Assembly (NCBI RefSeq): GCF_006345805.1
Contig: NC_043018.1
Coordinates: 18,042,001 to 18,106,000, forward strand
Length of the DNA: 64,000 nt
Origin: Octopus sinensis
Taxonomy: Eukaryota
Direction of reading: 5' to 3'
In this document: piece after piece, positions 1 to 64,000 of the stretch
Numbering within the stretch: the first letter of the stretch is position 1
Layout of the letters: every line of letters starts with the position of its first letter
The notes under the pieces: model-generated
The model's database searches: none
The model's input: the letters and a program-made list of their open reading frames with translations, nothing else
Told to the model about the DNA's origin: nothing
Position numbers and translations under genes: made by a program

Positions 1-992
1 GAAAACTCTTGTGCTTGTTCCAACATTAGAAATAATTATATTGTAGTTGAAGTTCTTTAATTCGAATGCCAGCCAGAGTGACATTTGCTTCTGTTAACTT
101 GGATGTTTTAACCAATTTACTTATATCATCCGTTTTAGAAAAGAACCAAATGGTCTTTGGAATCTTGTGTTTTAAATACCAGAGATTAAGAATCTGAAAA
201 AGAATTTCTTTTAGGATCAGGAACTTATTATGATTAAGGAATTTACAATTCTACTTTCTAGTTTCGTTTTTTTTTTTTGGATATATGTTCGATTTCGAAC
301 AGAAAAAGTAATTCTTTTTTCTATAGAAATATATTGCATTTGATTTATGTTTGAAGAGTATAAATATATTTTCGCTGCATTTATAGTCACCTTTTGCTCG
401 TAAGTCTATTGAAGCAAGGACCATTTTAAATACATACACATTGCTATGATTATTTTAAAAGCTAATACACCTTTTAAAGTTATTCGTTCTCTGTATCCAT
501 GGGATTATATTAAAAAATATATTTATAAATCATTGGATTAAAATTATTTTTTTTCTTGTTTTTAAAATTTCATATTCTGAATCTCTGATTATAAAATCAT
601 AAAATCCAGAAAAGCGGTTATTTTTTTGAAAAACATTGAAAAAATTTAGAGGAATTTTTAATAAAATGGTTAAACGACTAAATACATATTTTGAGGTTTT
701 TGGCTTTTACAAAACAAGATATCCTAAAGTGAAAAATAGATTTATTAAATAGTTTTTAATGGTACACATTTCATTCCACTAAACATACACACAAAAAAGA
801 AACAAAAACGAAATAAAAACGAAGTTGATAGTAAAGATGCTTTCAGCGTAAAACAAATAATTTCCTGCCAAGGAAATTTATCGACATTATATTCTATAAT
901 GACTTTAGCGAAATTATATTCTGTAATGACTTCAGTGCAGTGAAAGTCAGCTTTGGTACTTTACTCAGAAACCTTCCGGGTTTATGACTTAC

Positions 993-1100
993 CACGGTTA
1001 CATCTGTCCTTTTCTCTTTAAGTTTACTATAAACAACATCGCCGTTACCAACATTACCATTCATTTTCGCCATTAACTCCATTATCACATCGACAAACAA
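993..1100 (-). CDS. Candidate internal coding exon (108 nt, phase 0-0) of an unidentified gene: LFVDVIMELMAKMNGNVGNGDVVYSKLKEKRTDVTV
   Basis: Minus strand reads ttccttgtag|TTGTTT...ACCGTG|gtaagt. Good acceptor, consensus donor, one open frame (the other two contain stops). Protein not recognised. Confidence 0.5.
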
Positions 1101-1236
1101 CTACAAGGAAACATTCAAATTCAACTTAGCGGCGTCATTATCCAATCAATCTCACTGCAAAAAATTCCAAGCTGTAAAATAATACGTATACATACGTACA
1201 TACTTGCATTGTGAATGCACGCATAAATGTGACTTA

Positions 1237-1750
1237 TCTTTATATATAAAAGTGAAGTTGTGTGAGTGTCTGTCTCCTACGATTTAGATTCCTAACTACT
1301 CCCACATTTTGCGGTGCAGTTTAACCAAAACCGGGTATCTTATAGTCGTGATTCATATCGAGCCCGTCTGAGTATTAGCGCGCGTCTACGATGAGTCTAC
1401 GATTTAAAAAATAATTTAACATCATTTTTTTATTCCATTTTAATGCATAATTTTTCGTGTGTCGATGGCGGCGGAGTTGGCGTCCATGGTCACACCTGCA
1501 TCTGTTTGCTTCTCCCTCTTCTTCCCTCCCTTGTGAAGCTGTGGGGAAGGGAGTGTAAGGAAATCAACGTCGTAAAGCGTTGTCAAGGAGACCAGCGTTC
1601 TTTTAGAACAACGACTTCATGCCTTGAAGACACCAAAACAGAAATGGCTAAGAAAGCCCGAATTGGCATCTATAAGGGAAGTAACTCTCTAAAAATGCTT
1701 ATATAGTTATTTCCCTTACAAACCCGAGCAACGCCGGGCGATACTGCTAG
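1237..1750 (+). mobile_element. Non-autonomous Helitron, copy 1
   Basis: Starts TC after A (a|tctttatatataaaag), ends with the cccgagcaacgccggg hairpin followed by CTAG. Near-identical copy at 22277-22790. Confidence 0.85.
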
Positions 1751-2042
1751 TCTTTATATATAAAAGTGAAGTTGTGTGAGTGTCTGTCTCCTACGATTTA
1801 GATTCCTAACTACTCCCACATTTTGCGGTGCAGTTTAACCAAAACCGGGTATCTTATAGTCGTGATTCATATCGAGCCCTTCTGGGTATTAGCGCGCGTC
1901 TACGATTAAAAGAAACAATTACCATCATTTTTTCCCATTTTTAATGCATTTTGTTGCTATTATATAAGGGAAGTAACTCTCTAAAAATGCTTATATAGTT
2001 ATTTCCCTTACAAACCCGAGCAACGCCGGGCGATACTGCTAG
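1751..2042 (+). mobile_element. Non-autonomous Helitron, shorter variant joined head-to-tail to copy 1
   Basis: Junction CTAG|TC at 1750/1751. Same 5' end, hairpin and CTAG|T end; lacks the ~220-bp internal block of copy 1. Confidence 0.85.
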
Positions 2043-2322
2043 TGTATTATACATGATGTCTTGGTGTTAGCAAAAGTTTGGCTATAACTGGTTTTTTCTG
2101 AAAAACAAGTGTTTTTTTTTTATTGAACAGTTTCTGATAAATATGGCTGTAGGGAAAAAATGTTTGAATCTATAATGTTGGAGGTTTGCAGTTGCATTGG
2201 ACGACATATTTAACCCGCAGCAAAGATTCACACAGATAATCTGCTTCTGTTCTTTCTTTCTAACTTTTATACTACGATGCTAGATGCACTTTTTTCTTCC
2301 AATCATCCTTTGTGTATATATG

Positions 2323-2329
<7 letters not shown>

Positions 2330-2387
<58 letters not shown>

Positions 2388-2925
2388 CATACATACATAT
2401 ATATATATACATATATACATACATACACACACACATACATACATATAATATATATATATATGTACATGTATATATACATACATGCCATGATAGATCGGTA
2501 TATATCCATATGAATATATATATATACATATGTACATTTATATATATATACATATATACATACACACATACATACATACATATAATATATATATATATGT
2601 ACATGTATATATACATACATGCCATGATAGATCGGTATATATCCATATGAATATATATATATACATATGTACATTTATATATATACATATATACATACAC
2701 ACATACATACATACATACATGCATATAATATATATATATGTACATGTATATATGCATACATGCCATGATAGATCGGTATATATCCATATGAATATATATA
2801 TACATATGTACATTTATATATATACTTATATACATACATACATACAAACATACATACATACATACATATAATATATATATATATATATGTACATGTATAT
2901 ATACATACATCCATGATAGATCGGT
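2330..2925. repeat. Composite tandem array (~138-150 bp units) made of TA/TACA microsatellite plus the anchor ccatgatagatcggta
   Basis: The anchor recurs at about 2485, 2622, 2763 and 2910 with the same intervening microsatellite pattern. Confidence 0.85.
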
Positions 2926-3095
2926 AGCCACTACGCACATTTTTTTCTCTCGTTTCTTTCTGTGTTCCTTTCTGTGGAAGAGCTTAGGCTCGAAACGTTA
3001 AAGACTTTTTCAATTCTCGAGCGTTATACTAATACATCTGTTTGTTTTCTACACAACGTGCCTTCGTGTTTTGTTTCTTTCGTGAATTCTCCCTA
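2905..3095 (+). mobile_element. Penelope-like terminal (pLTR) fragment with hammerhead-like motif at 2968-3003
   Basis: ctttCTGTGGAAgagcttaggctcGAAACGTTaaag. Same family at 20790-20980 (-), 37485-37625 (+) and, degraded, near 49910-50000 (-). Confidence 0.6.
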
Positions 3096-3099
3096 TATA

Positions 3100-3432
3100 T
3101 ATAACCGATATTTGTGTGTTTTCGTCCCCGTAACTAGCGGTTCGGCCAAAGAGAACGATAGCATAAGTTCTAGGTTCACAATCAAATAAGTCCTTGGGTA
3201 AACTTGTTCGACTAAAGGTGGTGCTCCAGCATAGGCGCAGTCAAATGACTGAAACAAATAAAAGAATAAACCAACACTGGTTGTGAAGCCGTGTTGAGAG
3301 AAAAACCCAAATGAAAATATACACCCAGGCACACATACATATACATAGACACATGCATATATACAGTTATGCGTACACACAGACATGCATATACACAATA
3401 GGCTTCTCTCAGTTTCCGTCTACCGAATACAC
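3100..3432. mobile_element. Two SINE-B fragments in opposite orientations (3' half on +, middle part on -)
   Basis: gcggttcggcc...cagtcaaatgactgaaac at 3100-3270, then reverse-complement ggtagacggaaactg at about 3405-3430. Confidence 0.7.
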
Positions 3433-3871
3433 GTACACCATCACCAGCGGAACTTGAAACCGGAAGCATGTCGTTGGGATTCAAACTTCCTCCCATACAA
3501 AAAGTGGCTTTATTCATGAAATGTCCGTTTCGGATTATTGAATATTCCTTTCCTTCTTCTCCATACATTTTATAGCGATAGGAAGATAGATCAATAACTG
3601 TGCATATATATCGATCTATGAACGAACCTAATCCTAAATATTACATGTGATCACTTGGACTCAGCAAGAAATAGAAGTAAATATTCCTCATATCACTTCC
3701 TTAAAAAATGGAAGGACAAATTAGGTAGTACATGCTAGAAAAATGGAAGGGTCACGGTCAGACCGCTTTTCAAATGTATTTGTTTGGTATACATATACAT
3801 AATTAGACAGATATATAAATACATGCATGCATATATACATACTTACACACAGATATATACATAAAGAGGTC

Positions 3872-4190
3872 AAGAGCCCTTTCGGTCATGAATGACCATG
3901 GGATTGCACCTACAAAGAGGCTCATGTCCAGACAAGGATGTTTTATGGAAGACCAGTAGTCACCCATGCCAGCCTCTCCTCTCCATGCCACTGATGTTAT
4001 CCAAGTGAGAGGCAAAGGGGCCGATACAGCTTAGCACCGGTAATATCGCAATTCATTTCTACAGCTGAGTGAACTGGAGCGACGTGAAATAAAGTGTCTT
4101 GCTTAAGAACACATCACAGCCCGGCCCGAATCGAACTCACTACCTTATGATTATGAGCCCGGTGCCCTAACCACTGAGCCAAATGTCTCA
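3872..4190 (-). mobile_element. SINE-D (tRNA head, CORE-like middle, own 3' tail)
   Basis: Minus strand ggctcagtggttagggc...gttcgattc...ttcttaagcaagacactttatttcacgtcgctccagttcactcagctgtagaaatg. Homologous to 25137-25461. Confidence 0.8.
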
Positions 4191-4227
4191 CATGTGAAGC
4201 CAAATCACATACATACATACATATGTA

Positions 4228-4509
4228 TATCACGTGATCACGTGACCGACCAGGCTATCACATGTTGCTACACATCGCTGGTTACAATGCGCTTCGCATT
4301 GTTTTAGCTTTCAAATGACTCCAGCCCGAGTGAGAGAAAGTTGCGTCGAAAGAGTACAGCAGGGGTCGCCACCACCTCCTGCCTGAGACTCGTGGAGCTT
4401 TAGGTGTTTTCTCTCAATAAACACACACAACGCCCGGTCTGGGATTCGAAACCGCGATCCTCCGACCGTGAGTTCGCTGCCCCAACCACTGGGCCATTGC
4501 GCCTCCACA
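4228..4509 (-). mobile_element. SINE-A head/body carrying an RTE-derived 3' tail
   Basis: Head ggaggcgcaatggcccagtgg. Tail gaagcgcattgtaaccagcgatgtgtagcaacatgtgatagcctggtc matches the 3' end of the RTE remnant at about 63035-63080. Confidence 0.75.
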
Positions 4510-4511
4510 TA

Positions 4512-4583
<72 letters not shown>

Positions 4584-4707
4584 ATATATATATATATATA
4601 TATATTTATATGTATGTATATATATACATGCATACATACATACAGACAAACAGAAATTGCACTTAAATGCTTCAGGATGTAATCGCCATTTTGTTACCAA
4701 ATTTTTT

Positions 4708-5162
4708 CACCATCACCACCTTTCACTATCATCCCCTTCATCATCCTCATCACTACCACCAACCCCCCTAGCATTATCGTCCACACCATCACCACAATCC
4801 CCCCACCTCCTGCTCCTGCTCCTGCTGCTCCTCATCAATCATTATCGCCATCGCCATCACCACCACACACACACAATCATCATCATCATCATCATCATCA
4901 CCAACATCCCCATTACTATAAACACTGCCATCCTTCTCTTCTTCGTTATCACCATCGTTGTTATCAGCAGCAACGCCACCCCCTACCGCCCTCCTCTTCC
5001 TCATTAACAATCCTATCATCATCATCATCATTTTCACCATCATCATCGTCATCATCATCATCATCATCATCATCATTTTCACCATCATCATCATCATCAT
5101 CATCACCACCACCACCACCATCACCACCACCACCATCATCATCATCGTCATCATCATCTTCA

Positions 5163-5197
<35 letters not shown>

Positions 5198-5249
5198 GTC
5201 ATCAATATCACCACCACAACCACCACCACCACCACCACCACCACCAACC

Positions 5250-5281
<32 letters not shown>

Positions 5282-5369
5282 TTTCACCATCATCATCATC
5301 ATCATCGTCATCATCATCATCATTTTCACCATCATCATCATCATCATCATCACCACCACCACCACCACC

Positions 5370-5403
<34 letters not shown>

Positions 5404-5409
5404 TCATCA
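4708..5409. repeat. ~700-bp compound (CAT)n/(CAC)n trinucleotide repeat
   Basis: Directly visible; source of the poly-H/I/T/M/D ORFs. Confidence 0.95.
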
Positions 5410-5490
5410 ACGCCGCCACGGTCGTCAGCCTTTTGAAAAAAATCAATTTTCTCGCATCCATTTAATCGTTATTACATCTCTGAACGTGAG

Positions 5491-5543
<53 letters not shown>

Positions 5544-5972
5544 TTTTCTTTTCTTTTTTTTTTTTTTAAATATTTTCTTAAATATCTTTCCGTATTTTTA
5601 TTTGTTTTCCATTTGTTTATTTCACAGATTTTAATTGTTTTACAAACTCCATTTTCTACCTTCATTCATCTTTTTTACTGTTGCTATTCTATTTCTCTTG
5701 CACCAGTTTTTTTTCACCCTGACCAATCTCATTCTCAACACTAAATCTATTGTTTCTCGCTGCAGTTAAATGTTGTTCTTCTTAATGTTGCTGTTATTGT
5801 TGTTTTGGTTGTTGTTGTTGTTGTTGTTGATGGTGATGTTATATTGAAAACGACATTTCCTTTGTTGTTTGCCAAAGCAGTTACCAACCAACCAACCAAC
5901 TAAAACATCCAAAAGACAGTGCCAAGGACAGAAAGCCTCTATTCGGTCTCCTCAATCGCTAGAAATAACAAC

Positions 5973-6121
5973 CAGGAGTGGCTGTGTGGTAAGTAGCTTG
6001 CTAACCAACCACATGGTTCTGGGTTCAGTCCCACTGCGTGGCATCTTGGGCAAGTGTCTTCGGGCGGACCAATGCCTTGTGAATGGATTTGGTAGACGGA
6101 AACTGAAAGAAGCCTGTCGTA

Positions 6122-6193
<72 letters not shown>

Positions 6194-6403
6194 TTGTGTG
6201 TCTGTGTTTGTCCCCCTAGCATTGCTTGACGACCGATGCTGGTGTGTTTACGTCCCCGCCACTTAGCGGTTCGGCAAAAAGAGACCGATAGAATAAGTAC
6301 TGGGCTTACAAAGAATAAGTCCCGGGGTCGATTTGCTCGACTAAAAGGTGGTGCTCCAGCATGGCCGCAGTCAAATGACTGAAACAAGTAAAAGAGTAAA
6401 AGA
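5973..6403 (+). mobile_element. SINE-B, near full length, internal (TA)n(TG)n
   Basis: caggagtggctgtgtggtaagtagcttg...gggttcagtccc...cttgggcaagtgtctt...cagtcaaatgactgaaacaagtaaaaga; many copies in the window. Confidence 0.9.
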
Positions 6404-6698
6404 ATAAATCTACATAATTCATTAATGGATAAATTCAGAGATGAGAAATGCCCGATTTCTATTTTAAAATGTCTGCGGGTGATAGGAGAAAAAAGAGAGG
6501 TTATGATCACATGGTTCAACTAAGTGGACTGTGCCATTTTCGATCAAACTGACCAATGCCATCTCTCGTCTTCCACTAAACATGTTAACCTCCTTCTTTG
6601 TTTAATAAGAAGTCTAAAAACGCTCTACGTTCAGATACATCTCGTTTGCTTGCATTGCCATTAGACACGCTTACTAATCAATCGGTTATCGTTATACA

Positions 6699-7087
6699 TG
6701 TGGAGGCGCAATGGCCCAGTGGTTAGGGCAGCGGACTCGCGGTCGTAGGATCGCGGTTTCGATTCCCAGACCGGGCATTGTGAGTGTTTATTGAGCGAAA
6801 ACACCTAAAGCTTCAGAACGCTCCTGCAGGGGGTGGTGGTGATGAACCCTGCTGTACTCTTTCACCACAACTTTCTCTCGCTCTTTCTTCCTGTTTCTGT
6901 TGTACCTGTATTTCAAAGGGCCGGCCTTGTCACACTCTGTGTCATGCTGAATCTCCTTGAGAACTACATTAAGGGTACACGTGTCTGTGGAATGCTCAGC
7001 CACTTGCACGTTAATTCCACGAGCAAGCTGTTCCGTTGATCGTATCAGGTGGGACCCTCATTGTCGTAACCGACGGAGTGCTCCTAC
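6699..7087 (+). mobile_element. SINE-A, full length, 12-bp TSD
   Basis: tRNA-like head with A/B boxes, 3' stem-loop, TSD tatcgttataca at 6687-6698 and 7088-7099. Confidence 0.92.
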
Positions 7088-7104
7088 TATCGTTATACAG
7101 TCTT

Positions 7105-7460
7105 CTCTCGCTTGTGATGTGGGAAGCTATGAAGAAGGGAAGACAATGGCTAGCTACAACCGAGGAGAAAAATCCATGCAAAGAATATCATTGCTAGAAT
7201 ATAGACCCGAAACGAAGTAACTCGAGGGTGGCGTGGGGGATTGAACTGCAAGACTGCGGAACACCGAAAGCAAAGGTTCCACTGGGCTGGAACATGTCGC
7301 ACTTTTCTCAAAGATAGCTTTGTACAGTTTTTGAGTGGTATTCGAGAGATAGGAAGAGTTCGTTCGGAAGACCACAAGATAACAGGGAGATGACATTGTC
7401 AAAGAATTCGAATCCAAACGGAATAAGAGGTCTCAAACAAGACGTCTTTAAAAGGTTTTG
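7105..7460 (+). mobile_element. Decayed RTE-clade LINE 3' coding fragment
   Basis: Frameshifted translation RFHWAG-HVA...EWYSRDRKSSFGRPQ...DDIVKEF resembles the RTE C-terminal motif RWAGHVAR...EWYPRDRKRPxGRP..W.DDIVK. Confidence 0.75.
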
Positions 7461-7499
7461 CGATTTTTGGGGACGGTCATTATTTTTTTGCAATTAAAT

Positions 7500-7683
7500 A
7501 CACGCTCAGATCGATCCCCAAATCTAATCAGTTTGTGCCAGTCATGAGACCAAAGATCCTTGAAAGTTTCATCCGAATCCATCCAGCGGTTCTCGAGATA
7601 TCTTGTCCATGGATAGACAAACAAACAAACAAATAAATGTGACTGAAAACAATCCCTCCACTTTCGCTAAGGCGGAGATAATA
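7500..7683 (+). mobile_element. HINE/DINE-1-like (Helentron-associated) short element
   Basis: aaagtttcatccgaatccatccagcggttctcgagatatc...(acaa)n...gaaaacaatccctcc...ggcggagataata: internal tetranucleotide microsatellite and 3' stem-loop. Confidence 0.5.
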
Positions 7684-7685
7684 AC

Positions 7686-8082
7686 CCTTTCTACTTTAAG
7701 CACAAGCCCTGAAATTTGGGGGAGCGGATTATTCGATTACATCGACCCGAGTGTTTCAATGGTACTTAATTCATCGAGCCCGAAAGGATGAAAAGTAAAG
7801 TCGATCCCGGCGGAATTTGAACTCAGAACGTTGAGGCAGATGAAATACCTATTTCTTTATTACCCACAAGGGGCTAAACACAGAAGGGACAAACAAGGAC
7901 AGACATAGGTATTAAGTCGATTACATCGACCCCAGTGCGTAACTGGTACTTAATTTATCGACCCCGAAAGGATGAAAGGCAAAGTCGACCTCGGTGGATT
8001 TTGAACTCACAACGTAACGACAGGCGAAATACCGCTAAGCATTTCGCCCGGCGTGCTAACGATTCTGCCAGCTCACCGCCTT
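7686..8082 (-). mobile_element. SINE-C dimer: one head, young body with Tx1-like tail (7849-8082), then an older body with a different tail (7686-7848)
   Basis: Minus-strand junction aaagaaatag|gtatttcatctgcc; distal unit is more diverged and ends ccgctcccccaaatttcagggcttgtgc. Confidence 0.85.
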
Positions 8083-8898
8083 AATTTATCGTCGCTGAAA
8101 GGATGAAAGGCAAAGTCAACCCCGACGGAATTGCACTTTGCCTTTCATAATAATAAAAGCTAAAGAGAAGACCAAATAAATAAAGCATTTAACCGGCAAA
8201 AGATAACCGCCCCTGAATATAAAAATTATGTTTCAACACATGATTTCACATGAAGAATCTTGTAAAATAAAGGCATAAATTTAAAAGTCTAAAAGCCATT
8301 TAATTTAATTAAAAATGGCACGGGTCGGCCCTTTTTTTAATTCGTACATCCTCCATTCACTTCATAGAGGAAATACTGGACAGTGCCAAAGGTTGTCTGC
8401 CACCGGCTTGGAGTATTAAACACAGCGACGTATTACGTAGTAGTTGAGTGAATAGAATATCATCAGAAGGAAAATGGCTCGTGTGAAAAACAAAACTGAC
8501 GATGAATTAGTTTTTGTATGAGATGGAAGATGCATGGTCTAGTGTTGGGGTGTTGAGTTTTTAATTGTCATCCCATGAGTTCAATTCCTGGACTGGAAGG
8601 CTAATATTTTTTCTATAGTTGTTGATTTGTAACATTTTAAAGCGACACTTTAAATGCTCTCAATGCCATCGCTCTAACGTGGTGTGCGAAGGCCAAGAGT
8701 TTTACTCTTTCCTCCATCCCTAACCAAGTAGATGAAAAAGATCTGTAAAATAAGAAGGAATTAGCTTGATTTGATCGCTTGCTGCTTCCTTTTTCTCCAC
8801 ATCTAAAACATTGCAATCTTTTCTGAGAAGGAAACGTTTTTGTGATTTGATTATTCCTTTCACCAACGATAGTCTCTACCGAAATATAAAATATTTAT

Positions 8899-9289
8899 GT
8901 GGAGGCGCAATGGCCCAGTAGTTAGGGCAGCGGACTCGCGGTCATAGGATCGCGGTTTCGATTCCCAGACCGGGCGTTGTGAGTTTTTATTGAGCGAAAA
9001 CACCTAAAAAGCTCCACGAGGCTCCGGCAGGGGATGGTGGTGATCCCTGCTGTACTCTTTCACCACAACTTTCTCTCACTCTTACTTCCTGTTTCTGTTG
9101 TACCTGTATTTCAAGGGGCCGGCCTTGTCACTCTCTCTGTCACGCTGAATATCCCCGAGAACTACGTTAAGGGTACACGTGTCTGTGGAGTGCTCAGCCA
9201 CTTACACGTTAATTTCACGAGCAAGCTGTTCCGTTGATTCGGATCCACAGGAACCCTCATCGTCGTAACCGACGGAGTGCTTCCACCAC
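8899..9289 (+). mobile_element. SINE-A, full length, 13-bp TSD
   Basis: TSD ataaaatatttat at 8886-8898 and 9290-9302. Confidence 0.92.
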
Positions 9290-9686
9290 ATAAAATATTT
9301 ATAGGAAAACGTTTTCATAACTTTGTGTGTTAGCCTGTATACTAACGAATATCACAAAACCTGTCGCAGACGAGTAAATTAACACTTCCGTTGACCCTCG
9401 AAATCTTGTAATGTTCTTCTTTAACTAATCAATTGACTGATTGATAAGTGTTTATTTCTTTTGATGAATCACAAGATCTTAGATTTAAAGAGGAATGAGA
9501 TATGTTTAACTGTCGTGTCTTAGGCTTTAGCGATTAAACGAGCGTAATTGAATTGAAAGAGCTTCGGAGAGTCACCTTCTCATGATTTTTCCTCTTTAGA
9601 TAATTCAGTTAACTTAAAATGCTGATAACCTTGAGAGCTGCGCAAATATCACAGAATTATATTTGCTTCTTTGATTTTCTACCCAG

Positions 9687-9730
9687 GTGTGAAAACAACG
9701 ATATCATAGACGCTCGTAGGAGGTTGCCAG
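9687..9730 (+). CDS. Weak candidate plus-strand micro-exon (44 nt): CENNDIIDARRRLP
   Basis: ttttctacccag|GTGTGA...TTGCCAG|gtaatg; only one frame is open. Could be chance. Confidence 0.22.
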
Positions 9731-10643
9731 GTAATGCATCTGATTCAATAATTTACATTAATTAGTTTCCTATCTTTCTCTGATTACAAACGTTATTAAT
9801 CATTTGGAATCCCTATTTATAAAATACATCCATTAATATTCAGTCGATATGAAAATCTTGGCAGCAAATATTGGCCTTGTATCTCTGATTAAAAGAAATC
9901 AATATTAAGAAATTAAAACGAAATGAAATAACAGGTATAAATGTTTTCGAGTGTCAAGCTACGTTTTCTTACCCCCTGGGTTCAAATCTCGTGGAGGTTA
10001 GTCTTATCTTTCCTCTTCCCATGGTTAAGGAATTAAATATCAATGAAACATTGGGGTCAACTAAAACTTTTCTTCAAAACTTTATGGCTAAAAGCAATTA
10101 ATACGGAGGCCAGGAGTTAGAATATTACAGCGAGGATAATAACATTTAGCTGTAATTACTTCGTTTTTATAGCAATCGCTTCTAGAAATGTGTTTAAAAT
10201 ACATTAGTATCGTTGGTGTCGTAAGAAGATAGACGATAGATGTCAAATCAAGGCGTTAGAATGTCTTCTGCTCTACTTGGTAATGTCATCATTTCGTTTG
10301 TATTCGAAAACATCCAAGACATAAATATTTTATGTTTCTAAAGATAAAACGAAATATTTTTGTACAACTTCCCTCTAAAACGAAGCTTTGCTTACTTATT
10401 TTTGATGTGTTGGGGTAAATTCAATCGCAAATATACTAGTCATCGTTGTATACGTCACAGGAAAAACAACTTCTCCCTTTTATGACGCAAGTGTGTTCAT
10501 AACACACTCGGTTTGTTCGTGCAAGGGATTCTGGGACACTCGTGCCTCGACATGTGTCTCGTTAGCCAGAAGAACCCGTTTACTTGTGCCTTTGAAAGTG
10601 TTTAGTCCGGCACTTGCTTTGCTTATAATTTCAGCGAACATAC

Positions 10644-10749
10644 ATTTTCTCGGATCAGTCCTTATAACCGCCAACCGATAAAAATAGTTATTTGCTCTGT
10701 TCACAGCCAGATCAGAAACGAGGATTTGCATAATTGTTCTTAATGCGTT
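10644..10749 (-). CDS. Candidate coding exon (106 nt, phase 0-1): NALRTIMQILVSDLAVNRANNYFYRLAVIRTDPRK
   Basis: gtctttgaatctgccag|AACGCA...AGAAAAT|gtatgt. An in-frame stop lies just upstream of the acceptor; it sits inside a 92-codon stop-free frame in unique sequence. Confidence 0.4.
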
Positions 10750-11879
10750 CTGGCAGATTCAAAGACAGACATGCTAACAATTATTTGCGTTGTGCAAATA
10801 CCGATTTTCTCCCGTTAAAAACGTATCAAAAGCAAAATTTGCGTATGACTAAATAACAAATTTTAGACCGACAGAAAAAGATTAAATCATCTTCGGTAGG
10901 GATTGGTAAATATGTTTGATCTCGGAAGAATAAAATCCCTACACAACAGCAGGGATTACTGATGTCATAATAGAGAAGAATGAAAATGAATAACTTAAGG
11001 CATTTAGTTCGGCGCTTTAACATATCTCTCACTCCAAAAGTCTTAATCATTAAAACACCAACGCGTGTTTCCTTTTAAACGTTAGAGGCGAGTTTACTTC
11101 AGATTTGACCGATATATATATGATAGATCATGCAATTACATAGAGACCATGTTGTTAAGATCAAAGTCATCGCCTTCCACCATTCCCGCAGACTTTTCAG
11201 TTAATCTAAACCGACATCAACCACCTGGAAATCTGATTCTTAACATAGACTAAATGTAGTACTTAACAAGAAATATAGTATTTTGGTTCTTACCAGAATA
11301 ACATTAACATGTCAAGACACAAGGGAAATTTTAATATCGCTGCTTGACTTGCTAGAAATAGCAGAAAATCTCAACACAGATCTTATTTATTTAAGGTAGG
11401 CGCAAAAATTTAAACTAAAATATTTTTAACGATCCCTGGAGGGATTCCTTACCGTTTGAATGCATATTGATGTGGCTGAAAGGGTTGATCTAAGTTTTAT
11501 TATAACAACTAAATCAGAATAGAAATAGAAGAAAATGATTTTGTACAGATATGAAAGGTAATGTACTGGGATAAGTGACACAACCTTGTGATAGTCATTC
11601 ACTTCCTTGCCAAATAGTCTTCTCAATTCATTTGCAGCTTTCGTCATTACATGGCCATGAACGAACGCCCTCGTTGTCCACCCTACTGGAACAGCTTGAT
11701 GTATGGCTGAGTACTCCGATGCGCAAACGGCAACCTCCGTCACATCAATCTCACTTGTAGGCCATCGCGGTGCGGTTTTTGCTGTTTATCTCTTCAGTGT
11801 ACAACAGGGTCCAAAACCGAGCAGTACGGGAAGGAGGAGAGATTGTTTCTCATGCAACGTGTCCCTTGTTCAATGTTGC

Positions 11880-12155
11880 TGATGAATTCAAAGAAAGAGC
11901 ACGGCCGCCACAAGATGGCATCTTTGGAGTCGCAGGATTTGCCAGAACAAAAGTGTAGCCAACGTTAAATTTCTTCAGGGATTCCAACCCACGACATTTC
12001 GCTATCGAAAGAAAGCATAAACCACAGGATCTGTGGAAAAATCTCGAAACATTTCCATGACTAGATATAGTCACAAGGCAGCGTAGGTTTCGCATCAAGG
12101 TTTCTCTTCCTCTAGACAGGCTGTCCCTGCCAGGCTTATGAGCTCCATCTGCTCG
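11880..12155 (+). mobile_element. Probable RTE 5'-UTR-like remnant
   Basis: caaggcagcgtaggtttcgcatcaaggtttctcttcctctagacaggctgtccctgccaggcttatgagctccatctgc resembles the conserved RTE 5' segment as I recall it; no intact ORF. Confidence 0.35.
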
Positions 12156-13306
12156 ATTGATTTGCTAATTAACCGCCATAGCAAGGACCCGGTCTGTCAA
12201 GGTGACATTCTCATAGCTTACAAATAAATATTTTGCCAAGAAAATGTAGTGAAATGGTCCCAGGGTACTATTAGGTCGAGAAATCTATTGTTCGTCTAAT
12301 CGTCTTTTGACAATTCTCGATCGATAAAACAAGCTTAGAAAAAATTTCGGAGAAGTGATTATGTTTTGTTAATTGCTTATTTCCTGTAAATATGGTTTTA
12401 CGTAAATTCACTTTCTTTGTTTTCCTTTGTGGTTTGATCTTTTCTACATCAATTCGTGTTTAATAACTTTGAAATGTTGTCTGGAAATTATCAACATGTT
12501 CGTTCCGTTAAAGTATGGAAAGTATTATCAATTCTATAAAATGACTTCAATGAAAGCGATTAAAGAATTCTCTGGAATTAAGCAGGAATATTGGCGTCTG
12601 CTGAGTTTAATAGAATTGAAATTTGAATGAGGCAAGTATCGAACATAAATTTTTGAAGAATATTGTTGAATAGATTAAAGAAGTAGTCCAGCAATTACGT
12701 TTGCTCGGTTATGACAGGCTGCTTGATTATGAGAGAAAGACTGGGAGAGATTAAAGGTGGATAATGTTTATCGAAGATGATGAATAACCTGAAGCACTTG
12801 AGCACATCTCATATCTCGTACATTTAATAACTTGCAGTTGTTAATGAAACAACATTGACGCTCTTATAGACACACTTAACCTCGTCCAACGCACAATAAA
12901 GTGGGATCTCTTTAAAACAATGTTGGGCGCCATCTGCTGACCTATCGACCCTGTCTATAAATATAGTCGGATGATTATCTGCTGTATTTTGACAGATCTC
13001 ACCTCAAGCCTGAATACTGAACATGGTGGAGATTTACAAGAACATGCAATGGAAACATTTTACGATGGAAATCAACAATGGATCAACGAGGTCGTCAAAC
13101 AATCTGCTAGAAAAAGCAGACAATTTTTCCTCAACTCACTCATTATTGTCTTTAAGAAAGGAAGGACACATTAGATACTGTAGCGCAAGAAGCACAACGA
13201 TTGAAGAAAGAGCCAACATGAACATGGCGTCCACGAATAAGGTTAGAATCTACTGCGATCGGTTCAAGTGAAGAAAGCTTTCAACCCTGGTGATATCTCA
13301 CTTATT

Positions 13307-13690
13307 GGGATGGAAGCACTCCGTCGGTTACGACGACGAGGGTTCCGGTTGATCCGAATCAACGGAACAGCCTGCTCGTGAAATTAACGTGTAAGTGGCT
13401 GAGCACTCCACAGACACGTGTACCCTTTAACGTAGTTCTCGGGGATATTCAGCGTGACACAGAGAGTGACAAGGCCGGCCCCTTGAAATACAGGTACAAC
13501 AGAAACAGGAAGTAAGAGAAGGCTGCGGTGAAAGAGTACAGCAGGGATCACCACCATCCCCTGCCGGAGCCTCGTGGAGCTTTAGGTGTTTTCGCTCAAT
13601 AAGCACTCACAACGCCCGGTCTGGGAATCGAAACTGCGATCCTATGACCGCGAGTCCGCTGCCCTAACCACTGGGCCATTGCGCCTCCAC
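13307..13690 (-). mobile_element. SINE-A, full length, 12-bp TSD
   Basis: TSD atctcacttatt at 13295-13306 and 13691-13702. Confidence 0.92.
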
Positions 13691-13972
13691 ATCTCACTTA
13701 TTATCACCAGACAAATCGTTATAACCAAATATAAAAATATATATGCATACATTATCCATATACATAAAACAAGCACACACACACACACACACGCACACAC
13801 GCGCACGCTAGCGTAACAGGAGCTCCGTCGGTCTTTTAAAATTATTTTCAAGTGAATACCATTGCAAAAATTTCCTTGTCATACATAAAAATATTTTAAA
13901 GTGAAAATGACTTTAAAAATACGGTAGATATTTCATAAAGACCCGTTCGTGCATTAAGCATATCTCAACTTC

Positions 13973-14091
13973 AAAGATTTGCCTGCTATTTCTAGCACTC
14001 CCTGCTACCCTGTAACAACTATTTGCGATAGAGGACCCGAAATAGCTGTTACGTGGTAGCAGGGTGTGCAAGAAATGGCAGCCAAATCTTT
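13973..14091. mobile_element. Palindromic MITE-like hairpin (~50-bp arms)
   Basis: atttgcctgctatttctagcactccctgctaccctgtaacaactattt pairs with aaatagctgttacgtggtagcagggtgtgcaagaaatggcagccaaat. Arm-like fragments also near 5955 and 11345. Confidence 0.65.
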
Positions 14092-14261
14092 CATTTTCTG
14101 GGGAATGGAGCCGTTGAGCAGAACAACCTGTTCATGAAATTCACTTACAAATGGCTGACCACTCCACAGACCCGCGCATCCTTAACGTAGTTCTCAAGGG
14201 GATTCAGCGTGACACAAAATGTGACGAGCCCGGTTGTTTGTCATACAGATACTTCTCATTG

Positions 14262-15045
14262 CAAGCTGGCAGAAACGTTAGCACGCCGGGCGAAATGCGT
14301 AGCCGTATTTCGTCTGCCGCTACGTTCTGAGTTCAAATTCCGCCGAGGTCGACTTTGCCTTTCATCCTTTCGGGGTCGATTAAATAAGTACCAGTTACGC
14401 CCTGGGGTCGATATAATCGACTTAATCCGTTTGTCTGTCCTTGTTTGTTCCCCTCTGTGTTTAGCCCCTTGTGGGTAGTAAAGAAATAGGTATTTCGTCT
14501 GCCGCTACGTTCTGAGTTCAAATTCCACCAAGGTCGACTTTGCCTTTCATCCTTTCGGGGTCGATTAAATAAGTACCAGTTACGCATTGGGGTCGATATA
14601 ATCGACTTAATACCTATGTCTGTCCTTATTTGTTCCCCTCTGTGTTTAGCCCCTTGTGGGTAGTAAAGAAATAGGTATTTCGTCTGCCGCTACGTTCTGA
14701 GTTCAAATTCCACCAAGGCTCTACTTTGCCTTTCATCCTTTCGGGGTCGATTAAATAAGTACCAGTTACGCACTGGGGTCGATATAATCGACTTAATCCG
14801 TTTGTCTGTCCTTGTTTGTTCCCCTCTGTGTTTAGCCCCTTGTGGGTAGTAAAGAAATAGGTATTTCGTCTGCCGCTACGTTCTGAGTTCAAATTCCACC
14901 AAGGTCGACTTTGCCTTTCATCCTTTCGGGGTCGATTAAATAAGTACCAGTTACGCACTGGGGTCGATATAATCGACTTAATCCGTTTGTCTGTCCTTGT
15001 TTGTTCCCCTCTGTGTTTAGCCCCTTGTGGGTAGTAAAAAAAAAA
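14262..15045 (+). mobile_element. SINE-C tandem array: one head and four ~185-bp bodies
   Basis: Units start at 14305, 14490, 14675 and 14861, each with gtatttcgtctgccgctacg; junction aaagaaatag|gtatttc. Confidence 0.92.
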
Positions 15046-15444
15046 GAAGATACTTCTCATTGTTCTCCAGCTGACTGGACTGGGACAACGGGAAATAAAG
15101 TGTCGCGCCACTGGGAATCGAACTCTCGGCCTTACGATCGGGAGCCAAGTAACCCTAAATACTAAGCAGCGTGCCTTCACTATAAAATCGTGTTGATAGA
15201 TTGCAATTATAACAGAGTTATTCATACAAGAACAATTGCGGTGCCAACACGACAAAGGAAAAAAACAATTGGATGAATTGGAGAATGAAAGCTATTTAAA
15301 TTAACCAAAAAAAAACCAACAAAAAAACATTCCATTTCTCATTTTTGTTTTCCGTATTGTTTTCTTTTCTGTTCTCTGTTGCCTTTTCTATAATTCGATA
15401 TGATTTATAGATAGATAATTGTACTAAGATAGGTTTACAAGCGG

Positions 15445-15610
15445 TATGTATGTATGTCTGTATGTATGTATGTATGTATGTATGTATGTATATGTATATA
15501 TGTATGTATGTATATATATATGTATATATATATATATATCTATATTTGTATATATATATGTATATATATATATATATATCTATATTTGTATATATATATG
15601 TATATATATA

Positions 15611-15643
<33 letters not shown>

Positions 15644-15702
15644 ATGTATATATATATGTATATATATATTATATATATATATATGTATATATTATGTATA
15701 TA

Positions 15703-15737
<35 letters not shown>

Positions 15738-15797
15738 ATATATATATATATGTATATAATATATATATATATATATATATGTATGTATATATATATA

Positions 15798-15833
<36 letters not shown>

Positions 15834-15850
15834 GTGTATATACATATATA
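15445..15850. repeat. Compound (TATG)n/(TA)n/(TG)n microsatellite
   Basis: Directly visible. Confidence 0.9.
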
Positions 15851-16179
15851 ATATTATTTATACGTATATCTTTTATTTTTACCGTATTTCATTGTATCGT
15901 ATTCACCATCTACCATTCTATGATTCCCTCTTAAATAGTCTTTCTTTCTCTTAACCTAATTCTATTCCCAGGTTATTTATCAATTTTTTCTCATTCGATA
16001 TTTCTTTTAACACATTTCCCCAACATTTATACACACCTTTACATAACTTTACATTCTCCCTTTTCTCTCCCTGTTTTTTTTTTTTTTCTGTCGCTAACGA
16101 TGTTGCTAATCACACACGCGCATGTCTCCCTCCGCACGTAAATATGTTTACTCATAAATACAAACATATCGGATTCTGG

Positions 16180-16690
16180 CAAAAAATAAATACACACATA
16201 TACACACACATATATACATACTTACACACACACAAAAATAAATGCATACTCATATATTTACATACATAAATACGCACATATACACACACATATATACATA
16301 CTTACACACACATATATACATACTTACACACACACAAACATAAATGCATACTCATATATTTACACACATATATACACACATATATACACACATATATACA
16401 CACATATACACACACATATATACACACATATATACATACTTACACACACACAAAAATAAATGCATACTCATATATTTACACACATATATACACACATATA
16501 TACACACATATATACACACATATATACACACATATATACACACATATATACACACATATATACACACATATATACACACATATATACATACTTACACACA
16601 CACAAACATAAATGCATACTCATATATTTACATACACATACATAGAAGACATACATAAATACATATGTACATATACATACATATATATAT
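16180..16690. repeat. Composite array of (TATACACACA)n blocks separated by the anchor aaatgcatactcatatatttac
   Basis: The anchor recurs at about 16240, 16342, 16458 and 16610. Confidence 0.85.
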
Positions 16691-16924
16691 GCATATGTAT
16701 GAAAATGTTACAATGTAGATTTTAATACAATTGTATATAAGTGCAAAGCTTTTAAACTTTTTTCTATTGCCTCTCCTTTCTCACACTCTATTGTTTTCAA
16801 CCTCTCCCTCGTTGTGTCTCTATATACACTCCTCTTCAGAAGTCTTTTCCTTTCCTCTTTCATTAATATCTCTAATTGTTCCATTTCTCTATCGCCTTAT
16901 TTATTTGCTTGATATATTTTGCAT

Positions 16925-17316
16925 GGAGGCGCAATGGCCCAGTGGTTAGGGCAGCGGACTCGCGGTCGTAGGATCGCGGTTTCGATTCCCAGACCGGGCG
17001 TTGTGAGTGTTTATTGAGCGAAAAAAATCTAAAAGCTCCACGAGACTCCGGCAGGGGATGGTGGTGATCCCTGCTGTACTCTTTCACCACAACTTTCTCT
17101 CACTCTTATTTCCTGTTTCTGTTGTAGCTGTATTTCAAAGGGCCGGCCTTGTCACTCTCTGTGTCACGCTGAATATCCCCGAGAACTACGTTAAGGGTAC
17201 ACGTGTCTGTGGAGTGCTCAGCCACTTACACGTTAATTTCACGAGCAGGCTGTTCCGTTGATTCGGATCAACCGGAACCCTCGTCGTCGTAACCGACGGA
17301 GTGCTTCCATCCATCC
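16925..17316 (+). mobile_element. SINE-A, full length, 11-bp TSD
   Basis: TSD atattttgcat at 16914-16924 and 17317-17327. Confidence 0.92.
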
Positions 17317-17386
17317 ATATTTTGCATATTCACAGAGTATTCTCAAGTGTGTGTGTGTGTATGTATCCGTGTATATGGGTGTGTAT

Positions 17387-17450
<64 letters not shown>

Positions 17451-17453
17451 TAT

Positions 17454-17696
17454 ATTAAATTAGAGATAAAACCACTATTAGGCAAATCAATAATTAATAA
17501 ACAAAATAATATATAAATATAAAAATATACACATATATATATATATATATTTGTATATATATTTAAAATTTATAAGTTTAAATTATTTTAATAATTTTTT
17601 AATTTTTAACTTTTATATTTTTTAATTAATTTTATGTATTGGCTTATGTTTTTCACTGTTTGATTTGCCTAATAGTGGTTTTATCTCTAATTTAAT
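17454..17696. repeat. 37-bp perfect inverted repeat around a ~170-bp AT-rich spacer (possibly a Penelope-type inverted end)
   Basis: attaaattagagataaaaccactattaggcaaatcaa (17454-17490) and its reverse complement (17660-17696). The PLE assignment is inference. Confidence 0.7.
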
Positions 17697-17787
17697 AATA
17701 TAATATAATATAATATTTATACTATAGAATTGGATTAATCCTAAATCTAATTTTTCCCTGTAAGTTTGGATTTATTCCCTATTATTA

Positions 17788-17830
<43 letters not shown>

Positions 17831-18042
17831 TTATTATAATTATATATAATATATATATATATATGTATGTATGTATTAAAGTTTATTTCAGAGCATCCAG
17901 TGATGAGCTGCTTTCCTTCTGCATTGTCGCCCACTTGAAGAATGACTCATAAATTGTCTAACAATCGTTCAGAACCTGTACAAAACAATTCTTTGATGCA
18001 TCAAAACTGTGGATGTGTATATAGCTTTTGTGAGAGATATAC

Positions 18043-18421
18043 GTTGACTGCGGCTTTGCTTGAGCACCGCCTTGAAGGGTTTTAACTAAACAAATCGACC
18101 CTCAGGATTTTTTAAAGCCTAGTACTTATTCTATCCCTCGCTTTTGCCGAACCGCTAAGGTTATGGCGGCATAAACATACCAACACCAGGTGCCAGCGGT
18201 GATGGTGGCGGCGAAAATATGCGCGTGCACACACTCACACACAGAAATATATACTACGGGGTTTCTTTTAGTTTCCGTTTACCAAATCAACTCACAAGGC
18301 TTTGGTCAGACCGTGGCTAAAGTAAAGAAAACACTTGCCTAATGTGCCACGGAATGAGACTGAACCTGGCACCATGTGATTGAGAAGCTAGCTTCTTACC
18401 ACGCAGCCAAGCCTGTTCCTA
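18043..18421 (-). mobile_element. SINE-B, old diverged copy
   Basis: Recognisable head, cttgcc core and gcggttcggc 3' block with many substitutions. Confidence 0.75.
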
Positions 18422-18543
18422 TATGTATGATGTATGTGTGTATATCTCGCTATATCAATGTATATGTAAGATATATATATAGTATATATATATATATATA
18501 TATGTATATGTATAGTTAGGCATAATCTATATATATTATATAA

Positions 18544-18582
<39 letters not shown>

Positions 18583-18590
18583 TATATATA

Positions 18591-18646
<56 letters not shown>

Positions 18647-18927
18647 CTATATATATATATATGTACATATATATATATATTATATATAATATATGTGTGT
18701 GCGCGGGCGTGTCTTTGTATGGATGTAAATATATATATGCATATATATATTACATGTATACATATATATATGTGTGTGTGTGTTGTGCGCGGGCGTGTCT
18801 TTGTATGGATATAAATATATATGCATATATATATTTACATATATATATATATATATATGTAAATATATATATATACATCATATATTTACATATATACAAA
18901 TACACGCCCGCGCACACACCCAAACAC

Positions 18928-18963
<36 letters not shown>

Positions 18964-19593
18964 GCACACAGTTTTAGCGAAGTATATACGTCCGTCAGAC
19001 GTATACAGATTGTAAAATTGTTTATTATAGAGAAATCTTGCTTATATATTTTTTGCTTCTGATTTATCAGATAAATTAAGATTTATTTGAAAATCTCTTT
19101 ATTTCTGTTCATAGACAGATGTGAGATAAGGGGTATGAGAGCGTACCTCTGTGCATGTGGTCTACTAATAGTGATTGAACGTGTGTGTATGGAGGACTGT
19201 GTGCGTATGTATGTATGTATGTATGTCTCTGTGTGAGTGTATGTTGCAGCTTTAATTCAATTTCTTATATATATATATATATATATTTGTATATGTATGT
19301 ATATACACATAGTAATATTTCATTTTTGGATTTTAGTTTTCCAAGATTCTTGATGTGTGTTGATACATATTATGTTGTGGATAGCCTTTAGGCCAATTAT
19401 AACACACGCACAGGTTCAATTCCACTTCTTTTACAACTTCTTAACCTTCTTTATTGTTAGTCAATAAAGTCGTGGAATCGAACCTCTGCATGTTGTGCAA
19501 TTATTGGCATAATGACTCTACGAAGACACAACATATACACATATGTATGTGTATTATATATATATATATATATATAGATAATATAATATATAT

Positions 19594-19627
<34 letters not shown>

Positions 19628-19635
19628 ATATATAA

Positions 19636-20040
19636 CAGGAGTGGCTGTGTGGTAAGTAGCTTGCTAACCAACCACATGGTTACGGCTTCAGTCCCACTGC
19701 GTGACATCTTGGGCAAGTGTCTTCTGCTATAGCCCCGGGCCGACCAAAGCCTTGTGAGTGGATTTGGTAGACAGAGACTGAAAGAACCCTGTCGTATATA
19801 TGTATGTATATATATATACGTATGTATGTGTTTGTGTGTCTGTGTTTGTACCCCTAGCATTGCTTGAAAACCGATGCTGGTGTGTTTACGTCCCCGTCAC
19901 TTAGCGGTTCGGCAAAAGAGACCGATAGAATAAGTACTGGGCTTACAAAGAATAAGTCTCGGGGTCGATTTGCTCGACTAAAGGCGGTGCTCCAGCATGG
20001 CCTCAGTCAAATGACTGAAACATGTAAAAGAGTAAAAAAG
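19636..20040 (+). mobile_element. SINE-B, near full length
   Basis: Same motifs as 5973-6403. Confidence 0.9.
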
Positions 20041-20617
20041 TATATATGTATATGTGTGTGTGCGTGTATATATGCATTTGGATGACTAACCGTTATGGAT
20101 CATCAAGGGACTGCTATATTGCCTTCTGTTAGAGAGATCTCATATTCCATTAGATATTAGTAAATACTAGATCTCTTTAACAGAATGTAATAATGTGTTC
20201 CACTGACGATCCATTGCAGTCAGGAATCCAAAATGCCCTCGGAAATCCAATGCAAAACTCCAAATATATAATCAACCGTCAAATGGGAGGTGCTTTGTAG
20301 AGTCCACTGCTTCTTTTTTTCCCCCGTCATATAACGGTAAAATACCCATTCTTTCTGCTGGTTTCATGACTATACTGCGTTCGAAATATTACTTCCATGT
20401 CTGTACGATATACATACACACACACACATGTATATAAATATACCAATGTTACGAAGGAGAACAGAAATGATCAATTTGGATATTTTCTTTTAACCGTGGT
20501 GTATTTTTTATATGAGGCTTCATCCGTCTGCCACAATGGCGAAGCTCTTAACGCTATCAGTACTAATGCGATTAGATAAATTTTAATTATTCGCATGACA
20601 CCATTACTATCACCAGC

Positions 20618-20749
<132 letters not shown>

Positions 20750-20753
20750 ATAG

Positions 20754-20785
<32 letters not shown>

Positions 20786-20789
20786 ATAA

Positions 20790-20980
20790 AGGGATAGTTT
20801 ACGAAAATAAACAAAAGACGAAGGCAGTGGTGTAACAAAACAAACAGATGTATTAGTATAGCGCCCAGGAATAGAAAAAGGTGTTTTACGTTTCGAGCCT
20901 ACGCTCTTCTACAGAAAGATACACAGAAAAAAACAAGGAGAGAAAAAAGTGTGTAGTAGCTAACGTTCTATCAATCCCCT
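20790..20980 (-). mobile_element. Penelope-like terminal fragment with hammerhead-like motif at 20884-20918
   Basis: Minus strand ctttCTGTAGAAgagcgtaggctcGAAACGTAaaa; flanked on both sides by (TA)n. Confidence 0.6.
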
Positions 20981-21000
20981 ATATATATATAATCTATATA

Positions 21001-21033
<33 letters not shown>

Positions 21034-22276
21034 ATAGATATATACATACATACATATATACATACATAACACACAACACATATATATATATATATATATA
21101 ATATCTATATATATATTATGTAAATTTATATCTGTCGGCGTCTCTTCCTTATTGTATCTATAAATGAGCAGTGTAAGATACAGAGAATCATGCAATTATT
21201 GAAAAAAGCTCCTCTTGCAGATTCGGCTATCAGCTCGTCATAGTAATCGATTACGTGGAACTAATTAATGTAAAGTGTCCATGTAACTAAAAATTCAAAA
21301 GATCCAATCAATCAGACTTTTTTCTTGGAGAGTCACCATGAGGTTCCGATGATCTGTCAAGCCAGCTTTCCTTATTTGCATTAATTTGTGAATATTCGGT
21401 TGTATAGTATAATGCTAAGCAGATTTATAAACGCAAATCTTGCGCATAACGTCTCACACACACGCGCGCGCTCACACGCACACTCACATTTAATCTGACT
21501 CTCTCACATTAAGAATTACCCAAAGGATTTCAACGGAGTGTTGAAGGCAAGACTCCTTTTTTTGGCTAGCATTACAAAGTTATTTGATGATTCTCCAACT
21601 ATGATCGACCGGTGGTGGTCATTCGCTTGTATTGTTCGAGAAAGCCCAAGCTTCTGCATCAAGGATGTAGAACTAAACGCTAACCAAGCATATTCAGACA
21701 ACGGTGGAGGCAGTAGACCGTTGGTCGATCTACTAGACATGATCGCAAATTACAACCCCCCAAAAAAAAACCCCAACAAACAAGAAAGACAGCATAAAAT
21801 TGTCATTATTTGTGCCTGTGAAATAAATAAACGCGATGCTCACGGCTGGAACATGTTTGGCAAGAAGTCTGATCGGTTATGGCTGACCTGCAAGAATACA
21901 AAAAAACCTTTAAGAGACTCAATCATTTTAATATCACGTCACTGAAGATTAGAATTTTAGGATTTCTTTCAGACATACTCCCCATTCCTGATAAATAAAA
22001 GCTCTTTATTTTATTCAAAACTCTCTATATTAACACTGGAAAGCGAAACATCGAAGAGTAAAAGGCAGAGTTTTCTTTTTCTTTTAACGCTCTGTAATGT
22101 CAATAAGACTCTCCAACTGGTAGAAGACCACCATATGAAAAGATTTGTAATAAAAACAAGAATGTCACAAATTAATATTTACTCCATTTGTCTATTATAC
22201 AAAGCTGCTGCGAGTTAGATAAGAGCAGCACAAATACAAACAGGGCTCAACGAATGCAATAAAACACACGTATATA

Positions 22277-22790
22277 TCTATATATATAAAACTGTAGTTG
22301 TGTGAGTGTCTGTCCCCTTCGATTTAGATTCCTAACTACTCCCACATTTTGCGGTGCAGTTTAACCAAATTCGGGTATCTTATAGTCGTGATTTATATCG
22401 AGCCCGTCTGGGTATTAGCGCGCGTCTACAATGTGTCTACGATTTTAAAAATAATTTAACATCATTTTTTATTCCATTTTAATGCATAATTTTTCGTGTG
22501 TCGATGGCGGCGGAGTTGGCGTCCATGGTCACACCTGCACCTGTGTTGCTTCTCCTCCTTCTTCCCTCCCTCATGAAGCTGTGGGGAAGGGAGTGTAAGG
22601 AAATCAACGTCGTAAAGCGTTGTCAAGGAGACCAGCGTTCTTTTAGAACAACGACTTCATGGCTTGAAGACACCAAAACAGAAATGGCTAAGAAAGCCCG
22701 AATTGGCATCTATAAGGGAAGTAACTCTCTAAAAATGCTTATATAGTTATTTCCCTTACAAACCCGAGCAACGCCGGGCGATACTGCTAG
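22277..22790 (+). mobile_element. Non-autonomous Helitron, copy 3
   Basis: A|TC start, hairpin and CTAG|T end; near-identical to 1237-1750 including the internal block. Confidence 0.88.
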
Positions 22791-23219
22791 TTTTATTTAT
22801 ACACTTCTTAAATGAATCACAGAACGATGATGACAGTTCGGTTGGGATCAAAAACAAAGGAAGATGGAATATATCAAAAAATAGAAAAAAAATAATGTCA
22901 GGAACAAAGAACAAAAAAAAAGGAACAGAGAATAAAGATAAGAAAACTATGAGCAGAAAGGAAAAAGAAAACTAGTTGTTTTAGAAACTCATCAGAAATT
23001 AGCTTCGGGAAACAGATTTTATTAAATGTTATATGTGTTGGGGGCCTTGGGCAGCCATTTTTGTTATCGTTGTTGTTGTTGTTGTTGTTGTGTTTGTGAT
23101 GACAGCAAACGTATTGTCATTATTGTTATTGCTTATAATGTAGATTTGCAGATTTTGTCAGCAATATTCGGAATCCTAATTTGGTATGAATCATAGAGAA
23201 ACGAAATCGAAGAGGAAAA

Positions 23220-23319
23220 NNNNNNNNNNNNNNNNNNNNNNNNNNNNNNNNNNNNNNNNNNNNNNNNNNNNNNNNNNNNNNNNNNNNNNNNNNNNNNNNN
23301 NNNNNNNNNNNNNNNNNNN
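23220..23319. other. Assembly gap (100 N)
   Basis: Run of N. Confidence 1.
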
Positions 23320-23644
23320 TTCTCTTCTTTGTATTCATTATTGCAAACTCTACTGAAGTGCGTATAGTTCCACTTTTCCAATACGTATCTTCTTCACCGT
23401 TTTTGACATAATTTAAAATTGGTTTCCTTGCTTACCGCTTTTGTATACAAGTGACATTTTAAAATGTGTTACTGGTGTCACTTCCGGTGAAATCGTTAGA
23501 GTGAACTTGTACCCAAATAGCTGTTTCGTACAAGTTTACGATAACATCGATACTCTCTTCAACGCCACCAGGAGCGCTACATCATTTGTGTGATGTGGAA
23601 AATATTCTATCAATATTGCACAAATGATGTTGGCATCAATTTTA

Positions 23645-24012
23645 GAATCCACCCAAGACTTGGCCCCCGTGCTATCCGCCTACCCGCCTACTACAAAAAT
23701 CGAACTCAGGACACATAACAACATTATGTCACAACTACATTATCTCAACCGGTCTAACTCTCTATAATACCATACCAAAATACGTCAACGGGGAAACGGA
23801 TCCCATAAAATTCATAAGTTCACTGGACAAACTTCTTCAAAAAATCTTGGACCAACATCCTACACCCGGATATGTCTTCAACAATAATAACTCTTTGCTA
23901 GAGTGGGCCAAGTGCTCTATATATGAGTAAAACACTTCACCGGGTGGTGATATTAAGTTAGACATAGCCTGGGCCTATACTAGCCTAAACTTCTCAAAGT
24001 TATATGAACAGG
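23645..24012 (+). mobile_element. CR1-group-like LINE 3' end remnant
   Basis: Translation NTIPKYVNGETDPIKFISSLDKLLQKILDQHPTPGYVFNNNNSLLEWA* resembles the F..LDKFL..IPDQP..PGY....NSL C-terminus of invertebrate non-LTR RTs. Clade uncertain. Confidence 0.55.
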
Positions 24013-24454
24013 TGTTGAAGGAGACACTAAACATACATCTATACATACATATACAAACTTGTATACATATGCACATTCATATACCGATGTATACAGTGAT
24101 ATAATAACCACTACTCATGTACGAATAAAAACATATATGCACATGTACATTAACACATTCATATTTTTATATAATGTTCTACCTTACCACAACGGGTTTA
24201 AGGTATTTCATGGTGTCACCTGGGCTCTAGTTTGGTAACTCGTTAATCTAGATCGGTGTATCTTTTGAAAAGCATTATGTGTGTGTGCGCACGTATGTGT
24301 GTGTGTGTGGGGGGTGAGAGTGTGTGAATAATGGACATAATGAGTTGTTTGAAGTCTATGTAGAAATGCTTGAAACACAAGGTATGCATTAACTGCTTAC
24401 GTGACACTAAGTCTAACGGTTATCTTATATATATATAATAGATATATCTATCAT

Positions 24455-24612
24455 ATAGAATGTTGTATACTGTCAAGCTAACAAAACTGTAACAGTAGGG
24501 GTACACCACCGTTGTATAGCCCTAGAGCATCGAACGCCTCCTAGGACTATACAACGTGGTGTACCCCCTACTGTCACGTTCTTGTTAGATTGACAGTATA
24601 CAACCATTCTAT
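24455..24612. repeat. ~158-bp near-perfect hairpin (~70-bp arms, 15-nt loop), MITE-like
   Basis: atagaatgttgtatactgtcaagctaacaaaactgtaacagtaggggtacaccaccgttgtatagccctag pairs with ctaggactatacaacgtggtgtaccccctactgtcacgttcttgttagattgacagtatacaaccattctat. Confidence 0.85.
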
Positions 24613-24661
24613 CGCCCCACCAACGTACAGGTCTCCACGAAAGTTTAGAAATTCAATATTT

Positions 24662-24732
<71 letters not shown>

Positions 24733-25136
24733 ATATAATACTATAATATGTATGTATATGTATATATTATTGCTACTAGTTTTATCAACCTTTAACTGAA
24801 TTGAGTCTTTGTTTAGAATATTCAGGAAAAACTTAAACATAATTCTTTTAAAACAGACAATTAAACGGTAATCTACTCTTAAACAAGGTAAAGAATAAAA
24901 TTGGTTTCACAGGCTTAGAATTAAGTGGACCTGCGCAGCAGTTATAGATATTTATTGAGGTTCTGTTGAGTCTATCTCATATTTTGGGGGCGGTGTCACT
25001 AAGTATTATATAGAGCAGATACATCACACTTATGAGACTGTGAGTGTGATCTAAGTGAGTCTTAGCAACTATTTCTATTTGGTAGAGCCACCATGTGGCG
25101 AAATGTTGGTGTCAATAATGTAAATAGTAAAGGGGT

Positions 25137-25461
25137 AAAGACCCCCTTCGGTCATGAATGACCATGGGATTGCACCTAGAAAGTTACCCTCCTAGACACA
25201 AGTCCGGGCAAGGTTGTTTATGGAAGACCAGCAGTCGCCCATGCATACCGGCCTCCCCTCTCCACGCCACCAGTGTTATCCAAGGGAAAGACAAAGGTCG
25301 ATACAGCTTGGCACCAGTGACGTCGCAACTCATTTCTACAGCTGAGTGAACTGGAGCAACGTGAAATAAAGTGCTTTGCTCAAGAACACAACACGCATCC
25401 CGGTCCGGGATTCGAGCTCACAACCTCACGATCGTAAGCTCGATGCTCTAACCACTGAGCC
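25137..25461 (-). mobile_element. SINE-D
   Basis: Homologous to 3872-4190 over the full length. Confidence 0.85.
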
Positions 25462-25804
25462 AGACAAGAAATGGCTGACTTGGAATAACATCGGACAAAA
25501 GTTCTTCCCGCATTTATTACCATTGATTAAGCTCTGATTTCAAATCAGGTCGAGTTCAACATTGTTTTTCATCTTCCGATGTAATAAAACACGGTACCAG
25601 TCAAATACGCCGGTCGATATAATTTACCGCATTGTGTTTATGCTAGAAATACCAATATTATATTGAAATCATTCATTCACTGGTATACAAGATATTTGGT
25701 TTTGTGCCTGTTTGAAAGAAATATGCTGAAGTCAGCGAAATGGAATTACTTTTAATTTCGGTTAAAATAAAAACTAAAATGAAAAAGTAAAAACTTTTAC
25801 TCAC

Positions 25805-25841
25805 TTTTACAGCCTCATGAAAGATGCTTTCTGATAGGTCT
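25805..25841 (-). CDS. Weak candidate micro-exon (37 nt, phase 2-0): DLSESIFHEAVK
   Basis: Strong donor aaa|gtgagt; acceptor is a weak AAG after a pyrimidine-rich stretch. Confidence 0.22.
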
Positions 25842-25954
25842 CTTGATTTATTTAAAATAATAACGAAATAAAGTAAAACAGCAAAAGCAGAAAGGATCAA
25901 AGAATATAAAGTTTATTTGGAAAATTGATGCAGTCGACAAGAAATTAGTTTCTT

Positions 25955-26080
25955 ATGGAACCATTGATCATAATCGATTTTCTGGAAGATATTGCAGTAA
26001 TGGCGACAAGTATTGCTGAAATACAACACGGATTGGAATAACATTCGAGGTCGGCTTCTTATCAGAAAAGGCAAAGCTAT
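25955..26080 (+). mobile_element. Short non-LTR RT remnant (degenerate YADD region)
   Basis: IDFLEDIAVMATSIAEIQHGL resembles RTE LDFADDIALL.S....Q..L. Confidence 0.35.
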
Positions 26081-26702
26081 GTAAACAAAAAGAAGAAAAA
26101 AACAAAAAAAAAACAGAAAAAAAAAAGCGAAGAAAAGAAATTAAATTTCCACCATCTTGCGATAAGAAACTTTATAAGCTATCATCAAACTCTTTGTAAT
26201 ATAAGTACAATGTTTCCCTTCGAAAAAATATCGAAGTGATTAACTCTATCATATGTAATTTCTGATTAGTTGCAGATGGCTAAGCTGACAGTCTGCATCT
26301 TACAGCAAACAAAATGTCAGACGGTCATATTACGTTTCAAGGTGTTCATTTGAGCCTAATTTCTTTTGTTTGTTGTTGTTATTATAGCGACAGGCTCTGA
26401 CATTTTGTTGGTTTACATAGAATCAGTGTTTGACTGGTACTAATTTCACCAACACCGAAAGGAAACCACGACAAGAATTGAACATCGAACGTCATGTCGG
26501 CAGAACTGTTACTCAGCTCTTTTTCTAGTGTGCTAACGATTCTGCCAGTTCATTACCTTACTTTTATCTAGTTTATACAAGTTCACGTTACTGTAAATGT
26601 TTTCTGTGATAAACCGAAACTCGATATATAGCAGTTGACTTAGGAAGCAGTTTTTTTTTCCTGGGAATTCTGATTTACAATATTTGTGTGTTTGTGTGTA
26701 CG

Positions 26703-26749
<47 letters not shown>

Positions 26750-26751
<2 letters not shown>

Positions 26752-26955
26752 TACAAAATTAGAAAATGGAGAAAGATACTTAAATCAATCAAACATCAAC
26801 CATCAGATGATACCCAATCAATACTTTATTACACCATTACATAACAGCAAAGGCATTATACAAAATATATTGTAAATATAATTAGACAAGGAAATAGAAA
26901 TATAAAATATAAAATATAATATATAATTATATCATATCTGACAGCTGTTTCGGCC
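26750..26955 (-). mobile_element. Penelope-like terminal fragment ending in the 3' half of a hammerhead
   Basis: Minus strand ggccGAAACagctGTCag at 26938-26955; the 5' half is replaced by microsatellite. Confidence 0.45.
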
Positions 26956-27579
26956 ATATATATATGTGTGTGTGTGTGTGTACATGTGTATGTGAGTGTG
27001 TGTGTGTGTGTACAGAAAGTGAGTTTGGAGGGATATATTGTCCAAGGGTATACCGTATTAGCTTTTTGTTTGGTTTCCGATACCGGCTAACCACAACGGT
27101 CAGTATCCAATGTCCGTGCCTACAACAAGTTGTTCGCCATTGATGAATTCTTCAGTTGGCCAATTCCGTACGTCCTACTCAGAACTGTGAAGGTTCTTTA
27201 GTGTGCATAATAATACTAATTACGATAATAAGGGGTATGTGTACTTGCCCTTCCGCAATATTTATTTTAGCAATATTTTGGAAATGAAAGAAGCGCGTAA
27301 AACATGTGTGTGTGTGTTTGAGTGTTTGTGAGAGAGAGAGTGTACCTTTGTACCTGCATTTGTTCGCCATCACTGCTTTAAGCCGGTGTTGGTTTATTTA
27401 CATCCTCGTACCTTAGCACTTCGGGAGAAAGACAACAGAATAAGTAGCGGGCTTAACAAAAGTAACTACTGGGGTAGATTTGTTCGACTATAATTTTTCG
27501 AAGCGATGAACCAGCACGACCGCAATCTAGTGACTGAAACAACTACAAGGAAATAGATTATATATATATATATATATAT

Positions 27580-28770
27580 ACAATAATAACTATATAATAA
27601 TATGTCATAATAATATATATACTCCGATTAAAACGACATTATCTAAACAATTGACTAAAAAATGATGAGTTTACAAAGGCAAGAATCGAACCCACATATC
27701 AACGCGAACATGGCTCCATGCGCATTCGATTGAATCAGATGCTCACCCATCAATTTCAGTCAAATTTTATGTATAGATACTTAACTGTCTAGTACTACAT
27801 ATAATATTTGTAAACAAACCCGGAGGCTTGATAAGTTAGAAAGAAAGAGCGATTACGAAAGTCTTGTTTGCTTACAAATAGTATGTGTAGTAGTAGACAG
27901 TTAAGTATTTAGACATAAAATTTGACTGAAATTTATGAGTGAGCATCTGGCTCAATCAGGTGCTCATGGAGATGTGTTCATATTTGCAAACAAACCCGGA
28001 GGCTTTATAAGTTACGGAGAAAGATCGACTACGAATGTCTTGTTTGTTTACAAATATTATACGTAGTATAATTAGGCGCAGGAGTGGCTGTGTGGTAAGT
28101 AGCTTGCTTATGAACTACATGGTTCCGGCTTCAGTCCCACTGCGTGGCATCTTGGGAAAATGTCTTCTACTATAGCCTCGGGCCGACCAAAGCCTTGTGA
28201 GTGGATTTGGTAGACGGAAACTGAAAGAAGCCTGTCGTATGTATGTATATATATATATATACATATGTATGTGTGTGTGTTTTTGTGTCTGTGTTTGTCC
28301 CCCTAGCATTGCTTGACAACCGATGCTGGTGTGTTTACGTCCCCGTCACTTAGCGGTTCGGCAAAAAGAGACCGATAGAATAAGTACTGGGCTTACAAAG
28401 AATAAGTCCCGGGGTCGATTTGCTCGACTAAAGGCGGTGCTCCAGCATGGCCGCAGTCAAATGACTGAAATAAGTAAAAGTAAAAGTAAAAAAGTAGTAC
28501 TCGATAATTAAGTATCCATACTTAAAATTTGACTGAAATTTATGGGTGAGCATCTGGTTCATTCGGATGCGCATTCGGTTAGCGTTTATATGTGGGTTCG
28601 ATCCTAACCTGGGTAAGCTCAGCATTTTACAGTCAATTGTTTAGATAATGTTGCTTTAATTGGAGTATACATATTATTATTAGATAGTTATTGTATAAAA
28701 AAGATTTTCGTGGTCGCTCTTTCTCCGTAACTTATCAAGCCCCCGAGATCTTGTACAAATATTATGTGTG
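27580..28770. repeat. Nested foldback structure (A-B-A'partial-B-[SINE-B]-A'-B')
   Basis: 27609-27800 is mirrored at 28494-28679 and partly at 27884-27950. Block B lies at 27812 and 27988 and is inverted at about 28700-28750. Confidence 0.75.
28075..28493 (+). mobile_element. SINE-B inserted in the foldback
   Basis: Full head-to-tail motifs. Confidence 0.9.
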
Positions 28771-28781
28771 TGTGTGTGTAT

Positions 28782-29441
28782 TACCGTGTGGCTCAAAAGA
28801 ATCGTTACTATTTAAGAAATTGAAAACAATTTTGCTAATAATTATTTTTCTCTTCTTTCAGATATCAAAACATGAAAACCTTGGATATTTTCTTATGGAG
28901 ACATATAGCAAGGCCCAGCAAACTAAAATTGTAGAATTTTATTTTGAAAATGGATGGTCCTTTGTGCACACACAAAGATTGTCCATGTGCCATGAAAGAA
29001 GAAGAAACCCGCCCTTTAAATTCGGCAATTATTTGTCTAAATCAATGACTTACCGCAAGTTGGAAGACTATGTTGCATCGGAATGCCGGAAACCAGGGAT
29101 AGCGTTGGACAAAGCATTCAGGAAGATTCCACCTCATCCACTGGACGCGGTTCCTGTGAGCTTCATATGCTTTTTTATATCTTCTTTTATTCTATTACTT
29201 GTTTCAATCATTTGACTGCAGCCACGCTGGAGCACCGCCTTCAAGCATTTTTAGTCCAGAAAATCGCCCTCGGGACGTATTTCTTAAGCCTAGTGTTTAT
29301 TATATCGGTATTTTTTGCCGAACCGTTAAGTTACGGGAGTGTAAGCACACCACAATCAGTTGTCAAGCGGTGATGGGGGACAAACGCTGACACAAACACA
29401 CACACACACACATATGTATATATATATATATAGATATATAT

Positions 29442-29472
<31 letters not shown>

Positions 29473-30100
29473 CGACGGGCTTCTTACATTTTCCGTCTAT
29501 CAAATCCACTCACAAGTCTTTGGTCGACCCGAGGCTATGGTAGAAGACACTCAAGGCGCCATGCAGCGGGACTGAACCCTTGACTATGAGGTTGGTAAGC
29601 AAGCTACTTACAACAGCCATGCCCAATACTGAAAATCTTAGAGCAATTTTTCTCACCAGTTATTGAGTACATCCTGGAAGTTTGGTGACAGCAAGATGGT
29701 GACTGCCAGAGATTTCGCAGCTCCTAAGAAGCTTGTTTGGTGAAAGAATAATTTCAAGGACGGCAAAATTCAAATGGCCACTAGATTCTACTAATCTAAC
29801 CACACCATTATTTTTTCTGTCAGGTTGCCTAAAAGATCATATACACATCAATAAATTGCGCAATATCCTGCAAATTATGGAAAATATTCGAACAGAAATT
29901 CGTGCCCTGGGACATAACATGCTGACACGTCACTGAAAGTAGAACTGAAATGGCGTGCATTTATGAAAGGACAAATGAAGGATATTAATGTTACATCATC
30001 TTGCATAATTAAACTTTCAAAATTTAATTGGTATTTTGCCATTTACAACAGCGTTCTTTCAGAAACAAATGAATATTAACAAATCATTCAGTTTTTAAAT
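28782..30100 (+). mobile_element. Decayed Tc1/mariner-superfamily transposon (DUF4817-type N-terminus), internally deleted and interrupted by SINE-B
   Basis: METYSKAQQTKIVEFYFENGWSFVHTQR at the N-terminus; QQDG...LFGERIISR...KWPLDSTNLTTPLFFLSGCLKDH resembles WPPRSPDLTPLDFFLWGYLK. Only partial TIR similarity. Confidence 0.75.
29185..29625 (-). mobile_element. SINE-B, diverged, inside the mariner remnant
   Basis: Reverse-complement family motifs. Confidence 0.85.
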
Positions 30101-30177
30101 GGTTGCGTGACATCCCTCTATACCCTCTCTCTCTTTCTTTCTTTGTATATGCTTATATATATATGCATATGTGTATA

Positions 30178-30224
<47 letters not shown>

Positions 30225-30353
30225 TATATATATAATATATATATACATACATACATGTCTGTATATGTGTGTATATACATATATGCATATATATATATAG
30301 ACATATCTATCTATCTATCTATATATATATATATATATATACATATATATACA

Positions 30354-30398
<45 letters not shown>

Positions 30399-30439
30399 CG
30401 GTGGTGCATCAGCATGGCCACAGCTCTGAGCTGAAACTA

Positions 30440-30471
<32 letters not shown>

Positions 30472-30559
30472 TTGTGTGTTTGTGTTTGTGTGTTTGTGTG
30501 TGTGAGTTTGTGTGTGTGTGTATGTATGTATACTGTAACGGATGGCTAATCCTACTTAA

Positions 30560-31150
30560 CAATGCATTGTAAAGCTAACGTCCATACCAAAAATCAATAC
30601 ATAGAGGCGGGGCGAGCGTTGAATATGTCCCCCCCACTGAAAGTTGCATGCAACCTTGTTAAGGGTTTCATTAGCGTGAATTGTTGAGTTCTGGTAAACA
30701 TGAAAAAACATGAGGAGGATATCAGTTTTCTGTATTCTGATACCATTCTGGAAATAATCTTGGCACCATGTTGGAAAAACACAATACAATTTGCATTCGT
30801 TGTGTAAGGGAATAATGTAACACTCAAGGAAAGTTTAATCGATAGAAAATAGTTGGATGCTCAACCATTTACCGGGCCTTTTTGCATCAAATATTCTTTC
30901 TCTTTTTTCTTTTAATATTTTTAACTGGATTCAATCACCGGACGTCAGAACTGCTGGAGCACAAATTTTGTTAATACAGGCCTTAGAACCTCCTTCAGTC
31001 CGGTACAAATTTTCTTTATGTCTATTTGTGAAAGTGTTAGAACGTTGGACGAGATGGTTTGTAGGATCTATTTCAGTTCTGTGCACATTGAGTCTAGAGC
31101 CCATTCCGAAGGAGCAAACCTCCTGTCGGCATTTGTGACGGTTAGAAGGT
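30560..31150 (-). mobile_element. Second, more decayed Tc1/mariner transposase remnant
   Basis: Frameshifted CIVFFQHGA / YPPH / RSPRL..LDFWYG resemble FQQDGAPPH...RSPDLTPLDF.LWG. Confidence 0.45.
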
Positions 31151-32367
31151 ATCATAAACATTAACATGCAAAGGACCGACTCCCACATTCACCACTCCCG
31201 GCACCACCACTACCATATGTATTGTATGTATGTATGTATGTATGTATGTATGTCCTAATATGACATTAAACTCCATCCGATGGTGAAGCTCCAATTCGGG
31301 AGTTCTGTATTTGTGGGGAAAATGACGTCATCCCATAATTATCATATTTCCAGATCCGTTCTGATCCGTAAATGATGTACCTGCCCCTGGTTCCTGCAAT
31401 GGGTTAAATAGAATTACCATGGTTAGAAGAGTGGCCTGTTATTTTTGACAAAGCCGTGGGAAAGGCAGCTCTTCTGGGACAAAACTATTCTGACTACCAA
31501 ATTGCAGTCAAAGTAGAATGCTTCTCAGTTGAACCTACAATAGCGAAGTGGCATAGAGTATGGCAAAAGTGCTGTGCAGTCTTTTGTCTCTGAAATCTAG
31601 TGATGAGCAGATGTCTCGCTATCATTTCATTATATTGATCCGTTTTGTATTTTATATATGTTGATAGAAGCATGGCGTGAGAAGTCATATCCGCTCACAA
31701 GCGAAAACGGAAGTAAATCAGCACAATGATGAAGTAAGTCAGCTATCAATGACAAGATGAGGCAATCATCATGATGTATGTATGTATGTATGTATGTATG
31801 TATGTATATGTATGTATGTATGCATGTCTCTTCTATTTTTTAATTATTATAAATCTTCCATTGAGGAGGGAGCCGGTCTCCAACAAAGATACAAGACTCC
31901 ATCTTTAGGATGTAGTTAACACAAACAAATTCATATTTAGAACTTAAGAAAAGTCTTGCATGTTTTTACTGTTCCACTCACAGATTGCATTTGTAATGTA
32001 CGAATCAGCCGGTCGACTTCTCTTTCTGAAAATCCCTATTTATCCAGATTCTCCTTTAAGCATTTACTAACAAAATCTAGTGCTCCTAGCGTATGTATGT
32101 ACGTATGCATGCATGTATGTATGTATGCATGTACGTATGTACGTACCGTATTTGATGGCATCTCAGACACTTCTTTCCAAAGAAAGTATTGCAAATATCA
32201 CGCCGGTTTCTATATTCGGAGTTGCTTTGAATATTACATGTTTTAATAAACTAAAAACTTTTTTCCTGAAAATGTGCTGGTGACACTGGGGTGCATCTAA
32301 TGCGTCCGTGTGTCTTTTATGTCATCAGGTGCGGTATATATGGATGTATGTCCTTTTTCTTCATTAG

Positions 32368-32437
32368 GATCATTCCAAGAAGGAAGGAAATTGTTGCTAA
32401 AAATTGTTCCATTGCTGGAATTCAGACACAAAAAAGG
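32368..32437 (+). CDS. Candidate plus-strand exon (70 nt): GSFQEGRKLLLKIVPLLEFRHKKG or IIPRRKEIVAKNCSIAGIQTQKR
   Basis: tcctttttcttcattag|GATCAT...AAAAGG|gtaagt: strong acceptor and donor, two open frames. Confidence 0.3.
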
Positions 32438-32653
32438 GTAAGTGCCACATGCTGAACATTAGAAATGTCTTGCCCATTTTTACTGTTCTGCTTACTGATT
32501 GTATGTGTGAAGTGTATGATAGTCGATCTCATTCGCTATACGAAAATCCAAGATGCTTGTGAATGTCAGTAACATAACTGTTCATTAAGAATAAGGGCAG
32601 AGGAGCAGCAGATTTCGAAGTATATATTGTATGTATGTCTATATATAATGTAT

Positions 32654-33033
32654 GTGGAGGCGCAATGGCCCAGTGGTTAGGGCAGCGGACTTGCGGTCAT
32701 AGGATCACGGTTTCGATTCCCAGACCGGGCATTGTGAGTGTTTATTGAGCGAAAACACCTAAAAGCTCCACGAGGCTCCGGCAGGGGGTGGTGGTGATCC
32801 CTGCTGTACTCTTTCACCACAACTTTCTCTCACTCTTACTTCTTGTTTCTGTTGTACCTGTATTTCAAAGGGCCGGCCTTGTCACTCTCTGTGTCACGCT
32901 GAATATCCCCGAGAACTACGTTAAGGGTACACGTGTCTGTGGAGTGCTCAGCCACTTACGCGTTAATTTTACGAGCAGGCTGTTCCGCTGATTCGCATCA
33001 ACCGGAACCCTCGTCGTCGTAACCGACGGAGTG
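32654..33033 (+). mobile_element. SINE-A, full length
   Basis: Family motifs intact; no clean TSD found. Confidence 0.9.
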
Positions 33034-33640
33034 AACAAAGAATGTGTATCAATACGTATGCATGTGAGAGTATGTTTGACTACTTTATGTATAGACGTTT
33101 GTGTGTGAACATGCATGTATTGATGTAAATATGTGTATATGTATATATGTATCTGATGTAGATGCATATTGACGAATGAAGTAAACCTAGGCGAGAAAAC
33201 TGATAAAATTATGATGTTCGGTCGAAGTCCTTTGCAATATTTGTTTCACACCGAGTTGCAGCTAATCCCTTGTCTGTAACTTCTAAAATGTTGACATGTA
33301 GAAACTAATGACGCTATTTCGCAGAAATTCGGATTTAAAATAATTCATTAAATCTTTTACATTAATTGTTCGGATTCATCTGACAAGGATATTTTACATC
33401 CTTAGCCGTTTTTCTTTCGTAATATCTGCCATGCTGTGAGTGGGAGGGGTGCCCGCGCTCCAAATACTTGTGGGGGTCATGTCCCTTGGGTAGTGGTTGT
33501 GTTGTTTTAGGAACACAGTCTGTCAATACATAACGGCAAAACATCCTTCGTGTGCATGAGTGCCTTCTTTTTTTCCTTTCAAAATGATGGTTGTTAATAA
33601 AAAAGAAAAAAAGGCAAATAATGAAAGATTTCTGTAACAT

Positions 33641-33811
33641 AGGCGCAGGAGTGGCTATGCAGTTAGTAGCTTGCTTACCAACCATATGGCTCTGGGTTCA
33701 GTCCCACTGCGTGGCATCTTGGGCATGTGTCTTCTACTATAGCCTCAGGCCGACCAAATCCTTGTGGGTGGATTTGGTAGATGGAAACTGGAAGAAGCTC
33801 GTCGTATATGC

Positions 33812-33858
<47 letters not shown>

Positions 33859-34065
33859 GCATTGTGTGTCTGTGTTTGCCCCCCCCCATATCGCTTGACA
33901 ACCGATGCTGATGTGTTTATGTCCCCGTAACTTAGCGGTTCGGCAAAAGAGACTGATAGAATAAGTACTAGGCTTACAAAGAATAAGTTCTGGGGTCGAT
34001 TTGCTCAACTAGAGGCGGTGAACCAGCATGGCCGCAGTCAAATGGCCGAAACAAGTAAAAGAAAA
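33641..34065 (+). mobile_element. SINE-B
   Basis: Family motifs, internal (TA)n(TG)n. Confidence 0.88.
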
Positions 34066-34714
34066 CGAGAGAAAGAAAAAAGAATACTTCAGTTTGAACT
34101 TGAATTGAATGTCTTCGCCTCGGTAGAAAAGAGAAAATGAATGGGGTACATTAAAATTCGTTCCTCTCACACTCTAAAACTGTTATAGACTTTCTTTTTC
34201 CTCTTCTTCCTCTCTTTTTTAGCTTATTATTGAAAATGGTGACAAATGCTCGATAATATAAAATGATTAATTGACAATTAACTATTCCATTATTGTACAC
34301 CGAAGACCTACACAATATAGAAACAAGTTGTCTCTAGAGATGGAACAGGTGGGAACTATTAAATGTAAAAACCATATAACATCATGAGTCGGTTAAGTAT
34401 AATGGTAATTTTGAAAAATAAAAATAAAATGAAATTAAATATTTTTCACGTGATTTCATCTTCGTCACGTGATTTCGACTTAATCACGAAAAAATGGCTG
34501 AACAAGTTACTAAAATGCTTTTATTTAAATTGAATGGCCTCTATGAAATATAGCCATTAAAAATTGATGGCTCTAATTGTGACTGTGAAAGAAAAGGATC
34601 TTTAGATGTACAGAAAGTCTGAAGAACTAAAAACGATATGAATTATAGACACAATAAATCTATATCTGTTTCGACTTAAAACTGCCTCATAACTGGCTCT
34701 TGAGAAAAGCTAAG

Positions 34715-34886
34715 TAAATGGTGGATACGAATAGATACAACTTGTAACAGCCATATCTTTACAGTTGCTATATACTCTATATATTGAATGAAGCTAGTGG
34801 AACGGTTGGAACGGAGGTAAATCATGCCGTCTCTGATATACATTATTAATTTTTCATGTTAGTAAATTATCATAAACTGGACTAGG

Positions 34887-34951
<65 letters not shown>

Positions 34952-35197
34952 GTGTGTGTGTGTTTGCATGTGTGTGTTTGTGAATATAACGTTTTTACAT
35001 GCAGAATTCTACATCTCTCGAAACTACAACTGAAGAGAAGCAAAACCAAAGCCAGAGGGATTTGAACTCAGAATGTAACTAAAGAATCTTTAAGCTGCCG
35101 ATTCAAACATCCCAGTCGCTTCATTCAATATATAGAATATACAACAACTGTAAAGATATGGATGTAACAAGCGGTGTCTATTCGTATCCACCGTTTA
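34715..35197. repeat. ~85-bp inverted repeats enclosing ~310 bp including (GT)n
   Basis: ggtggatacgaatagatacaacttgtaacagccatatctttacagttgctatatactctatatattgaatgaagc (34715-34800) is mirrored at 35112-35197. Confidence 0.75.
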
Positions 35198-36327
35198 TGA
35201 TATGTTCCCAACGGAACAGCGCCGCCATATTAATTTAGGAAATAGCTAATATAAACTTTCGAAGATTTACTTTAAAAGTACATGAAATAATCTTTGTTGT
35301 GTTTGTTTTCATCCCCGTGTAAGCTATGATCAACTAAACATTTGATCAAAGACATTCCAGTTGAGACTGCCATAGTATTCTTTTAGACAGAATCTAACGC
35401 TTACAGCGTCTGGTATATCCTTCCAGAATTAATAGCGACGTGTACTTTCAGAAAGATTTGCTATAAAATACTGAAATAATTTATTTCTTAATCTTAAAAA
35501 AAAAAAAGAAAATAAACATACAAATACATAATTAATTCAGCAGGAAACTGTCACTACGTAAGTTACGTTGGCTTTGTATGATGTCTGGCTTATGCTGTTC
35601 AACACACTCGAACAGAACAAAGCCATGAATTGATTTATGCAGCCAATACCGTCCGTATTTTATCTAACATTATTATACTCCATTTTATGTATTTCAGTTT
35701 TATATAATTCAAACACAGTTGTAGCCGGTTAATAAAATGCAGTAATAGGTTTGCTAATTTTGCATGTCTAGACAGACTTCTAGTAGTTTTGGTTTATTTA
35801 TTTTGTATTAATACTCACTCAACTCTCCTTTTCATGTGTTATTCATCAACTTAAAACACGTTTGAAGTCTGATTTAGTTAGTTTCTAACTAATTTGTTGA
35901 CTGCTCGTCATTTTTTAACGCACACTTTGAGTAAAAACAGTATGCTTATTACCTATATCATTTTGGAATGATAAAAAATGAGATCGGATTCGTGTGGAAA
36001 GAAATAAATGCAATTAGAATTACTTTTTTCTCAATTACTTACGATTATTAGAATACAGGAAGACAAATAAAAGATTTACTACATCTGATGTTTCCTCTTT
36101 TGGTTGAGATTTTTTCGTCATTTCAGGAAAACAATAATATTAAAAACTCCAAGAGTTTATTTAGAGGAAGAAATCTCGGTGCAAAATTATATAGAACATT
36201 CCTCTGAAAATCACGAAGTGACAATAAAAAGTATAAATAAAAAATACTACATAGATACATAGATACATAGATACATATATATATATATATATATATAATA
36301 TATATATATATATATGTATATCTACCA

Positions 36328-36404
<77 letters not shown>

Positions 36405-36412
36405 TCTATCTA

Positions 36413-36461
<49 letters not shown>

Positions 36462-36677
36462 TTATATATATAAATGGATGGATGAATTTTTTCTTGTTTA
36501 CAATTAACACGGAGAAAATAAATAAACAGTTACCAGGGCAGCAAACAATCACACAAGTAATAAGGACGTAACACCCTGTTTGTAAAGGGAGCAACTCCGG
36601 GTTGATGTGAAATATGTTGTATAATACATATAAATAAGTAAATGGAGTTAAACGCAGGTGTTATTCAAATTCTTTTA

Positions 36678-36754
36678 CTTCCGACATATGTTTCGAAGAC
36701 AACATTGGTATTATTCGAAGGGAATAAAATGGTGTAATCTTCTCTTCAGGAAAA
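36678..36754 (-). ncRNA. Type I hammerhead ribozyme motif with canonical core, probably in a Penelope-like terminal repeat
   Basis: ttttc-CTGAAGA-gaaga(38-nt loop)tcttc-GAAAC-atat-GTC-ggaag. Core, 5-bp helix II, palindromic helix III loop and GUC site are all present; helix I has two G.U pairs. Confidence 0.6.
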
Positions 36755-37084
36755 GGAAGAAATAAACCAAACTCATCAATAAGACATTTTAACGGAATGT
36801 GATGGATGTGTATAATGATGAACGGAACGCTATTATGTTTTTATTTTAAAAACCGTTAGAAGAAAAAACACCAAAGGTAGCCTATAGAAAGAGAAGGGCT
36901 AAAGGAAAGAAATAAGCAGAAAAGTAATAAAGGAGAAATATAGAGGGATATGTGAATTAAAATAAAAGCTTGAAGGCTTCGAAATAGATATATCTAGTGG
37001 AATTGAAATGTAAGAAGAAAATCAATGTTCAAATTATATATAATGGTAGATATCATTTATATGAACTAAAGGTATATATACATA

Positions 37085-37470
37085 CTCTTTTACTTGTTTC
37101 AGTCATTTGACTGCGGCCATGCTGGAGCACTGCCTTTAGTCGAGCAAATCGACGCCGGGACTTATTCTTTGTAAGCCCAATACTTATTCTATCGGTCTCT
37201 TTTGCCGAACCGCTAAGTGACGGGGACGTAAACACACCAGCATCGGTTGTCAAGCACTACTAGGGGGACAAACACAGACACACAAACACACACATATATA
37301 CATATATATACATATATACGACAGGCTTCTTTCAGTTTCCGTCTACCAAATCCACTCACAAGGCATTGGTCGGCCCGGGGCTATAGCAGAAGACACTTGC
37401 CCAAGATGCCACGCAGTGGGACTGAACCCGGAACCATGTGGTTGGTTAGCAAGCTACTTACCACACAGCC
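37085..37470 (-). mobile_element. SINE-B
   Basis: Reverse-complement family motifs. Confidence 0.9.
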
Positions 37471-37484
37471 AATACATATATATT

Positions 37485-37620
37485 TTTTCACTCTTTATTT
37501 TCTCTCCTTGTTTCTTTCTGTGTTCCTTTCTGTGGAAGAGCGTAGGCTCGAAACGTTAAAGACTTTTTCACTTCCTGAGCTTTAAACAATGTTTGTTGTC
37601 TACACCACCTGTGAATTCTC

Positions 37621-37625
<5 letters not shown>
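37485..37625 (+). mobile_element. Penelope-like terminal fragment with hammerhead-like motif at 37526-37561
   Basis: ctttCTGTGGAAgagcgtaggctcGAAACGTTaaag; homologous to 2905-3095. Confidence 0.6.
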
Positions 37626-37685
<60 letters not shown>

Positions 37686-37689
37686 CACG

Positions 37690-37727
<38 letters not shown>

Positions 37728-37740
37728 AAGAAAAAAAAGA

Positions 37741-38070
37741 CTCCGCCGGTTACGACGACGAGGGTCCCAGCTGATACGATCAACGGAACAGCTTGCTCGT
37801 GAAATTAACGTGCAAATGGCTGAGCATTCCACAGACACGTGTACCCTTAACGTAGTTCTCGGGGATAATCAGCGTGACACAGAGAGTGACACAGAGAGTG
37901 ACAAGGCTGACCCTTTGAAATACAAGTACAACTCATTTTTGCCAGCTGAGTGGACTGGAGCAACGTGAAATAAAGTGTCTTGCTCAAGGACACAACGCGT
38001 CGCCGGGAATCGAACTCACAACCTTACGATCATGAGCCGAATGCCCTAACCACTAAGCCACGCGCCCTCA
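37741..38070 (-). mobile_element. Chimeric SINE: SINE-D-type head and CORE-like block joined to the SINE-A 3' half
   Basis: ...tttatttcacgttgctccagtccactcagctggcaaaaatgagtt|gtacttgtatttcaaagggtcagccttgtcac...cgtcgtaaccggcggag. Confidence 0.8.
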
Positions 38071-38129
38071 CTATATATATATATATATAGGGAGAATGAA
38101 CTTGCATAGCAAGTGACTTATCTGAGATC

Positions 38130-38295
38130 GTGTTCTGTAACAAAAACAATTGCAGTGTAGATGTTTATAACCCATTTAATATCAAGCACAAAAACCGTTA
38201 GATTTACTTCAACATTTAAATTTAATCTGTGTCAAAATATTTTCGTCGCTTTGAAACCGCGACCTCTTCACAGACAAAACTTCGTGCAGCACGCA
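38130..38295 (-). mobile_element. Repeat homologous to 53235-53390, with a degenerate hammerhead-like fold
   Basis: Minus strand tttgtct-GTGAAGA-g-gtcgc...gcgac-GAA-aatatt-t-tgacaca; flanks align with 53310-53390. Confidence 0.55.
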
Positions 38296-39017
38296 GTTTT
38301 GTCAGTGGCACCTTGGGCAACCGTCTTCTACTATAGCCTCGATACAATCGAAGCCTTGTTAGTGGTTTTCAGCCAGTCGTATATATGATTGTATGTATGT
38401 ATGTGTGTGTGTGTGTGCGCGTGTCTTTGAGTCTCTGTGTGCCCCCCCCACCACCACCACCACAGCTTCACAACTATTGTTGGCGTGTTTCTGTCTCTGT
38501 AACTCGGCGATTCGGTAAAACAAGTTTTGGGGTTGATTTCGGCTAAAAACTTTTCAGTTCAGTGCTCCAGCATTGCCGGATTCATATGACGGAAACAAGT
38601 AACAATTAAAACTGATTATATCATAACTGCCGATATAAAAGTTAGCTGCTTAGCTGCTTGGTTCGTTCGTTCGTTGGTGGAGTTATTCCAGTCACGTTTT
38701 GCATTCTATAACGAAAGGAAACGAGAGAGTAAAAGAGAGATACATAGTAAATTAACATAAGAGATACAGAATAGGTTCAGAGAAGGTAAAACGAAAAACA
38801 ACGCACACAAACAGCAGGAATCATTGACAAACGAGGAGAGGATATACATGTATGCGTTTGTGTGTGTGTGTGCACACACACACAAACACACATACGCAAA
38901 CACACATACACACATACACACACACACACACATATATATATACATATATGTATATATGCATATTATACATATATATATATGCATATAATATATATAATAT
39001 ATATATATATATATATC

Positions 39018-39049
<32 letters not shown>

Positions 39050-39050
39050 G

Positions 39051-39081
<31 letters not shown>

Positions 39082-39092
39082 ATATTATATAT

Positions 39093-39177
<85 letters not shown>

Positions 39178-39499
39178 TACTACCCGTACCTTTAAATATT
39201 TTAGAAAATAGCATTTTATTATTCCTGAATTTTTAAATCTTAATTTTACCTTTTAGTTTTAAAAATCAATGCAGAAACACCATACCCTACAATATTAATT
39301 TTTTAGTCAACACTAGGTATTAAAAATTTAATAACATAGATAAATTGAATAAATAATTTTTAATTTCTAAAATTATTACATAAATTCTATATATCTACTG
39401 AAGTTACTAAGTAGTATACTTACTCCACAATAATTTCACATCTATTTCTATGACGGTTCTACTCTACCTAATCTTTTTTGATAATCTAAAAATACCTTT

Positions 39500-40850
39500 A
39501 TACAAGCCTAAATTATTATACCCCATATAGCCATACTTAACTTATAATATACAATATAAGAATTTCAAAAATATTTCTATTTCTCTCTGTTTCCATTTTT
39601 ATTCTTTTGGTTTTTTGGTTACCTACCTTCCATTGTAGTTAAAAAAAGTTTGGCATGCAAGTCAATAGTGGTATCCTGTTTGCTAAAAATCTCTTTCTAA
39701 AAAATCTTCCAAATTACACTAAATAATATTTTATAAATTTATACAGCAAGATAATATTGTTTAAAAAGTTTTTGAAGAAATTACTTGATTTCTCTTTCTC
39801 TCAAATAGCTCTACCCTCGTGATCTTGGTATGTATAAGGGAGCTTTATATAAATAGCATTTTTGTAAGTATCTGTTAGAAAATATAAATTATCATGTAAG
39901 GCTTAATAATAAAACCCATAATTTAATAAAAAGATTTTTTTTATAATAAAATCTTTGTCCAATAACTTAAATATTTCTTTACCCGACATTAAACATTTGT
40001 CATTTATAGATATTATCATGACAAGTAAATATAATTTTTAGTCTAACATTTGGAATCATAAATTTTTTTTCCAACAAATTACCTTCCTTATTGATGTAAA
40101 TAAGCTAAATGTACCTTACAATTGTTTTTTGGAATATAAATCTTTTTACCCCTTGTCTATAATATTCTGCAAAGAATTGTATTTTTTTTTATTTTTATTT
40201 TTTATTTCTTTATTTCACTTTAAAACCAATCTCTTATCTATTTATTTACTATATTACTTTATTTAAAATAAATCTCTATAAATTTCATACTCAGCTTATA
40301 TAAAACTATGCTGATATATTCACCGTTTATAATATAAGAAATATGCTCAGATTAAAATTGGTAATATTTAATATATACATTTTAATATATTCCTTTAGCT
40401 TATCTTTCCAATACTTACCATTTAATAAAAAAAACTATAAATATATTTTAAGTTAGTATAGAACTATATAAATATGGAATTATTTCTATATTTTCTGTCC
40501 TTCTATTGTGTAAATTTTTTGATAATACTGAGAGTATTCAGAAATATTATTCTTCGTGCTCTTTAGAATAACTCTAAAATGTATCTGTGTATATGCAAAT
40601 AACATTGTTTTATAGTAAGTAAATGTTTGATACTATATGATTGCACTCTTCCTATCCCACAAGCATTAGTCTGCAAATTTAGCTGCTATAATCTTGTCTG
40701 TAGTATATTCTAACTGAACCAAATGGCTTTGCTTCAAAGAAATCTTGATTGATGACTCTGCCACTTAAATTATCTATCTATTTTGCCCTATCCGTAAAGG
40801 ATATACCCTAGTTTCTCTTAGATTTGATAAACTAGTCTATAAATTAAAAC
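39500..40850 (-). mobile_element. Heavily decayed Ty3/Gypsy pol (RT end, RNase H, integrase)
   Basis: Motifs in the correct order on the minus strand: KLGYIL (~40800), LQTNACGIGRV (~40660, cf. LQTDASG.GIGAVL), IPNVRLKIIFTCHDN (~40030), IGQRFYY (~39950), KAPLYIP (~39835), EIFSK.GIP (~39685). Many stops. Confidence 0.6.
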
Positions 40851-41456
40851 TAAACCCCACCCCACTAGTAAATCTAAATAATAGAAATAATCGGTGATAA
40901 GCAGTGTCTTTTTTGAAAAAATCTCAGCTACAACTGTGATGTTGCTGATAAAACATGTTCTTTGTCTATCTCCTTATCCTCTTGGTGATTTTGGATAAAA
41001 AAAAAATTATACAAATGAGTCCTTCGGATTTAACTAAATTCTATATTTTTATGCAGCTGAAGATTGCTCTACATTTTAAATTGATGTAATGTTTGCATTG
41101 TTCAATTAAATGGAGTCGCATGAAACGATCGCACTGCGTTACCTCTGGATATCCTTGTTACTTATTTTGATACTGACAACCAATGCTGGTGTGTTTACAT
41201 CCCCGTAACTTAGCGCTTCAGCAAAATAGGCTGATGGAATAAGTACTAGGCTTTGAAATAGTAAGTCCTGGGGTCGATTTGTTCGACTAAAGGCGGTGCT
41301 CCAGCATGGGCACAGTCAAATGACTGGAACATATAAAAGAATATATTTATATGGGCATGTATACAAAACCATACACATATACATATATACAAATTGCTGG
41401 CCTTGTGTCAAAATGGGAAATCAATATTTCTATGCTTTTTAACAATCATGTGTGTG

Positions 41457-41491
<35 letters not shown>

Positions 41492-41540
41492 TGTGCGTGT
41501 TTTGTGTCTGTATTAATAGGATAAAAATATTAAAAAAGCT

Positions 41541-42688
41541 TGTTACGGTTGGCTAGGTGCATTTCTGGTGACCCACATAGGAATAATGGCACCATGATGT
41601 CTGGTGAAATGTGACGGGTTCTTTGTCTAATGGAGGACTGATGGGTTTTGGAATGACCTGTGACCTCGTGTGGTTGATAAGAGGGTCAGTGAGAATGTGA
41701 AAGAGGAAGACAGATTAAGGGAATCTAAGAGCAGATGGAGAGGGTATTGACAGTAAGAGAAAAGGGACAGATTAAGGGCTGAGAGCAAATAGAGATAGGG
41801 TATAAGCAGTAGGGGACGGATGGAGAGGCTAAGAGACAGCAGGCGATATAGATAGAGTAAGGAATCAGATAGCAAATAGAAAGGCTAAGAGACAGCAGGC
41901 GATATAGATAGGGTATAAGGACCAGGGCAGTTAGAAAGGGTAAGAGCGATATAGACAGAGGGAGATGAGGGGAGTGGAAGAAGGACAGAGACGAAGTGAG
42001 GTCTGTAGTTCGCAGTTGGTCGTCAAGAAGGGCAGTCGCTGGCCGGTCCTCGAAGAAGACAGACGGACCTTGGATTTAAGGAGCAAGCGTTGGAATTCTT
42101 AGGAGCAAGTTGGATGCGAGAAAGCTTGGCGGCACAGAAGGGAATTAGCAGTATTCAGAGGAATTAGCAGTATTGAGAGGAATGGGACACTGGCAGATTC
42201 AATTAGGAATTGAGGTATGTGTTTGTGCATTGATATGTGTCACGGTGTATTGAACAGTGAAAAGAACAGTCAAGGACTCTGTCGATGTGGTCGATAAAGG
42301 ACATTGTGAAGAAGAAGAGTAAAGGACTTGTTGATTGTGATGTTTAGGAAGAGACTTTAAAGAACTGTTGTCTTGGGACGTGTACTCTTGAATTGTTACA
42401 TGATGTTGTATTATGCGTTGATCTGTTGTATTATGTATTGAGTAGTCACGTGCATGCTTTGATGTATCTTGATGTTGTAACAATTGTGATTGTCATATAA
42501 ACTGTTGTTTGAATATAAGCCAGTGTCTCTGTTGCCTTGCCTCTCTTTGGGTTGTATCTCGGGTTGTGCCTCTGTATCTCTGTGCTGAGGTTGTGGCAGT
42601 ATCTATCTGTCTCTCCCCTCCTCCTCTCTTTGGGTTCCGTGGCGAGATTGTGCCGTTCGGGCGAGTGACGACGGGGGATTCCGTAACA
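41541..42688 (+). mobile_element. Solo LTR, 1148 bp, 4-bp TSD
   Basis: TGTTACGG...CCGTAACA inverted termini; TSD AGCT at 41537-41540 and 42689-42692; internal short direct repeats. Orientation is inferred from TATA-like (~41913) and polyA-like (~42495) motifs. Confidence 0.85.
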
Positions 42689-43077
42689 AGCTATTCCCTA
42701 TAAATCAGTTAATGAATTTTAAAATTTACCTTTTGTTAGAAAGTATCGAAATATTGATTTTACAATTAGGCAGAAAGTTTTCCTGGATTCTGTAGTATCT
42801 AAGTCGACGCCGGTCCGTCACGTATTACTGTTTTTTGCCGGATGAGTGGCCGGAGCTACTTGAAATAAAGAATTTGGCTCTAAAATAACAAAGCATCACA
42901 CATTCCAGGAATCGAAACCACAATCCTACAACTACGTGCGCAACAACAAACGACTAGATCACAACTTTGCGTGCGTGTGTATCTATGCGTGCGTGCGTGT
43001 GTATGTATGTGTGCATGTACGTAGGTACATATGTATGTATAGATGTATGTATGCATATATGGACGTACGTAAGTTTG

Positions 43078-43250
<173 letters not shown>

Positions 43251-43606
43251 GCATACATGTATATCTCAATCGAATCAATTTTTTGTTGAACTGATATTCT
43301 GTATTTAAACTTTTAAGACGTGATGCAAAAACAGCACGATGTTATGAAATTATTAATATATAATATAATAATATAATATAATATAATATAATATAATATA
43401 ATATAATAATATAATATAATATAATATAATATATATAATATAATATATATAATATAATATAATATAATATAATGCGATATGTATCACGTAATTCATGAAA
43501 TGAACGAAACGGGATTTTTTGCTTTGTTTCGTTTCGGAAATGTCTGCGCAAACTAAGCTTCTATATTTTCTTTCTGTTTGCAGACACGATATTACATTTC
43601 AAAGAT

Positions 43607-43955
43607 AGGCGCAGGAGTGGCTGTGTGGTAAGTAGCTTGTTTACCAACCACATGGTTCCGGGTTCAGTCCCACTGCGTGGCACCTTGGGCAAGTGTCTTC
43701 TACTATAGCCTAACTTTGTATAAGGCGGCGAGCTGGCAGAAACGTTAGCACGCCGGGCGAAATGCGTAGCGGTATTGCGTCTGTCGTTGCGTTCTGAGTT
43801 CAAATTCCGCCGAGGTCGACTTTGCCTTTCATCCTTTCGGGGTCGATAAATTAAGTACCAGTTACGCACTGGGGTCGATGTAATCGACTTAATCCGTTTG
43901 TCTGTCCTTGTTTGTCCCCTCTGTGTTTAGCCCCTTGTAGGCAATGAAGAAACAT
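43607..43955 (+). mobile_element. SINE-B 5' part (43607-43710) followed by a full SINE-C (43722-43955)
   Basis: Both heads are recognisable; SINE-B stops at ctactatagcc. Confidence 0.85.
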
Positions 43956-45568
43956 ATATTACGTTTCAAATATCTGAAGCCTACACGGATAAACATAAGT
44001 ATTATCTTTAATGTTAAAATTAATACGGTGCCACAATGTACACAACACGCTTTTAACATGCTGGGAAAATGCTTGACAGCATTTCTTTTGTCTTTACGTT
44101 CTGAGTTCACATTCCGCTGAGGTTGACTTCGCCTTTTATCACTTCAGGGCCGATAAAATAAGTACCAGTTGCGCGATGGGGGTGAATGTCACCGACTTAC
44201 CCGCTCCATCGAAACTCTTCGTCTTGTACCAAAATTTGAAACTGATATTGGTAGAAACTAAAGTTAAGATCCTGCCTCGTCGGTACTCACTCGCTGTGAC
44301 TTTTACGTGTTGTACTCCACGTTATGTTATACACTGCTCTTCAGTTCGGAATATATGTTGAAATCACGGCCTTACAATTGCGAGTGCATGACTCTAAACC
44401 TCGCATCTTCCTAAAAAAAACATCTAATTTAGAATATTCTTTTATATCATGTTCCTTATTACGTAGGATAATGTCTTTTAAGATGAGTGGATATTTTTCT
44501 TCAAAAAAACCAATTTCTATTCTGCTAAGAGCCACACGATATTCATTTATTTTATCTGAGATGTGACTGCTTTCTCTTTGTTACAATTGATTGATTCTGA
44601 TTTTTTAATCTTTATATAATGAAGTTGTCTACTATAAGCACAAGGCTTTAAGTAAATTCGATCGCTTCGACTCCCGTGCTCAACTGGTACTTTATCGACC
44701 CTCGGCGTTTCCTGAACCCAGAATGTAAAGACGGACTAAATATCGTCAAGCATTTGTTTTTCGTAGCTCACCGCCACATCTGTGAGTGTGTGTGTGTGTA
44801 AGTGAGAAATTTGATTATTCTATTTTAGTGTAATAAATATTTTTGTTTTGACAATTATTATCATTGTGTAAAAGCACAAGAAATATTTAACAGTTAAACT
44901 ATAATGATCGTGCATCTGCCATATATTCTAACATTACTGATGTTGGCAAATGTATACTTCTAAAGATATGCTTCATACTACGGATAACACACGAATATAA
45001 AATATTTATGCCTAAGGAACGGTGAGCCTGGTTTAAACGTTTGAGCGCCTGATTAAGTTTCGTATACATATTCTCATTTCTCTTAATTTTTAATCAACGG
45101 TTCATCACAGCTGACAATGTCTTTCATCTCAAGTAATTAATTAAATAGCTATTGATAATAATCTCTGTGTTATTCAATTAACTATATTCCTTTATAAAAT
45201 TATGGTTTTGCGCAATTGTAAGACAAATAATCAATATTTGTTTCTCTCGATACAACACAATTCGAAATCCAAACAAATTTTTGGGGCTTCACTTGATAAC
45301 CTTTCATTCCCCCTTGAGCTCTTATTGCCCCTTGAAGAAAGTAAATAATGTTTCGAGTTTCGACGACTCATACGTTCGGTTACCCGATTTCAGTGAAGCT
45401 AGATGAACGAGATCACATTTTCCCTGAACGGTGCGCCAGTCTGTTGCCGGATTAATAATTTAACGGCTATGTAGACTGAAGCAAAGTGAAGTGAAATGCT
45501 TTGCTCAAGAACACAAGATCTTGCCTGGTCTGGGAATCGAAACCCTGATCGTGATATCGTTGGCGTAA

Positions 45569-45800
45569 CTATTTCTTTACTACCCACAAGGGGCTAAACA
45601 CAGAGGGGACAAACAAGGACAGACAAACGGATTAAGTCGATTACATCGACCCCAGTGCGTAACTGGTACTTAGTTTATCAACCCCGAAAGTATGAAAGGC
45701 AAAGTCGACCTCGGCGGAATTTGAACTCAGAACGTAACGGCAGACGAAATACGGCTACGCATTTCGCCCGGCGTGCTACCGTTTCTGCCAGCTCGCCGCC
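45569..45800 (-). mobile_element. SINE-C monomer
   Basis: ggcggcgagctggcagaaacgg...gagttcaaattcc...gggtagtaaagaaatag. Confidence 0.9.
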
Positions 45801-46116
45801 ATCAACTAGGTCACGCTTAACCACTAGGTCACGTTCCTTCACAGGAACGACAAGAATGATACAAGTTCGGCAAGTTTTCTTCTCATAAGTTTTGAATTTG
45901 TAATTATTTGTCAGTAAGACTTGCAGCTTGACTATAAAAATGCTTTCTCTTTTCCTAAAAAAAGAAAAAAAAGAGAATATGTCTGTAACCCGTGGGTACT
46001 CCAACTAAATCATATTAAAATTGGATTTTTTTATCTTATACAGTATGATAGACGGACACACACACACGCATATATATATATATATATATATAATATATAT
46101 ATATATGTGTGTGTGT

Positions 46117-46163
<47 letters not shown>

Positions 46164-46203
46164 ATGTACGTATGTGTATATATATATATATATATATTGT
46201 TTG

Positions 46204-46457
46204 TTCCTTCTCAAGCCATGCCTGGCTCATAAGGGCCGGTTTCCCGGTTTCCTTGGCGTATAGGTTCCTCACCTGGGCGGGACGCCGGTCCGTCGCAGGT
46301 GAGCTGCAAGATGCAGGAGGAAAGAGTGAGAGAAGGTTGTGGCGAAAGAGTCAGCAGACGTTCGCCATTACCTTCTGCCGGAGCCGCGCGGAACTTAGGT
46401 GTTTCGCTCATAAACACACACATCGCCCGGTCTGAGGTTCGAACCCGCGATTCCTCG
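46204..46457 (-). mobile_element. SINE-A-type head/body with a third kind of 3' tail
   Basis: After ttctctcactc the sequence continues cctgcgacggaccggcgtcccgcccagg...gaaaccgggaaaccggccc instead of the SINE-A tail. 5' end truncated. Confidence 0.7.
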
Positions 46458-47454
46458 ATAATATTCCTTTACTTGTGTCAATCGCTGCCATAAAATTTTA
46501 GTCAAATTGACTCCAGTACTTACTTTTTAAACGTGGTATTAACTCTGGTCGCTTCTTTTGCCGAACTACTATGTTGCATGTTGCAAGGATGTAAACAAAC
46601 CCATAGCGGTTGTCAATCAGTGGGTAGGAAAACCAAAATTATATGCACACACAAACACACACTCACACGCACATACACACACATAAATATATGTGTTTTG
46701 ATCAGGGGCTTCCACACAGTTTCTGACTACTTAATTCAATCTAAAGGCAATGGTCGACTCGCGGCTCGACTTTGCCTTTCATCCTTTCGGGGTCGATTAA
46801 ATAAGTACCAGTTACGCACTGGGGTCGATATAATCGACTTACTCCCTTGGTCTGTCCTTGTTTGTCCTATCTATGTTTAGCCCCTTGTGGGCAATAAAGA
46901 AATATATTGTAAAAGATACACGGCGAAAGTGCCACGTAATTGCACTGAACCCTAAACCACAAGTTTTGAAGCAAAATTCCAACCTACACAGCCATGGAAT
47001 TACCTGTACGTATGTTAGGTTTCATGTGATAAATATATATTTGTGCAATATTTTATGCAATAATACGATTACTTGTGCAGAGTTTGACGTGATCCAGATA
47101 TTGTCAAACTTCAAAGGAAGGCTTAGAAAGGAAGGGATTTATTTCAATAACAACAGCAGCAATACACTCTTATCGTTTACGCTCATTGCCTTATTCTTTG
47201 ACTAGCGTAATATTACGCTGGTGCATTGTATTAGGTTATTGGAGTGCAGTATATATATGGAGTTGATGAAGGTAAAAACGAGGATGAACTGCAGATGTCG
47301 AAATACTAAGGTATTTTGTTTCGTTTTCGCAGGAGATTCATAACTTCTAATGTCTATTTGTTTATAGTTTCTGAAGAAACAGTCTATCCAAAACGGCTCT
47401 ATAGCTTTGATTTTCCCATTAAAAAGTGCACTACGTCTTTGGCTAACCAGTGGT

Positions 47455-48302
47455 AACAGCCAATTAAAACTGCTCTGCTTATGTCCTAACAGTCCATTAA
47501 AACCACTCTGCATCTGTCCTAGCAGCCCATTAAAACTACTCTGCATCTGTCGTAACAGCCCTTTAAAACTTCTCTGCATCTGTCCTAGCAGCCCATTAAA
47601 ACTACTCTGCATCTGTCATAACAGCCCATTAAAACTTCTCTGCATCTGTCCTAGCAGCCCATTAAAACTACTCTGCATCTGTCGTAACAGTCCATTAAAA
47701 TTGCTCTGCATCTGTCCTAACAGCACATTAAAACCGATCTAAATTTGTCCTAACAGCCCATTAAAACTACTCTGCATCTGTCGTAACAGCCCATTAAAAC
47801 TTCTCTGCATCTGTCCCAGCAGCCCATTAAAACTACTCTGCATCTGTCGTAACAGCCCATTAAAACTTCTCTGCATCTGTCCTAGCAGCCCATTAAAACT
47901 ACTCTGCATCTATCGTAACAGCCCATTAAAACTGCTCTGCATCTGTCCTAACAGCACATTAAAACCGCTCTAAATTTGTCCTAACAGTCCATTAAAATGC
48001 TCTGCATCTGTCCTAACAGCACATTAAAACCGCTTTAAATTTGTCCTAACAGTCCATTAAAACTGCTCTGCATCTGTCGTAACAGTCCATTAAAACTGCT
48101 CTGCATCTGTCCTAGCAGCTCATTAAAACTACTCTGCATCTATCGTAACAGCCCATTAAAACCGCTCTAAATCTGTCCTAACAGTCCATTAAAACTCTGT
48201 CCTAACAGCCCATTATACCGCTCTAAATTTGTCCTAATAGCCCATTATACCGCTCTAAATTTATCCTAACAGTTCATTAAAACTGCTCTGTGTCTGTCGT
48301 AA
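47455..48302. repeat. 33-bp minisatellite, about 25 units (aacagcccattaaaactactctgcatctgtcct)
   Basis: Directly visible; alternating variants give a 66-bp higher-order period. Confidence 0.95.
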
Positions 48303-48726
48303 GAGACCATCAACGCTCGCTCTGTATCGTCTGTTCGACAGTTGTAACAGTTATTCAAAAACTCCTCTATATCTTGGCATGTCAGTTTTAACAAAATTTA
48401 TGCAATTGAATATGGTTTTCGGTTCATGCATTACTTCATGCAGTCAATTCTATGTTAATATTTCCACTGTAAATAATTTATGAACGAAATTGCTTATTAA
48501 AATGGATATGATCCAGTCAATTAATTTAGAAGACAAATATATTTTAAAGATTCTTATCTCACATTTAATCTAAAACAAATCTCTTGCAACAGAATTTAGA
48601 TATGCAAAACTTTCTCGAAATTACCATCTTAAAAAATTAAAAAAATACACTAAGATGATTCTTCATGTTCTTTTCAATTCAAATTCTTCGAAGTTATAAA
48701 TTATTAATGAAGCTATTGTTACTTAC

Positions 48727-48752
48727 GTTGTAAGCAGATGTTCTGGAATTAT
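48727..48752 (-). CDS. Candidate micro-exon (26 nt): IIPEHLLT (phase 0-2)
   Basis: gtttgtctcgatcgcttttgacag|ATAATT...TACAAC|gtaagt: strong sites, phase-compatible with 50073-50209. Confidence 0.3.
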
Positions 48753-49015
48753 CTGTCAAAAGCGATCGAGACAAACGTTTGTGCGAATACCGAACATTTG
48801 TTACACACTCACACACACACACACACACACTCACACACACACCTGTATAGACTTACACACAGATATACATATATATGTCAATATACCAATATTCATATAT
48901 ATATATATATATATATATAAATATATACCACACAGCCATATGTATACATATGTGTGAATGTGTGTGTGTATGTATATTCAGTCATAGATGTGTGTGTATG
49001 TATGCACACAGATAC

Positions 49016-49048
<33 letters not shown>

Positions 49049-49830
49049 CAGAGAGAGAGAGAGAGAGAGAGAAAGTGAGTGAAAGAGAGAGAGAGAGAGA
49101 GGAAGAAAGAGAAACAAATAGTGTTGCAAATAAACGCACTCAGGCTTAATATATACAATATACACGCATAAATGAACACGTAATTATATATAGGGATATA
49201 TATCTAGAGAGAGAAACCAAACAACAGAAAATATTTAAAATATACTCATTCATGTATAATATATATATATATATATTTACAAAACAAATTTACATAGAGT
49301 AAATTAGTTACATATCTGTATATATGTTTACGAATGTATGTGTATGCGTGTATATCTGATTTATCAACTCCAAGCGCGTTTGTGTGCAACGCTAGTTCAA
49401 AAATCAGCTCACCTGGATTCCGCTTTTGCCTATTCCTTACCCAGTGCTCATAGTCTTCAATAAAAACTTCGGATTTTAGTTCAAATCACTTGAGTACTAG
49501 TAGGTGTTTTATATATTGAACATGTCTGGATCTCACCCATTCAGTAATGTATATATATAGTTCAAATTTATAGAAGACAAAAGACGAAGGCAGGTGCACA
49601 GGTGTAGTAACAACAAGCAAGTGTATTACTTTGAGTATCGAGAAGAATCGAAACCTCATCGAGGTCTCTTTCTTTCTTTTGTTGTCTTACCACTTTTATC
49701 AATATATATGTTTAGCCACTTGTGGGCAATAAAGAAATATATATATATACATATACATATATATTACGTTGTCACGTAACCGATCACACTACCAGATATT
49801 GTTACACATCACTGGTCAAAATGCTATTTT

Positions 49831-49897
<67 letters not shown>

Positions 49898-50072
49898 TGT
49901 ATGTGTATAGAAAAAAACAAAAGACGAAGACGGGTGTGTAAACAACAAACAGATGTCTTAGTTTAACACTCGGGATTGAGAAAGTCCTTTACGCTTCGAG
50001 CGTATATATATATATATGGGTTATATATTTGTGACATATTGCAACTTTTAACGGTGCGTTCACTGCAGTTAC

Positions 50073-50209
50073 CATGGAGGAAAATGTTGCCCTTTTGGTA
50101 AAGGATTTTAAATCCTCATATCGACGATGTGCTGCCCTCAGTCGGATTCCCAGACGCTCCATTTCTGTCTCTCTAGCCTTCCTCAATAGGAAATAATGAG
50201 GAGCGGTCA
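50073..50209 (-). CDS. Best candidate coding exon (137 nt, phase 1-0): xTAPHYFLLRKARETEMERLGIRLRAAHRRYEDLKSFTKRATFSSM
   Basis: aaaatctcttcacag|TGACCG...TCCATG|gtaact. Unique, relatively GC-rich, protein-like composition. Protein not recognised. Confidence 0.6.
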
Positions 50210-52615
50210 CTGTGAAGAGATTTTATTTCTTAGCTTTAACTAAAAAAAAAAAAGTTATCAACATTGTCCGAGGTGTGCTATTGGACACTGCTGGTTTGAT
50301 CCCGGTCCAGCTAAAATCACCAATATCAGAGCAAAGTACTGATTATGCAATAACGAACTTTAGATCTGTTAGAATATGTCTGTGACATATATCTTCTAAA
50401 GGCAAAACTATTGCGATCACCGTAGAGAAAAATAATTATGGCAAAATGTGTAAAAATGTATAAAAATGCCATAAGTGTTTAGTGCTGCCTTCTATAGGAT
50501 TCTCAGACGCCGCGTTTGATGCGTTTTTACACTCTTTTACCATAAAAGAGAATTTTTGTCTTTACGATGACTGCAGTGAATTTGCCTTTAGAAGTTACAA
50601 TATGTCACAAACGTATTTTATCTCAGCTAATCACTGCCTGGCACTGATTCTGCTGAATAATATATCCGTGTGTATGTATGAGAGAGATAGGGTGGAGAGA
50701 CAGACAGACAGAGAGGCAGGAATGGAGAGAAAAAGATAAGCAGAAATGCAGTAAAAGAGGCTTTTACATTTACGAAAGTATTGAAACTTATTTTGTTTCG
50801 AATAAACTGTTCTAACGACAAACAGCGACAATCTAATCTTTGTATTACATATTCTGAAATCTAATCATTAAACAGGAAATCAATACTTAAAACTCAAGAA
50901 ATTTCCATAATGGTAAAAGACTTTCGCTTTGTTTTTGGTTACCTTTGTTTCATGTTAATTTTTCTGGCACACAATAGAATAATTTCAGATTTTAAGGAAA
51001 CCTGATTAAAACAAAGGCCGAAATCTTATAGATAACGATGCAGTGTAAAAAAATGTATACGCTGGAGGATTTATCGAAACGGGGACACACAAAACAAGAA
51101 CTATTAAATATGATAAATATTTTTGACACGCGGTAACATCGTTGAATGGAATTCTTAATACCTGCAACAATCAATTTCCTGAGTGATGTCATATCACATG
51201 CTTGGAGTAGAAAAAAAGTGTGAATATCTGCATATTAATATTTAATAAATTAAGAGCATACGATGCGTAGAAGAATGGAAGGTAGTTAAGTGGTGGTTTT
51301 GTCTTTACGTTTTCAATCCAAATCACACCAGATTCGCCATTGCTAGTTATCTTTTTTACTGAATACACAATCAGTGAAGCGGTCTCTAGCTGGTTAATCC
51401 CTCAATCAGATATAGCAAACAAATATCTTCTAAACTGCCATCTACCGTTTTCTTTTAATGTTGTTCTTGGTTCCCTGTGATGGTCACGGCTTGATGGTGT
51501 CTGGTCATAGGTCTAACGTGTCAACACTAACATGGAATCAGCAATAAAAACAAATCATCCTGAGTTTGGAAAATAATGATTTAGGCAGACGGAGAAGAAA
51601 TTAGTCGAAACACTCGATCGGTGTATTTGATTGGTATTTTGTTTCATCGACTCCGAAAGGATGACACAAAATTGACGCTGGCAGGTTTTTGAGATCAGAA
51701 TGGCGAGCAGCTTGAGCAGATAATCCCTTCTACTCCTAGTAGAAGGATGAAAGGCAAAGTCGACACAGGCGGAATTTGAACTCAGAACTTAAAATCAGAA
51801 GAAATACAGTTAAGCATTTTCCCTGTGCAGTAACGACTCTGCCAGCTCTCCACCTTAGCTAGACCAAATAAGGCAAACCAATTATACCCCATGCTGAAAC
51901 CATTTTGTCGGCTTGCCGTCTTTGATTTCTGATTTAGGTACCAAGACACCCAATTTTGAGACCAGGGACTTCGTCAGAATCATTAACTCGAAGTACTTGA
52001 CTAGTACTTAGCTTTATCGATCTCGAAAACATGAAAGATAAAATTGACAACCATATGATATGAAGTTAGTATGTAAAGAGCCGGAGCAAGTGATGCGAAG
52101 TAATGTTTTCCGACACTCAAGCGACTTTGCCAGCTTGCTGTCTTAGTTTGATAAAATTATTCTTGTCCATTGATTTTCTTCCTCGTTATCATCGTACGAT
52201 CTTCTTTGATGTGAAAACAAATATCGCTAAATAACATAGAATGGTAATAAGGGACACTAACGACATAAGAAGTATTGGTTTGAATCGCATCCCAAATTTC
52301 CTTCCAGAAACGCTTCCCTCATGATATTCATATATTTAAGTACATAAGCAGCATTAAGTAAAATCTACTCCCTGGTTCCATTATTGTCTCTATATTTCCT
52401 GAAATGCTGCATGAGCTCGGAAATAAAACGCGAGTGTTATCTGCTAACTATATAGATTCAGAGTCGAGGGCATATGACATAGCGATTAGGATATTGCACC
52501 CACGACCTACAGATAGCGGCTTTAATTCCAGGACAGAGTGCTGGGCTGTGTTCTTGATCATTTCACGTTGCTCGGACATAACGTTGACCCCCCCCCCCCT
52601 GACGTCTGGTACACC

Positions 52616-52893
52616 TATTTCTTTACTACCCACAAGGGGCTAAACAAAGAGAGTTCAAACAAGGACAAACAAACGGATTAAGTCGATTATATCGACCCCA
52701 GTGCGTAACTGGTACTTAATTTATCGACCCCGAAAGGATGAAAGGCAAAGTCGACCTCGGCGGAATTTGAACTGAGAACGTAACGGCAGACGAAATACAG
52801 CAACGCATTTCGCCCGGCGTGCTCACGTTTCTGCCAGCTCGCCGATTCTGCCAGCTCGCCGATTCTGCCAGCTCGCCGATTCTGCCAGCTCGC
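52616..52893 (-). mobile_element. SINE-C with a fourfold 17-bp 5' repeat and 13-bp TSD
   Basis: TSD cgtctggtacacc at 52603-52615 and 52894-52906; ggcgagctggcagaa(tc) repeated four times at the 5' end. Confidence 0.92.
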
Positions 52894-53255
52894 CGTCTGG
52901 TACACCGTCCACCTCTTCAGACAACGTCGATTTGATGAAGAGAGAGTGAGCTAAAATACAGCACAAACCATTTGTGCAGCTTGTTGAGCAAATAATTGCA
53001 GAACTCTCTCTCTCTCTCTTGGACTACGAGAGGCTATCGTCGTACCACATCATGACGTATCTATTTAAAGTAAATATTCATTATATATACATACATACAT
53101 ACATGCATACACAGGCGTATGTACGTACATGCATACATACATACATACATACATACACACATACATGCATACATATGTGTATGCATACATACACACATAC
53201 ATACGTACATATATATGACGAACTAACCGTTACTTTCTCAGATGCAGCACGGATT

Positions 53256-53305
53256 TTTGTCAGTGAACAGGTCGCAGATTTTAGCGACGAAAATATTTTG
53301 ACAAA
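53256..53305 (+). ncRNA. Minimal type I hammerhead-like fold with G3/C8 swapped core
   Basis: tttgtca-GTGAACA-g-gtcgc(agatttta)gcgac-GAA-AATATT-T-tgacaaa: 7-bp helix I, 5-bp helix II, palindromic helix III. Confidence 0.45.
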
Positions 53306-56022
53306 TTAAACTTAAATGTTGGAGTGAATCGAACGGCTTTTGTGTGTTTCTTAAATGGCTTATAAACACCTTCCACGCTGCAATTGTCATTATAGATATA
53401 TATCAATAAAACCGAATACAAAGAGACAGGTGGCAGGCTGTATCGGAAAGATTTATATCGTTTGGGGAAAGCAGGAGAAAAAATATACCCTGTTCGGATT
53501 TAGTTTATCTGATGCCATGGAGATTTTAGCCGAGGTACACGAAGATAGTATTTTCCAAGGGGCCAAACCTTCCTAGAAGGGTTCTAAATATTGATAATGG
53601 GCAATCACATTGCCATATTTCATAAAATTAAGATGGTTTAGCTTCATAAACTTCTAAAACACTACGAAGAATTATACAAATGGAAATTCTGTTTTATCTT
53701 CCCAATAATAAACGGGATTTATTAATACGCCCAACCTCCTTATGGAATGTTGGTATTTTTGTTTTTTTAGTTTCGAAATCTCTGCCGTAGTGTAATTTGT
53801 AACTAGATTTTCCTAATAAGTTCCAACAATTGTCAAGTAAGCAAAAAGTAAAATTTTGGTTCGTGATGCCAATACAGCATCTTTTAGAAATTTCCATGAT
53901 TTGGAATCCACTACGGAGACAAATGAGGATAAAATTGAAATTAACTTTCCGTTGTTAGCTGTTCTGTCTTGGACGAAGCTCAATTGATCTTAGCTCTAGA
54001 AAATAACTCATCAATTATACAATACTGTTGTTATATTCTTTGGTAAACGATTCTATCCTGTTACCCCACGGGATTCATTTAAGACTAGATGAATTAGAAC
54101 TTTAAGAGTTAATAGTCATGTCCGCATATTTACTGAAAATACTTTGTCATCGGTCGAGCGATTAATAGTGTTTATCTACTCTCCGATAATCAATATATTT
54201 GTATCAATCTTGAACTGCGATCTAAATTAATTGATTATGGAATTTATAAATAGGAAACGCTGCCTCGAATATATTTAGAAGAAATGTGATTTGTAATGTA
54301 CATCGTGTACATCAATGACATAGCAAGCATTATATCCCCAAAAGTGTCTATGTGTATAATAAATTACTAATCAAACGATTAAGGTTGATATATAGTCACG
54401 TGTATCGACATGTATTTATTGTTCAAATTCCCATTAGTTGAATCCATGAAGCTCGAAGATGGTGGCGCACAGCTGTGGCATTGTCCACTGCAAGGGTCTA
54501 CATTATAGCATTGAAAAATGATTTACTGTCTTGTAGTTTTGAGTTCAATACCGCCCGAGGAATAAAGGCAAGGATATTCAGTAATAATTCTTTTTTCTGT
54601 TGATAAAAGGCCTGAGGTTTTAGTGGAGTTTTATTTGGGTGGGAGAGGCTAGTCGATTACATCACCCTCATATCAAAATTGGTACTTATTTTATCGGCCC
54701 CGAAAGAATGAAAGGCAAAGTTCATGCCGGTGGAATTTGATCTGAGAGCGTAAAGCCGGAAGAAATGCCCCTAAGCTGCTTGTCCGGCGTGCTAACGATT
54801 TTGACGGCTCGACACCTTCAGTTATTCACTAAGAATATTTGCAAAAAATACTCAGGTTATGTTTTAAACGTATAAGTAGGAATCGTAATCTCTCGTGGTT
54901 CGAGAAATACGGTCCAGCAATTCCTTGCTGAACAATTCGCATAAACGATTTGTTTATAGTGATCAAACTTTGTACCTTCGTTCGCTCCCTCCATAAAGAT
55001 CGACATGAGAGGAAGTGTTTTGCTCAAGAACATAACGCACTACCCGGTCCAGGAACTGAAACCACAATCTCGCAATTGTGAATGCAACACCGTAACTATT
55101 AAGCCACGCACTTTCAAATAGATATGCCGCACCAAAAGAAATCGCTATTAAAAATCAACATGCTGATATTCGTTAATATATCACAGTGTTTTGTGAGCAA
55201 CTTAACCCTCAGCTATTTAAACAACAGACGCTGCATTTTAGTATCAATCAAATCAAAACTTCGTTTTTGAAGAACCAGAACAGGTCGAGATTTTGGCTCA
55301 CAAGGAATTCTCTACTTCTTTGCTTCTTTAGGGCTAAATTTTCTTGAAACTGGTATTATGACGGTGGAAAGTCGCAGAGTGGATAGGTTAGCTAAAACTG
55401 GTCACAGAGTTTACGTTAATGTACTTCACAATATAACAGTTAATTCAAGTGAAATTGCTCAATTAATAATGGCCATCTGTTACCCTGATGTCACTAAAAA
55501 TATATAATACTATAAATAGTATCAAACTTATATAGTATCTATTAAACTAATATTTTCTAATATATAAGCTCGTTGAGTCACTTTCACTTGCATTACATTA
55601 ACAAATCTAGACAAAGAATCATTCTTCTAAATTCAGCTTAGATACTGCGTCCCGAATCCATTATGTTTTAATAAGAAAATAATGAAATGAATTTTAGTCC
55701 GTCACATGTTCAAATTCCTTTTCAAGAACTCTAAGGAATTTAAAACCTGTAAAAACACGAGGGGTCTTTTGTTATTTTATCTGTCTAAGTAGGTTTATCA
55801 CCAAAAACGTTCCTTTTGAGGTCATCTCCAATTCTTCTCATATTTATCAAATTACATTGAAATGTGGCTCCCCTTTTTCAAGTTGATCAGACGTTATTTG
55901 AAAGTGAGTTCGTAGGTATTTCCATTCGAATGAATGTTTTTCTTTCAACTTCTTGGCACGAGAAAGACAACAGTAAGCTACAATTTTAGGCCAACAAAAA
56001 ATTTGGATCTTCCTTTTCCTAT

Positions 56023-56057
56023 GTTTCTGACGAAGAGCCCCGCTCGAAACGTTAAAT
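56023..56057 (+). ncRNA. Minimal type I hammerhead motif in a Penelope-like terminal fragment (~56000-56150)
   Basis: gttt-CTGACGA-a-gagc(ccc)gctc-GAAAC-GT-T-aaat: canonical core with an extra A after A9 and ACGT palindromic helix III. Confidence 0.6.
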
Positions 56058-56278
56058 CCTCCTTCTTTATTTTCTTTCCTGAGCGTCCAATAACACTATA
56101 CTTGTTCCACGTCCTCGCGTTGTTGTGTTTTCATGTTTGGATTAACTATATATTTATTTATTTATAATACTTGAGATATATATATTTATGTTTTATATAT
56201 CTTTTTATGTAGAAATTTATATAATAATTTTATATATCTTATTTAGAGTCTGATACATACATACATATATATATATAT

Positions 56279-56343
<65 letters not shown>

Positions 56344-56347
56344 CTAG

Positions 56348-56401
<54 letters not shown>

Positions 56402-57060
56402 ATATATATATATCTAGTATTACGTAAGATGATATAAAAAGCAATTATACCAGGTTCTTAATAAGAGGATATTTAAAACAAATGTCCACAAAGTCTTTCT
56501 CTTTCACTGTCGACGAACAGGATTTCTGTTCTTTAGAGAATCTTTGATATTGAAGAAGCACAATCTGGTGTGTAGCTATTTATTCGTAATAATAGGAAGT
56601 CGACTTCCGATTTAGGAAATGAAAATTGTGTGCGAACAGCATCAGATGGTGGTAAGCTCCAATTAAGCCAACTCTACGATACATTACGCTGCGTACCTAC
56701 GATTTTCGACCATAATCAATTGTGTAGGGATGAATGGATTCCTACGAAGCTAATTGCCCATGACTTTACTTGAAGCTGAAGCCATCAATGACACCTTATT
56801 GAGTCATTAAAATCTGATTCATTTTTTATGTAACAATTGAAGTGAAATGTGTGTATTATGCCGCTGCTGCATTATGAATAAAGATTTTGCTTTTGACAGT
56901 CGTCGCCATGGAACAATCGTTTAAAGCTTGCATCGGTTAATAGAAAAGTCGTGTGAATTAATTTTTCTGAAATGTTAGAAATCACAAAGGAATGTATTTT
57001 GAGAATGTTTTAACTTATAACTTTTGTAGCTTGGTGTGTGTGTGTGTGTGTGTATTTTAC

Positions 57061-57177
57061 TGAATAGATTCGTAATTAGATGCGTGATGGTGTATAATGT
57101 TTTCATGATGACGGCAGTGGCCTTTTCAGTGAAGAGCGTAAACGTAGGCATTTTACGATATAAAAGTTTCACGTTTT
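57061..57177 (-). CDS. Weak candidate exon (117 nt, phase 1-1): NVKLLYRKMPTFTLFTEKATAVIMKTLYTITHLITNLF
   Basis: cacttttaaag|...|gtaaaa; open frame, phase-compatible with 50209, but modest splice sites. Confidence 0.18.
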
Positions 57178-58278
57178 CTTTAAAAGTGACCACGTAGTGT
57201 AACATTATAACATTTATAAACATCAAGAAAAATTTAGAACAATTTAATAAGTTACTAGATTTGCTTAGTCAGGTGAAATTATGCATCGTATTTACTAATT
57301 ACTCTCGTTTGATTAGTAGTTTCAAAATGTAAACAACATTTCATATACACATTTTAGAGAAAATAGAAGACAGCTAACGACACCATTTCTCCGAAGATTT
57401 CCTGAAGAAAGGGTTTTTATATAGAAATATTGAAATGCAAGTTAAAAGTACAAACATACGAATTGTATTATTTCTTATAAATTGCATTGTTTTGGCTTTA
57501 AAAAATATTAAAAACATTTGTGTTTGTCATCATTTTACTGAACATTGTGAATGTAATTAGACTTAAATGGTTGGCATGAGACTAAAATAGCAGATCAAGA
57601 GATTTGGGAATGTCCAGAAGTGAAATTTAGCCTTTGTTCCTCAAGGGTGACTAAAATGTCTATCGATCAATTAGCTGACTACCAGTTAATTAACTTTATG
57701 CAAAATCTGAAATGTTTAGCGTTGTACTTTTATTTATGTCAGATATCCCTTTTATCAGCATCAGTAATTTTATTTTGTCACATGTAAATATCTACGAGTG
57801 TGACAATGCGATATATTCAATATATTGTTGGATATGAAGGAGGATCAATATTATTCATGCTGTGTCGACGCCCCCAGACGATGAAGTAGGCTAGCCCAAT
57901 ACGTAGATACAGAGGGAGAAGTCTAGACGTCGAGAAGTTGAGTAGAGGTCATCCGAACGTGCGATATAACAATTTATTAGGAGATAGATATGAAAGATAC
58001 TGCAAAACTCCGGCCTAAATTTCTAAAAATATTTGAGAGAAAAAATCTGATTCTTGTATATGAAGATAATCCCTACATAAAACGTTCCTAAAATGCGTAC
58101 GTGAACTTTGAAGAAAGGTGGGTTCTAACTTTTTCCAACAAGGTATTTCTTCGGGAAAGATCTCGAGAAAGAATATTTAATTGGCTAAATATAGTTTTGG
58201 TTGATTATATCTAGATCTGACTGGTTGTTCATAATTCCGAATGTTCGAAAATATTTTTACAGAGGTGTTGAGTTATAT

Positions 58279-58663
58279 GAAGCACTCGTCGGTTACGACG
58301 ACGAGGGTTCCGGTTGATCCGAATCAACGGAACAGCCTGCTCGTGAAATTAACGTGTAGTGGCTGAGCACTCCACAGACACGTGTACCCTTAACGTAGTT
58401 TCTCGGGAGCTATCAGCGTGACACAGAGAGTGACAAGGCCGACCCTTTGAAATACAGGTACAACAGAAACAGGAAGTAAGAGTGAGAGAATTGTTGGTGA
58501 AAAGTACAGCAGGGATCACCACCACCATTTCCTGCCGGAGCCTCGTGAAGCTTTTTTAGGTGTTTTCGCTCAATAAACCCACATACGCCCGGTCTGGGAA
58601 TCGAAGCCGCGATCCTATGACCGCGAGTCCGCTGCCCTAACCACTGGGCCATTGCGCCTCCAC
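58279..58663 (-). mobile_element. SINE-A, full length, 10-bp TSD
   Basis: TSD tgagttatat at 58269-58278 and 58664-58673. Confidence 0.92.
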
Positions 58664-58892
58664 TGAGTTATATAGCGTTAAAAGAAACAAGATTTCAACG
58701 CTGTTTAGCAGCTTAGCAGAGCCAAAAATACTAATATTATCACATAAAGCCTAACAGTGTCAGCTAATCAAAGCGTTCAGTTAATTCTGTAGCCCTTCAG
58801 AATATAATTCCTGTGTAGCGCGAATAACGTGATACAAATACCTAATCCAATCCCCCAGCTGTCAATAAAATACCTTACATACATACATAAAT

Positions 58893-58963
<71 letters not shown>

Positions 58964-59010
58964 TATGTATATTCTATATCTATATCTATATCTATATATA
59001 TAATATATAA

Positions 59011-59062
<52 letters not shown>

Positions 59063-59749
59063 CATATATATATTAATATATATTATATTATATATATATA
59101 TATATATTGCGAGGCTCTCATACTGAACACACTTGTTAATGATCAACTAGATTTAATAAAACACTCTACACATACCGAAATTCGAAGCATACTTGCTTGT
59201 TCATAATGTCCATACTTCCTTGTAAATCATTAACCCGATCTGACACTAGATATAATACCTCGCGTATTAAAACAGGATTGGGGAATATTTCCTTCCTCAA
59301 CATCAAGGGGCCACGATTTGTAGAGCGAAAGGGAAGGGAATTCTATCGAAAGTAATATTGAATATAACAAATGAGAATAATTTACTAATATTTCGGTTGA
59401 ACACCCTTAACTCTATCGTAATGCTTTTCAATTTCTAGGAATCTTGTACATCTATTAGGATCGTTAGCGGTATTTGATGAACATCGCTATATATGAAGCT
59501 AATTTCCATGTTGCCGAATAAACCGTACTATGAGGAAATAAAAATTGTGTCCGGAAATTAAAATCAATCGGTTATTTGTGGATACAAGTGGATACAAAAT
59601 TATACTTATATATATATATATCTATATAATATATATATATACATTCAACCATCTATCCATATATATACATAATATATATATACGCGTACAGACATACTAT
59701 ATTAACACAGACTCATCTATATATATATATTATATATATATATATATAC

Positions 59750-59786
<37 letters not shown>

Positions 59787-59814
59787 CACATACGCATACA
59801 CAAACAAATACACA

Positions 59815-59817
59815 TAT

Positions 59818-59854
<37 letters not shown>

Positions 59855-59980
59855 CAGACAGACGGACAGACAGACAGACAGATAGACAGACAGACAGACA
59901 GACACATAGACAGACAGACAGATAGATAGATTGATAGATAGATAAATAGATAGATAGATACATAGATACATAGATAGATG

Positions 59981-60032
<52 letters not shown>

Positions 60033-60191
60033 CATAGATAGATGATAGATAAGATAATAGATAGATAGTAGATAGATAGATAGATAGATACATAGATACA
60101 TAGATAGATAGATACATAGATAGATAGATATATAGATAGATAGATAGATAGTTAGATATATATATATATATATATATAGATAGATAGATAC

Positions 60192-60252
<61 letters not shown>

Positions 60253-60260
60253 CAGACTGA
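59815..60260. repeat. (GATA)n/(GACA)n tetranucleotide array
   Basis: Directly visible; further GATA arrays at about 36320-36420 and 61390-61600. Confidence 0.95.
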
Positions 60261-60349
60261 TAGATATTTGTGCATGTATGCATGTATGAACATAGGCACA
60301 TGCATATGTATAAAAGCAAATACATACGAATAAATGGTTAGCTGCGCGC

Positions 60350-60380
<31 letters not shown>

Positions 60381-60790
60381 TAATAATGAATAAGTTGGCA
60401 TAGGTTATTTGCAGATAACTCCAATAATACAATAATGTGTTTCAAGTGTAATCTTTATTTACTTAGAAATTTAGAGACACAACTTGGAATTCATCAAACG
60501 CAGAATTAATTCCAGAAATACTGACATTATTTACGAGAAATAGGGCTTCCTCTCCAAGTAGATACAACTGCGAAGGAAGTAGATAGTAATTACCACTTAG
60601 TATTGAGAGTTTCTTAGTACAGTATTTATATATATACATATATATATGTACTTGTGTGTGTGTGTGTCTGAACTTATGCAAGTATAAATCCCTAAAGTCC
60701 TTTAAAATGTTCCAGCCCGAAGGCTGCAGGCATACTGGGGCACCACCGCTGGTGTATATATATATATATGTATATATATATAGATAGATA

Positions 60791-61392
60791 TGTTTCTTTA
60801 TTAGCCACACAGGGCTGCACACAGATAGAACAAATTACAAGGTAGAGCTTTTCTTTTGAAGGTTTAAAAAAAAAAAAAAAAAAAAAAGGAAGGGGGAGTT
60901 TCGATCAAAAGGGATCGTAAAAGGAGAGAAAGAGGACAAAAAAAAGGGGGGTTAAAAAAAAAAAAAAAGGGGGAGAGGAAAAAAAATTGATCAATAGGGA
61001 TCGTTATCACAGAAATGTCAATATGAAGTGTAAAGGGGAGGACAGGTGAGGTTTACCCGTGGAAAGAGAAGCCTACGGAAAAGACCACGGTAACCTCGGT
61101 CAATGAAGTCACATTTTATATTTCTTTTTTTTTTTTTTTTTTTTTTTTTGCAAATAAGCAACTCTCTGTTTTCGATTTCTGGGTTCATAGGACTATGCTC
61201 AAGGTGGCTTCGTCATTCATACGTGCCATTCTTGCTACATTCACCCATCTTTTTTTAAAACATTCGCTAGACAAAACTTGCCTCTCTACTCTCACTTTCC
61301 TTTTCAAGTGGTACTTGAAGAAGTTGATGAGAGATTGACCAGAGAGGAAAGTGTTTGTCTCCAATCCTTTCAGACGCGTCCACCAGAAAGAA
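60791..61392 (-). mobile_element. 5'-truncated Tx1/L1-like LINE (ORF2 C-terminus plus ~390-bp 3' UTR)
   Basis: FWWTRLKGLETNTFLSGQSLINFFKYHLKRKVRVERQVLSSECFKKRWVNVARMARMNDEATLSIVL* (stop at 61185) fits the W..R...F...ER....F...W pattern after the L1/Tx1 zinc knuckle. Ends aataaagaaaca and is flanked by TAGA/TA repeats. Confidence 0.65.
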
Positions 61393-61531
61393 TGATAGAT
61401 AGATACATACATACATACATAGATACATAGATAGATAGAATGATAGATACATACATACATACATACATACATACATAGAATTATAGATACATAGATAGGT
61501 AGAATGACAGACAGATAGATCGATAGATAGG

Positions 61532-61592
<61 letters not shown>

Positions 61593-62819
61593 TGATAGAT
61601 ATGTGTCTATGTATTCAATTGTGTCACGTGTACACAATGAGTTTAATGAGAAAATGAAGAAGTTTTAATTGTCAATTTATGACAACGTTTTAATTTGCTA
61701 AATTCCACTTGCGTTTAATTAAAATATTTGCTGAAAGTTTCCTCTACGATTGATGTATGTAACCAGGGTTTGATACAGGTATCGCCATTGTTTGTTTCAT
61801 CATCTGCTTCATTTGCTTAAACGTGATACCGACGTACACGGATTGGTTCTGTGACTGACATTACCATCAATGAAACTCGGCGCATGACAGATCCAACAAC
61901 ACATTTAAAACATCGTTGGCATTGGAATTTAACAATCAATTTGTAGAGGGTGGCATCTGGTAATTGCCAACGACTCAGTGCAAATATACGTCAATATAAA
62001 TTTGATTCGTACACGGGATGTCAACATTTCGAGCGAGCAGGGAACTATAAATTAGCGTTATCAAAATCATCATATATTCCTAATACCTTATCAATATGTT
62101 ATACGTTCGTGTGCATGAAGACAGTGTCAAGCCACTGGAGATTTGAGCGCGGACAAAAATTTAATAAACTAATAACACATTTAAGAATTTCCAAATCGTT
62201 CTCAAATGACCGTGTGTGTGTACACGCCAATAATACCAAAGCATACCCAGTGTTCTCCCTTTGTCCTCAAGCATAGGCAACTATTCTCTAAGCATTTAGA
62301 GAAATAAAGTTTAGACTTATGACAGTTACCTACCTTTTCTTTTCCTAGTTACCGGCAATTCCCACCAGGTTTAAGTTTCCTTTATCTTAGGGAGAATATT
62401 CAATCAATTGAGAATATTTTGCTTACGTCATTCAGTCTCATTTGCATTTTCTTAATTGCCACCGTTAGCAAACTTCAATTATTCAGTTGGCACATTTTCA
62501 TGCAAATTTCGCTACTGTCCAAATGTCATCAAATCTACTTTCTATACATCAAAATCTTTTGTCAACTGACCAAAGTAGATTTTAAGTGCGACCCTATGCT
62601 GATAAGGTCAAAACGGTCTGAAACACGTGTGTAATTGTCTCCTTTATGCTAAGCATGCAATTGATTTAATGAAATTATATCTTAACTTTTTGAAAACATC
62701 TCATTTCTCAGAGTCGCAAACAATTACCTCTCAGGTTTTGTTTCCTTTGTCCAACGAAGCGGAAAATGTCAGCTAAATGTAAATTATTCGCATGCTTAGC
62801 CATTAGCATCCCTGTCGAT

Positions 62820-63095
62820 GGTTACGACAAAAAGGGTCATGGAATTATCCATGGTAGGAATATCCTTAAAAGAGGACATTCGAAACGAGATAATTCGAGA
62901 AGGGAACGAGTGGATCCGTGCAGTTTCCGAGTAGTATCCAAAAGATCAGAAAAGGCCACTCGGATGGGGAGACGATCTGGTCAAGCAATTTGTCTCAAGA
63001 TGGAAAAAGATGATGCAGTTTATATAGAGTTGGAAGCGCATTGTAACCAACGGTGTATAACAACATCTGATGGTCTGGTCCAGCGCTGGATTAAG
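62820..63095 (+). mobile_element. RTE-clade LINE 3' end remnant
   Basis: VMELSMVGISLKEDIRNEIIRE...EWIRAVSE*YPKDQKRPLG.WGDDLVKQF..RWKKM...WKRIVT matches the RTE C-terminal pattern. Confidence 0.8.
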
Positions 63096-64000
63096 CATTA
63101 AGCAAAATAAGCACGTGCTTGAGACATCAACGGACAGGGGTACTACAGAAATGAAAATGGGTTACGGCACGAAAAGAATCACTTTAAACATGCTAAACTA
63201 ATATTCGTAATGCCTTATCTCTGCTAAGTATAGAAGCAGAAGCTTTATGTAAAATAAATTTTAAGGATATCATTGAACACTTTGCAATTAAAAAAAAATG
63301 AAGGAGGAAACTTTTCAAATATAAATAAAATGGAACCATTCACAAATAAACATTATTTTCTGTTTTTGGATTTGGTTTGCAAGATTCTTTATATGAGTTC
63401 GTGTGTTGAAGCATTATTTTCCATTTTACTCTTAACTTTGTTTCATTTTGAAAAATAAAAATCTATTTTATGGTTTATTATCGTTTACATTTTGAACCAT
63501 TTACATATACTTGAAGGCACCAGGATCTTTTAAGTGCTCAGGGACTCTATGCGTCTTAATCCGGCCCTAGTCTGGACCATAGTGGGATACTGTGATATAC
63601 ACATACGCACATATATATATATGTAGTTACTCGTGCGTGTGCAAAAATGAAATTCGTTAAACTGTTTAGAATATTTATAAAAGGAATATATAAATAGATA
63701 TATACATATATAAACCATATTATAATTTTAATGTGATATTTTTCATCCCGTCCACTTAAATGAATGGCTTTCAAGAAATTTATTCGGGTGTCAACAATAT
63801 AAAGCCTGCTTTAGAATATTACATTTTTCAACAAACGCAACAGGTATCTTTGAAATCTATTTACATACAGTCATGCGGTCTCCAAGTCGCTCACTATTAA
63901 CCGTAAATTTTGTATTATTTCTCCAAGAAAGACATTTCTCTTAATTTAAAATTTTCCTTCACTTCATTCAGTACAATATTTCTTAACTTATTTACATATT

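What the first reader, a model, noticed from the sequence alone, without database searches (positions are those of the whole stretch)
60791..60845. The SINE-C tail matches the 3' end of a Tx1/L1-like LINE
LINE end (minus): ccttgtaatttgttctatctgtgtgcagccctgtgtggctaataaagaaaca. SINE-C tail (about 46856-46903): ccttgtttgtcctatctatgtttagccccttgtgggcaataaagaaata. They align over about 50 nt to the last base. L1-group enzymes in mammals mobilise SINEs without a shared tail, so a stringent-type SINE partner of a Tx1-like element is unusual. Tx1 endonucleases are often sequence-specific, which could explain the fixed-junction arrays. Older SINE-C copies (7686-7730, ~44200-44260, ~54590-54650) have a different tail, implying a partner switch.
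Basis: partly seen in the sequence, partly recalled or inferred. Interest (0 to 1): 0.75.

Follow-up and report, generated by a model that had tools for sequence, protein, structure and literature searches.

The report
Orphan SINE-type tail, no LINE attached
A 50-base stub in an octopus genome really does match the tail of the abundant local SINE, but it is a lone, cut-short retrocopy with no LINE body attached, so the claim that it is the end of a Tx1/L1-like LINE has no support here.

Summary
The sequence match is real. Window 60791-60843 (minus strand) aligns with the last ~50 nt of the 231-nt octopus SINE ("SINE-C"), right to the final base. Identity is 78-83%, and no shuffle out of 2000 came near the score.

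The stub is not the end of a recognisable LINE. No RT, endonuclease or other LINE coding remnant lies upstream of it or anywhere in the 64 kb. The upstream sequence is a unique pyrimidine-rich low-complexity stretch. The only LINE remnants in the window are RTE-type, and their 3' ends do not resemble the tail.

Eleven of 13 tail copies (window plus 20 kb of O. bimaculoides) sit on SINE-C bodies. Two are orphans confined to the tail module, and their upstream flanks are unrelated.

My best reading is a severely 5'-truncated retrocopy of a tail-bearing element. It could come from the unidentified autonomous partner or from an old SINE lineage.

One SINE-C copy has a perfect 12-bp target-site duplication, which points to an AP-endonuclease-type LINE. 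The clade could not be determined, because no more octopus DNA was reachable.

Older SINE subfamilies do carry a different tail, so tail exchange is supported. Shared SINE/LINE tails and tail swapping are textbook. Interest is low.

The parts
60791..60843 (-). Orphan copy of the SINE-C tail module. It corresponds to SINE-C consensus nt 182-231 and ends …AATAAAGAAACA.
   Evidence: nhmmer E 7e-13
60755..60791 (.). (TA)n microsatellite directly abutting the 3' end of the orphan tail
   Evidence: (TRF)
60846..61150 (-). Upstream flank: a pyrimidine-rich low-complexity stretch with T27, T16 and T8 runs and an internal duplication. It is not LINE-like and has no other copy in 84 kb of octopus DNA.
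46766..46904 (+). 5'-truncated SINE-C copy whose tail (46849-46904) is the closest match to the orphan
49690..49739 (+). Second orphan tail. Local alignment places it at SINE-C consensus nt 174-231, which reaches a few bases upstream of the nhmmer span given here. It is followed by (TA)n and then by an RTE 3' stub on the opposite strand.
43722..43952 (+). Full-length SINE-C (231 nt)
45570..45800 (-). Full-length SINE-C (231 nt), inserted in the head of another tRNA-like SINE
52616..52900 (-). SINE-C with a 5' triplicated 17-mer and a perfect 12-bp target-site duplication GGTGTACCAGAC
7850..8082 (-). Full-length SINE-C. Its tail is joined at …AAATA|GGTATTTC to an older-subfamily SINE.
14261..15044 (+). 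One full SINE-C followed by a 185-bp tandem array (4.0 units, 96% matches) of head-truncated SINE-C units
7630..7849 (-). Older SINE subfamily: same body, different tail
44060..44260 (+). Older SINE subfamily with the alternative tail
54590..54800 (-). Older SINE subfamily with the alternative tail
62819..63110 (+). RTE-type LINE ORF2 C-terminal remnant. RTE is the only LINE type recognisable in the window, and its 3' end is unlike the SINE-C tail.
4248..4295 (-). RTE 3' stub, 85% identical to the 63-kb copy, ending in a microsatellite

Best explanation
Window 60791-60843(-) is a solitary, severely 5'-truncated retrocopy of the ~50-60-nt 3' tail module that the abundant 231-nt octopus SINE ('SINE-C') carries.

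Inferred mechanism: an RNA ending in …GCCCYKTGTGGSYAATAAAGAAAYA was recognised through this tail by the reverse transcriptase of an AP-endonuclease-type LINE. Reverse transcription was primed at a nicked target next to, or generating, a (TA)n tract. It stopped after ~50 nt, leaving only the tail.

The fragment is a clear outlier among SINE-C tails. Both orphans in the window stop inside the tail module. I therefore think the template was more likely the autonomous partner, or a sister element sharing the tail, than SINE-C itself. I regard this only as slightly more likely than the old truncated SINE copy of rival 1.

The partner's clade is unknown. It is not the RTE family seen in the window. 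Nothing shows that it is Tx1 or L1.

Shown: the homology, its extent, the absence of a LINE body, the 12-bp target-site duplication of a SINE-C copy, and the tail difference between subfamilies. Inferred: the template identity and the truncation mechanism.
For: - Homology to the last base: score 50, against a maximum of 28 in 2000 shuffles; blastn E 1.5e-6.
- A tail profile finds 13 copies in 84 kb: 11 on SINE-C bodies and 2 orphans.
- The orphans cover only consensus nt 182-231 and 174-231, and their upstream flanks match neither the SINE-C body nor each other.
- The fragment is 78-83% identical to SINE-C tails, whereas those tails are on average 91% identical to each other.
- This falls in the published range for mollusc SINE-LINE tail homologies: 35-61 bp, 72-95% (PMC11481361).
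- Extreme 5' truncation of LINE copies is seen directly in this window: RTE stubs of ~50-70 nt at 4248-4295 and ~49765-49835.
- A perfect 12-bp target-site duplication flanks the SINE-C at 52616-52900. This fits target-primed reverse transcription by an AP-endonuclease LINE.
- Octopus vulgaris has recently active CR1, L1-Tx1, RTE and Dong-R4 families as candidate partners (PMC13282606).
Against: - No LINE carrying this tail was found, so a LINE-lineage origin is not demonstrated.
- SINE copies vastly outnumber LINE copies, so an old truncated SINE copy is nearly as likely.
- The second orphan carries the SINE-C 'GGGCAATAAAGAAATA' variant exactly.
- The two orphans share no upstream sequence. 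So at least one is truncated inside the module, or they come from different elements.
- No target-site duplication is visible around the fragment.
- The predicted small hairpin in the tail is no more stable than in shuffled sequence.
Confidence: 0.45

Rival explanations
1. The fragment is an old, 5'-truncated copy of SINE-C itself, or of an early SINE subfamily with the same tail, that has drifted about 16-20%. No LINE is involved at this locus.
For: - SINE-C is by far the commonest carrier of this tail: 11 of 13 copies.
- A 5'-truncated SINE-C exists at 46766-46904.
- The fragment shares 'CTATCT' and 'AATAAAG' states with SINE-C variants 46880 and 7852.
- Older SINE copies with about 25% divergence are present in the window.
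- No LINE body is attached.
Against: - Truncation of a 231-nt SINE to its last 50 nt is uncommon.
- Both orphans stop within 14 nt of the body/tail module boundary.
- The fragment lies outside the range of variation among SINE-C tails: 78-83% against a mean of 91% and a minimum of 82%.
Confidence: 0.35
2. One reading: the fragment is the 3' end of a Tx1/L1-group LINE that mobilises SINE-C through a shared tail, and its sequence-specific endonuclease explains the fixed SINE-SINE junctions.
For: - L1-Tx1 families are recently active in Octopus vulgaris: 13 families, 421 insertions (PMC13282606).
- RepeatMasker finds Tx1-like pieces in octopus transcripts.
- The 12-bp target-site duplication fits an AP-endonuclease LINE.
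- Three SINE-C 3' junctions start with GGTRT: 7850, the 14.4-kb array, and the target-site duplication at 52.6 kb. This hints at a nick-site preference.
Against: - No Tx1/L1 RT, endonuclease or ORF1 sequence occurs anywhere in the window.
- Nothing ties the tail to that clade rather than to CR1, L2 or others.
- The upstream flank is unique low-complexity DNA.
- The array has a regular 185-bp period with 96% matches and a 371-bp higher-order period. This indicates tandem duplication, as in bivalve SINE arrays.
- Other SINE-C insertion sites do not share the motif.
Confidence: 0.1
3. The partner is the RTE family that is known to be active in octopus, and the fragment is an RTE 3' end.
For: - RTE is the only LINE type with remnants in the window.
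- It is the LINE with published evidence of activity in octopus (PMC9115989).
- RTE 3' stubs also abut microsatellites.
Against: - Direct comparison shows no similarity between the tail and the three RTE 3' ends in the window.
- In RTE the ORF runs to within a few bases of the microsatellite, which leaves no room for this tail.
Confidence: 0.03

Closest known systems
SINE-LINE pairs with a shared 3' tail (stringent-type recognition; Ohshima and Okada; Kajikawa and Okada 2002). In molluscs: HCD-tRNA SINEs of bivalves with CR1, CR1-Zenon, L2 and Nimb partners (PMC11481361).
   Same: - A ~50-60-nt 3' module is shared to the last base, at about 80% identity. This is within the published 35-61 bp and 72-95% range.
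- SINE subfamilies with the same head and body carry different tails (mosaic evolution).
- Tandem SINE arrays are present.
   Different: No autonomous LINE carrying the tail has been identified here. The non-SINE copy is a 50-nt orphan.
Octopus tRNA-derived SINEs OK, OR1 and OR2 (Ohshima and Okada 1994; Repbase class SINE/tRNA-Core)
   Same: - An abundant octopus SINE with a pol III-type head.
- The same tail occurs in an O. vulgaris transcript and in O. bimaculoides chromosome CM046608.1.
   Different: I could not compare SINE-C with the OK/OR consensus sequences because they are not held by the tools. A CORE-type SINE is present in the window as a separate family (e.g. 43600-43715).
Tx1-clade LINEs and their SINEs (SINEU mobilised by Tx1-Mar in crocodilians, PMC4494074)
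   Same: It is a precedent for a SINE depending on a target-specific Tx1-group LINE.
   Different: In that case the link was shown by shared target preference and by identified Tx1 families. Here no Tx1 sequence is present and no consistent target is shown.
RTE-2_OV and the octopus RTE LINEs (PMC9115989)
   Same: RTE ORF2 C-terminal remnants and 3' stubs followed by microsatellites are present in the window. One is 72-80% identical in DNA to O. bimaculoides LOC106868641.
   Different: The RTE 3' end has no similarity to the SINE-C tail.

Membership tests
SINE-LINE pair with shared 3' tail | The SINE 3' end is homologous to a non-SINE copy, up to the very last base | tested here: met
SINE-LINE pair with shared 3' tail | The homologous tail lies at the 3' end of an element that encodes RT and endonuclease | tested here: not met
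   There is no coding remnant upstream of 60845 or anywhere in the window. The upstream sequence is unique.
SINE-LINE pair with shared 3' tail | The LINE protein mobilises the SINE in trans through the tail | not testable with these tools
   This needs a retrotransposition assay.
Tx1 / L1 group non-LTR retrotransposon | An RT domain that groups with Tx1 or L1 in phylogeny | tested here: not met
   No RT motif or Pfam RVT hit occurs in any frame of the window.
Tx1 / L1 group non-LTR retrotransposon | An N-terminal AP-type endonuclease in ORF2 | tested here: not met
   No Exo_endo_phos hit. The 12-bp target-site duplication of a SINE-C copy shows only that some AP-endonuclease-type LINE was at work.
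Tx1 / L1 group non-LTR retrotransposon | Sequence-specific target (Tx1) or a poly(A) 3' end (L1) | tested here: inconclusive
   The tail ends …AAAGAAAYA with no poly(A). Three junctions start with GGTRT but the others do not.
RTE clade LINE | The 3' end of the RTE copies resembles the SINE-C tail | tested here: not met
tRNA-derived SINE (for SINE-C itself) | A head recognisable as tRNA-derived, with A and B boxes | tested here: inconclusive
   A B-box-like GAGTTCAAATTCC is seen by eye. ARAGORN and Rfam find no tRNA, even at E<=1.
tRNA-derived SINE (for SINE-C itself) | A short, high-copy element with defined ends, flanked by target-site duplications | tested here: met
   Four copies of 230-231 nt; 13 tails in 84 kb; a 12-bp target-site duplication.

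The most novel reading that the evidence does not exclude
The orphan is a truncated copy of a Tx1-clade LINE that drives the most abundant octopus SINE through a shared ~50-nt tail. It nicks at a preferred GGTRT site that also occurs between the A and B boxes of tRNA-like SINE heads. This would create recurrent SINE-into-SINE junctions that seed tandem arrays.
Probability: 0.08. Interest if true: 0.5.

Novelty: new member of a known kind. Interest (0 to 1): 0.22.

Why it matters
SINEs make up roughly 4-12% of octopus genomes and have been linked to genome rearrangement and neural expression. I found no published statement of which LINE mobilises them.

A defined tail module gives a direct handle for finding the partner in a full assembly. 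That handle is ~50-60 nt, ends …AATAAAGAAAYA, and is absent from older subfamilies.

As it stands the finding adds only an ordinary example of a shared or exchanged SINE tail. It does not establish a Tx1-SINE partnership.

Tried and rejected
1. Pattern scans for the tail found nothing in metagenome contigs (two scans), viral contigs or prokaryotic genome contigs. There is no cephalopod DNA in those collections.
2. A protein search with the SINE-C antisense peptide, meant to harvest octopus loci, gave one 543-bp ENA contig only.
3. A protein search with the window's RTE remnant found no shared words.
4. The exhaustive representative search gave P0002. A further search with P0002 returned only itself, O. 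bimaculoides LOC106868641. That yielded a single 20.4-kb locus, L001, much of it N-runs.
5. Exact look-ups of window ORFs 47202-47612(-) and 62766-63101(+) were not on record.
6. k-mers of the fragment, its 5' half and the SINE-C body were searched in the stored 400 kb of the O. vulgaris transcriptome supplement. Only one SINE-C tail hit appeared, and none of the 60791-type variant.
7. A full-text search for SINE-C k-mers in the paper library found nothing.
8. RNA folding of the tails predicted a 4-bp hairpin (GCCC…GGGY or AGCC…GGCU), but it is no better than in shuffled sequence.
9. I rejected the idea that the two orphans share a LINE 3'UTR, that the fragment extends into the SINE body, and that RTE is the partner.

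Full report
**Context**

The window is cephalopod DNA, from Octopus.
- Its dominant SINE occurs with 86-96% identity on O. bimaculoides chromosome CM046608.1 (locus L001).
- The last 21 nt of that SINE are found exactly in an O. vulgaris transcript.
- The window's RTE remnant matches O. bimaculoides LOC106868641.
- The window is rich in microsatellites and carries one 100-N assembly gap at 23220-23319.

**Observation**

The quoted string is at 60791-60845 on the minus strand. blastn against the window gives 80.9% identity over 47 nt to 46861-46907, with E 1.5e-6.

A gapped local alignment runs from CCTTG (60843) to the terminal …AAAGAAACA and into the following TAT. It has 43 of 55 columns identical, one 3-nt indel and 9 substitutions. 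It scores 50, against a maximum of 28 in 2000 shuffles.

The core motif occurs 11 times in the window against 0.01 expected.

**Anatomy of the SINE**

Four copies define a 230-231-nt element:
- a head, GGCGGCGAGCTGGCAG…GAGTTCAAATTCC;
- a body, …GACTTTGCCTTTCATCCTTTCGGGGTCGATAAATTAAGTACCAG…GTAATCGACTTA;
- a tail module of ~60 nt ending …TTTAGCCCCTTGTGGGYARTAAAGAAATA.

The copy at 52616-52900(-) is flanked by a perfect 12-bp target-site duplication, GGTGTACCAGAC. So the element moves by target-primed reverse transcription, with the staggered cut typical of AP-endonuclease LINEs. ARAGORN and Rfam do not recognise the head as a tRNA.

Three older copies (7630-7850-, 44040-44280+, 54560-54810-) share head and body up to GTAATCGACTTA. 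Beyond that they carry another tail, and those tails resemble one another. Tail exchange between subfamilies is therefore supported.

**What the fragment is attached to**

Nothing LINE-like.
- Six-frame reading of 60846-64000 shows no RT, endonuclease or zinc-knuckle remnant on the minus strand.
- Regular-expression scans for RT and endonuclease motifs over the whole window hit only one RTE-type C-terminal motif, on the plus strand at about 62.9 kb.
- Pfam scans of the 300 largest stop-free pieces found no RVT or Exo_endo_phos family.
- The 330 nt upstream of the fragment are a pyrimidine-rich low-complexity stretch with T27, T16 and T8 runs. It has no other copy in the window or in L001.
- On its 3' side the fragment abuts a (TA)n tract at 60755-60791.

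**Census of tails**

A profile built from the tails finds 13 copies in 84 kb (window plus L001). Eleven continue upstream into the SINE-C body. Two are orphans: 60791-60841(-) and 49690-49739(+).

The orphans align only to consensus nt 182-231 and 174-231. Their upstream flanks match neither the SINE body nor each other.

SINE-C tails are on average 91% identical to each other. The 60791 fragment is 78-83% identical to them by local alignment. It is closest to the GGGCAATAAAG variant at 46880.

**The LINEs that are present**

The only recognisable LINE remnants are RTE-type:
- an ORF2 C-terminus at 62819-63110(+), 72-80% identical in DNA to the O. bimaculoides gene LOC106868641;
- two 3' stubs of ~50-70 nt at 4248-4295(-) and ~49765-49835(-).

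Each ends in a microsatellite right after the ORF. This matches the published description of RTE-2_OV (PMC9115989). Their 3' ends show no similarity to the SINE-C tail, so RTE is excluded as the source of the tail. The stubs also show that extreme 5' truncation of LINE copies is common in this genome.

**Attempts to find the partner**

No cephalopod DNA is present in the searchable contig collections. The protein route produced only one octopus locus, L001, much of it N-runs. Two window ORFs are not on record. k-mers of the fragment are absent from the stored part of an O. vulgaris transcriptome.

The literature gives the candidates. Recently active LINE superfamilies in O. vulgaris are Dong-R4, CR1, L1-Tx1 and RTE (PMC13282606). 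I found no published octopus SINE-LINE partnership. The 12-bp target-site duplication argues, by inference, for an AP-endonuclease clade (CR1, L2, Tx1/L1 or similar) and against a restriction-like-endonuclease element such as Dong-R4.

**Interpretation**

The fragment is an orphan, 5'-truncated retrocopy of the tail module.

Three points favour a template other than SINE-C proper, meaning the autonomous partner or a sister element:
- it is an outlier among SINE-C tails;
- both orphans stop inside the module;
- LINE stubs of this size are seen here directly.

Three points favour an old truncated SINE copy:
- SINE copies are in huge numerical excess;
- the second orphan carries a SINE-C variant exactly;
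- the two orphans share no upstream sequence.

I put these at roughly 0.45 and 0.35. The specific Tx1/L1 claim is a subset of the first and has no evidence of its own. I give it about 0.1.

The homology length and identity sit squarely in the range reported for mollusc SINE-LINE pairs: 35-61 bp and 72-95% (PMC11481361). The phenomenon, if real, is ordinary. A SINE dependent on Tx1-group LINEs already has a precedent (SINEU, PMC4494074).

**Side claim on arrays**

The 14305-15042 array has a 185-bp period, 4.0 copies and 96% matches, with an equally good 371-bp period. This indicates tandem amplification, as described for bivalve SINE arrays.

The founding junction …AAATA|GGTATTTC recurs at 7850 with an older-subfamily SINE downstream. 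The independent target-site duplication at 52.6 kb also begins with GGTGT. This is a hint of a nick-site preference. It deserves a genome-wide logo, but it is not evidence for Tx1.

**Verdict**

The 'LINE end' and 'Tx1/L1' claims are unsupported. The tail switch is supported. Novelty is low, and the partner LINE remains to be identified in a full genome.

Noticed in passing
window 14305-15042 (+); junction also at 7850/7849 (-): There is a 185-bp tandem array of head-truncated SINE-C units: 4.0 copies, 96% matches, with an alternative 371-bp period. The same junction, …AAAGAAATA|GGTATTTC, recurs at 7850, where the downstream SINE is an older subfamily with a different tail. So the junction seems to have arisen at least twice.
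   Followed up: partly
window 52616-52900 (-), 7850, 14489: Three SINE-C 3' junctions begin with GGTRT: the 12-bp target-site duplication GGTGTACCAGAC, and GGTATTTC twice. This may be a nick-site preference of the unknown partner endonuclease. Other copies (43952, 45570, 46904, L001) do not show it.
   Followed up: partly
window 45530-45860 (-): This full-length SINE-C sits inside the head of another tRNA-like SINE (…GTGACCTAGTGGTTAAGCG… upstream, …GGGTTTCGATTCCC downstream). It lies about 24 nt upstream of the B-box-like motif. That is the same relative position as the GGTATTTC junction in SINE-C heads (about 25 nt).
   Followed up: partly
window 52845-52900 (-): The SINE-C copy with the perfect target-site duplication starts with three tandem copies of GGCGAGCTGGCAGAATC, the first 17 nt of the element.
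   Followed up: no
window 49690-49835: An orphan SINE-type tail (+) and an RTE 3' stub (-) face each other tail-to-tail across a (TA)n/(TATACA)n microsatellite. The RTE stub at 4248-4295 (-) also ends in a microsatellite.
   Followed up: partly
window 6687-7040, 8892-9238, 13358-13692, 16924-17262, 32628-32986, 58323-58662, 43600-43715; L001 11837-12180: A second abundant ~340-nt repeat carries a CORE-like motif (…GGCACCTTGGGCAAGTGTCTTC…). Its copies are 86-90% identical to the L001 copy. It is probably the OR/OK-type CORE-SINE of octopus.
   Followed up: no
window 60866-60990 (+) and 61121-61149: A purine-only low-complexity block (A27, A8, A16, A8 separated by G-rich runs) contains an internal duplication of GATCAA(A/T)AGGGATCGT. 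A T29 run lies 130 nt further on. Its origin is unexplained.
   Followed up: no
window 59814-60266 and 61394-61601: Long (ATAG)n (114 units) and (GATA)n (52 units) microsatellites bracket the region of the finding.
   Followed up: no
window 23220-23319: A run of exactly 100 N is present. It is an assembly gap.
   Followed up: no
window 28895-29215 (+): An ORF here gives a weak match to the helix-turn-helix domain DUF4817 (E 0.01, below the Pfam cut-off). It may be a decayed DNA-transposon transposase.
   Followed up: no
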